Positions 1-44,244 of a stretch of DNA of 44,244 nucleotides are shown here, in pieces. The position numbers and the translations under genes were made by a program. Location of the stretch: positions 1 to 44,244 of the forward strand of contig JACQLN010000007.1 of NCBI GenBank assembly GCA_016204035.1, in the 5' to 3' direction. The notes under the pieces are model-generated. The model did not search any database, was not told the origin of the DNA, and saw only the letters and a program-made list of their open reading frames with translations. The first letter of the stretch is position 1, and each line of letters begins with the position of its first letter. Origin of the DNA: Parcubacteria group bacterium. GTDB taxonomy: Bacteria > Patescibacteriota > Minisyncoccia > JACQLN01.

Positions 1-976
1 AATTAAGCCAGCCGAAGGCGCTGTTGTTTTCAATAAATTCGGCGACACTGCCAGCCGGCTGGTTAAACCCGCTTTTTTTTAAGTATGAATTTATCTCCGC
101 CAACCGCGGGAAAATAACGCTTTCTTCTGAATTTACCAAAGTAAAACTGGAAGTGCTTAATAACTTGGCGTTAAAACTGTTAAAAGCCGAGGCCACAAAA
201 TTGTTTTTTCCGGAAAATAAAAACGCTCCGGCGCTTAAAGGCACCACCAGTATAAAAAAAGCGGCCAGATACGTTCTAAACTTAAATCCATCGTTTTCTC
301 CGGAAGATTCGGTTTCTTTGTCTTCGGCTTTTCCTTGGAAACTCCTCCGCCTTTTAGCCAGTTCCTTAAGTTCAAAAATCCTTTCCGGGGCCGACAAGCT
401 GACGCGGAACCAGTCGTCTTCAACCCTAAACTGATCTTGTTCCGGCTGATCAAAAGGCGCGGCCGGCCAATCCGGCGGCGCGATGTTGAGTTTTATTTCA
501 ACCAATCCGTCATTTTTAATTGGATCAGCTTCCCTGTTTAAGGCTAAATCCGGGTAAACATCGCGCCGAGGCGGTTCAATTCGGCTGAATTTTTTTATCA
601 GCTCCGCGTCTTTTTTATCTATATTTTCCAGTTCGGCCAGAATCTTTTCGCGCGAATTTTCGGCAAGCACGGGAGTGTTTTTAATAAAACTGCGTTCAGC
701 GCTCAGCAACTGGCCAAACTGATGGTGCGGCTTTTTTTTAGTGAATATGGCCCGGGTTAGCGGATCCGCCGATTCATTAGTAATAGCCAGATCAGCTGGC
801 CACACCGGTTCGCTCAAAAGGTCAAATTCCAAAACATCCGGCTCCGGTAATTCCTCTTCATTATTATAGATTAGAGATTTTATTTTTTTAACTTTAATTC
901 TGCCGGAAGCAACGGAATTGGCAGCGCGGCGAGGCGGAATTTTATTGGGATTTATAAAAACAAAATCCGAACTCAT
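1..976 (-). CDS. Hypothetical membrane-anchored protein. The N-terminal ~325 aa are visible and the 3' end runs off the left edge.
   Basis: My own translation from the ATG (reverse complement of cat at 974-976) gives MSSDFVFINPNKIPPRRAANS... and stays open to base 1. It has one hydrophobic span (YLAAFFILVVPLSAGAFLF). It is absent from the ORF track because there is no stop codon inside the window. Confidence 0.6.
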   Translation of the reverse strand, partial: MSSDFVFINPNKIPPRRAANSVASGRIKVKKIKSLIYNNEEELPEPDVLEFDLLSEPVWPADLAITNESADPLTRAIFTKKKPHHQFGQLLSAERSFIKNTPVLAENSREKILAELENIDKKDAELIKKFSRIEPPRRDVYPDLALNREADPIKNDGLVEIKLNIAPPDWPAAPFDQPEQDQFRVEDDWFRVSLSAPERIFELKELAKRRRSFQGKAEDKETESSGENDGFKFRTYLAAFFILVVPLSAGAFLFSGKNNFVASAFNSFNAKLLSTSSFTLVNSEESVIFPRLAEINSYLKKSGFNQPAGSVAEFIENNSAFGWLN

Positions 977-1060
977 AAGTAACAAGGAAACTTAAAAATA
1001 TATCTTTAAGCATACTCCAGCCACTTCCATTTTACAATCGTTTCCATCCCCATAATCCGT

Positions 1061-1100
1061 AAAATAACAAAACACCCGACTCGCCTAGAGAGTTGGGTGT
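1061..1100 (-). terminator. Rho-independent terminator of rnpB
   Basis: On the - strand: AACACCCAAC-loop-GUCGGGUGUU followed by UUGUUAUUU, immediately after the 3' strand of P1. Confidence 0.7.
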
Positions 1101-1427
1101 TTCTGTTAAGAAAGCCGTAAGCCGAATTCTGTGCCAATTTGTCCTGTGAGTGTGCTAACACGAACAGCTGACAAAATGAGCACCCGCCAAAACTTTTGAC
1201 AAGCAAAAGTTGGGCGGGTCGTCAATTTTGTAGTCGCTCGTCAAACTCGCGAACAAAATTGCGATGATCATTCATCTGGGATCCCGATCGCTCGGAACCT
1301 CTAGCGACTCTTCCGCGATAATAACTGTCATTATCGGGACACGGTCTTGCACCAAGTGGGGTTTACAACCGATCAGTATCGCTACTGACCGAAGTCGCGT
1401 TTGGCGCGACACTTTTCACCTTTTGCC

Positions 1428-1499
1428 GAACCGCAGACGACGCTGACCTTACGCTGACTACGCGGAATTACTTCCGTGTTGATCCGCGTTTGATCTGCG
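1428..1499 (-). repeat. 72-nt repeat unit inside rnpB, copy 1 (P12 position)
   Basis: Near-identical to 1610-1682. Contains GTTGATCCGCGT and internal inverted repeats. Confidence 0.9.
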
Positions 1500-1609
1500 T
1501 GATTCAGCGGCTGGTTAGTATAGTCTCTGTTGCGAGCGCTCACGAAATCAGCTGACATCCATGAACGCACCTCCAACGTTATGTCGGAGACTTTCCCTGG
1601 GCTTCTTCC

Positions 1610-1682
1610 AAACCGCAGACCGACGCTGACTTTACGCTGACTACGCGGAATTACTTCCGTGTTGATCCGCGTTTGATCTGCG
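1610..1682 (-). repeat. 73-nt repeat unit inside rnpB, copy 2
   Basis: Direct repeat of 1428-1499 with a 1-nt indel and about 2 substitutions. Confidence 0.9.
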
Positions 1683-1937
1683 TCTTCCGCGATATGGGTT
1701 ACTCCCGGTTGCATTTCGCAACCACTTTTTTGCCAATTTCATCTGAAGCGTTAGCGAAGCTATGAAATTGAGCACCCCGCGAAGCCCGTTAGGGCGAAGC
1801 GGGGTCCACCGTCGCTAAAGCTATGGTGGACGCTCAATTTTGTAATTGCTCGCCAAGCTCGCGAACAAAATAGGCGGTGTTCGGACTTTCCTCTCCAACG
1901 CAACGTCGGAGCGATCATCTCACTTTCTTAACATTTT

Positions 1938-1966
1938 AATGATACTCCATAAAAAGTCCTGGGTCA
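1938..1966 (-). promoter_or_regulatory. Sigma70-type promoter of rnpB
   Basis: - strand: TTGACC (rc of 1961-1966), 17-nt spacer, TATCAT (rc of 1938-1943), then 7 nt to the first base of P1. Confidence 0.6.
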
Positions 1967-2041
1967 AACATGGGTATCGGATATGTATCTTAACCTAAAC
2001 AACCTAGATCAGCGGGGTCAAATCTTTCCGATTATCACCCA

Positions 2042-2085
2042 TATCTTACTATCAACCATACGATCGTATGATAAATAGTAATATA
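2042..2085. promoter_or_regulatory. 44-bp palindrome centred on CATACGATCGTATG, downstream flank of the wHTH-Cas2-like gene
   Basis: A perfect 14-bp palindrome lies at 2057-2070. The outer arms TATCTTACTAT and TAGTAATATA are symmetric. Confidence 0.85.
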
Positions 2086-2125
2086 TAATCAGATCTAAAA
2101 ATAGCATGGTTTAGTAAATTTATAA

Positions 2126-2659
2126 CTAAAATATATCAATAGTACCTTTTTTATCAACACTCACTATATGAACTTTACCTTGAAGTCTTAAATCTTTCAA
2201 AGATTTAAGAAAATCCTCCGGCAAAGGACTATACCCAATCCAAACACTCCTTTGAAGTTGACTATAACCACAACCAGTTAATTCATCCCTTATCAAATCC
2301 CTTTTTCTTCTTTCCATTTCGGGAATATCATACATCACCAACCGTGGAATACCGTCTGGTTTAATTGCTTTCTTAAAATTCAAACCGACACTAATTTTTT
2401 CCTTGCCTTTTGGTGTTAAAACCCAACTAGCCCAACGCCGATCACTTTTTTTAGCTATAAGACCTTGCTGACGTAAACGAGTAAGCACAGCCGAAAAATT
2501 AGGCCGGGAAAATTCATAACCATCGGGCAACCCTAAAACTCTACGCCACATTTTACCCTCAACGCGATTACGCGGGAACAAACTTTCTAAAGATAATTCC
2601 CCAACTTCAGAAATTTTCTCTAAGACAATCCTGGAAAAATTTTTAACTTTATCATTCAT
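2126..2659 (-). CDS. Winged-helix (PaaX-like N-terminus) fused to a Cas2-like ferredoxin-fold domain; paralog 1
   Basis: 177-aa ORF. The C-terminal part, IPRLVMYDIPEMERRKRDLIRDELTGCGYSQLQRSVWIG, matches the Cas2 beta1-alpha1-beta2 signature (hhhhYDI...R..l...L...G...lQ.SVa). The N-terminal ~95 aa look like a wHTH domain. Roughly half the residues are identical to the 39506-40033 product by eye. Confidence 0.7.
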   Translation of the reverse strand: MNDKVKNFSRIVLEKISEVGELSLESLFPRNRVEGKMWRRVLGLPDGYEFSRPNFSAVLTRLRQQGLIAKKSDRRWASWVLTPKGKEKISVGLNFKKAIKPDGIPRLVMYDIPEMERRKRDLIRDELTGCGYSQLQRSVWIGYSPLPEDFLKSLKDLRLQGKVHIVSVDKKGTIDIF

Positions 2660-2678
2660 TTTTTTAATCCTTAATATC

Positions 2679-2721
2679 TATATTACTACTTTATTACGAT
2701 CGTATAAAGTATAGTAAGATA
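2679..2721. promoter_or_regulatory. 43-bp palindrome centred on TACGATCGTA, upstream flank (putative operator) of the wHTH-Cas2-like gene
   Basis: Core at 2695-2704, 36 bp upstream of the start codon. The arms mirror those of the 2042-2085 site. Confidence 0.8.
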
Positions 2722-2780
2722 GATTATGCATAATATGTGTTGGGTATATATGTCGAGTATATTTGAATACAGACACTGTC

Positions 2781-2815
2781 TAAAATAAAACCTCGCGTGG
2801 TAAAAACACGCAAGG
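2781..2815 (-). terminator. Rho-independent terminator
   Basis: - strand: CCUUGCGUG-UUUUUAC-CACGCGAGG (9 bp, one G.U pair) followed by UUUUAUUUU. Confidence 0.6.
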
Positions 2816-3090
2816 TTCGGTTCTTTTCCGACAATATAATAGACGGGGGCATGCAAGACGTGAGTAGGAATCCAGTGATCTCCGCCTTGTCCCTTTACTG
2901 CCAACTGCGGCACTGCATTGGTGATACACCCTTTAGCAAGGATCCTGCCGGCGTACGATCTTCGTCGTCGTCATCATTTCGATCGTCTCCGCTTAGCTTC
3001 AACCTTTTTAAGAGAAGGTGCTTTTACAGAGTGCCGGCATCACGAATCCATTGGAAGGGTTGGATTCCATTCCAAGGCGCCCCCGTCTAT
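2782..3090 (-). ncRNA. Candidate structured non-coding RNA of unknown class (~300 nt)
   Basis: This 450-bp gap has no credible ORF. A 12-bp perfect long-range helix joins ATAGACGGGGGC (2839-2850) to GCCCCCGTCTAT (3079-3090). Several nested complementary pairs follow (GGAAUCCA/UGGAUUCC, GCCGGCACU/AGUGCCGC, CGCCUUG/CAAGGCG). It ends at the terminator above. Strand assignment is tentative. Confidence 0.35.
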
Positions 3091-3113
3091 ATCCTGCTTA
3101 AAAAGAACACAAA

Positions 3114-3566
3114 TTACAATAATTTCTCGCTTTCTCCTTTGCCGTCCAGCGCCTGGTTGACCAGTTCGTCGGCCCGTTTATTGGCTTCACGCGGAATTGA
3201 TTTAAAAATAAGCTTACCGAAATCAAACTTAAGATTCCAGACCTTCATGAACAACACCTGCATTCTTTCTTCGTTAACCTTGTATTCACCGGCCAGTTGC
3301 GAAGCGATAAGTTCGCTGTCTACCCTAAATTCCACCATCAAATTTTTGGTTTTTTCTTTGCCAAAAAATTGTTTCAATTTTTTCAAAGCAAAAATTACCG
3401 CTTCGTATTCGGCTTCGTTGTTGGTGGAAATATCTTCCAGTTTAGCGCCGTATTCTTTTAATTTTTGACCGGACTCGTTTAATACCACCACGCCCACCGC
3501 CGCCGGGCCGGGATTACCCCTGGAACCGCCGTCGGTATAAACAATGATTTTAGAGTTTTTAATCAT
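3114..3566 (-). CDS. rnhA: Ribonuclease HI
   Basis: MIKNSKIIVYTDGGSRGNPGPAA...NNEAEYEAVIFAL...VDSELIASQL...REANKRADELVNQA is a typical RNase H1 motif set. The start was moved to M37 of the track ORF because the upstream part covers a repeat element. Confidence 0.85.
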   Translation of the reverse strand: MIKNSKIIVYTDGGSRGNPGPAAVGVVVLNESGQKLKEYGAKLEDISTNNEAEYEAVIFALKKLKQFFGKEKTKNLMVEFRVDSELIASQLAGEYKVNEERMQVLFMKVWNLKFDFGKLIFKSIPREANKRADELVNQALDGKGESEKLL

Positions 3567-3576
3567 GAAATATATA

Positions 3577-3662
3577 AGAAACATCGTCCCGAGCGGCTCA
3601 TGGAGATGACCGAGACTACAATTGAGAGGCCTCCATGTCGTCCGCGGAGGGACGATGTTTCT
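3577..3662. repeat. Structured intergenic element, type 2 (CATGGAG core), copy 1
   Basis: Closing stem AGAAACATCGTCCC/GGGACGATGTTTCT (14 bp), inner stem CATGGAG/CTCCATG. Lies 5 nt 3' of the recJ stop codon. Confidence 0.85.
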
Positions 3663-3667
3663 GGAAT

Positions 3668-5428
3668 TCAACAAGAAGTGGTTCTGACACTATCCAGTTT
3701 TTTATAATCAACAAGCTTTAATTGTATCTCCTTACTGTCGTTCCATTCATTTTCATCCAATTCGTAAACCACATCTAAAGTGTCGCCGATTTTGAAATCT
3801 TCGGCAAGTCCGTTGTGCCGGAAAAATAAAATCGGAAATTCTTTGCCGGTTTTTTTATCATGGGCGAAAATTTTAAGATGAGCTCCGTTTTGCCCCAATA
3901 AAACCAGTTTTCTAACCTCAACATTTTTGGTTAAAAACCTGGGTTTAGGATTAGCCAGGCCAAACGGTTCAAATTTTTCCAGCAAACCCATTAAATCCCA
4001 GTTGATTTCGCCAAAAGAAACTTCGGCGTTTATATTCAGCTTTTTTCTTAATAATTCCGGAGTTAAAACTTTTTGGGCGTACTCGTTTAATTTTTCTCTT
4101 ATCGTTTCTTCGTCTTCCGCCTTAAAAGTAGAGCCCGCGGCCGCCGGGTGGCCGCCGTATTTTACCAAATATTTAGAAACATAATTGAGGGCATCTATTA
4201 AACTGAAACCGTTTACACTGCGCAACGACCCCCGGCACAAGCCATCGTCTCTTTTTTCAAAAATAAGCGCTGGCCGGTAATACTTTTCCGAGGCCTTAGC
4301 CGCGACCAAGCCGACCAAGGTCAGCGGCCAAGCCGGAGATCCTTCCATTATAAATATGGGAATTTGAGAACGCTTTAATATGGCGACATCAAGTTCTTTT
4401 AATATTTTTTCCGTAATCCGCTGGCGTTCGCGGTTGTTCTGGTTCAAAGTTATTACCAGTTCTTGAATTTTAGATTCGTCGGGAGAATTCAAAAGTTCGT
4501 AAGCCAGATTGGCATGGGCCATGCGACTGGCCGCGTTCAAACGCGGGCCCAAAGAAAAACCCAAAGTCATGGCATCCAAATTGGTTGATAACGTTTCAAG
4601 GTTGTGCCGGGCTTTGATGCCAGACGACTCCATAAGCATTTGCAAACCGACCCTTTTTGTTTTAGCTAGAACAAAAAGCCCGTATTTAACAAAAACCCTG
4701 TTTTCGCCCAGCAGCGGCACCATATCGGCCACCGTGGCCAGAGCCACCAAATCTAAAAGCCATTTGCTTTTACCCTCCGAAGCTTTATGCGTAGGAGGGC
4801 TACTTTGAGTCAAACCGAGATACAGCTTAAACGCCAGGCCGGTGCCGCACAAATCCTTAAACGGATAACTATCGCCTGTTTGGTGCGGATTTATGAAGGC
4901 CGCCGCGGCCGGCCGGCCGACAATAACCTTATGATGATCCACCACGATCATATCTACGCCGCGGTCTTTAGCCCATTGCACTTCTTTATTATTGGTAGTG
5001 CCGCAATCCAAAGTTACAATCAAGTTGGCGCCGGCCGCGGCCAACTGTTCCAGAGCATTCTGATTAACCCCATGTCCTTCTTTCTGCCGGTCAGGTAAGT
5101 AGATCTCGAAAGGATAATTTATACCCCTAAAATACTCGCTTAAAACCGTGGCCGCCGAAACACCGTCCACATCGTAGTCGGAATAGATAACAATTTTTTC
5201 TTTGGCCAGAACGGCCTTATGGATGCGTTCGCAGGCCAACCGCATGTCTTTTAATAAAAAAGGGTCGTGGAGATCCCGTTCGTACTCCGGCTTAAAAAAC
5301 CGATCTATTTTTTCGGCGCTATCCAAACCGCGCTCCCAAAGTAATTGGGGTATAATCGAAAAATATTGCTTAAATTCGGACAAAAAGTCAGAAGGTGGAG
5401 CAGGCGATAAATCCCAACGGTATTTCAT
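3668..5428 (-). CDS. recJ: Single-stranded-DNA-specific exonuclease RecJ
   Basis: 586 aa, with DHH (YSDYDVDG, DHH) and DHHA1 (GGHPAAAG) motifs. Confidence 0.9.
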   Translation of the reverse strand: MKYRWDLSPAPPSDFLSEFKQYFSIIPQLLWERGLDSAEKIDRFFKPEYERDLHDPFLLKDMRLACERIHKAVLAKEKIVIYSDYDVDGVSAATVLSEYFRGINYPFEIYLPDRQKEGHGVNQNALEQLAAAGANLIVTLDCGTTNNKEVQWAKDRGVDMIVVDHHKVIVGRPAAAAFINPHQTGDSYPFKDLCGTGLAFKLYLGLTQSSPPTHKASEGKSKWLLDLVALATVADMVPLLGENRVFVKYGLFVLAKTKRVGLQMLMESSGIKARHNLETLSTNLDAMTLGFSLGPRLNAASRMAHANLAYELLNSPDESKIQELVITLNQNNRERQRITEKILKELDVAILKRSQIPIFIMEGSPAWPLTLVGLVAAKASEKYYRPALIFEKRDDGLCRGSLRSVNGFSLIDALNYVSKYLVKYGGHPAAAGSTFKAEDEETIREKLNEYAQKVLTPELLRKKLNINAEVSFGEINWDLMGLLEKFEPFGLANPKPRFLTKNVEVRKLVLLGQNGAHLKIFAHDKKTGKEFPILFFRHNGLAEDFKIGDTLDVVYELDENEWNDSKEIQLKLVDYKKLDSVRTTSC

Positions 5429-5506
5429 ATTTATAAGTCGGCATCATTCCGAACAACTCTTCAGCCCGGCTCCGGGCAGGGTTCAAAGAGGTTAGGATAA
5501 TAAAAG

Positions 5507-5592
5507 AGAAATATCGTTCCGAGCTGCCTCATGGAGATGACCAAGACTACAATTGAGAGGCCTCCATGCCGGCTGCGAGGAACGATGTTTCT
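5507..5592. repeat. Structured intergenic element, type 2, copy 2
   Basis: AGAAATATCGTTCC/GGAACGATGTTTCT closing stem. The core is about 85% identical to 3577-3662. Lies between pgk and recJ. Confidence 0.85.
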
Positions 5593-5627
5593 CGAATGTT
5601 GGGTGGAGCAAAGAATGACGCTGACAA

Positions 5628-6803
5628 TCAAGATTGATTTTCCAACGCAATAATCCCGGGTAATTCTTCTCCAGCTAAAAATTCCAGCATGGCTCCGCCG
5701 CCGGTGGAAACGTAAGTCATTTTATCTATTAAATTTTCTTCGGTCAAAAAACTTATTAAATCTCCCCCGCCGATTATTTTCTCGCCACGGCTTTCGGCTA
5801 CCGCCTTAGCCACCACCAGCGACCCTTTTTTGAAAGCGGGAACTTCGGTCAGACCCAGCGACCCGTTCCAAATAATCATTCTGGCACTTTTTATAACTTT
5901 TTCAAAAAGAGCCATGGTGTCGGGGCCAATATCAATAATAAATTCATTTTCTCCAACTCGCCCGATCGGCCGCACATTCAAACCATCCGGTCGATTCAGC
6001 GACCGGGAAACAGCCACGTCCACGGGCAGATGCAGATGATTGGAAACTATATCCATTTTTCTTGCCTCACTTACCAGATTTTCATCCACCATGGATTTAC
6101 CCACGGCGAGACCGCGGGCATAAAGCAGGGTGTTGGCCAAAACTCCCCCCAAAAGAATACCGTCCGATTTATCCAAAAACTCCTTAACTAATTTTAATTT
6201 GGTGTCGGCCTTGGCTCCGCCCATTATCAGCACCAGCGGCCGGCGGGGTTGGGCGCGAACCATGGATAAAACGGCTATTTCTTTTTCCAGTAAAAAACCG
6301 GCGTATGATTTTAAGAATTTGGGCAAGCCGACAATGGAAGCGTGAGCGCGGTGCGAAGCCGCGAAAGCGTCGTTAACAAACACATCGCCGTAAGCGCTTA
6401 AACTTTGGGCGAAAGTTTCGTCGTTGGCTTCTTCTTCTTTATAGAAACGAAGGTTCTCCAGTAAAACAGCCCCGCCGTTTTTTAAGTTATTGATTGCTCG
6501 TTCCACAGCAGCGCCTAAAACATCATGGCTGAAGAACAAATCCGCTAGCCACAGTTTTTTAAGCTTTTCAAAAACGGGGTACAAACTATAGTGAAGATCA
6601 TGGCCTCGGGGCCGGCCCAGATGCGCCAAAATAATTATTTTGGCGCCGGCTTGGGCCAAATAATCAAGCGTCGGCACAACCGCGCGAAGCCGCCACTCCG
6701 ACCCCGCCGGCACTTCGCCTTCCTTTATGGGCACGTTAAAATCCACCCGCACCAAAACTTTCTTGCCTTTAACATCACCTATAGATTTTAGAGAAGGCAA
6801 CAT
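5628..6803 (-). CDS. pgk: Phosphoglycerate kinase
   Basis: 391 aa, with VRVDFNVP and GGGDxxx motifs and a full-length PGK layout. Confidence 0.95.
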   Translation of the reverse strand: MLPSLKSIGDVKGKKVLVRVDFNVPIKEGEVPAGSEWRLRAVVPTLDYLAQAGAKIIILAHLGRPRGHDLHYSLYPVFEKLKKLWLADLFFSHDVLGAAVERAINNLKNGGAVLLENLRFYKEEEANDETFAQSLSAYGDVFVNDAFAASHRAHASIVGLPKFLKSYAGFLLEKEIAVLSMVRAQPRRPLVLIMGGAKADTKLKLVKEFLDKSDGILLGGVLANTLLYARGLAVGKSMVDENLVSEARKMDIVSNHLHLPVDVAVSRSLNRPDGLNVRPIGRVGENEFIIDIGPDTMALFEKVIKSARMIIWNGSLGLTEVPAFKKGSLVVAKAVAESRGEKIIGGGDLISFLTEENLIDKMTYVSTGGGAMLEFLAGEELPGIIALENQS

Positions 6804-6819
6804 AAATATATTAAAAAAT

Positions 6820-7560
6820 TTAACGGGAAACAGAAACTATCGCGGCAAATTCCTCGGCGCTAAGCGAAGCGCCGCCAACGAGAGCCCCGTCAATGTAGGG
6901 CTGGCTTAAAAACTTTAGAGCGTTTTCGGAAGTCACCGATCCGCCGTATAAAAACTTTATTTTTTTAGACGGCTCGCCAAACATCTTGAAAGCGGCATGT
7001 TTTAACTCACCGATGATCTGGTTGGACCTGGCGGGGCTATCGGCTTGGGCGCCGGGCGTGGTGCTGATAGCCCAAACCGGTTCGTAAGCCACCGTCAGCC
7101 GAGCCAAGTCGGCCGTTTCCAAACCGGCCGCGCTTTTTTTGAAACTGTCTATAATTTCATCGGCCTCATCGCCCCGCTGAAGCTCGCCCACCGCGGCGAT
7201 AACATTAAAATCCTGCGCTAGCGCGGCTTTGATTTTTTTATTGACATCTTCATCGCTCTCGCCAAAAATCCGCCGGCGTTCGGAATGCCCCACCAACACC
7301 CAGCCAATCCCAACATCTTTAAGCATAGCCAACGAAACTTCACCGGTATAAGCCCCGCGCGCTTCCCAAAAAACATCCTGCGCGCCCCAAGCAATCTGTT
7401 TGAATTTTTTGACCAGTTCCTCCAAAAAAATAAAGGGCGGCAATAAAACCGTCCTTTCAAAATCTTCGGCTTTAATGGCGTAATTGACGCCCGAAGTCAA
7501 CGCTACAGCTTCATTAAGCGTGGACGGATTAAGTTTCCAATTGCCGACTATTAGTTTCAC
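6820..7560 (-). CDS. tpiA: Triosephosphate isomerase (GTG start)
   Basis: 246 aa: GNWKLN, VGHSERR, AYEPVWAI, YGGSV. Confidence 0.95.
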   Translation of the reverse strand: MKLIVGNWKLNPSTLNEAVALTSGVNYAIKAEDFERTVLLPPFIFLEELVKKFKQIAWGAQDVFWEARGAYTGEVSLAMLKDVGIGWVLVGHSERRRIFGESDEDVNKKIKAALAQDFNVIAAVGELQRGDEADEIIDSFKKSAAGLETADLARLTVAYEPVWAISTTPGAQADSPARSNQIIGELKHAAFKMFGEPSKKIKFLYGGSVTSENALKFLSQPYIDGALVGGASLSAEEFAAIVSVSR

Positions 7561-7568
7561 TAGAGTGA

Positions 7569-7663
7569 GTCTGCCGTCTTGAGCGACTTCAAGGAGGTTC
7601 CAGTTAAATTATAGAGAGAGAGGATGGAAGAGCTCCTCCTTGCAGGAGCGAAAGATGGCAGAC
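7569..7663. repeat. Structured intergenic element, type 1 (GAGCGAC-CAAGGAGG core), copy A
   Basis: Closing stem GTCTGCCGTCTT/AAGATGGCAGAC (one G.T pair), conserved core. Lies 10 nt 3' of the galT stop codon. Confidence 0.9.
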
Positions 7664-7673
7664 GAACGAAAAT

Positions 7674-8705
7674 TTATGTTTTTATTCCCCTTAAATACTC
7701 CGCGGCTTCGTCGGGATCCACGTCTATCACCTCGCCGCCGGTGCCCAGTTCAAACCCGCCCCAAATGTTGAGCCGCGGGTTTATTTCCAGATGCCAATGG
7801 TAATAGTCGTATTCGTGGTCGCGTTCGGCCGGCGGGGTATGTATAAAAAAATTGTAAGCGGGGTTGTTTAAGCCGTGGTAGATCTTGGCCAAAGAAATTT
7901 TTAAGGCCTCGGCAAAATCAACCGTTTCGCCGTCGCTTATGTTTTCAAAATAGGATTGGTGCGTTTTGGGAAAAATCCTGACTTCGTAGGAAAACCTGGG
8001 CACGTACGGCACCACAGCCACAAAAGATTTGTTTTCAAAAATAATCCTTTTTTTCTCTTTTAATTCCCATTCTAAGATATCGCAGTGCACGCACCGGCCC
8101 CTTTCTTCTTTATATTTTCTGGAACCCTCCAAACTGCGGCGAACATCGGCCGGTATAAACGACAAAGCCATTATTTGCGAATGGGGGTGCGAGATGGACG
8201 CGCCGGATGGGCGGCCGTGATTATGAAATATCAAAATGTAATCGACGCACATTTTTTGCGACAACTCTAAATACCTTTCCCGATACACTTTTATTATCTG
8301 CCCCGCCTCGGCAACTTCCAGTTGGGCTAAAGACCGGCGATGATCCTTAAACACCACCACTTCGTGGTAGCCGGCATTGTCTTTAACTAAATATAGGCCT
8401 TCTTTTGATTCGGCGCGGCAGTTTTGCCCCTCCATAATGGGAAATTTATTTTTCACCACCTGAACCGCCCAACCGCTTCCATCAGCCAAAGGATATGTTT
8501 TAATCACCTCGTTGCCGTGTTCTTTGGGGTTTTCAAAAGGGCAAAGATTGATTGGGGTTTCACGTTCCGGGGTTCCGGACGACTTAAAGGCCTCCGGGCG
8601 TTTAGCCCGGCCGGTGGAAATTACCACCCAGTCCCGGCCAACCGGATCCTGGCGGAGCTCCGAAATATCTTTAGTTTTTTTATTGTTCACAAAAAAATCA
8701 TTCAC
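7674..8705 (-). CDS. galT: Galactose-1-phosphate uridylyltransferase
   Basis: 343 aa with a CPFC-type Zn site (CPFENP) and the HIT-like HPHSQI active-site motif. Confidence 0.85.
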   Translation of the reverse strand: MNDFFVNNKKTKDISELRQDPVGRDWVVISTGRAKRPEAFKSSGTPERETPINLCPFENPKEHGNEVIKTYPLADGSGWAVQVVKNKFPIMEGQNCRAESKEGLYLVKDNAGYHEVVVFKDHRRSLAQLEVAEAGQIIKVYRERYLELSQKMCVDYILIFHNHGRPSGASISHPHSQIMALSFIPADVRRSLEGSRKYKEERGRCVHCDILEWELKEKKRIIFENKSFVAVVPYVPRFSYEVRIFPKTHQSYFENISDGETVDFAEALKISLAKIYHGLNNPAYNFFIHTPPAERDHEYDYYHWHLEINPRLNIWGGFELGTGGEVIDVDPDEAAEYLRGIKT

Positions 8706-8749
8706 TAGTAAATTATCAATTTACAATTTACAATAAATTTTCAATGATT

Positions 8750-8790
8750 CAATTATCAAAAGTGTTTGAAAATTGTTTAATTGATAATTG
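8750..8790. repeat. AT-rich palindromic spacer element
   Basis: CAATTATCAA-21 nt-TTGATAATTG with AAGTGTTTGAA in the loop. The same arms occur at 11229-11281. Confidence 0.8.
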
Positions 8791-8819
8791 ATTGAAAATT
8801 GGGATTTGAAAATTGAAAA

Positions 8820-9554
8820 TTATTTGTATTTCCCCGTCCGTAAGTGCCACCAAATTTTTACCGTTTCCAGTAAAGCGTTTAAGTACCCGGATAATTTTAC
8901 GTGGCTTTGGGTATCGTTCTTCCAGTAAACCGGTATAATGCCAATTTTTAAGTTAAATTTTTTGGCCAGAGCCAAAACCTCCACATCAAAAGCCCAGCGA
9001 TTTATGGTGGTTTGGGAAAATATTTTTTCGGCCGCCTGGGCGGTAAAACCCTTAAAACCATTTTGAGTGTCCCAAATTCCCGGCACCGCCAAAAATTGAA
9101 TCAATAAATTGCCCATATCGCCTAAAAACCTTTTGAGGACGGACTGGGGCACGGCCTGGGTCGCGCCAACGGCGTCGCGGTAGTCGCGCGAACCGATAAC
9201 CACATCAAAACCGCCGTGGAATTTAGCCAGCATTTTTTCCAAGTGGCCGATGTCAGTGGAATTATCGGCGTCGCTAAAAACCCTTATCTCGCCGCTGGCC
9301 GCCAGCAGCCCTTGGCGCACCACATAGCCCTTGCCGTTATTTTCCTTGTTATTGATTATTTTAAGAGGCGCCCATTCGCGGGCAAAATTTTCGGCCACCT
9401 CGGCCGTCCGGTCTTTAGCCCCGTCCACCACCATCAAAACTTCGTACGAATAATTTTGCGCCGATAAATATTCTTTTATCCTGGCTAAAGTCCTGCCGAT
9501 TCTTTTGGCTTCGTTGTAGGCGGGAATCACAAGCGACAAGTATGGTTCCTTCAT
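8820..9554 (-). CDS. Family 2 glycosyltransferase (dolichyl/polyprenyl-phosphate hexosyltransferase-like)
   Basis: 244 aa: SLVIPAYNE, VVDGAKDRT, SDAD (DxD). Confidence 0.85.
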   Translation of the reverse strand: MKEPYLSLVIPAYNEAKRIGRTLARIKEYLSAQNYSYEVLMVVDGAKDRTAEVAENFAREWAPLKIINNKENNGKGYVVRQGLLAASGEIRVFSDADNSTDIGHLEKMLAKFHGGFDVVIGSRDYRDAVGATQAVPQSVLKRFLGDMGNLLIQFLAVPGIWDTQNGFKGFTAQAAEKIFSQTTINRWAFDVEVLALAKKFNLKIGIIPVYWKNDTQSHVKLSGYLNALLETVKIWWHLRTGKYK

Positions 9555-9561
9555 AGAATTT

Positions 9562-9570
9562 ATTGTAACA
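9562..9570 (-). promoter_or_regulatory. Extended -10 box TGTTACAAT, 7 nt upstream of the GT2 start codon (leaderless-type)
   Basis: The reverse complement of 9562-9570 is TGTTACAAT. The ATG is at 9554. The same arrangement precedes the PP2C gene and adk. Confidence 0.5.
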
Positions 9571-9716
9571 AATAAACACCCCGTAGTGAATTTTACCTAT
9601 TCTTGATAATTCCGACGGCAACGTTGGAATTGGCAAAATTCTACTACGGTGAACAAAATTAAGACAATAAAAAAACGACCGCCGCCTGCCGGGCGAGGCC
9701 GTTGAAGTTATTGCTG

Positions 9717-9827
9717 TTATAGAGACAACCATTCCTCTCTGTTGGGATCGGGCACGCAGGCCAACGCGTCCAAAAAAATCCAAACAAGTACCGCGAGAAC
9801 TATAAACCCGACATAGCCGATTATCAT
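9717..9827 (-). CDS. Small hydrophobic peptide (36 aa)
   Basis: Own translation: MIIGYVGFIVLAVLVWIFLDALACVPDPNREEWLSL. It is preceded by AAGGAGG 6 nt upstream. Too short for the supplied ORF track. Confidence 0.5.
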   Translation of the reverse strand: MIIGYVGFIVLAVLVWIFLDALACVPDPNREEWLSL

Positions 9828-9875
9828 GCAATACCTCCTTGGTTGTTACTCCCACGCCATAAAAAAGAGTTAACT

Positions 9876-9998
9876 TTATAATAAAAGAACTCTGATCACA
9901 TCGAAAACCAACCAACATACCGCTATCATTGCAGTCCAACATATTGCCGAAAAAAGAACAGCTACAATCATAAACAAAAATGCTACCAACAACCTCAT
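9876..9998 (-). CDS. Small hydrophobic peptide (40 aa)
   Basis: Own translation: MRLLVAFLFMIVAVLFSAICWTAMIAVCWLVFDVIRVLLL. It is preceded by GAAGGAGG 6 nt upstream. Confidence 0.5.
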   Translation of the reverse strand: MRLLVAFLFMIVAVLFSAICWTAMIAVCWLVFDVIRVLLL

Positions 9999-10060
9999 CT
10001 ATTACCTCCTTCAATTTGAGGAATATCTTAAAAGTACCACCGCTGACAAGAAACGTCAAA

Positions 10061-10432
10061 TCAACTTAATTTATCTAAATATGTCTGCAAAATTAGCGCG
10101 GCCGAAGATTCATCTATTTTTTGAGAATTTTCAGCGGCCATTTTGGAACTGAAAATTTCGTTTACGGTTTCTACGGGAGTATCGGTGCGGGCTTCCACGT
10201 CTTCGGCAAATTCCGTGATCTTATCCGCAAAATCGTTTTTTCGGCCGTCAAAACTCACCGGCACTCCCACAACGATTTTTTCTATGACTTCGGTTTTAAC
10301 AACATAGGCTAGTTCGTTTAGCAAACCGGGACCGTTGATTATGGTCTTAAAAGGCGTGGCTATTTTAAGCCGATCGTCCCCTTTGGCCAAGCCGATTCTT
10401 TTTTCGCCGTAATCTATGCTTAAGTAGTTCAT
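10061..10432 (-). CDS. ruvX: Holliday junction resolvase-like RuvX/YqgF
   Basis: 123 aa. LSIDYGEKRIGLA is a typical YqgF N-terminus. Confidence 0.85.
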   Translation of the reverse strand: MNYLSIDYGEKRIGLAKGDDRLKIATPFKTIINGPGLLNELAYVVKTEVIEKIVVGVPVSFDGRKNDFADKITEFAEDVEARTDTPVETVNEIFSSKMAAENSQKIDESSAALILQTYLDKLS

Positions 10433-10471
10433 AAATTCAGTTAATAAACGGAGTCGAGTTTCCGTTTCCGC

Positions 10472-10574
10472 CCAAGAAAAGAAACATCACCCCGAACTGC
10501 CCTCATGGAGAAGACTTTAATGTTTTTTAAGATGAGAGGCTCCGTGACAGGCAGTGAGGGGTGATTTTTCTTGG
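10472..10574. repeat. Structured intergenic element, type 2, divergent copy 3
   Basis: AGAAACATCACCCC/GGGGTGATTTTTCT closing stem. The inner stem CATGGAG/CTCCGTG has a T.G pair, and CTGCC pairs with GGCAG. Confidence 0.75.
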
Positions 10575-10646
10575 ATGTAAATAAGTAAACTCAATAGAAA
10601 ACGGAAAGTTGGCAAAATCGATTGATGAGTAAACAGTAGCCAGAAG

Positions 10647-11225
10647 TTATTTTTCTATATAGTACAACACTACCAAGGAACCTATAAAAAATAAAAATTC
10701 AAAAACGGCAATGGGGTGCAATTTGAAATAAAAATTTCTTAACCAGTGGTCGTCGCCGTGGCGACGGATAACTTCTTTAAGCTCGGCCGGCGGCCAAGAA
10801 ACCAAAAATTTGAACGAGAACTTGCCGTTCTTTTCGGAAAAAAATTTATAAGACCTGCGGGAAAACGGCCAGAGCCATTTGATACCCCACCCCATGCCCA
10901 CGCTGTCGTGCAAGAAATGGGCTAGAACCGTTAAACCGAAAAGCGCGCCATAGACCTGCCCCCAAAACCAATAAACCAGCGCCAGCACAGGTAAATACGT
11001 AAGTGGAAAATGCGTGAGTTCGCGGTGATGCCCTTGCACGCGCCCGCCCACACGGCCGCGTTTAGCCAGTTCTAGAAAAATATCCAAATCAGGCAGTAAA
11101 GAAAAACCAACTCCGGCCAGTATTAATCGGTACAACAAATCCACCTCAAAAAAATTAGATAATAAAATAGAAAATAAAATACCTACGCCAATATCTAGAA
11201 ACATAAGATAATTTTCAAGTTTCAA
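10647..11225 (-). CDS. Membrane-bound metal-dependent hydrolase (YdjM/DUF457-like)
   Basis: 192 aa, polytopic, with His-rich motifs HHRELTH and HDSVGMGWG. Confidence 0.6.
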   Translation of the reverse strand: MKLENYLMFLDIGVGILFSILLSNFFEVDLLYRLILAGVGFSLLPDLDIFLELAKRGRVGGRVQGHHRELTHFPLTYLPVLALVYWFWGQVYGALFGLTVLAHFLHDSVGMGWGIKWLWPFSRRSYKFFSEKNGKFSFKFLVSWPPAELKEVIRRHGDDHWLRNFYFKLHPIAVFEFLFFIGSLVVLYYIEK

Positions 11226-11228
11226 GTG

Positions 11229-11281
11229 CCAATTATCAATGAATGATCAAGTGTTTAATTTTCCAAATACTTGATAATTGG
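11229..11281. repeat. AT-rich palindromic spacer element
   Basis: CCAATTATCAA-31 nt-TTGATAATTGG with AAGTGTTTAA in the loop. Confidence 0.8.
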
Positions 11282-11329
11282 ATCCTTGAAAATTTATTGA
11301 GCGTTGAAAATTGATAATTAAAAATTTTA

Positions 11330-12094
11330 TTACAAAGAAGTCAGTACTTCCACGCCTTTAGCCGAAACGGCCACTGTATGTTCAAAATGAGCCGCCAAAC
11401 TTTTATCTTTGGTTTGGTACACAAATCCATCCAAACCCATTTCCACTTGCGGCCGGCCCACCGCTACCATTGGTTCTATGGCTATAACCATACCTTCTTT
11501 TAACACCGGCTCGTCGCCCGGTTCGCCGTAATTAGGCAAATAAGGATCTTCCTGCAAACCGCGGCCCACGCCATGCCCCGTTAGTTCGCGCACTACGGAA
11601 AACTTGGCCGATTCCACATGGCGTTGAATTTCGCGGGCAATGTCGCCCCAAAACACGCCCGGTTTAACCATACTTACAGCCAAATCCAAAGCGCCCTCGG
11701 TAACCAACATTAACTCTTCGGCTTTACCGGAAACACCCCCCACACCTAAAGTTATGGCGCTGTCGGTGTGATAACCGCCATATAAAACACCTAAATCCAA
11801 ACTGACCACATCCCCGCTTTTAAGCGTGCGTTCGTCGGGTACGCCATGAACAACTTCATTGTTTAAGGAAATGCATAAACTGGCCGGGTACGATTTTTTG
11901 GCGCCAGCCGGCTTATAACCCTTAAAAGACGGTTTGGCGTCATAACCCAAAATCAATTTTTCGGCTAAATCATCCAGATAATTCAAACTAACCCCGATTT
12001 TTATTTCGGAGGCCAGTTCTTGTAAAACACGCGCCAGGATTTTTCCACCCTGGCGCATGATTTCTATTTCTTTTTCCGATTTTATATGAATCAC
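11330..12094 (-). CDS. map: Type I methionine aminopeptidase
   Basis: 254 aa, with the metal ligand pattern D..D..H..E..E (VVSLDLG, HGVG, IAIEP, FEHT). Confidence 0.95.
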   Translation of the reverse strand: MIHIKSEKEIEIMRQGGKILARVLQELASEIKIGVSLNYLDDLAEKLILGYDAKPSFKGYKPAGAKKSYPASLCISLNNEVVHGVPDERTLKSGDVVSLDLGVLYGGYHTDSAITLGVGGVSGKAEELMLVTEGALDLAVSMVKPGVFWGDIAREIQRHVESAKFSVVRELTGHGVGRGLQEDPYLPNYGEPGDEPVLKEGMVIAIEPMVAVGRPQVEMGLDGFVYQTKDKSLAAHFEHTVAVSAKGVEVLTSL

Positions 12095-12663
12095 TTTAAG
12101 TTCAGGGCCTGTTTGATGCGCGCATGGATTTCTTCTATACTACCGAGCCCATCAACCTTAATCAACCGACCCGATTTTTCATAGTACTCAATCGCCGGCA
12201 GAGCTTGGGTATTGAACCATTCTAAACGGGATCGGATGGCTTGTTCGGAATCATCCTTCCGGCCGCGTTTTAATAAACGCGTTACGGCTTCGTCTTCGGT
12301 AATATCCACCAAAATAACTTTAATGTCGGCGCGCCCCAGCCACAACAAGACTTCGTCCATTTCCCGAGCTTCGTCCAAACGCCGGGGCGAACCGTCTATG
12401 ATTAAATTTTCCCGGCCGGATTTTAAGCTGTCAATAAGTTTTCTCTGCCACAAAAAAGCCGCCAGCCATTCGTCGGGCAAACCCCCGCCTTCCACAATCT
12501 CTTTTACTTTCCGCCCGGCCGCGGTTTCGGTTTGGGCCAGTTCCCTAAAAAGATCGCCGGTGTAAACGTACAGGCAGGGCTCTATCAGTTTTTTTAACAA
12601 CTCGGCCTGCGTGCCTTTGCCCGAACCCGACCGGCCTAAAATTATAATTGTTTGAGGAGACAT
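12091..12663 (-). CDS. adk: Adenylate kinase (short form)
   Basis: 190 aa with the GRSGSGKGTQ P-loop. It overlaps map by 4 nt. TGTTACAAT-like TACAAT lies 13 nt upstream. Confidence 0.85.
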   Translation of the reverse strand: MSPQTIIILGRSGSGKGTQAELLKKLIEPCLYVYTGDLFRELAQTETAAGRKVKEIVEGGGLPDEWLAAFLWQRKLIDSLKSGRENLIIDGSPRRLDEAREMDEVLLWLGRADIKVILVDITEDEAVTRLLKRGRKDDSEQAIRSRLEWFNTQALPAIEYYEKSGRLIKVDGLGSIEEIHARIKQALNLK

Positions 12664-12731
12664 TTTATTTATTTAGATTGTAACACAGCTTGATAACCGG
12701 CTTAAATAGCCGTTTTGGTTTTAGTGTGTTT

Positions 12732-12762
12732 ATCCACTTTTGGCCTAAGCTTAGCTTAGGCC
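12732..12762. repeat. 31-bp hairpin repeat, copy 1
   Basis: ATCCACTTTTGGCCTAAGCTTAGCTTAGGCC is the exact reverse complement of 22504-22534. Confidence 0.9.
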
Positions 12763-12804
12763 ATGTTAGATTTTATGTGTCATTCGGTTCGGGTCGGGTA
12801 TAAC

Positions 12805-12833
12805 TTGACATATAGATATTATGGCGGTATCGT
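12805..12833 (+). promoter_or_regulatory. Sigma70-type promoter of the GC-rich two-gene cassette
   Basis: TTGACA, 17-nt spacer, TATCGT. AAGGAGG at 12879-12885 precedes the ATG at 12891. Confidence 0.55.
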
Positions 12834-12890
12834 ATACAAACTACCAAACGGTAGAGTTCTTACCACCAAAACCAACCTAAGGAGGTTGAT

Positions 12891-13397
12891 ATGAGCAGGC
12901 AATCATGGGGAGATTACGAGGACGCCGCGAAGCGCGGCCCGATGGCGATTGCCGTCAAGGTCATTCTCGCGCTATTTGTGCTCGGCGCTTTTACCAGCGT
13001 CATCGGCTACGGCCTCGGCTGGTTCGGCGAAGCGGCCAAGGTGGCGCAGGAGGAATTCGGGCCTCGCGCGGCGTTGGAGAAGTACGAATGGTTCAAGAAC
13101 GCCGCCGCCCAACTGGAAAAGAAGCAGGCGGACATTACGGTTTACGACGGACGCCTGACGGCGATTAATGAGACCTACAAAGATCTCGCTCGCCAGAAGT
13201 GGCCGCGCGAAGACCGCGAACAGCACAACGTCTGGGCCTCGGAAGTGGCCGGCGTCAAGGCAAGCTACAACTCGCTCGCCGCCGAATACAACGCTCAGAT
13301 GGCTATGTTCAACTGGCGTTTCGCCAACGTCGGCGAACTTCCCAAGGGCGCGGACAGGCCGCTACCCCGCGAGTTCAAACCGTACACCACCCAGTAA
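12891..13397 (+). CDS. Hypothetical type II membrane protein (N-terminal TM plus coiled-coil-like domain)
   Basis: 168 aa with a strong SD, a TM at about residues 19-41, and a GC content far above the neighbouring genes. Confidence 0.7.
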   Translation: MSRQSWGDYEDAAKRGPMAIAVKVILALFVLGAFTSVIGYGLGWFGEAAKVAQEEFGPRAALEKYEWFKNAAAQLEKKQADITVYDGRLTAINETYKDLARQKWPREDREQHNVWASEVAGVKASYNSLAAEYNAQMAMFNWRFANVGELPKGADRPLPREFKPYTTQ

Positions 13398-13427
13398 CTC
13401 TAGAAGCGAGAGGAAGGAGAAGTACAG

Positions 13428-13997
13428 ATGAAAAAGATGCTCGCACTTGTCATAGTTGTGGCACTCGGCTCCCTTGCGGGATGCGAAACCGCATCCCGGA
13501 CACCCCAACCCCAATCCGCTTCCGGTATCAGCAAGGCCGAAGTGAAAGTTCCTACGGGATCGGACGGATTAACTGCAGAACAGCGCAATATCCGCGACCG
13601 ACTCGTTGAGGATAATAAGCCGGGTGCTGTGAAACACCTCTATGTCATCTCGGCCTACAGCGGCCAGGTTATCATCTACTCCACTGTTCGAGCCAAACAG
13701 ACAAGTGGCGGCAAGCGGCTGACGCCATCTACGGTGGCCGCGTTTGGCACGTCTGCTGGTCATATATCTGGTATCGACGTCACAATTGGAGGCCGTAGAT
13801 ATGAGACGACTGAGGTTCTCCAGGACGACGGTACTTATGGCCATTCCATGGACTACCTGTACTGGTGGGACACCAAGGGCGTGTACCATCAGCATTACGT
13901 CTCCGGCGGCCAGATCGTTCACGTTTCCAGCCAGCCCCTTGCGGTCAAGGGCATCATCATCAACATGGAGATATCCCAAAAACCGGAAATGGAGTAA
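13428..13997 (+). CDS. Hypothetical lipoprotein
   Basis: 189 aa. The MKKMLALVIVVALGSLAGC lipobox signal is present, and the SD GGAAGGAG lies upstream. Confidence 0.7.
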   Translation: MKKMLALVIVVALGSLAGCETASRTPQPQSASGISKAEVKVPTGSDGLTAEQRNIRDRLVEDNKPGAVKHLYVISAYSGQVIIYSTVRAKQTSGGKRLTPSTVAAFGTSAGHISGIDVTIGGRRYETTEVLQDDGTYGHSMDYLYWWDTKGVYHQHYVSGGQIVHVSSQPLAVKGIIINMEISQKPEME

Positions 13998-14006
13998 CTG
14001 TTCCCC

Positions 14007-14037
14007 CGCCCCGACACGATGTCGGGGCGACTTTTTT
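14007..14037 (+). terminator. Rho-independent terminator
   Basis: CGCCCCGAC-ACGAT-GTCGGGGCG followed by ACTTTTTT. Confidence 0.8.
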
Positions 14038-14090
14038 ATTATGCCGCCCGATCCTCTAAATTGTTAAACCCTCAAGGTTTAACAATTGGG

Positions 14091-14984
14091 TTAAAATTTA
14101 ACGGCTACAAGAGTCCGTTCGCGGCCGAAACTGTTGGGGTCGTCGGTGGATTTGTGGCGGGTTATTTTTTTTAATTGGGATTTTAAGTTTTTGGGCCAGG
14201 CCAAAAATAATTCCGCAAACTCTTTTATTTTAAGGTAATTTTCAAAACCGTCAGTAAAAATCATAACCACATCTCCGCTCTCAACTGAAAACTTGCCAAA
14301 GTTTAAGTATCTTTCGGCCGCCTTTTCGCCGGTAACCACGCCGTAACCAATCAACCGGCCGCCGGGACCGAGGCCGTTTCTATATGTGCTTCTGATAATT
14401 TTCTGGCGTTCTTTTTCCGGTATCTTAAGCCAGTCCCGGGGCAAGTTTTCCCGTATGACATTCCATTTATCGTCGGACTTAAAAACCAACCTGGCGGGCG
14501 GCTTAAAATGAGCCACTCCGGAATCGCAAATGGAAGCCCAGTAAACCGTTGAATCCTTCACCACCAAAAAAGCCGCTGTGGCGGCAAACAAATCAAAATC
14601 CCGATAATTCAACTTGTCCTTAAAACGTCCGCGGGCGCGATTATATTTGCCTACGGCGGCATTGGCCTTGGTAAAAACTTTTTTAAGATCGGGCGCGCCA
14701 AAATTTTTATAAATTTTTTCGGCTTCTTTAACCGCAACTTCGCAAAAAATTCTAGCCGCCTCTCCGGCGCCGGAAACCCGGGGATAAACGCCGTCCGGGC
14801 CGGGTTCTAAAGTAACGCCGTCAGCCACCGCAAAAATAGGATGTTTTTTAGAAACAGTTAAAAAATCTTCCTGGGGGCGGGTGTGCTTGTTTAAGCCGCG
14901 CAACTCTATGCCGAAACGGTTCAAAACCGCAAGACCCGCGGCCACCACGCGTGAAATCGGCTCTGTTATTTTGAATACCTTCAT
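14091..14984 (-). CDS. PP2C-family (SpoIIE-like) Ser/Thr phosphatase
   Basis: 297 aa with FAVADGV and MIFTDGF metal-binding Asp motifs. TGTTACAAT lies 8 nt upstream of the ATG. Confidence 0.65.
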   Translation of the reverse strand: MKVFKITEPISRVVAAGLAVLNRFGIELRGLNKHTRPQEDFLTVSKKHPIFAVADGVTLEPGPDGVYPRVSGAGEAARIFCEVAVKEAEKIYKNFGAPDLKKVFTKANAAVGKYNRARGRFKDKLNYRDFDLFAATAAFLVVKDSTVYWASICDSGVAHFKPPARLVFKSDDKWNVIRENLPRDWLKIPEKERQKIIRSTYRNGLGPGGRLIGYGVVTGEKAAERYLNFGKFSVESGDVVMIFTDGFENYLKIKEFAELFLAWPKNLKSQLKKITRHKSTDDPNSFGRERTLVAVKF

Positions 14985-15020
14985 ATCTATGGATTGTAAC
15001 AGACTTGTAAAAGTGATTAA

Positions 15021-17867
15021 ATGGTAGCCAAGATGATCTCACCTAGTTTCAAAAAAGAATTTGATTCTCTAAACCCCGAACAAAAACAAGCGGTAGAGAC
15101 AATTGACGGCCCGGTAATGGTGGTGGCCGGGCCGGGCACGGGCAAAACGCAAATTTTAACTTTGCGCATCGCCAATATTTTAGCTAAAACCGATGCCAAT
15201 CCCGATAATATTTTATCCTTGACTTTTACCGAAGCCGCCGCCGCCAATATGCGCCGCCGGCTCACCCAGCTTATCGGCACACCGGGTTATTACGTTAATA
15301 TCCATACTTTTCACGGATTCTGTCATAAACTGATACGCGAATATCCGGAAAATTTTCCGCGGATAATCGGCGGGACCGCGGCCACTCCCGCCGACCAGAT
15401 CGGACTTGTTAGAAAAATAATAGACTCTAATAAATTAAAATATCTAAAACCATTCGGCCATAAGCATTATTACATACCCGAAATTCTAAAAAGTGTCCGC
15501 CAATTAAAAAATGAAAATATTGATCCGGCGCAATTAAAAAAAACAGCCGGCTCGCCTAGGGTTGTAGAGTTGGCTTGGATCTATCAAAAATACGTTCAGG
15601 GGTTAGTTCAAAAAAAGAAGTATGATTTTGAAGATATGATTTTAGAAACCGTCAGCGCCTTAAGGTTAAACAAAAACTTTTTGCTGGACCTGCAGGAAAA
15701 GCACCAATATATATTGGTAGACGAACACCAAGACACCAACGGCGCCCAAAATAAAATCCTGGAACTTTTAGCCGGTTACGACCCCAACCCGAACCTGTTT
15801 GTGGTGGGCGACGAAAAACAGGCCATCTTCAGATTCCAGGGCGCCAGTTTGGAAAATTTTCTTTACTTTAAGCGTAAGTTTCCCCAAGCCAAAATAATCA
15901 ACTTAAAACACAATTATCGGTCGCGCCAACATATTTTAGACGCTTCGCACAGCTTGATAGAAAAAAACACCGCGGTGCTGGCCCTAACCAAATTGAAAGG
16001 CCAAACCACCGCGCCAGACGCGGTTTTGGGTAAGATTAAAATTGCTTCATTGGGCCAACCGGAAGCCGAATATATGTTTGTGTCGGAAAAAATCAAGGAA
16101 TTGATCAAACAAAAAACGCTCCCGGGCGAAATTGCCGTGTTATACAGAGAAAATAAAGATGCCCCGCCCCTGGCCGATTTTTTATCCCGCCACAACATAC
16201 CCCATGCCGTGGAATCAGACGAAAATATTTTAGATGATATTGAAATCAAAAAAATAAACGTTTTGCTTGAGGCCATAGCCAATTTCGGTAACGATGAAAA
16301 TCTTATAAAAGCCCTGCATCTTGATTTTTTAGGCGTTGATCCGATGACCTTTTACAAAACAACGGCCCGGAACGCATTAAGTTCCAACTTGGATATAATA
16401 AAAAAACTGGCCGGTTGGAAAAAGCTAAGCTATAATTCGGCTTTCCCTAATTTTTTTGAAATAATAATTAACGAATCCGGATTCTTAAAAAATATCCTGG
16501 CCCAACCGAGCTATTATTACAAATTAGACAAACTTAAAATCCTTTTTGGCGAGATTAAAAATCTCGCCGCGGCCGACCTTAATTACAGCTTAGCCGATTA
16601 CATAAAACATATTTCTTTACTTAAAGAGCATAACCTGCCTCTTCGCTCTAAAATTACTTCTCCAACCGGCGTTGTGCGTTTAATGACCGCCCATAAAGCC
16701 AAGGGTTTGGAATTCGATTATGTGTTTATAACCGGCGCTTACAACGGCCATTGGGGCAATAAAAGAAACATCCAACATTTTGAACTGCCGCTGGTAAACG
16801 CAACCACGGAAAATATTGCCGACAAAAATGAAGATGAACGACGGCTTTTTTATATGGCTCTCACCCGCGCTCGTAAAAATATATTTATAACCTATACCAC
16901 CTTATCTCCCGAAGCCAGAGAACAGGTTCCCAGCCAGTTTATAAACGAGATTCGGCCTGATCTTAAAGAAGAAATTGACCCTTCGCCTTATCTGGCTAAC
17001 CAAGGTCTGACCTTGATATCAAGGCCGGATCTTGATAGACCAAAAACAGACGAAAAAACCTTGGTTAAAGAGATATTTCTAAAGCATGGCCTTTCACCCA
17101 CCGCCTTAAACAATTATCTGGCCTGCCCTTGGCGTTTTTTCTACGTTAATCTCTTACGGATACCCAAGACCCCAAACCGTCACCAAATTTATGGCACTGC
17201 CAAACACAACACATTGCAGATATTTTTTGACGCTAAAAAAGAAAACAGCAAACTCGGAAGTAAATTTTTAATTGACGGTTTCACCGCCCAATTAAAAAAA
17301 ATCCCGCTGACTCCGGATGATTATCAAGTTTTGCGCCACCGCGGCCGTAAAAGTATACTGGCCTACTACAACTTCTATAAAAATAACTGGAACTACAAAA
17401 CCATAAACGAATTCAAAATCTCGGGCGTTGATTTTCTTATAAATAAAAAACAAACCGTCCGCCTAACAGGTAAACTGGACAAGATTGAACTTGATCCAAA
17501 AAATCGATCAGCCGCGGTGGTGGATTATAAAACCAAAACACCCGAGAGCCGAAACTGGATTTTGGGACAAACCAAAAACTCCAACGGCGACTATTTTAGG
17601 CAATTGGTTTTTTATAAACTTTTAACCGATTCCCTGGCTTCAAAAAAATTTGAAATGGATTTTGGTGTTATAGACTTTACCGAGCCCGATACCCAAGGGC
17701 GCTTTAGAAAAGAAACTTTTCAAATCTCTAACGCCGATGTTGCGTTGTTAAAAGAAACCATCGCCCGCGCGAGCGATGAAATTATAAATCTAAAATTTTG
17801 GGATTCCCGTTGTAACCAAAAAGACTGCGAATTTTGCGAATTACGGGAACTGATGAGGAAAAAATAA
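15021..17867 (+). CDS. UvrD/PcrA-type superfamily 1 helicase fused to a C-terminal PD-(D/E)xK (Cas4/AddB-like, Cys-cluster) nuclease
   Basis: 948 aa. Helicase motifs are AGPGTGKT, DEHQDTN, VGDEKQAIFRFQGA and TAHKAKGLEFD. The C-terminus has CPWRFF, VVDYKT, QLVFY and CNQKDCEFC. Confidence 0.85.
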   Translation: MVAKMISPSFKKEFDSLNPEQKQAVETIDGPVMVVAGPGTGKTQILTLRIANILAKTDANPDNILSLTFTEAAAANMRRRLTQLIGTPGYYVNIHTFHGFCHKLIREYPENFPRIIGGTAATPADQIGLVRKIIDSNKLKYLKPFGHKHYYIPEILKSVRQLKNENIDPAQLKKTAGSPRVVELAWIYQKYVQGLVQKKKYDFEDMILETVSALRLNKNFLLDLQEKHQYILVDEHQDTNGAQNKILELLAGYDPNPNLFVVGDEKQAIFRFQGASLENFLYFKRKFPQAKIINLKHNYRSRQHILDASHSLIEKNTAVLALTKLKGQTTAPDAVLGKIKIASLGQPEAEYMFVSEKIKELIKQKTLPGEIAVLYRENKDAPPLADFLSRHNIPHAVESDENILDDIEIKKINVLLEAIANFGNDENLIKALHLDFLGVDPMTFYKTTARNALSSNLDIIKKLAGWKKLSYNSAFPNFFEIIINESGFLKNILAQPSYYYKLDKLKILFGEIKNLAAADLNYSLADYIKHISLLKEHNLPLRSKITSPTGVVRLMTAHKAKGLEFDYVFITGAYNGHWGNKRNIQHFELPLVNATTENIADKNEDERRLFYMALTRARKNIFITYTTLSPEAREQVPSQFINEIRPDLKEEIDPSPYLANQGLTLISRPDLDRPKTDEKTLVKEIFLKHGLSPTALNNYLACPWRFFYVNLLRIPKTPNRHQIYGTAKHNTLQIFFDAKKENSKLGSKFLIDGFTAQLKKIPLTPDDYQVLRHRGRKSILAYYNFYKNNWNYKTINEFKISGVDFLINKKQTVRLTGKLDKIELDPKNRSAAVVDYKTKTPESRNWILGQTKNSNGDYFRQLVFYKLLTDSLASKKFEMDFGVIDFTEPDTQGRFRKETFQISNADVALLKETIARASDEIINLKFWDSRCNQKDCEFCELRELMRKK

Positions 17868-17964
17868 AAACATCATTCCGAGCGACTTCAAGGAGGTTCC
17901 AGTTAAATTATAAAGAGGGAGGATGGAAGAGCCCCTCCTTGCAGGAGCGAGGGGTGATGTTTTT
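17866..17964. repeat. Structured intergenic element, type 1, copy B, between convergent genes
   Basis: Closing stem AAAAACATCATTCC/GGGGTGATGTTTTT (two T.G pairs) with T-runs on both sides. It could terminate both the helicase gene and rpoD. Confidence 0.9.
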
Positions 17965-17972
17965 ATGCAAAG

Positions 17973-19172
17973 CTAATATTCTTTTAACTTTTGTATCCTC
18001 TCGTGCGCGCGAATTTTGTCTAAGGCCTTGGCTTCTATTTGACGGATGCGCTCGCGGGTTACGCCAAACTCTTTGCCCACCTCCTCAAGCGTATGCGTGG
18101 CTCCATCTTCCAAACCAAAACGCATCTGCAGAATTTTTTGTTCGCGGGGCGAAAGATCGGTAATAATTTCTTTTATTTGATCGCGCAACAGTTGATGCGC
18201 CGCCACCTGCGAAGGCAATAAAGTTTTTTCGTCTTCAATAAGTTCGCCTAAAGTGCTATCTTCGTCGCTGTCGCCCACCGGAGATTCCAACGACACGGCC
18301 TCCTGGGTTATTTTTTGGATATGGCGAACCTTGGTAACGTCAATATCCATTTCCTGGGCGATCTCTTCGGCCAATGGTTCGCGGCCCAAATCCTGCAACA
18401 ACCGCCGCTTAACCTGGGTATATTTGGAAATAGTTTCCACCATATGCACCGGAATACGGATGGTGCGGGCCTGATCGGCCAAGGCCCGGGTAACCGCCTG
18501 GCGGATCCACCAGGTGGCATAAGTGGAAAATTTATAACCCTTGCGGTAATCAAATTTTTCCACGGCCTTGGTTAAACCGATATTGCCCTCTTGAATCAAA
18601 TCTAAAAGGGTTAAGTGCGAACTCCGCCCCACGTATTTTTTGGCAATGGAAACCACTAAGCGTAAATTGGCCTGGGTCAGTTTTTGGCGGGCGTCTTCGT
18701 CGTTTTTTTCTATCCGTTTGGCCAATTCCACTTCTTCCGGACCGCGCAACAACGGCACCCGGCCGATTTCACGCAAATAAATTTGCACGGAATCATAAAC
18801 CGGCCCGGTACCGGCCCCGGTCTCGCTTTTCTTAAGCCGTTCTTTGTCGGGCGGCGCCACCGCAAGCCGTTCTTGGGAACCTACCACTTTTATATTTAAG
18901 GTTTCCAGGTGCCGGTACAGATGTTCCAAACCGGAAATATCTTCTTCTATATTGGGAAAGGTTTGGATAATTTCGGATTCCGTGATAAAACCCCGGCTCC
19001 GGCCCCGCCTAACAATATCGGCTAATTTTTCTTCGGTAACAATAGAGGGCTTGGTTTTGGAACGAGTGTGTTTTTTAGGCCTGATTTTGGTTGAATGCTT
19101 TTTAGCCGGCCGGGACGGTTTATTTTTTTTAATAAAACGGCGCGATTTATTTTTACGTTTATTTTTTTTCAT
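17973..19172 (-). CDS. rpoD: Primary RNA polymerase sigma factor
   Basis: 399 aa with regions 1.2 to 4.2 ([41 protein letters not shown]) and a basic N-terminal tail. Confidence 0.9.
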
Positions 19173-19320
19173 ATTTTGTTCGTGAGCGTTAGCGAGCGAT
19201 TACCCGCCTGCCTTGAGTTCGCCGCTATGTTGCCACTGATGATATAACCTTATTGCAACCATCAATCATCTTTGACAACAATATGCTCAAGGCGAAGTCG
19301 GGCAGGCAAAATATAGATAA

Positions 19321-21132
19321 TTATAACTCGGATAATTTTTTAGAACTTTCGCTGAACTCTTTAAGCAAAAGTTCCAAAGCCGCCGCGTCGGATGCGGTTT
19401 CGGCTTTTTTAATATCGGTTTGGATCAACTTGAGTTTAGATTGTAAATACTGTTTTTTTAAGCCCTTTAGAGTTTGGACAAATTCGGCCTCCGGATCAAT
19501 ATTAAAATCAACCAACATTTCGCTCATAAGAACTATGGACGAAGGGGTTGTGTCCGGAATTGTTTTTCCTGAATCTGCCGCCAGACTTTTGGCCAATGAA
19601 AATAATTCGGGGCGGGAAAAGAGTTCCATTTCCTCGTCGCCCAAGCGGCTCTTTAAGTCTGGGTATCTTATTAATAAAGATAGCAGATATTCTTCTTGAC
19701 GCCAACCCGCGAGATTGTGCCGGCCTTCCGGCTTAGCCGCTAAAACGCCGACGGGCTGGCTTGATCCAGAATCCTGAACAGGTAAACGTTTTATTTCCGC
19801 GGCTAAAATTTCTTTGCCAACCTCCGCGCGGCGCGACAGTTCTTCCAACCAATAATCCCTCTCTAAAGGCGAAACTATACTTTTTATAAAAGGCAAAACA
19901 TTAGATAAAACAATTCTTTTGGCTTCCAGTGTTCCCGTGAAACCGCGCAAAGACCGATTCATTATATGTTCCAGGTACGGCACTGGATTGGCCGCGACTT
20001 TAAGCCACGAATCTGGATCTTCTTTAACGGCATCGGCGGTGTCCTTGCCTAAAGGGATGGAAATTACCGACACATTAAGCCCGGCCGACATGGCTAAAAC
20101 GACTCCTTTTTTTAAGGCATTATCGCCGGCTTCATCGGCGTCAAAGGCCAGATTCAATTTCTCGGTGTACCTTTTTATAATACGGGTATGGGCCACAGTT
20201 AAAGCCGTGCCGCAGGTGGCCACCGCGTTCTTGACTCCGGCCTGGTGCGACATAATCACATCTAAAGTGCCTTCCACCAAAATACAGCCGGCATCCCTAA
20301 AATAAGTTTTGGCCTTATCCAAACCGTAAAGCAATTGGGATTTGTCGTAAAGAATCGTGCCGGGAGTATTAACATACTTGCCGGCATCGGCATGAACGGT
20401 TTGGCTTTTTATTTTTTCAAAAATACGGCCGGTAAAACCCACCACCTGGCTCTGGCTCGTGGTTATGGGAAACATAAGGCGGTGCCGAAACCGATCGTGA
20501 TATCTTGACGCGGATTCGCGCGGATCTTGACGCGGATTTACGCTGATATTTCCATCGGCGTTGATCCGCGTATCCATCGGCGTTGATCCGCGTTCAACAG
20601 CAAGACCGGCCGCCGTTATTTCTTTGTCTTCGTAACCCTCGGAATTCAAAAAATTTGTCAGCGACTGCCAAGTATCGGGCGCCCAACCGATCCTAAAATT
20701 TTTAACGGATTCGGGTGTAAGACCCCTGTCTTTAAGATAACCCGCGGCCTGGCGGCCGGTTTGGGACATCAGCTGGCGTTCAAAAAATTTGGCCGCGAGT
20801 TCGCAAATTTCATACATCCGCTTGCGCTGGGAATTTAGTTGGGGATCCTGTTTGGCCAGTTTGACGCCGGCGCGTTCGGCCAACAGGCGCAAAACGTCGG
20901 GAAACTCCAAACCCTCCATTTTGGAAACAAATGAAAAAATATCCCCGCCTTCGCCGCAACCAAAACAGTGCCACATTTGGCGCGCGGGAGTTACCACAAA
21001 CGACGGCGTTTTTTCGTTATGGAAAGGGCATAAACCCCTCCAGTAAGCGCCGGCCTTTTGCAGTTTTAGATACCCTTGGATAACTTCGGCCACATCCAAA
21101 CGGCTTTTGATTTCCTCGGTGGAAGACATCAT
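19321..21132 (-). CDS. dnaG: DNA primase
   Basis: 603 aa with the Zn finger CPFHNEKTPSF...CFGCG, DRFRHRLMFPI, and a TOPRIM region (ILVEGTLD, FDADEAG). Confidence 0.9.
   Translation of the reverse strand: MMSSTEEIKSRLDVAEVIQGYLKLQKAGAYWRGLCPFHNEKTPSFVVTPARQMWHCFGCGEGGDIFSFVSKMEGLEFPDVLRLLAERAGVKLAKQDPQLNSQRKRMYEICELAAKFFERQLMSQTGRQAAGYLKDRGLTPESVKNFRIGWAPDTWQSLTNFLNSEGYEDKEITAAGLAVERGSTPMDTRINADGNISVNPRQDPRESASRYHDRFRHRLMFPITTSQSQVVGFTGRIFEKIKSQTVHADAGKYVNTPGTILYDKSQLLYGLDKAKTYFRDAGCILVEGTLDVIMSHQAGVKNAVATCGTALTVAHTRIIKRYTEKLNLAFDADEAGDNALKKGVVLAMSAGLNVSVISIPLGKDTADAVKEDPDSWLKVAANPVPYLEHIMNRSLRGFTGTLEAKRIVLSNVLPFIKSIVSPLERDYWLEELSRRAEVGKEILAAEIKRLPVQDSGSSQPVGVLAAKPEGRHNLAGWRQEEYLLSLLIRYPDLKSRLGDEEMELFSRPELFSLAKSLAADSGKTIPDTTPSSIVLMSEMLVDFNIDPEAEFVQTLKGLKKQYLQSKLKLIQTDIKKAETASDAAALELLLKEFSESSKKLSEL
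20504..20595. repeat. Hairpin-repeat insertion, in frame within dnaG
   Basis: Tandem TCCATCGGCGTTGATCCGCGT x2 (20551-20571 and 20573-20593) plus three inverted ACGCGGAT-type (GCGCGGAT in the middle copy) units. It encodes ...STPMDTRINADGNISVNPRQDPRESAS... just before the conserved YxDRFRxRxMFPI block. Confidence 0.8.
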
Positions 21133-21190
21133 CTTATTAATCGCATTATGAATCAGTAATTGAAAATTATAAAGCCCAATAACATTAAAG

Positions 21191-21219
21191 TTGACCGTAT
21201 GGGTGATATTTGATATGCT
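21191..21219 (+). promoter_or_regulatory. Promoter of rpsF-ssb-rpsR giving a leaderless or near-leaderless mRNA
   Basis: TTGACC, 17-nt spacer, TATGCT, then 7 nt to the ATG at 21227. Confidence 0.55.
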
Positions 21220-21226
21220 CGGGGCA

Positions 21227-21685
21227 ATGAAACTCTACGAAATACACGCTGTTTTGAAACCTGCCTTGGACGAAACGGCTGTAAACAACATCATTTCCAA
21301 TCTGGGTGAAACTTTGGCTAAAAGCGGTTTTAGCATAAGTTCGTCCGCCACCAAACCCAACGAATACTTAACCTATCCCATTAAGCATTTTAAGACGGGG
21401 CATATTGTTAATGTAGAAATATCCGGACCGGAAGAAAATGTTTTACCGGAAGAAGCGACGGCTAAAATCAAAAACAATGAAAATGTTTTAAGATGCCTGA
21501 CTTTCACAAAATCGGAACAAGCGCTTAGAAAAATCAGGGCGTTTCCTTCTTTTGATCAGAACCGCAGCCATAGAGAAACGCGCGCGCCCGCAATAACCGA
21601 ACCGGCCGCCGGCCCGGCCTCCCCGCCGACCCCGCCGGTTAATATTGAAGAGGTTGATAAAAAATTGGAAGAATTACTCAAATAG
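21227..21685 (+). CDS. rpsF: 30S ribosomal protein S6 with a Pro/Ala-rich C-terminal extension
   Basis: MKLYEIHAVLKP... is a typical S6 start. The track ORF begins earlier at a TTG that is itself the -35 box. Confidence 0.85.
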   Translation: MKLYEIHAVLKPALDETAVNNIISNLGETLAKSGFSISSSATKPNEYLTYPIKHFKTGHIVNVEISGPEENVLPEEATAKIKNNENVLRCLTFTKSEQALRKIRAFPSFDQNRSHRETRAPAITEPAAGPASPPTPPVNIEEVDKKLEELLK

Positions 21686-21760
21686 CAAAACTAGCTTCTT
21701 AGCTTGCTAGCTTTCTAGAAAACTCCTAAAAAGCTAAAAGCTGGAAGCTAAAAGCTAAAA

Positions 21761-22237
21761 ATGAATCTCAACAAAATCTTCATCGTCGGCAATCTAACCC
21801 GCGACCCGGAAGTGCGGGCTTTGCCTTCGGGCCAAAACGTGGTTAACTTTGCGGTGGCCACCAACAGGATCTGGAATAAAGACGGCCAGAAACAGCAAGA
21901 TACCCAATACCATAACGTGGTGGTGTTTGGCCGAATGGCCGACACTTGCGCCAAATACCTTTTTAAGGGCAAAATGGTGCTGGTGGAAGGCCGCATCCAA
22001 AACCGCAGCTGGGACGCCCCGGACGGCACTAAAAAGTATAGAACCGAGATTGTGGCCGAAGGTATTCAACTAGGACCGCGCACCGGCCAGGAAACAGGCG
22101 CCGCGTTGAGTTCTTCAAGTACTTCCAGATCGGCGCCGTCGGTTGCCAAAACCGCGACTCCAAAAGAAGACAAAGAAGAAATACCTATAATAGAGCAGGA
22201 TTCGGAAGAGGTTAATGTCTCTGATATACCTTTCTAA
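21761..22237 (+). CDS. ssb: Single-stranded DNA-binding protein
   Basis: 158 aa with an OB fold (MNLNKIFIVGNLTRDPE) and the acidic tip ending DIPF. Confidence 0.95.
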   Translation: MNLNKIFIVGNLTRDPEVRALPSGQNVVNFAVATNRIWNKDGQKQQDTQYHNVVVFGRMADTCAKYLFKGKMVLVEGRIQNRSWDAPDGTKKYRTEIVAEGIQLGPRTGQETGAALSSSSTSRSAPSVAKTATPKEDKEEIPIIEQDSEEVNVSDIPF

Positions 22238-22243
22238 TAAGTT

Positions 22244-22489
22244 ATGTATAAACCGCAAAATAAAAATAAAAAAAGAAACGAAGTTAAACAATGTTATTTT
22301 TGCACCAACGACATTGAGGTCTTTGATTTTAAGGATGTGGCCCTGCTTAAAAACTTTTTAACTCACCAGTATAAAATCGCCTCAAGAAGCCGCACCGGCA
22401 ACTGTTCCAAACACCAGCGCCAGGTAGCCAACGCCATCAAGCGTTCCCGCATCGCCGCCTTGCTGCCTTTTACTCAACATCAGCGTTAA
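22244..22489 (+). CDS. rpsR: 30S ribosomal protein S18
   Basis: 81 aa: CYFC..., ITGNCSKHQRQVANAIKRSR-like motif. Confidence 0.9.
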   Translation: MYKPQNKNKKRNEVKQCYFCTNDIEVFDFKDVALLKNFLTHQYKIASRSRTGNCSKHQRQVANAIKRSRIAALLPFTQHQR

Positions 22490-22503
22490 TAATTCTTCGC
22501 CTT

Positions 22504-22534
22504 GGCCTAAGCTAAGCTTAGGCCAAAAGTGGAT
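22504..22534. repeat. 31-bp hairpin repeat, copy 2 (inverted relative to 12732-12762)
   Basis: GGCCTAAGCTAAGCTTAGGCCAAAAGTGGAT. Confidence 0.9.
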
Positions 22535-22540
22535 AAGTCA

Positions 22541-22575
22541 AAAATTAAAAAGGGCTCCGACGTTACGTCGGAGCC
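22541..22575 (-). terminator. Rho-independent terminator of recA
   Basis: - strand: GGGCUCCGACG-UAA-CGUCGGAGCCC followed by UUUUUAAUUU. Confidence 0.8.
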
Positions 22576-22603
22576 CTCTGATTGTTTTATCAAACAGGCA
22601 ATC

Positions 22604-23641
22604 TTAAACAATCTGCGCTTCGGCCGCTTTTTTTCTTATACCAACGACAATGTCAGCGAAGACTTTGGGATTCTCTTTAAGGTAGCCCACCGAGGCCTCG
22701 GTGCCCTGGCCGATCTTTTCACCGTTGTACTGGAACCACGAACCGGATTTGTCTAAAACCCCCAAGCGCACGCCGGTTTGCAAAACGTCGGCTAAGCTGG
22801 CCACACCCTGGTTGTACATAATATCAAACTCAGCCTGCTTGAAAGGCGCGGCCACTTTGTTTTTTACCACTTTAACGCGCACGCGATTGCCCACGATCTC
22901 GTCTTTGTTTTTTAACTGGGCGATGCGGCGGATGTCCATTCTGACCGAAGAGAAAAACTTAAGCGCGTTGCCGCCGGGCGTGGTTTCGGGATTGCCGAAC
23001 ATTATGCCTAATTTCATTCTGATTTGATTGGTGAAAATAACCGTGGTACCGGATTTAGCGGCCAGATTAGTAACCTTGCGCAGGGCTTTAGACATCAGCC
23101 GCGCCTGCAGACCCATCTGCATATCGCCCATCTCGCCTTCTATTTCGGCCTGGGGCGTTAAGGCCGCCACAGAATCAATCACGATCACGGCCACCCGGCC
23201 CGACTTTACCAACGCCTCCATAATATCCAAGGCCTGTTCGCCGTTATCGGGCTGGGAGATTAAAAGATTATCCACGTTTACGCCGATCTTTCTGGCATAA
23301 TCGGGATCCAGGGCATGCTCGGCGTCTATAAAAGCGGCCAAGCCCCCGCGGCGTTGGGCTTCGGCCACCACATGCAAAGTTAAAGTGGTCTTGCCCGAAC
23401 TTTCCGGCCCGTAGATTTCCACGATCCGGCCTTTGGGTATGCCACCCACGCCTAAAGCCAAGTCCAGTGAGATGGATCCGGTGGGTATAGCATCCACATC
23501 CACTTTTTGGGCCTGACCCAAAACCATAATGGAGCCCTCGCCAAAACGCTCTTTGATTTCTTTGACGGTTTCTTGAAGCGCTTTGGAACTTATCGCGCTT
23601 TTATCATCAACCTTCTCGTCAACTGTTTTTTTAGCAGCCAT
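22604..23641 (-). CDS. recA: Recombinase A
   Basis: 345 aa: [26 protein letters not shown]. Confidence 0.97.
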
Positions 23642-23744
23642 ATTTTCAAATTTCTAATGACTAATATCTAATTCCTAATCAATATCTAACGACCAAACAC
23701 TTAATAATTTATTTAGTCATTGATTAGGCATTAGTAATTAGAAA

Positions 23745-24410
23745 TTAGTCATTTTGTTGATATGTTACTCTTCTTATAATTTTTATTTCTTTGCCGAAAC
23801 GGCTGACGGCTTTAATTTCTAAAACATTCAGCCCCGGCAAAAGTTCAACATCCTTCTTAAAAGTCCCGCTGGCTTCGGGATAAACCGATTCGTTATTGAC
23901 CGTAAGCGCGGCGCCCGGCGAAACCCGACCAGCTAGTTCCAAAATTGCGGCCGTGCTGATAACGTCTTCCGTGGACGGGTTTTCCAGATCAAGATTGGGG
24001 CGTTCCAGAATAACTCTAAATTGCCACGAAACATACCCGATTACAAATATAACGGCAACTACGGCCAAAATTTTTCTAAAGGAAACATTTTTTAAAAAAA
24101 CCAACCTATCGAAATTTCGGCTATGGTTCGGACTAACCGGCAAAGCGCAAATTTTATTCCATTCAGTTTCGTATCTAGAAGCAACTTCGGCTTCGTCTAA
24201 ACCCACCGTCTGGGCGTATTTTTTTAGAAAACCCTTAACATATACGCCCGAAGGCAAGTCGCACCATTCGCCTTTTTCTATTTTTTTTAAGTGCTTGGCG
24301 GGAATGCCGGTTTTGGCCGACAAATCGCCAAAACGAAAACGCATAAACTTTCTTCTTTGAACCAAAAAATCGTTCAGTTTAAGATTGTCTTTGGTGGCGG
24401 CAATGGGCAC
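23745..24410 (-). CDS. RodZ-like cytoskeleton protein (HTH plus TM plus C-terminal domain)
   Basis: 221 aa: HLKKIEKGEW..LPSGVYVKGFLKKYAQTVGLD, then a TM segment. Confidence 0.65.
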   Translation of the reverse strand: MPIAATKDNLKLNDFLVQRRKFMRFRFGDLSAKTGIPAKHLKKIEKGEWCDLPSGVYVKGFLKKYAQTVGLDEAEVASRYETEWNKICALPVSPNHSRNFDRLVFLKNVSFRKILAVVAVIFVIGYVSWQFRVILERPNLDLENPSTEDVISTAAILELAGRVSPGAALTVNNESVYPEASGTFKKDVELLPGLNVLEIKAVSRFGKEIKIIRRVTYQQND

Positions 24411-24468
24411 ATTGGTAAATTTCTAATTTCTAATTCCTAATTTCTAAAATGCTGATCAGATAAATAGA

Positions 24469-26757
24469 TCAACTAGAAATTGCTGATTTCTCGCCTCCAT
24501 TATCCGGCCCATTAACTCCTGTGTCAACCCGACCAATAAGAACCTCTCTGGGCTTGGCGCCTTCACCTGGCCCTATTAGGCCTTGGGCTTCTAAAATATC
24601 CAGCAATCGGGCGGCCCGCGCGTAACCCACGCGCAACCGGCGTTGTAAAAGTGAAGCCGAGGCCTTGCCGGCCTGCATAATCGCCTCTTTGGCGGAAGGC
24701 AAAAGTTCATCTTCGTCTTCGTTTTCATCTACCCTATCAAAATCCACAGCCAAAGAAGTTTTACCTGACCCAAACGAAACTGAGGGGCTGCCGGCTACGG
24801 CTTTTTCCAAACCCAGGGCCTCGTCAGGATTAACATCGGGAGCGTCTTCGGGCAAATTGGATTTTATAAAGCCGACCACTTTTTTAACTTCTTTTTCCGA
24901 AACATAAGTGCCTTGGATTCTTTTGGGTTTGCCGGAATCGGCCGACACAAAAAGCATATCGCCCGAACCCAACAATTTTTCGGCGCCGGCCAAGTCTAAA
25001 ATAGTGCGCGAATCTATTTGCGAAGCCACCGCGAAAGCCGCGCGGGTGGTGATGTTGGCTTTGATCAAACCCGTAATAACCTCCACCGAAGGCCGCTGGG
25101 TGGCTAAAACCAAATGTATACCCACCGCCCGGGCCATCTGGGCCAAGCGCACCACCGCGCCTTCTATTTCCCGGCCGTAAGCGGCCATCAAATCGGCCAA
25201 CTCATCAATTATTATTACCAAGTAGGGCATTAAATCTTCACCTTTTTTGGCGTTGACTTGCGAATTATAGCCGGCAATATCCCTGACGCCTTTTTCCGAA
25301 AGCGCCGTGTAGCGGCGTTCCATTTCCGAAACCGACCACTTAAGCGCCGAGACGACTTTTTTGGGTTCCACCACCACCGGAGTCAGTAAATGAGGTATGC
25401 CGTTGTAAAGCGTCAGTTCCACCCGTTTGGGGTCCACCATAATGAAGCGCAAGATTTCGGGTGAATGCTGATACAGTAAATTGATAATCATGGAATTGAT
25501 GGCCACGCTTTTGCCCGAACCGGTGGCTCCGGCGATCAATAGATGGGGCATCTTGGTTAAAGTAGCCCAAACGGAACGCCCGGAAACGTCTTTGCCTAAA
25601 CCGATGTTAAGAAAGTTTTTTTGTTCCGATTGATCAAAAGATTGGAGCATGCCTTTTAAGCGGACCACCATGGATTTATGATTGGGAATTTCTATGCCCA
25701 CCAAAGATTTTCCCGGAATAGGCGCTTCTATTCTTATGGGATGCACCGCCAAGGCCAAAGAAAGATCGTTTTGCAACGCAGTGATTTTGGCCAGCTTGAC
25801 TCCAGTAGCCGGTTTCAAGGTAAATTGGGTTACCGCCGGACCGATGTTAACTTCGGACATTTCCACGGGTATGCCAAAGTTCTCCAAAGTTTTTTGGATG
25901 ATTACGGCATTGGCTTTAATATCGCCGGTGACCGGCATGGCGCCCTCGTCTTCCAATAAATCCACCGGCGGAAATTTATAACCGCCGGCTAAAGGCAAAA
26001 CATTGAACCCGAGCGTTCCTTCTTGTTTTTTTACGGCGGGTTCGGCGGGTTTAACCGGCGCGGTTTGGGGAGAATTTATGGTTACTGTCTCTACCGCCGG
26101 TTTAGGCGGTTCTATTTTTTTAACGGCCGACAGTTTGGTTTTATTGGCGAGAGTGGCCATTTTAGTCACCAACCCTTTTTCTAAAACCAGTTTTCTTTCG
26201 GGAACCATTTCGCCGGCTTCATCGGGCTTAAAAGTGATTTTTTCTTTTATTTGATCTTTTAAGGGAATGCGGAACGAAATTAAAATAGCCGAAAAAAAGA
26301 AGGCCGCAAAAAATATAAAAGAACCCCAGAAACCAAAAAGATACAAAAACGGCCAGCCAACGTAATAACCCGTTTCGCCGCCGGCATGGTTTTTGGACAA
26401 CAACTCAATAATTCCCAGAAAACTTAAAATCAACACCGCTCCGCCCACTATGGTTGAACCCAGTATCTTCTTTTTTTCGGAAAAAAGAATAAAAACCGCC
26501 ATCAAGAAAAACGTTAATGGCACAAAAAAACTGCCCGCGCCGAAAAGATATCCGGCGCCGTCGGTTATGGCTTGGGAAAACGATCCGGACAGGCCGAAAA
26601 AAGACAGGGTGGTAACCAAAGATAAAGCTAAAAGGATAATACCCACCACGCTCCGTTTGACGCTTGATTCCAAATGGAGCCAAGAAGACGATTTTTTTGA
26701 CCGGCGCTGTATTTTTCTGTCTGACTTTGAAAATTCTTTGTCGTTGAATGCGGGCAT
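24469..26757 (-). CDS. ftsK: DNA translocase FtsK
   Basis: 762 aa with N-terminal TM segments, GATGSGKS, IIDELADL, and a gamma domain (LLQRRLRVGYARAARLLD). Confidence 0.95.
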   Translation of the reverse strand: MPAFNDKEFSKSDRKIQRRSKKSSSWLHLESSVKRSVVGIILLALSLVTTLSFFGLSGSFSQAITDGAGYLFGAGSFFVPLTFFLMAVFILFSEKKKILGSTIVGGAVLILSFLGIIELLSKNHAGGETGYYVGWPFLYLFGFWGSFIFFAAFFFSAILISFRIPLKDQIKEKITFKPDEAGEMVPERKLVLEKGLVTKMATLANKTKLSAVKKIEPPKPAVETVTINSPQTAPVKPAEPAVKKQEGTLGFNVLPLAGGYKFPPVDLLEDEGAMPVTGDIKANAVIIQKTLENFGIPVEMSEVNIGPAVTQFTLKPATGVKLAKITALQNDLSLALAVHPIRIEAPIPGKSLVGIEIPNHKSMVVRLKGMLQSFDQSEQKNFLNIGLGKDVSGRSVWATLTKMPHLLIAGATGSGKSVAINSMIINLLYQHSPEILRFIMVDPKRVELTLYNGIPHLLTPVVVEPKKVVSALKWSVSEMERRYTALSEKGVRDIAGYNSQVNAKKGEDLMPYLVIIIDELADLMAAYGREIEGAVVRLAQMARAVGIHLVLATQRPSVEVITGLIKANITTRAAFAVASQIDSRTILDLAGAEKLLGSGDMLFVSADSGKPKRIQGTYVSEKEVKKVVGFIKSNLPEDAPDVNPDEALGLEKAVAGSPSVSFGSGKTSLAVDFDRVDENEDEDELLPSAKEAIMQAGKASASLLQRRLRVGYARAARLLDILEAQGLIGPGEGAKPREVLIGRVDTGVNGPDNGGEKSAISS

Positions 26758-26826
26758 TTTAGATAGGATGATACGGAAAAATCATACCATATAAAAAAAC
26801 CGAGCAACAGCCCGGTAACATCAAAG

Positions 26827-26855
26827 TTGACAAACTTTTAGCTATAGATTAAGAT
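26827..26855 (+). promoter_or_regulatory. Sigma70-type promoter of the small RNA operon
   Basis: TTGACA, 17-nt spacer, TAAGAT. Confidence 0.55.
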
Positions 26856-26871
26856 GGTTTTCTGTTCTTTA

Positions 26872-26954
26872 GGGGCGGTGCGGCGTGAGCCTCCTCTGGA
26901 CAGCCGGGGAAACCCTGCTGAAGATGGTATAAGTAAACCCATCCCCGCCCACCA
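26872..26954 (+). ncRNA. Cloverleaf-like (tRNA-like) structured RNA ending in ACCA, class unknown
   Basis: GGGCGG (26873-78) pairs with CCGCCC (26945-50) and is followed by ACCA. Three internal hairpins are present: GGC-GUGA-GCC; CAGCCGGG-GAAA-CCCUGCUG; GAUGG-11 nt-CCAUC. The last abuts the 3' acceptor-like strand. Confidence 0.4.
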
Positions 26955-26961
26955 ATTGTGT

Positions 26962-27059
26962 TCCGCGGTAGCTCAGAGTGTTGAAGGTACCTCTTCAACC
27001 GGCAGAGCCGCCAGCCGCGAGCTGGCAGGTCGGTGGTTCAAGTCCACCCCGCGGAACCA
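26962..27059 (+). tRNA. tRNA-Arg(GCG)-like gene with a 20-nt hairpin inserted in the D-loop and C at position 33
   Basis: Manual fold. The acceptor is TCCGCGG/CCGCGGA with A73 and an encoded CCA. The D stem is GCTC/GAGC, with the hairpin at 26980-26999 inside the loop. The anticodon stem is GCCAG/CTGGC with loop CCGCGAG. The variable loop is AGGTC and the T arm is GGTGG-TTCAAGT-CCACC. Confidence 0.7.
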
Positions 27060-27064
27060 ATCCC

Positions 27065-27096
27065 CCCTCCGGCGTCACCGCGTCGGAGGGATTTTT
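27065..27096 (+). terminator. Rho-independent terminator of the RNA operon
   Basis: CCCTCCG-12 nt-CGGAGGG followed by ATTTTT. Confidence 0.7.
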
Positions 27097-27113
27097 AATC
27101 ACCTGTCTTTAGA

Positions 27114-27863
27114 AAGGGCGGTCCTTCCCATAAATTTCCTAAGAATTTTCATTATTTTTATAAGAAAGCCAGTCAAAAACAAAATCTTTGAAGATTCTCT
27201 TTGAACCAAAATAATCCGGAAAAACTTCAGTATTCAAAATTTTCCTTTCCAATCTTTCAATACCAATATAATCAAAATAACTTGAGTAACTGTAATCACT
27301 CAAAAATTTCTGCGCAGCAAAACTATTCTTAATACCAATCTCTTTCCAGTTAGATTCTATCAATTTAATAGGATTCAAATGTATGTAGGCGAAAACATAC
27401 TTTAAATATTCATCTTTACTAATATGTTTTGCCTGAAACCTGCTTTGAAACAAGGAGCCGTCGCGCTCATATTTTTTATTGAAATACATAGAATAGCCAG
27501 TGGATACTTTACCCATAAATTTAGAAACACCTCCGACTTCTGTTTCTTTTACAAGTAAATGAAAATGATTCGGCATGAGTACATAAGCGCCTAGAGCAGT
27601 AATAAGGTCACCAGTATCTATGGACAGAATATCCCGGAAGGACCGCCCTTCCTGAATATGCTCTGCAATATCAACAGGATTGTTGCTATTGCAGAGATAA
27701 AGAAGCATTAAAAAACGTCTATAATCCATATCTGAACCAAATATAAACCTCTTATCTACACCCCGATTATAGATGTGATAATATTCATCCAAAGAAAAAT
27801 CAAAACCACGTTCCATATAACCTATTATAATCCCTTAGGAAATTTATGGGAAGGGCGGTCCTT
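27114..27863 (-). mobile_element. IS200/RAYT-like unit: a Y1 transposase gene bracketed by composite repeats
   Basis: A 17-bp perfect inverted repeat is present: CCCATAAATTTCCTAAG (27127-27143) with CTTAGGAAATTTATGGG (27834-27850). A 13-bp direct repeat AAGGGCGGTCCTT lies at 27114-27126 and 27851-27863. Confidence 0.65.
27139..27816 (-). CDS. IS200-like / REP-associated tyrosine (Y1, HUH) transposase
   Basis: 225 aa: YHIYNRG, HUH motif MPNHFHLLV, catalytic Tyr region YIHLNP. TATAAT lies 7 nt upstream of the ATG (leaderless). Confidence 0.8.
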   Translation of the reverse strand: MERGFDFSLDEYYHIYNRGVDKRFIFGSDMDYRRFLMLLYLCNSNNPVDIAEHIQEGRSFRDILSIDTGDLITALGAYVLMPNHFHLLVKETEVGGVSKFMGKVSTGYSMYFNKKYERDGSLFQSRFQAKHISKDEYLKYVFAYIHLNPIKLIESNWKEIGIKNSFAAQKFLSDYSYSSYFDYIGIERLERKILNTEVFPDYFGSKRIFKDFVFDWLSYKNNENS

Positions 27864-27869
27864 TTTAGA

Positions 27870-28484
27870 TTATGGAACAAATTCCGGGCCTTTGTCTTTG
27901 TAGGCCTTGATGAACTTTTTTATGCGCGCTGCGTCAAAATAATCAAATTTATCCAAACGCCCCCAAGCGGCCAAAGCAATCGGCGAATCGTTGGCCGAAC
28001 GGGGCGATAAAACAATTTTTCTTTTGTATTCCCCGGCCAAGCGTTTAAGATTATCCACCAGTTCGCTTGGAACATCGGGTCTATAGGTTATCCAAATGCC
28101 GCCGTGCTCCAGGTTATGAATCACGTTTTGATCTATCAACTCTTCATTATAGCTACCCCACTCCGTAGTTTGACCATAATGCCAGCCCGAGACCGGCGGA
28201 TTGGAAAGATAGATGCCCGGGATTGGCTGGCCCGGTTGAATATGCTCGGCCGGTTGAATAGGCACGGCCTCGCCGGGCTTATCGGCCTCTGATTTTTTAG
28301 CCCACAAATACGCGCCCCAAACCAAGGCCGCCAAAATCAAAACCGAAACGATCCATTTTAATAATTTCTTTCTTTTGCGCGAGGTCTCAAAACCGGCCCG
28401 GATATTTTCTTCTTCCTGGCGCCTTAGTTCCCTGCGATCTTTTTTAGACAACTCTGTCTGTGATTCTTGTGGTTGTTCTTCCAT
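27870..28484 (-). CDS. DUF3105-like membrane-anchored protein
   Basis: 204 aa with an N-terminal TM and the HNLEHGGIWITY motif. Confidence 0.6.
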   Translation of the reverse strand: MEEQPQESQTELSKKDRRELRRQEEENIRAGFETSRKRKKLLKWIVSVLILAALVWGAYLWAKKSEADKPGEAVPIQPAEHIQPGQPIPGIYLSNPPVSGWHYGQTTEWGSYNEELIDQNVIHNLEHGGIWITYRPDVPSELVDNLKRLAGEYKRKIVLSPRSANDSPIALAAWGRLDKFDYFDAARIKKFIKAYKDKGPEFVP

Positions 28485-28491
28485 GGACCAA

Positions 28492-28691
28492 GCGACACTA
28501 ATTATAGGGGGAATAAGTTCCGGCGCGGTTCTGCGAACGAGCGGGCATGGTTCCCCGAGGCCTGCCGAGGGGAGAGCGAGAGAGCAGTACCAGTGAGCGA
28601 GCTCGCTGGGTGAGCGAACGATAGCAGGAACTTATTCCCCTGAAACTACGAATAATTAGTAAATTCGTGTGCATTCGCATATTGGTGTCGC
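28492..28691. repeat. Intergenic element type 3 (GCGACAC...GTGTCGC termini) carrying a nested 133-nt GC-rich insertion
   Basis: Its termini and ACGAATAA/ATTCG motifs are shared with 32893-32972. The inner 14-bp perfect stem GGGGAATAAGTTCC/GGAACTTATTCCCC spans 28508-28640. Confidence 0.85.
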
Positions 28692-29383
28692 TATTTTAGA
28701 TATTTTTCAATAACATTCTTAAAACCGGTAAATGGATCGGCTTGGTTGACCCCTTCAACCAGTTCGCCGTTTATAAATGTGGCCGGCGTGCCGTTAACAC
28801 CCACCGAACGGCCGTAATCGGTATCGTCTTTGACGGCCTGGGTATATTTACCGCCATCTAAACAAGCGTCAAATACCGCTTGATCCAAACCCAACTCTCC
28901 GGCAAACTTTTTAAGATTATCTTTAACAAAAGCGCCTTGGTTCTCGCCGTTTTGGCGGTTAAACAAAACATCGTGATACTGCCAAAACTTGCCCTGGTCG
29001 TTGGCGCAACGAGCCGCCTCGGCCGCCCAAAAAGATTCCGGCCCCAAAAAGGCAAAATCGCGCCAAACCATTTTAACTTGCCCATTTTTTATGTATTGGT
29101 CGCGCAGGATCGGTTCAACTTGCTGAAAAAACAACTCACAAAAAGGGCATTGGTAATCGCCAAATTCCACTGCAGTAACCTTGGCATCGTCATTACCCAG
29201 CACCGGCAAATCGCCCAGTTCAACTTTTATAGGTTTGGCTCCGCCGACGGTGGCGGTGGTATCAATATTGCCGCTGCCCCTAAACCAAACCGCGCCGGCC
29301 ACTAACAGCCCAGCCACCACAATAGACATCGGCACCGAAAAAGAACTTTTAGTTGGTTGATTATTTGTTTCTTGCGGCTCCAT
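28691..29383 (-). CDS. DsbA-family thiol:disulfide oxidoreductase, membrane anchored
   Basis: 230 aa with the CPFC active site and an N-terminal TM. Confidence 0.8.
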   Translation of the reverse strand: MEPQETNNQPTKSSFSVPMSIVVAGLLVAGAVWFRGSGNIDTTATVGGAKPIKVELGDLPVLGNDDAKVTAVEFGDYQCPFCELFFQQVEPILRDQYIKNGQVKMVWRDFAFLGPESFWAAEAARCANDQGKFWQYHDVLFNRQNGENQGAFVKDNLKKFAGELGLDQAVFDACLDGGKYTQAVKDDTDYGRSVGVNGTPATFINGELVEGVNQADPFTGFKNVIEKYLK

Positions 29384-29446
29384 AATTTTATTTTAAGTTT
29401 AATTATTATTGCCTGAATGTTAGCAGATTAAATGCGGCCAGGCAAA

Positions 29447-29522
29447 CCCCGTTAGAAATAAGCCCCGAGGTTGCGGCGGGGCTGACGCCGTACCTTTTAG
29501 GTAAGGCGTATTTCTAACGGGG
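29447..29522. repeat. Y-shaped (three-way junction) intergenic element
   Basis: A 14-bp perfect closing stem CCCCGTTAGAAATA/TATTTCTAACGGGG encloses two hairpins: AGCCCC...GGGGCT and ACGCCGTACC...GGTAAGGCGT. Confidence 0.75.
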
Positions 29523-29526
29523 CAAA

Positions 29527-30321
29527 TTATTCGGAAATTATCACAAACACCTGTTTTAAGTCGCGCAAATTAAAAAACGGCCGCACCGACGATTTTTGAA
29601 ACGGCGAAGCAGCGTCCCGAGCAACCTTAACCACTTCCCCTACTAAAAGGCCCCTTCTAAAAACTCCCTCCAGACCGGACGTCAACAAAATCTGACCGGC
29701 CTTTAATTGCGCCTCTTTAAGCACTAAATCTAAAGTTAAAGCGCCACTGGCCGAACCGCTGACTACGCCTTTTATTTGGTCATCTTCAGAGGTTGCGGTT
29801 ACACGACTTTTAGACGAAGTTATCAATAATACTTGGCTTTCCTTTTGGCCCACATCCTTAATTTGGCCTACTAATATGTTACCCGGAAGAACCACCGTGT
29901 CATTAACCGTTAAACCATCCCTTTGGCCTTTGTCTATAACCAATGAATCGGCGGCCTGGAAAGGATCAAAAGAAAGAATTGCGCCTAAAACCATTCTGCG
30001 GCTGCCTTCTTTTTTTAAGTCCAGGGCCTGTCTTAAAAATTCGTTTTCCCGACTCACCCCTAATAATTTGAAATACTCGCCTCTAAAAAAATCGCGCTGG
30101 TTTTTCAAAAACAAGTTTTCCCGAATCACCCCTCTTACCCCAAAAACATTCTTAAAAAGAAAAAATCCTTCTTCTCCCCAACGTTCAACCGTTCCGGTAA
30201 CCGGACTCACGGTCCAGCGGCGAACCAAATTGACGGTAGAATCAAAAAAACCGACTCGGTCCAAAAAGAACAGGGCCAGAAAAGTTAATAAAAATAAAAA
30301 TATTTTCTGCCACCTAAACAT
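29527..30321 (-). CDS. mreC: Rod shape-determining protein MreC
   Basis: 264 aa with an N-terminal TM, a coiled coil, and the MreC beta-barrel region (VVLPGNILVGQI). Confidence 0.85.
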   Translation of the reverse strand: MFRWQKIFLFLLTFLALFFLDRVGFFDSTVNLVRRWTVSPVTGTVERWGEEGFFLFKNVFGVRGVIRENLFLKNQRDFFRGEYFKLLGVSRENEFLRQALDLKKEGSRRMVLGAILSFDPFQAADSLVIDKGQRDGLTVNDTVVLPGNILVGQIKDVGQKESQVLLITSSKSRVTATSEDDQIKGVVSGSASGALTLDLVLKEAQLKAGQILLTSGLEGVFRRGLLVGEVVKVARDAASPFQKSSVRPFFNLRDLKQVFVIISE

Positions 30322-30331
30322 AATAAGCGGA

Positions 30332-30428
30332 GTAGATTACCGCCGAGCGACTTCAAGGAGGTTCCAGTTAAATTATAAAGAGGGAGGATGGAAGAGCCCC
30401 TCCTTGCAGGAGCGAGGCGGAAATCTAC
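30332..30428. repeat. Structured intergenic element, type 1, copy C
   Basis: Closing stem GTAGATTACCGCC/GGCGGAAATCTAC; the core is identical to copy B. Lies 14 nt 3' of the mreB stop codon. Confidence 0.9.
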
Positions 30429-30442
30429 GAAGCAATGTAATT

Positions 30443-31504
30443 TTACTCTTTGGGCGTAGTTGCATACTCTTTGGCGGCTAAAAGTTCGCGGTATTTTTCG
30501 GTTTCTTCCAGCACAATGCCGGTGCCGCGAGCCACCGCGGTCAACGGGTCTTCGGCCACTTTTACGGCAATGCCGGTTTCTTTGTTTATCAATTCGTCTA
30601 TGCCTCTTAACAAACTGCCGCCGCCGGCCAGCACAATACCCCGCTTCATAATATCGCTTAAAAGTTCCGGCGGGGTTTGCTCCACTATCTCGCGCACCAC
30701 ATCCACCAAAGTTTTTACCGATTTCGTTATAGCTCTTTTCACTTCTTTAGACGTAACCACCACTTCTTTAGGCAGACCGGTAATAAGATCGCGGCCGCGC
30801 ATGGTGGTTTCCAGCTTTTCATTCAGATCCACCACGGCCGCCACCGCTATTTTAACATCCTCGGCCGTGCGCGGGCCTAAAAGCAAGTTGTATTCATCGC
30901 GGGCCAGCTGGATAATATCTTCATTCAGCCGTTCGCCGGCCACCCTTAAACTGCGCACGGCCACCAAACCGCCCAAAGATATCACCGCCACCTCGGTGGT
31001 GCCGCCGCCAATGTCCACAATCATGTTGCCCAGGGCCTCCTGAACCGGCAAGCGCGCGCCTAAAGCCGCGGCCACCGGCTCTTCTATAAGCATAACCTCC
31101 CGCGCGCCGGCGTTGCGGGCCGCTTCTTCCACCGCTTTTTTTTCCACCTCGGTTACGCCGGAAGGAATGCCTATCACCACCCGCGGCCGGGGCACCATAT
31201 AAAAAGAGTCGCCGTGGACTTTCTGAAAAAAATACTTAAGCATCTGTTCGGTAATATCAAAATCGGAAATCACGCCGTCCACCAGCGGTTTTACGGCGGC
31301 AATATGCCCGGGCGTGCGGCCGACCATTTTTCTGGCCTCGCGACCTATGGCTAAAATTTGTCCGGTCTTTTTGTTAATTGCCACCAACGAGGGCTCGTTA
31401 ATGACAATACCCCGGCCCTTAACATAAACAAGGGTGTTGACCGTTCCCAGATCAACACCGATGTCTTTGGCAAAATGACCAAACAGTCTATTGAGTAGAT
31501 ACAT
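30443..31504 (-). CDS. mreB: Rod shape-determining protein MreB (paralog 1)
   Basis: Actin-fold motifs DIGVDLGTVNTLVY and DIGGGTTEVAV. The start is set at MYLLNRLF (M12 of the track ORF). Confidence 0.9.
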   Translation of the reverse strand: MYLLNRLFGHFAKDIGVDLGTVNTLVYVKGRGIVINEPSLVAINKKTGQILAIGREARKMVGRTPGHIAAVKPLVDGVISDFDITEQMLKYFFQKVHGDSFYMVPRPRVVIGIPSGVTEVEKKAVEEAARNAGAREVMLIEEPVAAALGARLPVQEALGNMIVDIGGGTTEVAVISLGGLVAVRSLRVAGERLNEDIIQLARDEYNLLLGPRTAEDVKIAVAAVVDLNEKLETTMRGRDLITGLPKEVVVTSKEVKRAITKSVKTLVDVVREIVEQTPPELLSDIMKRGIVLAGGGSLLRGIDELINKETGIAVKVAEDPLTAVARGTGIVLEETEKYRELLAAKEYATTPKE

Positions 31505-31566
31505 ACTTAAATTCGAAATCCCAAATCCGAAATCCAAAACAATATCTAAATACTAAATTATAAACC

Positions 31567-31638
31567 CTAAACAGTTTAAGATTTGTGATTTTAATCATTG
31601 GAATTTGTTTAGAATTTAGTGCTTCGTGCTTCGGATTT
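31567..31638. repeat. 72-nt conserved intergenic element type 4, copy 1
   Basis: About 85% identical to 43891-43962. It ends ...TTTAGTGCTTCGTGCTTCGGATTT, abutting the proS stop codon. Confidence 0.85.
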
Positions 31639-32884
31639 ATATATTTTTGAACCATTCTACTATATTATCCAACTTGACCATCTCCACCTTCTCACTCTCA
31701 CGTCTTTTGACCTCCACGCTTTCTTTTTCCAAGGTTTTATCGCTGATAATAATTCTATAAGGCGCGCCGATCAAATCGGCATCCGACAATTTTACTCCCG
31801 GCGATTCGTCGCGGTCATCCCATAAAACCTCAGCTGATTCCGCGGCTATTTGCTGGTATATTTTTTCCGCTTTAGGAGCGGCCCCGCCCAACGAAACCAG
31901 ATGAATTTTGAAGGGTGCCGCGGCCGCGGGCCAAACCAAACCGAAATCATCGTTAAACATTTCGGCTAAAACCCCAACCAAACGACTCATACCAATGCCG
32001 TAACTGCCCAAATAAGCCGGTTTTAACTGGCCGTCGGCATTCTTAAAGTTAACTCCCATTTTTTCCGAATAAACCGTGCCAAACCGGAAGATGTTTCCAA
32101 TTTCAATGGAACTGGCTGTTTCAACTTCGCCGCCGCACTCGGGGCATTGGGCACCGATTTTGTGGATGTGTATTTCTTTATTGTGGGCCCAGTCGCATTT
32201 GGCGCAGTGGTAAATTGTGTCCTCGCCCACCGGATGAATAACCTGAAACTCGTGGGTATGCCCCGAAGTGAACACCCCGCCCGAGGCCTCTACCGTTTTA
32301 ACATTTTCTAAACCCAGACGCTTAAAAATTTTTAAGTAAGCGCCCGCGACCTGCCAATAAAAATTATCCAGATCTTCTTCGGCGCTATGCAAACTATAAA
32401 GATCTTTCATTATAAACTCGCGGCCGCGCAACAAACCCGACTTGGCCCGGGGTTCGTTTCTAAATTTAGTGGAAAAATGATACAGCTTGACCGGCAGGTT
32501 TTTATAACTTAAAGAATGCTTACGGACCACATCTAAAAAAATTTCCTCGTGCGTAAATGAAAGCCCGTACTCTCGATCATCAACCGATTTGAACTGGTAC
32601 ATTATTTCTTTAACGCCTTTATCGCCCCAGCGGCCGGTTTCGTTCCAAACGTCTTTAGGATGCAATAAAGGCATCAACACCTCGCCGCCGCCGATGGCAT
32701 TCATTTCCTGGCGCACGATTTCTTCTATTTTTTGATAAACCCGCCAGCCCAAAGGCAAAAAAGTGTACGACCCGGCCATCAATTTGTCTATAAACCCGCC
32801 CCGCAACAGCAGTTTGGCGTTAATAGAAGTTTCGTCCTTGGGATTAGAACGCAGCGTGTTGATAAAAGATTGAGAATAAAGCAT
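31637..32884 (-). CDS. proS: Prolyl-tRNA synthetase, short form without the INS editing domain
   Basis: MLYSQSFINTLRSNPKDE... has a bacterial-type N-terminus and class II motifs, with CAKC...CPEC in place of the insertion domain. The start was moved to an ATG 5 codons inside the track ORF. Confidence 0.85.
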   Translation of the reverse strand: MLYSQSFINTLRSNPKDETSINAKLLLRGGFIDKLMAGSYTFLPLGWRVYQKIEEIVRQEMNAIGGGEVLMPLLHPKDVWNETGRWGDKGVKEIMYQFKSVDDREYGLSFTHEEIFLDVVRKHSLSYKNLPVKLYHFSTKFRNEPRAKSGLLRGREFIMKDLYSLHSAEEDLDNFYWQVAGAYLKIFKRLGLENVKTVEASGGVFTSGHTHEFQVIHPVGEDTIYHCAKCDWAHNKEIHIHKIGAQCPECGGEVETASSIEIGNIFRFGTVYSEKMGVNFKNADGQLKPAYLGSYGIGMSRLVGVLAEMFNDDFGLVWPAAAAPFKIHLVSLGGAAPKAEKIYQQIAAESAEVLWDDRDESPGVKLSDADLIGAPYRIIISDKTLEKESVEVKRRESEKVEMVKLDNIVEWFKNI

Positions 32885-32892
32885 GAACACCA

Positions 32893-32972
32893 GCGACACT
32901 AATTACAAATGACACGCTAATTTACGAATAAGCCATTCGCGTCATTCGGGTGTATTCGTATATTGGTGTCGC
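32893..32972. repeat. Intergenic element type 3, short copy
   Basis: GCGACACTAATTA...ATTCGTATATTGGTGTCGC. Confidence 0.85.
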
Positions 32973-33109
32973 TTTTAGTATAAAGATTTTAACACCACTG
33001 TTAACCGCTGGCAATTATTTTAACCCCGTTTAGCATAATTGACGAATAATTATTAAAATGTTACTGTTAACTTTCACTTGTTCCTTAACTCAACAATGGG
33101 AGACGCGTT

Positions 33110-33367
33110 GTGGCTAGAAGTGAAGGAAAACCTAAACAGCAGGTTGTGGATGCCACAGCTTTCGCCGCATGTGTCCTAATGGAAAAACTGGACAAGCTTC
33201 TGTCCGCAAAATTGGCGGGTTGGGGTTGTCACAGCCGTGGCTTCCACTTCGTGGTATTGTTTGTCTGCGAGATGTCTGTGGATGGTTCTTTTTTAATCAG
33301 ACCAAAAAATATCAACACGCCGGCTGCTAATTTTATGCGAGACCTTTTAGCTAAACAGCGCTCCTGA
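33110..33367 (+). CDS. Hypothetical protein (GTG start)
   Basis: 85 aa. GGGAG lies 7 nt upstream and a very strong terminator follows. It is on the opposite strand to all its neighbours. Confidence 0.45.
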   Translation: MARSEGKPKQQVVDATAFAACVLMEKLDKLLSAKLAGWGCHSRGFHFVVLFVCEMSVDGSFLIRPKNINTPAANFMRDLLAKQRS

Positions 33368-33373
33368 CTGAAT

Positions 33374-33409
33374 CCCCCAAGATGGCGATCGCCATCTTGG
33401 GGGATTTTA
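33374..33409 (+). terminator. Rho-independent terminator (30-bp perfect palindrome)
   Basis: CCCCCAAGATGGCGATCGCCATCTTGGGGG followed by ATTTTA. Confidence 0.8.
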
Positions 33410-33470
33410 TTACTTTATAGAGATAAATAAACTCTTGAGCTGATTCGACGGCCGAGCGGAACCAAAAAAA

Positions 33471-33594
33471 TTAAAACATCATTCCGAGCGACTTCAAGGA
33501 GGTTCCAGTTAAATTATAAAGAGGGAGGATGGAAGAGGACTAACCTTACTCAAGTAAGGTTAGTCCCTTGCAGGAGCGAGGGGTGATGTTTTAA
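33471..33594. repeat. Structured intergenic element, type 1, copy D, with a nested 28-nt hairpin insertion
   Basis: It has the same closing stem as copy B. The extra hairpin GACTAACCTTAC-TCAA-GTAAGGTTAGTC (33538-33565) replaces part of the 3' strand of the inner stem. Confidence 0.9.
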
Positions 33595-33617
33595 TTTTTA
33601 TACCCAATATACCTGCC

Positions 33618-34715
33618 TTAAAAAAATCTGGCGATGTCTTGCCAGGTCACAAAAACCATCAGCGCGATTAACAAGGCGAAACCGGCCGCGTTAACGGCGT
33701 TTTCAATTTTATGGCTCACCGGCGAACCCTTTATTTTTTCCACCGCCAAAAACAGCAAACGCCCGCCGTCCAAAGCCGGAAAAGGCAGAATGTTTAGTAT
33801 GGCTAAATTCACCGAAAGTATGGCCATCAAATTAAATAAATAAGTTAAGCCCATGGTGTAGGCCTGGCCGGTTAAAGCGGCAATGCCCACCGGCCCAGCC
33901 ACTTCGCCCATCAACCGGCCTTCTAAAAATAAAGTCTTAAAAAACAAAAACAAAGCCGCGGTTATGACGCCGATCATGGCCAGTGTGTCTTTAAGCCCGT
34001 TCCATAAAAACAAATACCAGGGCGACTTAACGACACCGGTTCGGGCCAAAGCCACACCCAGCGCGCCTTCTTCGGCCGGAGGATTTTCTCTGGGAACAAT
34101 TTTAACGGACAACGCTTCGCCGCCTCTTTTTATATTAAGCAAAACTTCCTCGCCCGCCGCGTTTTCCACAAAACTTTTGAATTCCGAAATATCTTGGAAT
34201 TCTTTGATGGACCCGCCCACGGTGGCGCCGGCCATAACATCGCCGGTTTTTAGACCGGCTTTTTCGGCCGGCGATTCTGGGGCAATATCTAAAACCTGTA
34301 TTTTAACGTCGCGCGCCAAATGGGCGTTGGTTTCATCAACAATAGTCGGCCGACCTATCAAATTAACAATGCTCAAAAGCGCGAAAGCTAAAATAATATT
34401 CATAGTCACGCCGGCCACCAAGATTTTGGCCCGTTGGAATATTTTCAAAGAACCAAAACTGCCCGGCTCGGCGCGGTGTTCGCCCGATTCGCCGAAAATT
34501 TTAACAAACCCGCCGAAAGGAATCAGGTTAAATGAAAAAACGGTGCCGTGGCTGGTTATAGAAAAAACCTTGGGCGGAAACCCGAAGCCAAACTCCTCCA
34601 CCTTGGCTCCGGCCCTTTTAGCGGTGACATAATGGCCGTATTCGTGAACCAGAACCAGAACCGACAGCACGATTAAAAAAATCAGGATGGTCATAAACAA
34701 AAACAAGCATAACAC
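33618..34715 (-). CDS. rseP: Site-2 (RIP) zinc metalloprotease RseP
   Basis: The HEYGHY motif, a PDZ domain and a C-terminal NxxPxxxLDG motif (ILPFPALDGG) are present. The start is uncertain: GTG at 34715 or ATG at 34694. Confidence 0.85.
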   Translation of the reverse strand: MLCLFLFMTILIFLIVLSVLVLVHEYGHYVTAKRAGAKVEEFGFGFPPKVFSITSHGTVFSFNLIPFGGFVKIFGESGEHRAEPGSFGSLKIFQRAKILVAGVTMNIILAFALLSIVNLIGRPTIVDETNAHLARDVKIQVLDIAPESPAEKAGLKTGDVMAGATVGGSIKEFQDISEFKSFVENAAGEEVLLNIKRGGEALSVKIVPRENPPAEEGALGVALARTGVVKSPWYLFLWNGLKDTLAMIGVITAALFLFFKTLFLEGRLMGEVAGPVGIAALTGQAYTMGLTYLFNLMAILSVNLAILNILPFPALDGGRLLFLAVEKIKGSPVSHKIENAVNAAGFALLIALMVFVTWQDIARFF

Positions 34716-34718
34716 AAA

Positions 34719-34748
34719 CCCCGCCCTGAGCGTAATCGAAGGGCGGGG
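34719..34748. repeat. CCCCGCCC...GGGCGGGG hairpin, left flank of the 0.8-kb cassette
   Basis: CCCCGCCC-14 nt-GGGCGGGG. Its partner is at 35568-35598. Confidence 0.8.
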
Positions 34749-34750
34749 TA

Positions 34751-34785
34751 AATATAAAAATCCCCCGCGTTTGACGCGGGGGGGG
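34751..34785 (-). terminator. Rho-independent terminator
   Basis: - strand: CCCCCGCG-UCAAA-CGCGGGGG followed by AUUUUUAUAUUU. Confidence 0.8.
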
Positions 34786-34799
34786 TTAAGAGCAAAGGA

Positions 34800-35456
34800 C
34801 TAACTCGCAAGCACAGCCGAAGAATCGTGGACGTACCAGCCGCTAGCAAGCCAGCTGCAGCGCCAGTGCCACCCGCCAGCGCGCCAGCAGAGGCAAAGAA
34901 CGCGGCGGCTGCCGAACGGACTGCGAAGTGTGGTGCCGGGGAAAAAGACGTGGGTGGTGTTGCCGTTCGTCTTCTTCCAGTGTTCTGGAATAAGATGCTT
35001 GTTTTCCCAGAGAGTCTGGAAGACTTGGGCGTCCAGTAGGATGTATTTGAAACGCTTCAGGTTCTCTTCACCTTGGATGATGTTATCACCATCACCATCC
35101 TTGAGTAAGGTAACCAGTTGGACTTGGGAAAGATCCACCTCGGTGAGGACCAGAGAACGCTTGTCCTGTTCCTCCTGGCCGGAGAGGCCATCGCCATCGG
35201 CCGGGCCCTTCCAGATGCTCCAGCCCTCGCCCAGAAACTGGACGGGGTTGAAGGGGGTGGTGCGGTCGAGGGAAATCACGGAATTCAAATATCTGATCTC
35301 GGCCAGGCCGAGCAGATACTCGCGAATGTGGGCCAACCGGTCCTCTTTACACATATGCTTTACCAAAGCCGAGTTCCAGCCCCCGGCCCGGTCCATCGCC
35401 ATTTCCAGATCGTGCACCAATCCGGCGCTGGAAAACGTGAACCTGTCATTAGCCAT
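34800..35456 (-). CDS. Hypothetical protein with a Trp/Cys/Arg-rich C-terminus
   Basis: 218 aa with the SD AGAGGAGAA. GC content is clearly above the flanking genes. I recognise no family. Confidence 0.6.
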   Translation of the reverse strand: MANDRFTFSSAGLVHDLEMAMDRAGGWNSALVKHMCKEDRLAHIREYLLGLAEIRYLNSVISLDRTTPFNPVQFLGEGWSIWKGPADGDGLSGQEEQDKRSLVLTEVDLSQVQLVTLLKDGDGDNIIQGEENLKRFKYILLDAQVFQTLWENKHLIPEHWKKTNGNTTHVFFPGTTLRSPFGSRRVLCLCWRAGGWHWRCSWLASGWYVHDSSAVLAS

Positions 35457-35539
35457 GACTCGTTCTCCTCTTGCGGTTTGCGACGCGTTCCCTTAGGAAA
35501 CCTGTCGCGATTTATGAAAAAGAACTACTCTATTTATAG

Positions 35540-35567
35540 AGTATAGAGAATATACTAAATATGTCAA
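35540..35567 (-). promoter_or_regulatory. Near-consensus sigma70 promoter of the cassette gene
   Basis: - strand: TTGACA (rc of 35562-35567), 16-nt spacer, TATACT (rc of 35540-35545). Confidence 0.6.
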
Positions 35568-35598
35568 CCCCGCCCTTAAGGTAACCTCAAGGGCGGGG
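35568..35598. repeat. CCCCGCCC...GGGCGGGG hairpin, right flank of the 0.8-kb cassette
   Basis: CCCCGCCC-15 nt-GGGCGGGG. Confidence 0.8.
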
Positions 35599-35622
35599 TT
35601 TTGAGTTTTTTAACCTTAAAAA

Positions 35623-36153
35623 CTAACCCAATAACTCTTTCTCTTTCTTTTCTTTTAATCCTTCCAAAACCTGCCCGTTTTCTTTCATCGCTTTTTCTAT
35701 TTCTTCTTTTTTTCTAAATTTGATGTCTTCGGATTTTTCCTGCTGGATGCTTTTAACGGCCTCGTCGCGAAGGCGCCTAGCCCTGATTTTGGCTTCCTCG
35801 GTTTTTTGGCTTACTATTTTAACCATTTCCAACCGGCGTTCCTGGGTCAAAGGCGGCAAACTTATTCTTATTTTACTGCCGTCCACAATCGGCTGCGCCC
35901 CCAAACCGCCCTGCGACAAGGCTTTGAAAATCGGATCCACGGCGTTCTTGTCCCACGGCTCCACCACCACCGTCCGGGCATCGGCCGAACTGATGCTGGC
36001 CAAGCCCTTAAGCTGGGTTTTGGCGCTGTAGTAATCAACTAAAATATCTTCCACCAAGGCCGGACTGGCTCGGCTGCTTCGTATTTTAGAAAGTTCCACC
36101 GTCAAAAAACCGGTTGTTTCTTTTAATTTATTTTTGAAATCAACTATTTCCAT
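35623..36153 (-). CDS. frr: Ribosome recycling factor
   Basis: 176 aa: RASPALVEDILVDYY, ISLPPLTQERR. Confidence 0.95.
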   Translation of the reverse strand: MEIVDFKNKLKETTGFLTVELSKIRSSRASPALVEDILVDYYSAKTQLKGLASISSADARTVVVEPWDKNAVDPIFKALSQGGLGAQPIVDGSKIRISLPPLTQERRLEMVKIVSQKTEEAKIRARRLRDEAVKSIQQEKSEDIKFRKKEEIEKAMKENGQVLEGLKEKKEKELLG

Positions 36154-36383
36154 TATTTAACCTTGCCACCCATGGATCGTATGACGACTTTCATACGATT
36201 GATATCTTCCTTCATCATAGTAAATTCCTGGTCCAATTTTTCATGCAAAACCATGAATCGGTCTATGCTGTTATGCAAGGAATTGATATCTCGCCGACTC
36301 GCCAAATCAGCTTTCATTTCAACCAAATCTTCTTTGGTAGCAAAAACGGATACAAGTTTTATTATGTCTCTTTCGTTTAACAT
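36153..36383 (-). CDS. Hypothetical small coiled-coil protein
   Basis: 76 aa. TAATG overlap with the frr start codon suggests translational coupling. Confidence 0.55.
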   Translation of the reverse strand: MLNERDIIKLVSVFATKEDLVEMKADLASRRDINSLHNSIDRFMVLHEKLDQEFTMMKEDINRMKVVIRSMGGKVK

Positions 36384-36421
36384 ATTTACGATCTTAGACC
36401 GCTAAACAATAAAAATCAAAT

Positions 36422-37507
36422 TTACTTGCCGGCGCCGGCAATTATCCGGCTGTTGTTTTGGGGATCCACCCATAAAACATTCAATTGCTTGCTGGTGCCT
36501 AGTTTGCGCACCTGCCAAAACTTGCCGCCATCTTTGGTACTGTAAATTAAATTGGCCAGGGCTACATACATTTCGGATGATCCCCGGCCGCCGAAAGCCG
36601 CGTCTAAAACCGGCAGGGCTTCGTTGGGGAAAATAATATCCACCGGTTCCCAGTTTACGCCAAAATTTCCCGACCTTAACAAACCGAATCTGGTTCCCAA
36701 ATAAAGCTGGCCATCCGCCGGATTCCTGGCCACACCGGCTATATTTTTAGAACCCGGAAATTCGTTTAAGGTTTCACTCTCATCCACCCAACTCGCGCCG
36801 CCATCGCTGGAGGTGAATATACCTTTCATAAAAGTAGCCACAAACAACTGGCTAGTGTTTAAGGGATTTATGAAAAATGAATTGATGGCCGAGCCGAACT
36901 CTTGAACCAATTTCCAGGTTTCGCCGTAATCCTGGCTTTTAAGCAATAATCCTTCGCCGGTGGTAGCCCAAACCACATTAGCGCGGTTTGGGTCTATCTT
37001 AACGTCAAAAACCGGCAACCTTGGTTTAGCCGCAATGTAAACTTCCTTAAACGACAAACCGCCGTCTTCCGTTTTTAGAACCCGGCCAAAATTATTCTGG
37101 TACACGCCTAAATAAAATCTATCGGGAATTTTTTTCTTGTAATCGGGTAGATTAGGATCCACGGCCAGCCCGTAAACATCGGCCCGCGCCGCTAAAATTT
37201 TATGGGCGTCTGTCAATTTGTGCCAGCTTTCGCCGCCGTTTACGCTTTTATAAATACCGCTGCCTAAAGTGGTGGCGTATAAAATTCGGGAATCTTTGGG
37301 ATTATGGCTTAAGCCGGTTATATTAAGCCGGCTGATGTTTCCACCCGTGTCTAAAACGCCGAATTTTTGCCAGGTTGATCCTTTATCAACGCTTACAAAA
37401 AAACCCGCTTGGGGCGTTAATAAGTTTCCAAAATAAAAATTGACGGCAAAACCCGCAATGGAAATCACCACCGCTAAAAAAATGATAAACTTTAAGGCAT
37501 TAGCCAT
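36422..37507 (-). CDS. BNR/Asp-box repeat beta-propeller protein with an N-terminal TM anchor
   Basis: 361 aa with six SxDxGxTW-like boxes (SVDKGSTW, SVNGGESW, TEDGGLSF, SQDYGETW, SSDGGASW, TKDGGKFW). Confidence 0.7.
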   Translation of the reverse strand: MANALKFIIFLAVVISIAGFAVNFYFGNLLTPQAGFFVSVDKGSTWQKFGVLDTGGNISRLNITGLSHNPKDSRILYATTLGSGIYKSVNGGESWHKLTDAHKILAARADVYGLAVDPNLPDYKKKIPDRFYLGVYQNNFGRVLKTEDGGLSFKEVYIAAKPRLPVFDVKIDPNRANVVWATTGEGLLLKSQDYGETWKLVQEFGSAINSFFINPLNTSQLFVATFMKGIFTSSDGGASWVDESETLNEFPGSKNIAGVARNPADGQLYLGTRFGLLRSGNFGVNWEPVDIIFPNEALPVLDAAFGGRGSSEMYVALANLIYSTKDGGKFWQVRKLGTSKQLNVLWVDPQNNSRIIAGAGK

Positions 37508-37516
37508 TAGTATTCG

Positions 37517-38251
37517 CTAAAATTTCAAAAACATGCTCTCTAACGCCAAACGCGCGTTGGCGTTGGTGGATGATAAAACATTTCTGGTGGTAGCCGCCGC
37601 TTCTAACTTGTCCAAACCAAGTTTGCCAGCCAACACATCTGTTCTTAAAGCCAACAGCCAATGATCCATAATTTCCGCCAAATTTTCTTTTTTGGCTAAG
37701 TCGTTGGCCAAGCTGAATCTCTCCGCCGCCGATAAACTTTCAAGCTTAACCAGCTTACTAAGAATTATACCATCTTTTACCTCCGGTAAAACAAAGCCGG
37801 GGCTTGGAAACGGCAAACTAACCACTCGGGAAATTATGGTTGCGGGTATGTTTTTAACAGAAGAACAGATGATAAAAATAATAGTGTTGGAAACCGGTTC
37901 TTCCAAAGTTTTCAACAAGGCGTTCCAGGCCTCCTCGTTAAGATGTTGGGCCTCTTCTATAAACACTCCTTTTTTAATTAAACTTAAGGGCGTGCGCGCA
38001 ACAAAGTTGCGCGCGTCGCGGACTTGGGCGATGGTTATGTCTTTTTTATCCGGCAGGCGGCGAATAAAAAAAGTATCAGGGTGAACCCCAGCTTTAATTT
38101 TTACTTCAAATTCCTGGTTATTAAGTTGTGATAAAAAAGATTTAGCCAGTTCTTTTTGGTAAGCCATATCGCGGCCATAAAACAAAAAAGCGTGGGGCAC
38201 TTTATTATTTCTCAAAATCAAATCAAGATATTTAAGTTGTCGAGAGTACAT
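37517..38251 (-). CDS. holB: DNA polymerase III delta' subunit
   Basis: 244 aa, clamp-loader-like: PHAFLFYG, LLKTLEEP, and the SRC-like motif IISRVVSL. Confidence 0.7.
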   Translation of the reverse strand: MYSRQLKYLDLILRNNKVPHAFLFYGRDMAYQKELAKSFLSQLNNQEFEVKIKAGVHPDTFFIRRLPDKKDITIAQVRDARNFVARTPLSLIKKGVFIEEAQHLNEEAWNALLKTLEEPVSNTIIFIICSSVKNIPATIISRVVSLPFPSPGFVLPEVKDGIILSKLVKLESLSAAERFSLANDLAKKENLAEIMDHWLLALRTDVLAGKLGLDKLEAAATTRNVLSSTNANARLALESMFLKF

Positions 38252-38257
38252 ATTATA

Positions 38258-38354
38258 GAAACATCGGTCTGAGCGACTTCAAGGAGGTTCAACTTAACCT
38301 ATAAAGAGGGAGGATGGAAGAGCCCCTCCTTGCAGGAGCGAAGACTGATGTTTC
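38258..38354. repeat. Structured intergenic element, type 1, copy E
   Basis: Closing stem GAAACATCGGTCT/AGACTGATGTTTC (one G.T pair). The apical part differs slightly. Lies 5 nt 3' of the stop codon of mreB paralog 2. Confidence 0.9.
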
Positions 38355-38359
38355 GGTAA

Positions 38360-39364
38360 TTACCTTTTAGCAAACAACGCCCGCTTATATAATTCCAAAT
38401 TTTCCAAAGCCACTCCCGTGCCTTTGGCCACGCAAAAAAGCGGCTCATCGGCCACATAACAAGGCACGCCGGTTTCTTGAATTATTAAACTATCTAGGTT
38501 CCTTAATAAGGCCGTTCCCCCCGAAAGAATCATACCTTTATCCATAACGTCGGCGGCCAGTTCCGGCGGCGTTTCTTGCAACACTTTTTTAACGGTTTTA
38601 ACCACTTCACCCAGAGTGTCTTTTATGGCTTTAGGAATTTCGTTGGCATGGAGTTCTATGGTTTTAGGCAAGCCGGCCACCAGATCGCGTCCTCTTATTT
38701 CTAAAATTTCTTCTTCTTTTTGGAGAATGGCCGAGCCTAGAGTGATTTTTATTTGTTCGGCGGTGCGCTCCCCCACGGCTAAATTATGAACCTTATGGAT
38801 GTAATTTTGAATAGCCGCGTCTAGGGCGTTGCCGCCCACCTTGGCCGAAGCCCAAGCCACAATCCCGCCCAGCGATATCACCGCCACCTCGGTGGTGCCG
38901 CCGCCGATGTCTATAATCATATGCCCCGAGGGCTCGTTGATGGGAATGCCCGCGCCCAGAGCCGCCAGGATCGGCTCTTTGACCACATAAGCCGCTTTGG
39001 CTCCGGCTTTGAGCGTGGCTTCCACCACCGCCCTGCGCTCGGTGGAGGTTATGCCGGCTGGCACGGCCACCATCACTTCGGGCCTAAAAAAGCTGAACCG
39101 GCCGGTTATTTTTTTAATAAAATACCGGATCATGGCTTCGGTTATGCGGTAGTCGGCAATAACGCCATCCCTAACCGGCCGCACGGCCATAATGCTTTCA
39201 GGCGTGCGCCCGATCATTTCCTTGGCCGCCGCGCCCACCGCCATAATTTTATTATCATCCAAACTTACCGCCACCACCGAGGGTTCGTTGATGATAATGC
39301 CTTTAGGCGGCACATATACCAACGTATTGGCCGTGCCTAAATCTATGCCTATTTTGATTGCCAT
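38360..39364 (-). CDS. MreB/Mbl actin-like protein (paralog 2)
   Basis: 334 aa: IGIDLGTANTLVYV, IIDIGGGTTEVAVISL. Confidence 0.9.
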   Translation of the reverse strand: MAIKIGIDLGTANTLVYVPPKGIIINEPSVVAVSLDDNKIMAVGAAAKEMIGRTPESIMAVRPVRDGVIADYRITEAMIRYFIKKITGRFSFFRPEVMVAVPAGITSTERRAVVEATLKAGAKAAYVVKEPILAALGAGIPINEPSGHMIIDIGGGTTEVAVISLGGIVAWASAKVGGNALDAAIQNYIHKVHNLAVGERTAEQIKITLGSAILQKEEEILEIRGRDLVAGLPKTIELHANEIPKAIKDTLGEVVKTVKKVLQETPPELAADVMDKGMILSGGTALLRNLDSLIIQETGVPCYVADEPLFCVAKGTGVALENLELYKRALFAKR

Positions 39365-39452
39365 ACGGGATCATACTAGCACTGGAAATGTTTTTTTCAA
39401 ATATTCTTAAACCATATTCTTAAACCATCTAAAAAATCATTTCTGCCAATTC

Positions 39453-39500
39453 TTTATTCCCATACATCTCATACGATCGTAGAAAATATGTTAGAATAAA
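39453..39500. promoter_or_regulatory. 48-bp palindrome centred on TACGATCGTA, upstream flank (putative operator) of wHTH-Cas2-like paralog 2
   Basis: Core at 39472-39481, 25 bp upstream of the ATG. Outer arms are TTTATTC and GAATAAA. Confidence 0.8.
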
Positions 39501-39505
39501 ATAAT

Positions 39506-40033
39506 ATGAAAGTTAAGAAAGGTTTGGTTACAAAATTCATTCTTGAGAAACTAGCCGAGGTAAATGAGTTGGCTCTGGAAGCCATGTTCCCCAGAAACAG
39601 GGCCGAGGGCCGGCTCTGGAGAACAATTTTTGGCCTACCAGCATATTATGAATTTTCTAAAGATAATTTCTCAGCGACATTGAGCCGGCTAAAGAGCCAA
39701 GGTTTAGTGGATAAATTAGGTGGTAAAAAATATGCCAAGTGGCGTTTAACACTCAAAGGTAAAAATAAACTTGGTTCTCTTAAAATGGACTTAATTAAAC
39801 CCGATGGAATTCCACGGTTGGTGATGTACGATGTTCCCGAAAAAGAAAGAAGAAAAAGGGATTTATTAAGATTAGAACTGGTAGCTTGTAACTATCAACA
39901 ACTTCAAAGAAGTGTCTGGCTGGGTTATTCTCCCTTGCCAGAAAAGTTCATACAGAGTTTAAGAGATCTTGGTCTTAAAAATAAGGTTCATATTGTAAGT
40001 ATTAATAAAACCGGAACTTTATCGGAGTTTTAA
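39506..40033 (+). CDS. Winged-helix plus Cas2-like domain protein; paralog 2
   Basis: 175 aa. IPRLVMYDVPEKERRKRDLLRLELVACNYQQLQRSVWLG is colinear with the 2126-2659 product. Confidence 0.7.
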   Translation: MKVKKGLVTKFILEKLAEVNELALEAMFPRNRAEGRLWRTIFGLPAYYEFSKDNFSATLSRLKSQGLVDKLGGKKYAKWRLTLKGKNKLGSLKMDLIKPDGIPRLVMYDVPEKERRKRDLLRLELVACNYQQLQRSVWLGYSPLPEKFIQSLRDLGLKNKVHIVSINKTGTLSEF

Positions 40034-40043
40034 GTATATTCTA

Positions 40044-40099
40044 AAATCTTATTCTTATATATTCATTACGATCGTATGATATGTATATGAATAAGATTT
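40044..40099. promoter_or_regulatory. 56-bp palindrome centred on TACGATCGTA, downstream flank of paralog 2
   Basis: Core at 40067-40076. Perfect outer arms are AAATCTTATTC and GAATAAGATTT. Confidence 0.85.
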
Positions 40100-40271
40100 A
40101 GATAAATTGGATAAGAGGTAATATAAAAAAAATAGAAAATCAATAAAATAAATTCAAAGAATCCCATGGTGCACTTCCTAGGAATGGGTTAAAAATTTAA
40201 GGAATCTGTCTTATACTGTATCTGTCAATAGTGCGGATTTGGGCTAGATATGCTACATTTAGCACGAAAAA

Positions 40272-41576
40272 ATGACCAGAAAAACGCGCCGAATTTTATT
40301 GGGGTTGGCGGTAACGGCTTTTTTAATTATTGGTTTTATTCTTTTAATGTACGCCCGCGGCTACCGCTGGGATTTTAACAACAACCGTTTATTGCTTTCG
40401 GGCGCCATATATATTAAACCCCAAAGCCCCAAGGAAACGGATATTTTTATTAATAAAAAAAATACCGACGAACAAACCGCCGCTCTTATAAAAAACCTTC
40501 TGCCTTTGCGAAAATACCACGCCCAGGTGGCTAAGGTCGGTTACCAAACCTGGCAAAAAGAATTTGAAGTAACGCCCGGTTTGGTAACCGAAGCTGAAAA
40601 TATAATACTGTTTCCAGAAAAATTCTCTTTTCAAATGTTTGTGTCTGAACCCGGCCTATTGGATTTTAATATCTCTCCGGATCAAAAATTCGCGGCTGTT
40701 AAAACAAATTCGGCTAAACTTATATTTTATGATTTTTCCAACTCAACTACCACGGCCACACCATTCACCTTCCCCGACAAAATAAAAACTAAAAGCCTCC
40801 GATTTTTGGAAAACGACCGCGGCTGGTCGGCTAATTCGCAAAAATTTATTTTCTCGCGCAGCACGGCCGCCAAAACAACCTGGTACGTTTGGGACAAATC
40901 AGCTAAAAAATTAACCGACCTTACTTTGCTTTACGAAAGAAAAATTATAGTTAAACAACCCAGCGCCTCGCCTCTGCCTACTAAATTTAACCCGTCAAAA
41001 GTACTTTGGTTCGGCGGCGATGACAATCTTTTGATTCTTATGGATAGTAAACTGTTTCAATTGGATCTGGCCGACGAAACAGTGGCAGACCTTAATTTGA
41101 GCGACGTGGTTGATTTTGATTCCCGTGAAAATAAAATCATCGCCCTTAAAAATCCGGATATTTTGTTAATAATGGACTCGGCGGTGGCCAATGTATCGGT
41201 TCTGGGCCAAACCACGTTTGCGCCCCAAAAAATATTTATTGCTCCGGATGATGCTAAAATCGCCTATACCACCGCTAACGCTTTAGGCGTGATGTGGTTA
41301 AAAGACACCGGTAAACAACCCTTAAAAAAATCGGGCGACCAAGAGGTTATTTACCAATCGCTCGGCGATATTTCCAGCGTTTACTGGCACACTAAAAACG
41401 AACACTTGATGTTTCTAGAAAATCAAAACTTAAAAGTTGTGGAACTGGATACCCGCGATAAAATCAATTTAGCCAGTTGGCCTGAAACCATAACGGCTAT
41501 AAATTATTTAACCGGCGATGCCAAACTTTATTTTTTGACAGATGGCGCCCTAAAATTAGCCGAGGGGGAATTTTAA
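40272..41576 (+). CDS. PEGA-domain plus beta-propeller-like protein, N-terminal TM
   Basis: 434 aa with a PEGA-like segment (IFINKK...YHAQVAKVGYQTWQKEFEV). Confidence 0.6.
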   Translation: MTRKTRRILLGLAVTAFLIIGFILLMYARGYRWDFNNNRLLLSGAIYIKPQSPKETDIFINKKNTDEQTAALIKNLLPLRKYHAQVAKVGYQTWQKEFEVTPGLVTEAENIILFPEKFSFQMFVSEPGLLDFNISPDQKFAAVKTNSAKLIFYDFSNSTTTATPFTFPDKIKTKSLRFLENDRGWSANSQKFIFSRSTAAKTTWYVWDKSAKKLTDLTLLYERKIIVKQPSASPLPTKFNPSKVLWFGGDDNLLILMDSKLFQLDLADETVADLNLSDVVDFDSRENKIIALKNPDILLIMDSAVANVSVLGQTTFAPQKIFIAPDDAKIAYTTANALGVMWLKDTGKQPLKKSGDQEVIYQSLGDISSVYWHTKNEHLMFLENQNLKVVELDTRDKINLASWPETITAINYLTGDAKLYFLTDGALKLAEGEF

Positions 41577-41649
41577 TTATTGAAATTGGATTTAATAATT
41601 TTATTTAATAGAGATTAAAACTCTAACAATAAAGCTATAGCATTATAAT

Positions 41650-41688
41650 TAGAAAATAAAAAAGGCCGTTCGTTGTTGGCGAACAGCC
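41650..41688 (-). terminator. Rho-independent terminator of the small-ORF operon
   Basis: - strand: GGCUGUUCG-7 nt-CGAACGGCC (one G.U pair) followed by UUUUUUAUUUU. Confidence 0.75.
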
Positions 41689-41718
41689 AGTAATTGGTTT
41701 GACTATTCATAGTCCACA

Positions 41719-41805
41719 CTAGTGCCGATCCAAATAGCGTTGCGCCCAATTAACACCTAGCACTGCCAAAAACGCGACAACACCTCCCAGTAAGTACCAT
41801 TTCAT
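41719..41805 (-). CDS. Small hydrophobic peptide (28 aa)
   Basis: MKWYLLGGVVAFLAVLGVNWAQRYLDRH. The AGGAGG SD overlaps the stop codon of the preceding ORF (AGGAGGTAAGGATG). Confidence 0.5.
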   Translation of the reverse strand: MKWYLLGGVVAFLAVLGVNWAQRYLDRH

Positions 41806-41807
41806 CC

Positions 41808-41963
41808 TTACCTCCTATCTTCGTCTTCTCTGGCAGCCGCGCGAAACGCGCGTATCATCTCCGGCGACATATCGCGAATGGCTTGATTGACGCGCTTGGG
41901 GTTAATGACCGTCGGCGCGAGTGGATGCTTTGGTTCGGACTTCGCCCGCTTTTTTCGTGCCAT
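41808..41963 (-). CDS. Small basic protein (51 aa), copy 2 of a mosaic pair
   Basis: MARKKRAKSEPKHPLAPTVINPKRVNQAIRDMSPEMIRAFRAAAREDEDRR, with the SD GGAGAG upstream. Confidence 0.55.
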   Translation of the reverse strand: MARKKRAKSEPKHPLAPTVINPKRVNQAIRDMSPEMIRAFRAAAREDEDRR

Positions 41964-41966
41964 GAT

Positions 41967-42191
41967 TCAACTCTCCTGCACCCAGATTCTTTTATATAGG
42001 TATTGAACCCAGGAAAACAATCTTATCAGAAACCACACACCGGCGAGTACTATAAGGTAGTACGCAACATAGTTGATTCCCTTTTGAACTCCACCATGTA
42101 CCAGGCCGACGCTCCAGAAGTGCAGCAACAGAAGTAGTCCGGTGAATGTAAGTAGTGATGCTAAAAGTCCAGGTTCTTTTCTTGTCTGCAT
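41967..42191 (-). CDS. Small membrane protein (74 aa, 2 TM)
   Basis: MQTRKEPGLLASLLTFTGLLLLLHFW..., with the SD AAAGGAGGA. The track ORF 41967-42356 is an over-extension. Confidence 0.6.
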   Translation of the reverse strand: MQTRKEPGLLASLLTFTGLLLLLHFWSVGLVHGGVQKGINYVAYYLIVLAGVWFLIRLFSWVQYLYKRIWVQES

Positions 42192-42208
42192 ATAAGATCC
42201 TCCTTTTG

Positions 42209-42454
42209 TCAGCTTGATAAATATAGAAAAAACACTGCGGACAAGGTTGTCGCGCAAAAGAGTTTGATATCCCCGAAGGCAGCTCCAAAAGTCCCGAAAA
42301 TCAAAAGTGTAATGAAACAATGCTCTACCGACGGGTACCAACCGGAGATAGCGCAAAATATCATAAACATGCCTGCTAGCATACCAATAGCCACCGCGAG
42401 TTTGTGATCATGGACATGAAGCCACATTTCAAACCTCTGCATCAGATAGTACAT
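42209..42454 (-). CDS. Small membrane protein (81 aa)
   Basis: From the track ORF. The SD AGGAGG overlaps the stop codon of the preceding ORF. Confidence 0.6.
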   Translation of the reverse strand: MYYLMQRFEMWLHVHDHKLAVAIGMLAGMFMIFCAISGWYPSVEHCFITLLIFGTFGAAFGDIKLFCATTLSAVFFLYLSS

Positions 42455-42457
42455 GAC

Positions 42458-42613
42458 TTACCTCCTATCTTCGTCTCCTCTGCCCGCCGCCAGGAGTGTT
42501 TTCTCGTTCTCTCGGACGAATACCCTAAGTGCTCGCTTACACTTTTCATGCTTGATGACCGCCGGCGCGAGTGGATGCTTTGGTTCGGACTTCGCCCGCT
42601 TTTTTCGTGCCAT
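42458..42613 (-). CDS. Small basic protein (51 aa), copy 1 of a mosaic pair
   Basis: MARKKRAKSEPKHPLAPAVIKHEKCKRALRVFVRENEKTLLAAGRGDEDRR, with the SD GGGAGG. Confidence 0.55.
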   Translation of the reverse strand: MARKKRAKSEPKHPLAPAVIKHEKCKRALRVFVRENEKTLLAAGRGDEDRR

Positions 42614-42636
42614 ACTCAACCTCCCTCTCTGGATTG

Positions 42637-42825
42637 CTATGGTCTGTTGGAGCGCGTAATACCGCGCGCGCGGGAAAATGCGGCTATTACAATGGCGGCA
42701 CTGATGAGTAATAAGACGATTACCGTTACCACCAAACTGGGTGCTGTTATCCCATTACCGATCAATAACCCTAACGATATACCTAACAAGCCAATCACTA
42801 CCGCGGAAGCGCCTTGTTGGCTCAT
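42637..42825 (-). CDS. Small membrane protein (62 aa, 2 TM)
   Basis: From the track ORF. AGGAGG (rc of 42834-42839) lies 8 nt upstream. Confidence 0.6.
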   Translation of the reverse strand: MSQQGASAVVIGLLGISLGLLIGNGITAPSLVVTVIVLLLISAAIVIAAFSRARGITRSNRP

Positions 42826-42926
42826 AGTGTGAACCTCCTATGAAAAAGCGTGTTGTTAAAGAACATCTTATTCTATCTATAGTTTAACGGTACTATAAAT
42901 TTCTATTTTTACAAAGTACTTGTAAT

Positions 42927-42958
42927 ACAAAAACCCCGCGATGCTTACTATCACGAGG
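42927..42958 (-). terminator. Rho-independent terminator of rpsI
   Basis: - strand: CCUCGUGAU-7 nt-AUCGCGGGG (two G.U pairs) followed by UUUUUGU. Confidence 0.7.
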
Positions 42959-42976
42959 TTTTTTGAGATTTTATTT

Positions 42977-43510
42977 TTACCGTTTGCTAAATTGCGGAGC
43001 GCGCCTGGCTTTTTTAAGGCCGTATTTGCGGCGTTCTTTTTCGCGCGGATCGCGCGACAGCAAACCCGACTTTTTAAGTTTTTTTCTAAAGTTCTGGTCA
43101 AACTTGATCAAGGCCCGGGCGATACCCAAACGCACTGCCTCGGCCTGCGAGTTGATGCCTCCGCCCTCCAATTTAACCGAGATCCTAAAATGATCGGCGG
43201 CTTTAAGTTTGCTTAAAGACTCCATCGCGGTTTCAATAAGATTAGGCAACCTAAAATAATCTTTGAATGTTTTTTCGTTTACTGAAAACCCCCCTTGGGC
43301 TGCCGATTCTTTGGGATTAGCCGTAAAAATCCTAACCCGAGCCACCGACCGCTTGCGCCGGCCAATAGCTTCAAAATACTTTTTAGTGTCCTTTCTTTCG
43401 GCGCTAAACACACCCAAAACATCTTCTTTTTCTTCTGGAACGTCTAAAATTGGATCGGGTATTGGACCCAAAATTTCTTCTTTTTTTTCTGTTTTTGTTT
43501 TAACAGGCAT
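42977..43510 (-). CDS. rpsI: 30S ribosomal protein S9 with an N-terminal extension of ~45 aa
   Basis: GRRKRSVARVRIF...KKARRAPQFSKR. Confidence 0.9.
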   Translation of the reverse strand: MPVKTKTEKKEEILGPIPDPILDVPEEKEDVLGVFSAERKDTKKYFEAIGRRKRSVARVRIFTANPKESAAQGGFSVNEKTFKDYFRLPNLIETAMESLSKLKAADHFRISVKLEGGGINSQAEAVRLGIARALIKFDQNFRKKLKKSGLLSRDPREKERRKYGLKKARRAPQFSKR

Positions 43511-43511
43511 T

Positions 43512-43874
43512 TTATCTTATTTCTCCTTTATACAATCTTAAGTTCCCAATAAACTTATCGCGTAGCCGATTTTTTGGCAACATCCCGTAAACCGCCTCCC
43601 TTAAAACACCCCGGGAATCTTTAACCATATATTCTTTAAGCGTCCGCTGGCTGATACCGCCCGGGTAACCGGAATACTTAAAATATTTTTTATCTTCCAA
43701 TTTATTTCCGGTAAATTTTAATTTATCGGTGTTAAAAACGACAACTTTTCTGGACAAATCGGGATTATTGGGCGAAAAATCGGCGCCGTCCTTGCCGCGC
43801 AAAGCCACCGCCACTTTAGTGGCCAAACGACCCAGTATTTCACCATCAGCATTAAATTTATACTCCCTATTCAT
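43512..43874 (-). CDS. rplM: 50S ribosomal protein L13
   Basis: 120 aa: GRLATKVAVALRGK..., YSGYPGG. Confidence 0.9.
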   Translation of the reverse strand: MNREYKFNADGEILGRLATKVAVALRGKDGADFSPNNPDLSRKVVVFNTDKLKFTGNKLEDKKYFKYSGYPGGISQRTLKEYMVKDSRGVLREAVYGMLPKNRLRDKFIGNLRLYKGEIR

Positions 43875-43890
43875 AATAAAATTCTAGATT

Positions 43891-43962
43891 CTAAACAGTT
43901 TTGGATTTTGGGTTTTAATCATTGGGATGTGTTTCGGATTTAGTGCTTCGTGCTTCGGATTT
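43891..43962. repeat. 72-nt conserved intergenic element type 4, copy 2
   Basis: Abuts the rplQ stop codon. About 85% identical to 31567-31638. Confidence 0.85.
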
Positions 43963-44244
43963 TCATACAAATTCAATGTAACACATCCTGGCTCCGTCTT
44001 TTCTAATCTCGCCCAACCTGATAATACGCGTGTAACCGCCGTTTCTGGATTGATATTTTGAACCAATTTCCTTAACAATCTTACTCACCGAACCTTCCGG
44101 TAGAACTTTAGCCAATGCCCTAATATTGGCTAATCCCCCTTTCTTGGCTTTGGTAATAAGCGGAGCTATAACCCGAGCCAGCTCTTTAGCTTTGGCCTCG
44201 GTGGTTTTTATCCGGCCTTGGTCAATCAAAGCCACCGACAAACT
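43963..44244 (-). CDS. rplQ: 50S ribosomal protein L17; N-terminus lies beyond the right edge
   Basis: ...IKTTEAKAKELARVIAPLITKAK...GGYTRIIRLGEIRKDGARMCYIEFV. It remains open to the window edge. Confidence 0.85.
   Translation of the reverse strand, partial: SLSVALIDQGRIKTTEAKAKELARVIAPLITKAKKGGLANIRALAKVLPEGSVSKIVKEIGSKYQSRNGGYTRIIRLGEIRKDGARMCYIEFV

Follow-up and report, generated by a model that had tools for sequence, protein, structure and literature searches.

The locus lies on the minus strand of the window (the whole stretch of DNA analysed here, 44,244 nucleotides), between rpsI on one side and a 434-aa gene on the other, in an ultra-small bacterium of the CPR/Patescibacteria from groundwater. 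It consists of six ORFs of 62, 51, 81, 74, 51 and 28 aa, which run from 42825 to 41719 and make 96% of this 1.1 kb coding. All six are present as the first-pass annotation described them, in size, strand and position, although its name for the 434-aa neighbour, a PEGA-domain gene, is not borne out by Pfam, in which this gene has no match at E <= 0.01. Annotation tracks overlook about half of the genes in the operon. One ORF in the supplied track, of 129 aa with a TTG start, had rightly been called over-extended. It is an over-extension of the fourth gene, O4, and its upstream part falls in a segment that is absent from L001, a close and syntenic relative that carries the locus at the same chromosomal position.

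The genes are described here from the rpsI side; they, and all other features given with coordinates, are on the minus strand unless noted. O1 (42637..42825, 62 aa, SD AGGAGGT) has two hydrophobic segments by hydropathy and a basic C-terminal tail. It matches its L001 orthologue at 51 of 61 residues, with a dN/dS of 0.54 and one 3-nt in-frame indel. B1 (42458..42613) encodes a 51-aa basic protein of net charge +9, whose ends match those of the second such protein, B2, while its 21-codon core does not. It sits in variable slot 1 (42207-42605), where L001 has a gene that we call X. O3 (42209..42454), coupled to B1 via AGGAGGTAAGTCATG, encodes an 81-aa membrane protein of the O3/X family, with a conserved N-terminus (MYYLMQRF..HVHDH) and a highly divergent body. 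Its hydropathy gives three hydrophobic segments, the third of which is reported as two overlapping windows. O4 (41967..42191, 74 aa, SD AAGGAGG) is a two-segment membrane protein and the best-conserved member, being 85% identical to a 75-aa protein of L001, with a dN/dS of 0.32 and one 3-nt in-frame indel. B2 (41808..41963) encodes a 51-aa basic protein of net charge +7, and is the orthologue of the sole known B homologue, which is in L001. The final 28 nt of B2 (41808-41835) resemble B1, and in their place L001 has 290 nt, including a gene designated O3'. O6 (41719..41805), coupled to B2 via AGGAGGTAAGGATG, encodes a 28-aa single-segment membrane peptide. It shares 26 of its 28 residues with the peptide of L001, and the two genes differ by 7 synonymous and 2 non-synonymous changes.

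In the two genomes together the membrane proteins range from 28 to 83 aa and have one to three hydrophobic segments, and charged C-terminal tails are found in O1, O4, X and O3'. The suggestion that the operon encodes four peptides with one or two transmembrane segments is thus right for O1 and O4 (two segments) and O6 (one), but O3 looks like a three-segment protein. The two remaining products had been described as highly basic and soluble, in agreement with their net charges. With a GRAVY of about -1.1, B is a very hydrophilic protein; it has an N-terminal arm of sequence MARKKRAKSEPKHPLAP and an acidic tail. The GC content of the small genes (0.43-0.56) is slightly raised compared to that of the neighbours (0.41-0.45).

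The operon is bounded by strong terminators on both sides, after rpsI and after O6, indicating that it forms its own transcription unit. The intrinsic terminator of the rplM-rpsI unit (42929..42963; hairpin and U-run, -17.4 kcal/mol, z -5.5) sets it apart from the ribosomal genes. At its other end is the terminator that the first-pass annotation had judged good, a hairpin at 41664..41688 (-14.4 kcal/mol, z -4.5). Both terminators are kept in L001, where the first 100 nt or so past the rpsI stop are also about 94% identical. A consensus scan of this region gave a candidate promoter, TTTATA-18-TAGAAT (42870..42899), and inside it there is a palindrome, TATAGT-N8-ACTATA (42878-42897), which is unique within the window and could be an operator. 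The opposite strand contains a single weak promoter-like site (41830-41858), no more than is expected by chance, and a scan of the window with Rfam gave no match.

Each of the six small ORFs has a match of 5-7 nt to AAGGAGGT at the right distance from its start, in keeping with the GGAGG-type ribosome-binding sites noted previously. The genome is SD-poor overall, and matches of at least 5 nt occur at 5 of the 37 long ORFs in the window, compared to 6 of 6 here (p about 8e-5, hypergeometric, by hand arithmetic on these counts). The B1>O3 and B2>O6 junctions have the form AGGAGGTAA followed by 2-3 nt and ATG, while O4>B2 is TGA ATC ATG. These three junctions are tight enough to bear out the proposal that several of the ORFs are translationally coupled.

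The first-pass annotation asked for conservation and dN/dS to be checked in relatives, and named frames broken in close relatives that keep the DNA as a refutation. This is not the case in L001. L001 keeps all the shared frames open, its indels are in-frame, and clear SD sequences are found on 4 of its 6 ORFs. At the locus, dS between the window and L001 is about 0.2, and the sense-frame pN/pS is 0.33 (p = 1.5e-5). The sense frame alone is free of internal stops, while all the other frames hold 5-18. Searches of RNA sequencing runs found none that holds the locus. Taking the structural and evolutionary parts jointly, we conclude with high confidence that the six cistrons form a genuine operon, which is transcribed separately and encodes small proteins restricted to this lineage. 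The dN/dS of its small membrane proteins is 0.3-0.5, while the flanking genes have 0.07-0.17. This fits an accessory or conflict locus, although weakly constrained small proteins also show raised dN/dS.

The gene order is O1-B1-O3-O4-B2-O6 in the window and O1-X-O4-B-O3'-O6 in L001. The alternation of membrane, basic, membrane, membrane, basic and membrane proteins reported from the window is therefore true of that strain, but it is not a fixed design: because the order in L001 differs, the strict six-gene order is one strain's state. Alignment of the two genomes shows a conserved scaffold of O1, O4, B and O6, plus two variable slots, with breakpoints at 42206/42606 and 41807/41836. X, O3 and O3' are members of a single family of membrane proteins that diverges fast (z 10.4 and 11.8; O3 against O3', z 11.8). 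The two genomes share a recurring unit, consisting of a very basic soluble B of 48-51 aa and then, in-frame and 3 nt further on, a membrane protein of the O3 family. The 3-nt gap is found both in B1>O3 in the window and in B>O3' in L001. The adjacency of B and O3 is thus common to both genomes, and its strong SD coupling is found in the window. It had been stated that each basic protein directly precedes a hydrophobic partner, and B1>O3 and B2>O6, which are both coupled, agree with this. The second pair is adjacent in the window, while in L001 O3' intervenes between B and O6. Most simply, the window would have lost an O3-type gene between B2 and O6. B2 is nevertheless intact in the window, where it has no O3 partner, and in L001 the gene immediately before X is not a B gene. 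Simple reciprocal loss between the strains was considered as the whole history and rejected: X is nearer to L001's own O3' than to the O3 of the window, so that conversion within a genome, or import, is also needed.

The two B genes of the window are mosaics. A 62-nt repeat (41902..41963 and 42552-42613, 97% identical) spans the start and the first 20 codons of B, and a 34-nt repeat (41807..41840 and 42457-42490, 91% identical) spans its tail and includes the AGGAGG used by the gene that follows. There are 2 differences between B1 and B2 in the first 60 nt. By comparison, the 63-nt core is 35% identical, 40 of its 63 positions being different, with all bases involved. The hypervariable parts of the unit are the B core and the body of O3, and its conserved parts are the B arm and the N-terminus of O3. 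RNA structure was rejected as the cause of the 62-nt repeat, because its folding z-scores are +1.2 to -0.3. A diversity-generating retroelement was also rejected, since the differences in the core affect all bases and not just template adenines, and the immediate neighbours include no reverse transcriptase.

In groundwater metagenomes, both haplotypes are found together in runs X1 and X2, while run X3 has a short-patch recombinant. Two, and possibly three, natural variants therefore coexist in one aquifer, with their variable parts located to the base. The interior contigs have about twofold depth, which prompted us to consider a second genomic context. This was rejected, because all the loose ends match the three known haplotypes, two of the contig ends carry sequencing-adapter letters, and the depths are only means. 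The alignments show that the operon has evolved by recombination, both among strains and among the repeats within the operon: the slot contents differ between two co-occurring strains, B1 and B2 combine near-identical ends with unrelated cores, and the third haplotype carries a converted patch.

Scans of all eight small proteins with Pfam, PHROGs, PADLOC and NCBIfam gave chance-level matches only, and the B profile found nothing among PDB sequences. Against 1.84 billion representatives, the B profile found the B of L001 and one 1101-aa repeat protein (E = 2.7e-4), which was judged a compositional match and rejected as a homologue. A word-indexed search of 5.8 billion proteins with B and O4 returned only L001. 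Scans of viral contigs, including IMG/VR, with B and O4, of JGI metagenome contigs with the 434-aa neighbour and O4, and of phage (50,697 records) and plasmid records with both DNA and proteins were all empty. A scan of genome contigs with the 434-aa neighbour gave one relative, at 38% identity, in which the rpsI slot is occupied by a DNA glycosylase and a Cas4-like nuclease and not by the small-gene operon. Across these databases the small proteins are orphans, with no occurrence outside this bacterium and a single close relative, which agrees with the earlier remark that no described system has this layout. The AlphaFold2 model of B has a disordered arm followed by two helices (pLDDT about 70), is compatible with several folds, and gave no match in Foldseek. 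B and O3 modelled as one chain, with the TAA stop read as Q, are all-helical, with pLDDT 65 and pTM 0.31, which is uninformative on contact between B and O3. At pLDDT 65-70 these models are of low confidence.

We tentatively suggest that B is a cytoplasmic protein that works together with the membrane protein of the O3 family, much as an antitoxin does with its toxin or an antiholin with its holin. On this model the proteins of the O3/X family would act on the membrane of their own cell, as a small pore-forming toxin or a holin does, and O1, O4 and O6 might do so too. The arm of B (residues 1-20), which is conserved, basic and predicted to be disordered, would bind either nucleic acid, for example an operator or the mRNA, or the membrane surface, while the swappable two-helix core would give specificity for an equally variable membrane partner. 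Translational coupling would ensure that the two are made in fixed proportion. The model is consistent with the net charge of B (+7 to +9) and its predicted disordered arm and two helices, and with small membrane proteins of one to three segments, some with charged C-terminal tails. Against it, there is no homology or fold match to any toxin, antitoxin, holin or DNA-binding family, and, with only two genomes to compare, the co-variation of B and O3 is seen in two pairs. In a more far-reaching version, which we regard as rather unlikely, the locus would be a new two-part conflict module specific to ultra-small bacteria, in which a 51-aa B with a swappable 21-codon core specifically neutralises or controls an equally variable small membrane effector, and the near-identical gene ends are recombination handles by which co-occurring strains exchange specificity cassettes.

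It is also possible, if somewhat doubtful, that the locus is a harmless set of small membrane proteins, acting as accessory subunits or regulators of larger machines, in which B is a nucleic-acid-binding autoregulator or an insertion chaperone and the strain differences reflect weak constraint. Many small proteins of E. coli serve larger membrane machines in one of these two capacities. A chromosomal location at the same site in both strains, purifying selection, and the lack of any match to a defence or toxin family would all be expected of such a set, and the unique palindrome in the promoter region (as a possible operator) and the predicted basic arm and two helices of B would suit an autoregulator. 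However, a housekeeping helper should occur in more than one genus-level lineage, while the more distant relative has unrelated genes in the slot, and a sharp mosaic like that in B, with slots exchanged among strains that live together, is seen more typically at accessory or conflict loci.

We consider it improbable that B is the precursor of a secreted cationic peptide, similar to a bacteriocin or RiPP, with a leader and a variable core, and that the membrane proteins provide immunity or export. B is small and cationic, its near-identical 5' 60 nt and unrelated 63-nt core follow the pattern of a leader-plus-core precursor, such as that of a class II or leaderless bacteriocin or a RiPP, and the variable membrane gene directly downstream of it is placed as an immunity gene would be. 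But B is hydrophilic with an acidic tail, rather than amphipathic or hydrophobic, it lacks a signal, a double-glycine leader or any other known leader, and its C-terminal end is likewise conserved within the genome. The operon consists of six small genes only, and the adjoining genes, rpsI and the 434-aa gene, are neither transporters nor modifying enzymes.

A phage remnant was one of the origins first proposed. There is only a slim chance that the operon is what remains of a prophage or other mobile element, namely a cassette for lysis or superinfection exclusion that stayed behind between rpsI and its neighbour. In favour are the holin-like sizes and hydrophobic segments of the proteins and the charged tails of O1, O4, X and O3', although such features are generic and not diagnostic. 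Strong SD sequences in an SD-poor genome, together with slightly raised GC, hint at a foreign origin, and other SD-led, GC-rich mini-cassettes of this genome are strain-specific. Against the proposal are the same chromosomal position in both strains and the lack of similarity to PHROGs, plasmids, IMG/VR contigs or any of the 50,697 phage records. The surroundings contain no lysin, no integrase and no att-like repeat, and the three chromosomal haplotypes explain all the loose repeat ends in the metagenome contigs. Very improbably, the genes could be fragments of one older, larger membrane-protein gene that is split or decaying. O4|TGA ATC|B and B|TAA xTC|O3 are indeed in-frame in both genomes, but a stop, one codon and ATG is a normal coupling layout; every piece starts with ATG, 6 of 6 ORFs in the window and 4 of 6 in L001 have an SD, both stops are kept in both strains with selection on each piece, and there is no fused homologue among the 1.84 billion representatives or 5.8 billion proteins searched. 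That the ORFs arose by chance or are not translated is hardly credible, even for tiny genes with no homologues and no RNA run that holds them, given an SD on 6 of 6, 96% of the span coding on one strand, frames and in-frame indels kept at dS of about 0.2, and the excess of synonymous changes (p = 1.5e-5).

If B and O3 are indeed a cognate pair, a very compact module of a protein and a membrane effector would join the toxin-antitoxin and holin repertoire, and would offer a handle on conflict within populations of uncultured episymbionts. If instead the genes encode merely weakly constrained small membrane proteins, their value is limited to better annotation. Either way the reach is narrow, as the family is known from two genomes only. 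Ultra-small CPR bacteria have tiny genomes. Much of the difference between their strains consists of unannotated mini-cassettes between housekeeping genes, of which this locus is a clean small example.

Among known systems, E. coli GhoS/GhoT is a type V toxin-antitoxin pair, in which the protein antitoxin of a small membrane toxin is encoded upstream of it (PMC4344625, PMC4010927). The likeness is that a gene for a small soluble protein is followed in the same operon by one for a small hydrophobic membrane protein, and that the genes are tiny, accessory and fast-evolving. The locus differs in having six cistrons and not two. GhoS is about 98 aa, and B is half this size. The GhoS and GhoT families were absent from the Pfam and NCBIfam scans at E <= 1. 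An adjacent, co-transcribed and tightly coupled pair, usually with the antitoxin first, is a type II feature, and B1>O3 and B>O3' are arranged in this way, B being the putative antitoxin, with 3-nt gaps and, for B1>O3, an SD inside the last codons of B. Pfam, NCBIfam and PDB sequence searches gave no match to the DNA-binding folds of type II antitoxins (RHH, HTH, AbrB, Phd), and the eight small proteins matched no known toxin superfamily in Pfam, PADLOC or NCBIfam. Type I systems consist of a stand-alone peptide gene controlled by an overlapping or adjacent antisense RNA. The genes here are polycistronic with strong SD sequences, and the one promoter-like site on the opposite strand is the weak one mentioned above.

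T4 T/RIII and P1 LydA/LydB are phage holin-antiholin pairs with a soluble antiholin. As in these, there are small membrane proteins, several with charged tails, together with a small cytoplasmic protein, and there are hydrophobic proteins in a row; unlike these, the site is chromosomal and syntenic, matches no PHROG, phage record or holin family, and has no endolysin or phage gene nearby, being flanked by rpsI and a gene that matches no family. AcrZ, MgrB and MgtS are small regulatory membrane proteins of enterobacteria, encoded by single genes and with known large partners. The membrane proteins here resemble them in size (30-80 aa), in having one or two membrane segments and in being easily missed by annotation. 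The locus differs in that six genes are clustered, modules are duplicated and the content turns over from strain to strain. From polymorphic toxin-immunity and bacteriocin-immunity cassettes, the locus differs in that B is only 51 aa, hydrophilic and without a secretion signal, that its 3' end is also conserved within the genome, and that its immediate neighbours encode no secretion system or transporter. What the locus shares with these cassettes is a conserved 5' end of B with an unrelated core, a next gene that is equally variable, and exchange of modules by recombination at the conserved ends.

Six small ORFs lie on the - strand between rpsI (43510-42977, -), which flanks them on one side, and a convergent gene for a 434-aa protein (40272-41576) on the other, as the first-pass annotation had claimed. 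They are O1 (42825-42637, 62 aa), B1 (42613-42458, 51 aa), O3 (42454-42209, 81 aa), O4 (42191-41967, 74 aa), B2 (41963-41808, 51 aa) and O6 (41805-41719, 28 aa). They occupy 1059 nt of the 1107-nt stretch that opens with the first start and closes with the last stop. The analysis shows this locus to be a genuine operon, orphan and accessory, whose modules can be swapped.

Folding identifies a strong hairpin plus U-run 3' of rpsI (-17.4 kcal/mol, z -5.5) and another 3' of O6 at 41688-41664 (-14.4 kcal/mol, z -4.5), the latter agreeing with the good terminator proposed earlier. Between the rpsI terminator and O1 is a candidate promoter, TTTATA-18-TAGAAT, which is promoter-like by sequence and contains the palindrome TATAGT-N8-ACTATA, found only here within the window. 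With terminators on both sides and a promoter-like site of its own, the unit therefore looks like a separate operon rather than the tail of the ribosomal operon. The ribosome-binding sites claimed for each ORF were all recovered: 6/6 have a correctly spaced Shine-Dalgarno (SD) match of 5-7 nt to AAGGAGGT, against at least 5 nt in 5/37 long ORFs of the window (p about 8e-5, hypergeometric, our own arithmetic), and other GC-rich cassettes hold three of these five long ORFs. Several junctions also fit the suggested translational coupling. At B1>O3 and B2>O6, AGGAGG forms the last two B codons and is followed by TAA, 2-3 nt and ATG, while the O4>B2 junction is TGA ATC ATG.

The core genes are SD-poor (matches of 3 nt or less in 29/37 long ORFs), and many carry a TACAAT-like box 6-12 nt 5' of the start codon (e.g. 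starts 9554, 12663, 14984, 27816, 40033), which suggests that core mRNAs may be mostly leaderless. SD-led genes are concentrated in the GC-rich cassettes. An SD-led 218-aa gene (34800-35456, GC 0.57) between rseP and frr is missing from the syntenic contig L001 described below, where the frr-rseP spacing is 236 nt, and is therefore a strain-specific insertion. Two genes away from the operon, a 175-aa protein (39506-40033) has a PaaX central Cas2-like domain (PF20803, E = 2.4e-13); L001 has this protein too.

Among 5.8 billion clustered proteins, the sole homologue of B is a 48-aa protein on L001, a contig of a metagenome-assembled relative (GCA_964398165.1), and the family is carried by these two genomes only. 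Synteny runs through S13, S11, S4, rpoA, L17, L13, S9, the small genes and, on the opposite strand, the 434-aa gene, with a backbone dS of about 0.2-0.3. L001 retains open frames for O1, O4, B and O6, with length changes limited to 3-nt indels and a shifted O1 stop. Values of dN/dS are 0.54 for O1, 0.32 for O4, 0.49 for B2 and 0.07 for O6, and 0.17 and 0.07 for the 434-aa neighbor and rpsI. When ungapped blocks are pooled, pN/pS for the sense frame is 0.33, with synonymous changes in excess (p = 1.5e-5), and that frame lacks internal stops; the wobble-sharing antisense frame scores similarly, as expected, yet has 7 stops, and the remaining four frames have 5-18 each. Together with the SD sites, this check of conservation leads us to conclude that the small ORFs are genuine coding genes under moderate constraint.

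The gene order is O1-B1-O3-O4-B2-O6 in the window and O1-X-O4-B-O3'-O6 in L001. Slot 1 (window 42207-42605) begins exactly past a common ATGGCACG and contains B1 and O3 in the window; its L001 occupant is a 68-aa protein, X, with two hydrophobic segments. Slot 2 is 28 nt in the window (41808-41835), and its 290-nt L001 counterpart holds an alternative B tail and the 83-aa O3'. X is paralogous to O3' (z 10.4); O3' is also homologous to window O3 (z 11.8), chiefly via the N-terminus MY(Y/H)LMQRF..W.HVH.H. Since O3 and O3' are homologous and adjoin B in both genomes, the recurring unit is B, followed 3 nt on by an in-frame O3-family protein, in one copy per genome. The claim that each basic protein directly precedes a hydrophobic partner thus holds for B1>O3 and B2>O6, but the order differs in L001 (B>O3'); B2 now adjoins O6 in the window. 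X resembles MAR (the beginning of B) joined to an O3-type body. A simple reciprocal-loss history is not a complete fit, because X is nearer to the O3' of the same genome than to window O3; in addition, divergent alleles must have been imported or conversion must have occurred within the genome.

B1 and B2 differ at 2/60 of their first nt, 3/33 of their last and 40/63 in the middle, where identity is 35% versus 25 ± 6% for shuffles. Folding gives no special RNA structure in the 5' block, which, with the identity at synonymous sites, points to gene ends that have recently undergone conversion or recombination, and not to protein-level selection alone. The B2 core is orthologous to L001 B (83% identity), and the B1 core has no known relative.

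The locus is present in four groundwater metagenome runs, all from one study. Two (X1 and X2) contain window-type contigs (depth about 81-94) together with L001-type ones (about 20-37), and joints between these haplotypes coincide exactly with both slot boundaries. The X3 haplotype resembles the window except at 42802-42855, where about 55 nt over the O1 SD and first codons are L001-like, which indicates short-tract recombination between co-occurring strains. Three chromosomal contexts explain every loose contig end at a repeat, and there is no sign in the metagenome contigs of an extra-chromosomal or second context. Logan contig ends at window 41717 and 41640 run into sequencing-adapter letters (AGATGTGTATAAGAGACAG), an assembly artefact that might pass for a junction.

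Profile searches extended the family no further: B against 1.84 billion representatives gave L001 B and one match judged compositional and rejected, and O4 gave L001 O4 only. Nothing above chance was found for the small proteins in Pfam, PHROGs, PADLOC, NCBIfam or PDB sequences, and JGI metagenome contigs gave no match, consistent with the earlier statement that no described system is known to share this layout. The 434-aa protein has only two detectable relatives, in L001 (92% identical) and on L002, a contig titled 'Candidatus Saccharibacteria' (38%), and its previous PEGA-domain label was not upheld (no Pfam match at E <= 0.01). The L002 gene also adjoins rpsI, and the gap between them (3349-4606) holds methylpurine-DNA glycosylase and Cas4/PD-(D/E)XK nuclease genes and no small-gene operon. 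It follows that only a narrow lineage carries the operon and that, across the lineage, the rpsI-distal gap serves as a variable slot.

Hydropathy gives two hydrophobic segments in O1, two in O4 and one in O6, as the first-pass annotation had it, but three in O3. O1, O4 and the L001 proteins X and O3' have charged C-terminal tails. B1 (+9) and B2 (+7) are indeed highly basic and hydrophilic (GRAVY about -1.1). The AF2 model of B, of low confidence (pLDDT 70), shows two helices (22-31 and 34-50) after a disordered arm that spans residues 1-21, and Foldseek gave no PDB match for it. The O3-family N-terminus, MY(Y/H)LMQRF(E/D)xW(L/F)HVHxH, keeps HxHxH despite many synonymous differences (window 42400-42454; L001 8263-8316) and possibly binds a metal or a partner.

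We tentatively propose, at less than even confidence, that O3-family proteins, and perhaps other operon members, act on the membrane, with B as their cytoplasmic partner or regulator. The conserved basic arm of B would recognize a common target, either nucleic acid (e.g. the promoter palindrome or mRNA) or the membrane surface, and its variable helical core would be matched to the variable membrane protein. A benign set of small membrane proteins, with B as autoregulator, is a somewhat more doubtful possibility. That B is a leader-plus-core peptide accompanied by immunity genes is improbable, and the phage remnant suggested earlier is slightly more so, with no match in IMG/VR viral contigs, PHROGs, or phage and plasmid records. 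A single larger gene, now split, is very unlikely, even with O4, B and O3 in one frame in both genomes: O4|TGA ATC|B and B|TAA xTC|O3 are continuous (window 41963-42195, 42454-42613; L001 7882-8514), and the L001 O4-B-O3' stretch is a 209-codon frame interrupted by two in-frame stops. Chance, a layout for coupling or the remains of a gene fission could account for this arrangement. That the ORFs are not translated is scarcely credible; none of the RNA runs searched contain the locus.

For B as partner of a membrane-acting O3-family protein, the nearest working analogies are antitoxin-first toxin-antitoxin operons, GhoS/GhoT, in which a membrane toxin is controlled by a protein encoded upstream (PMC4344625, PMC4010927), and soluble antiholins. 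In each case the likeness is one of working arrangement, and family membership either fails or would be conjectural.
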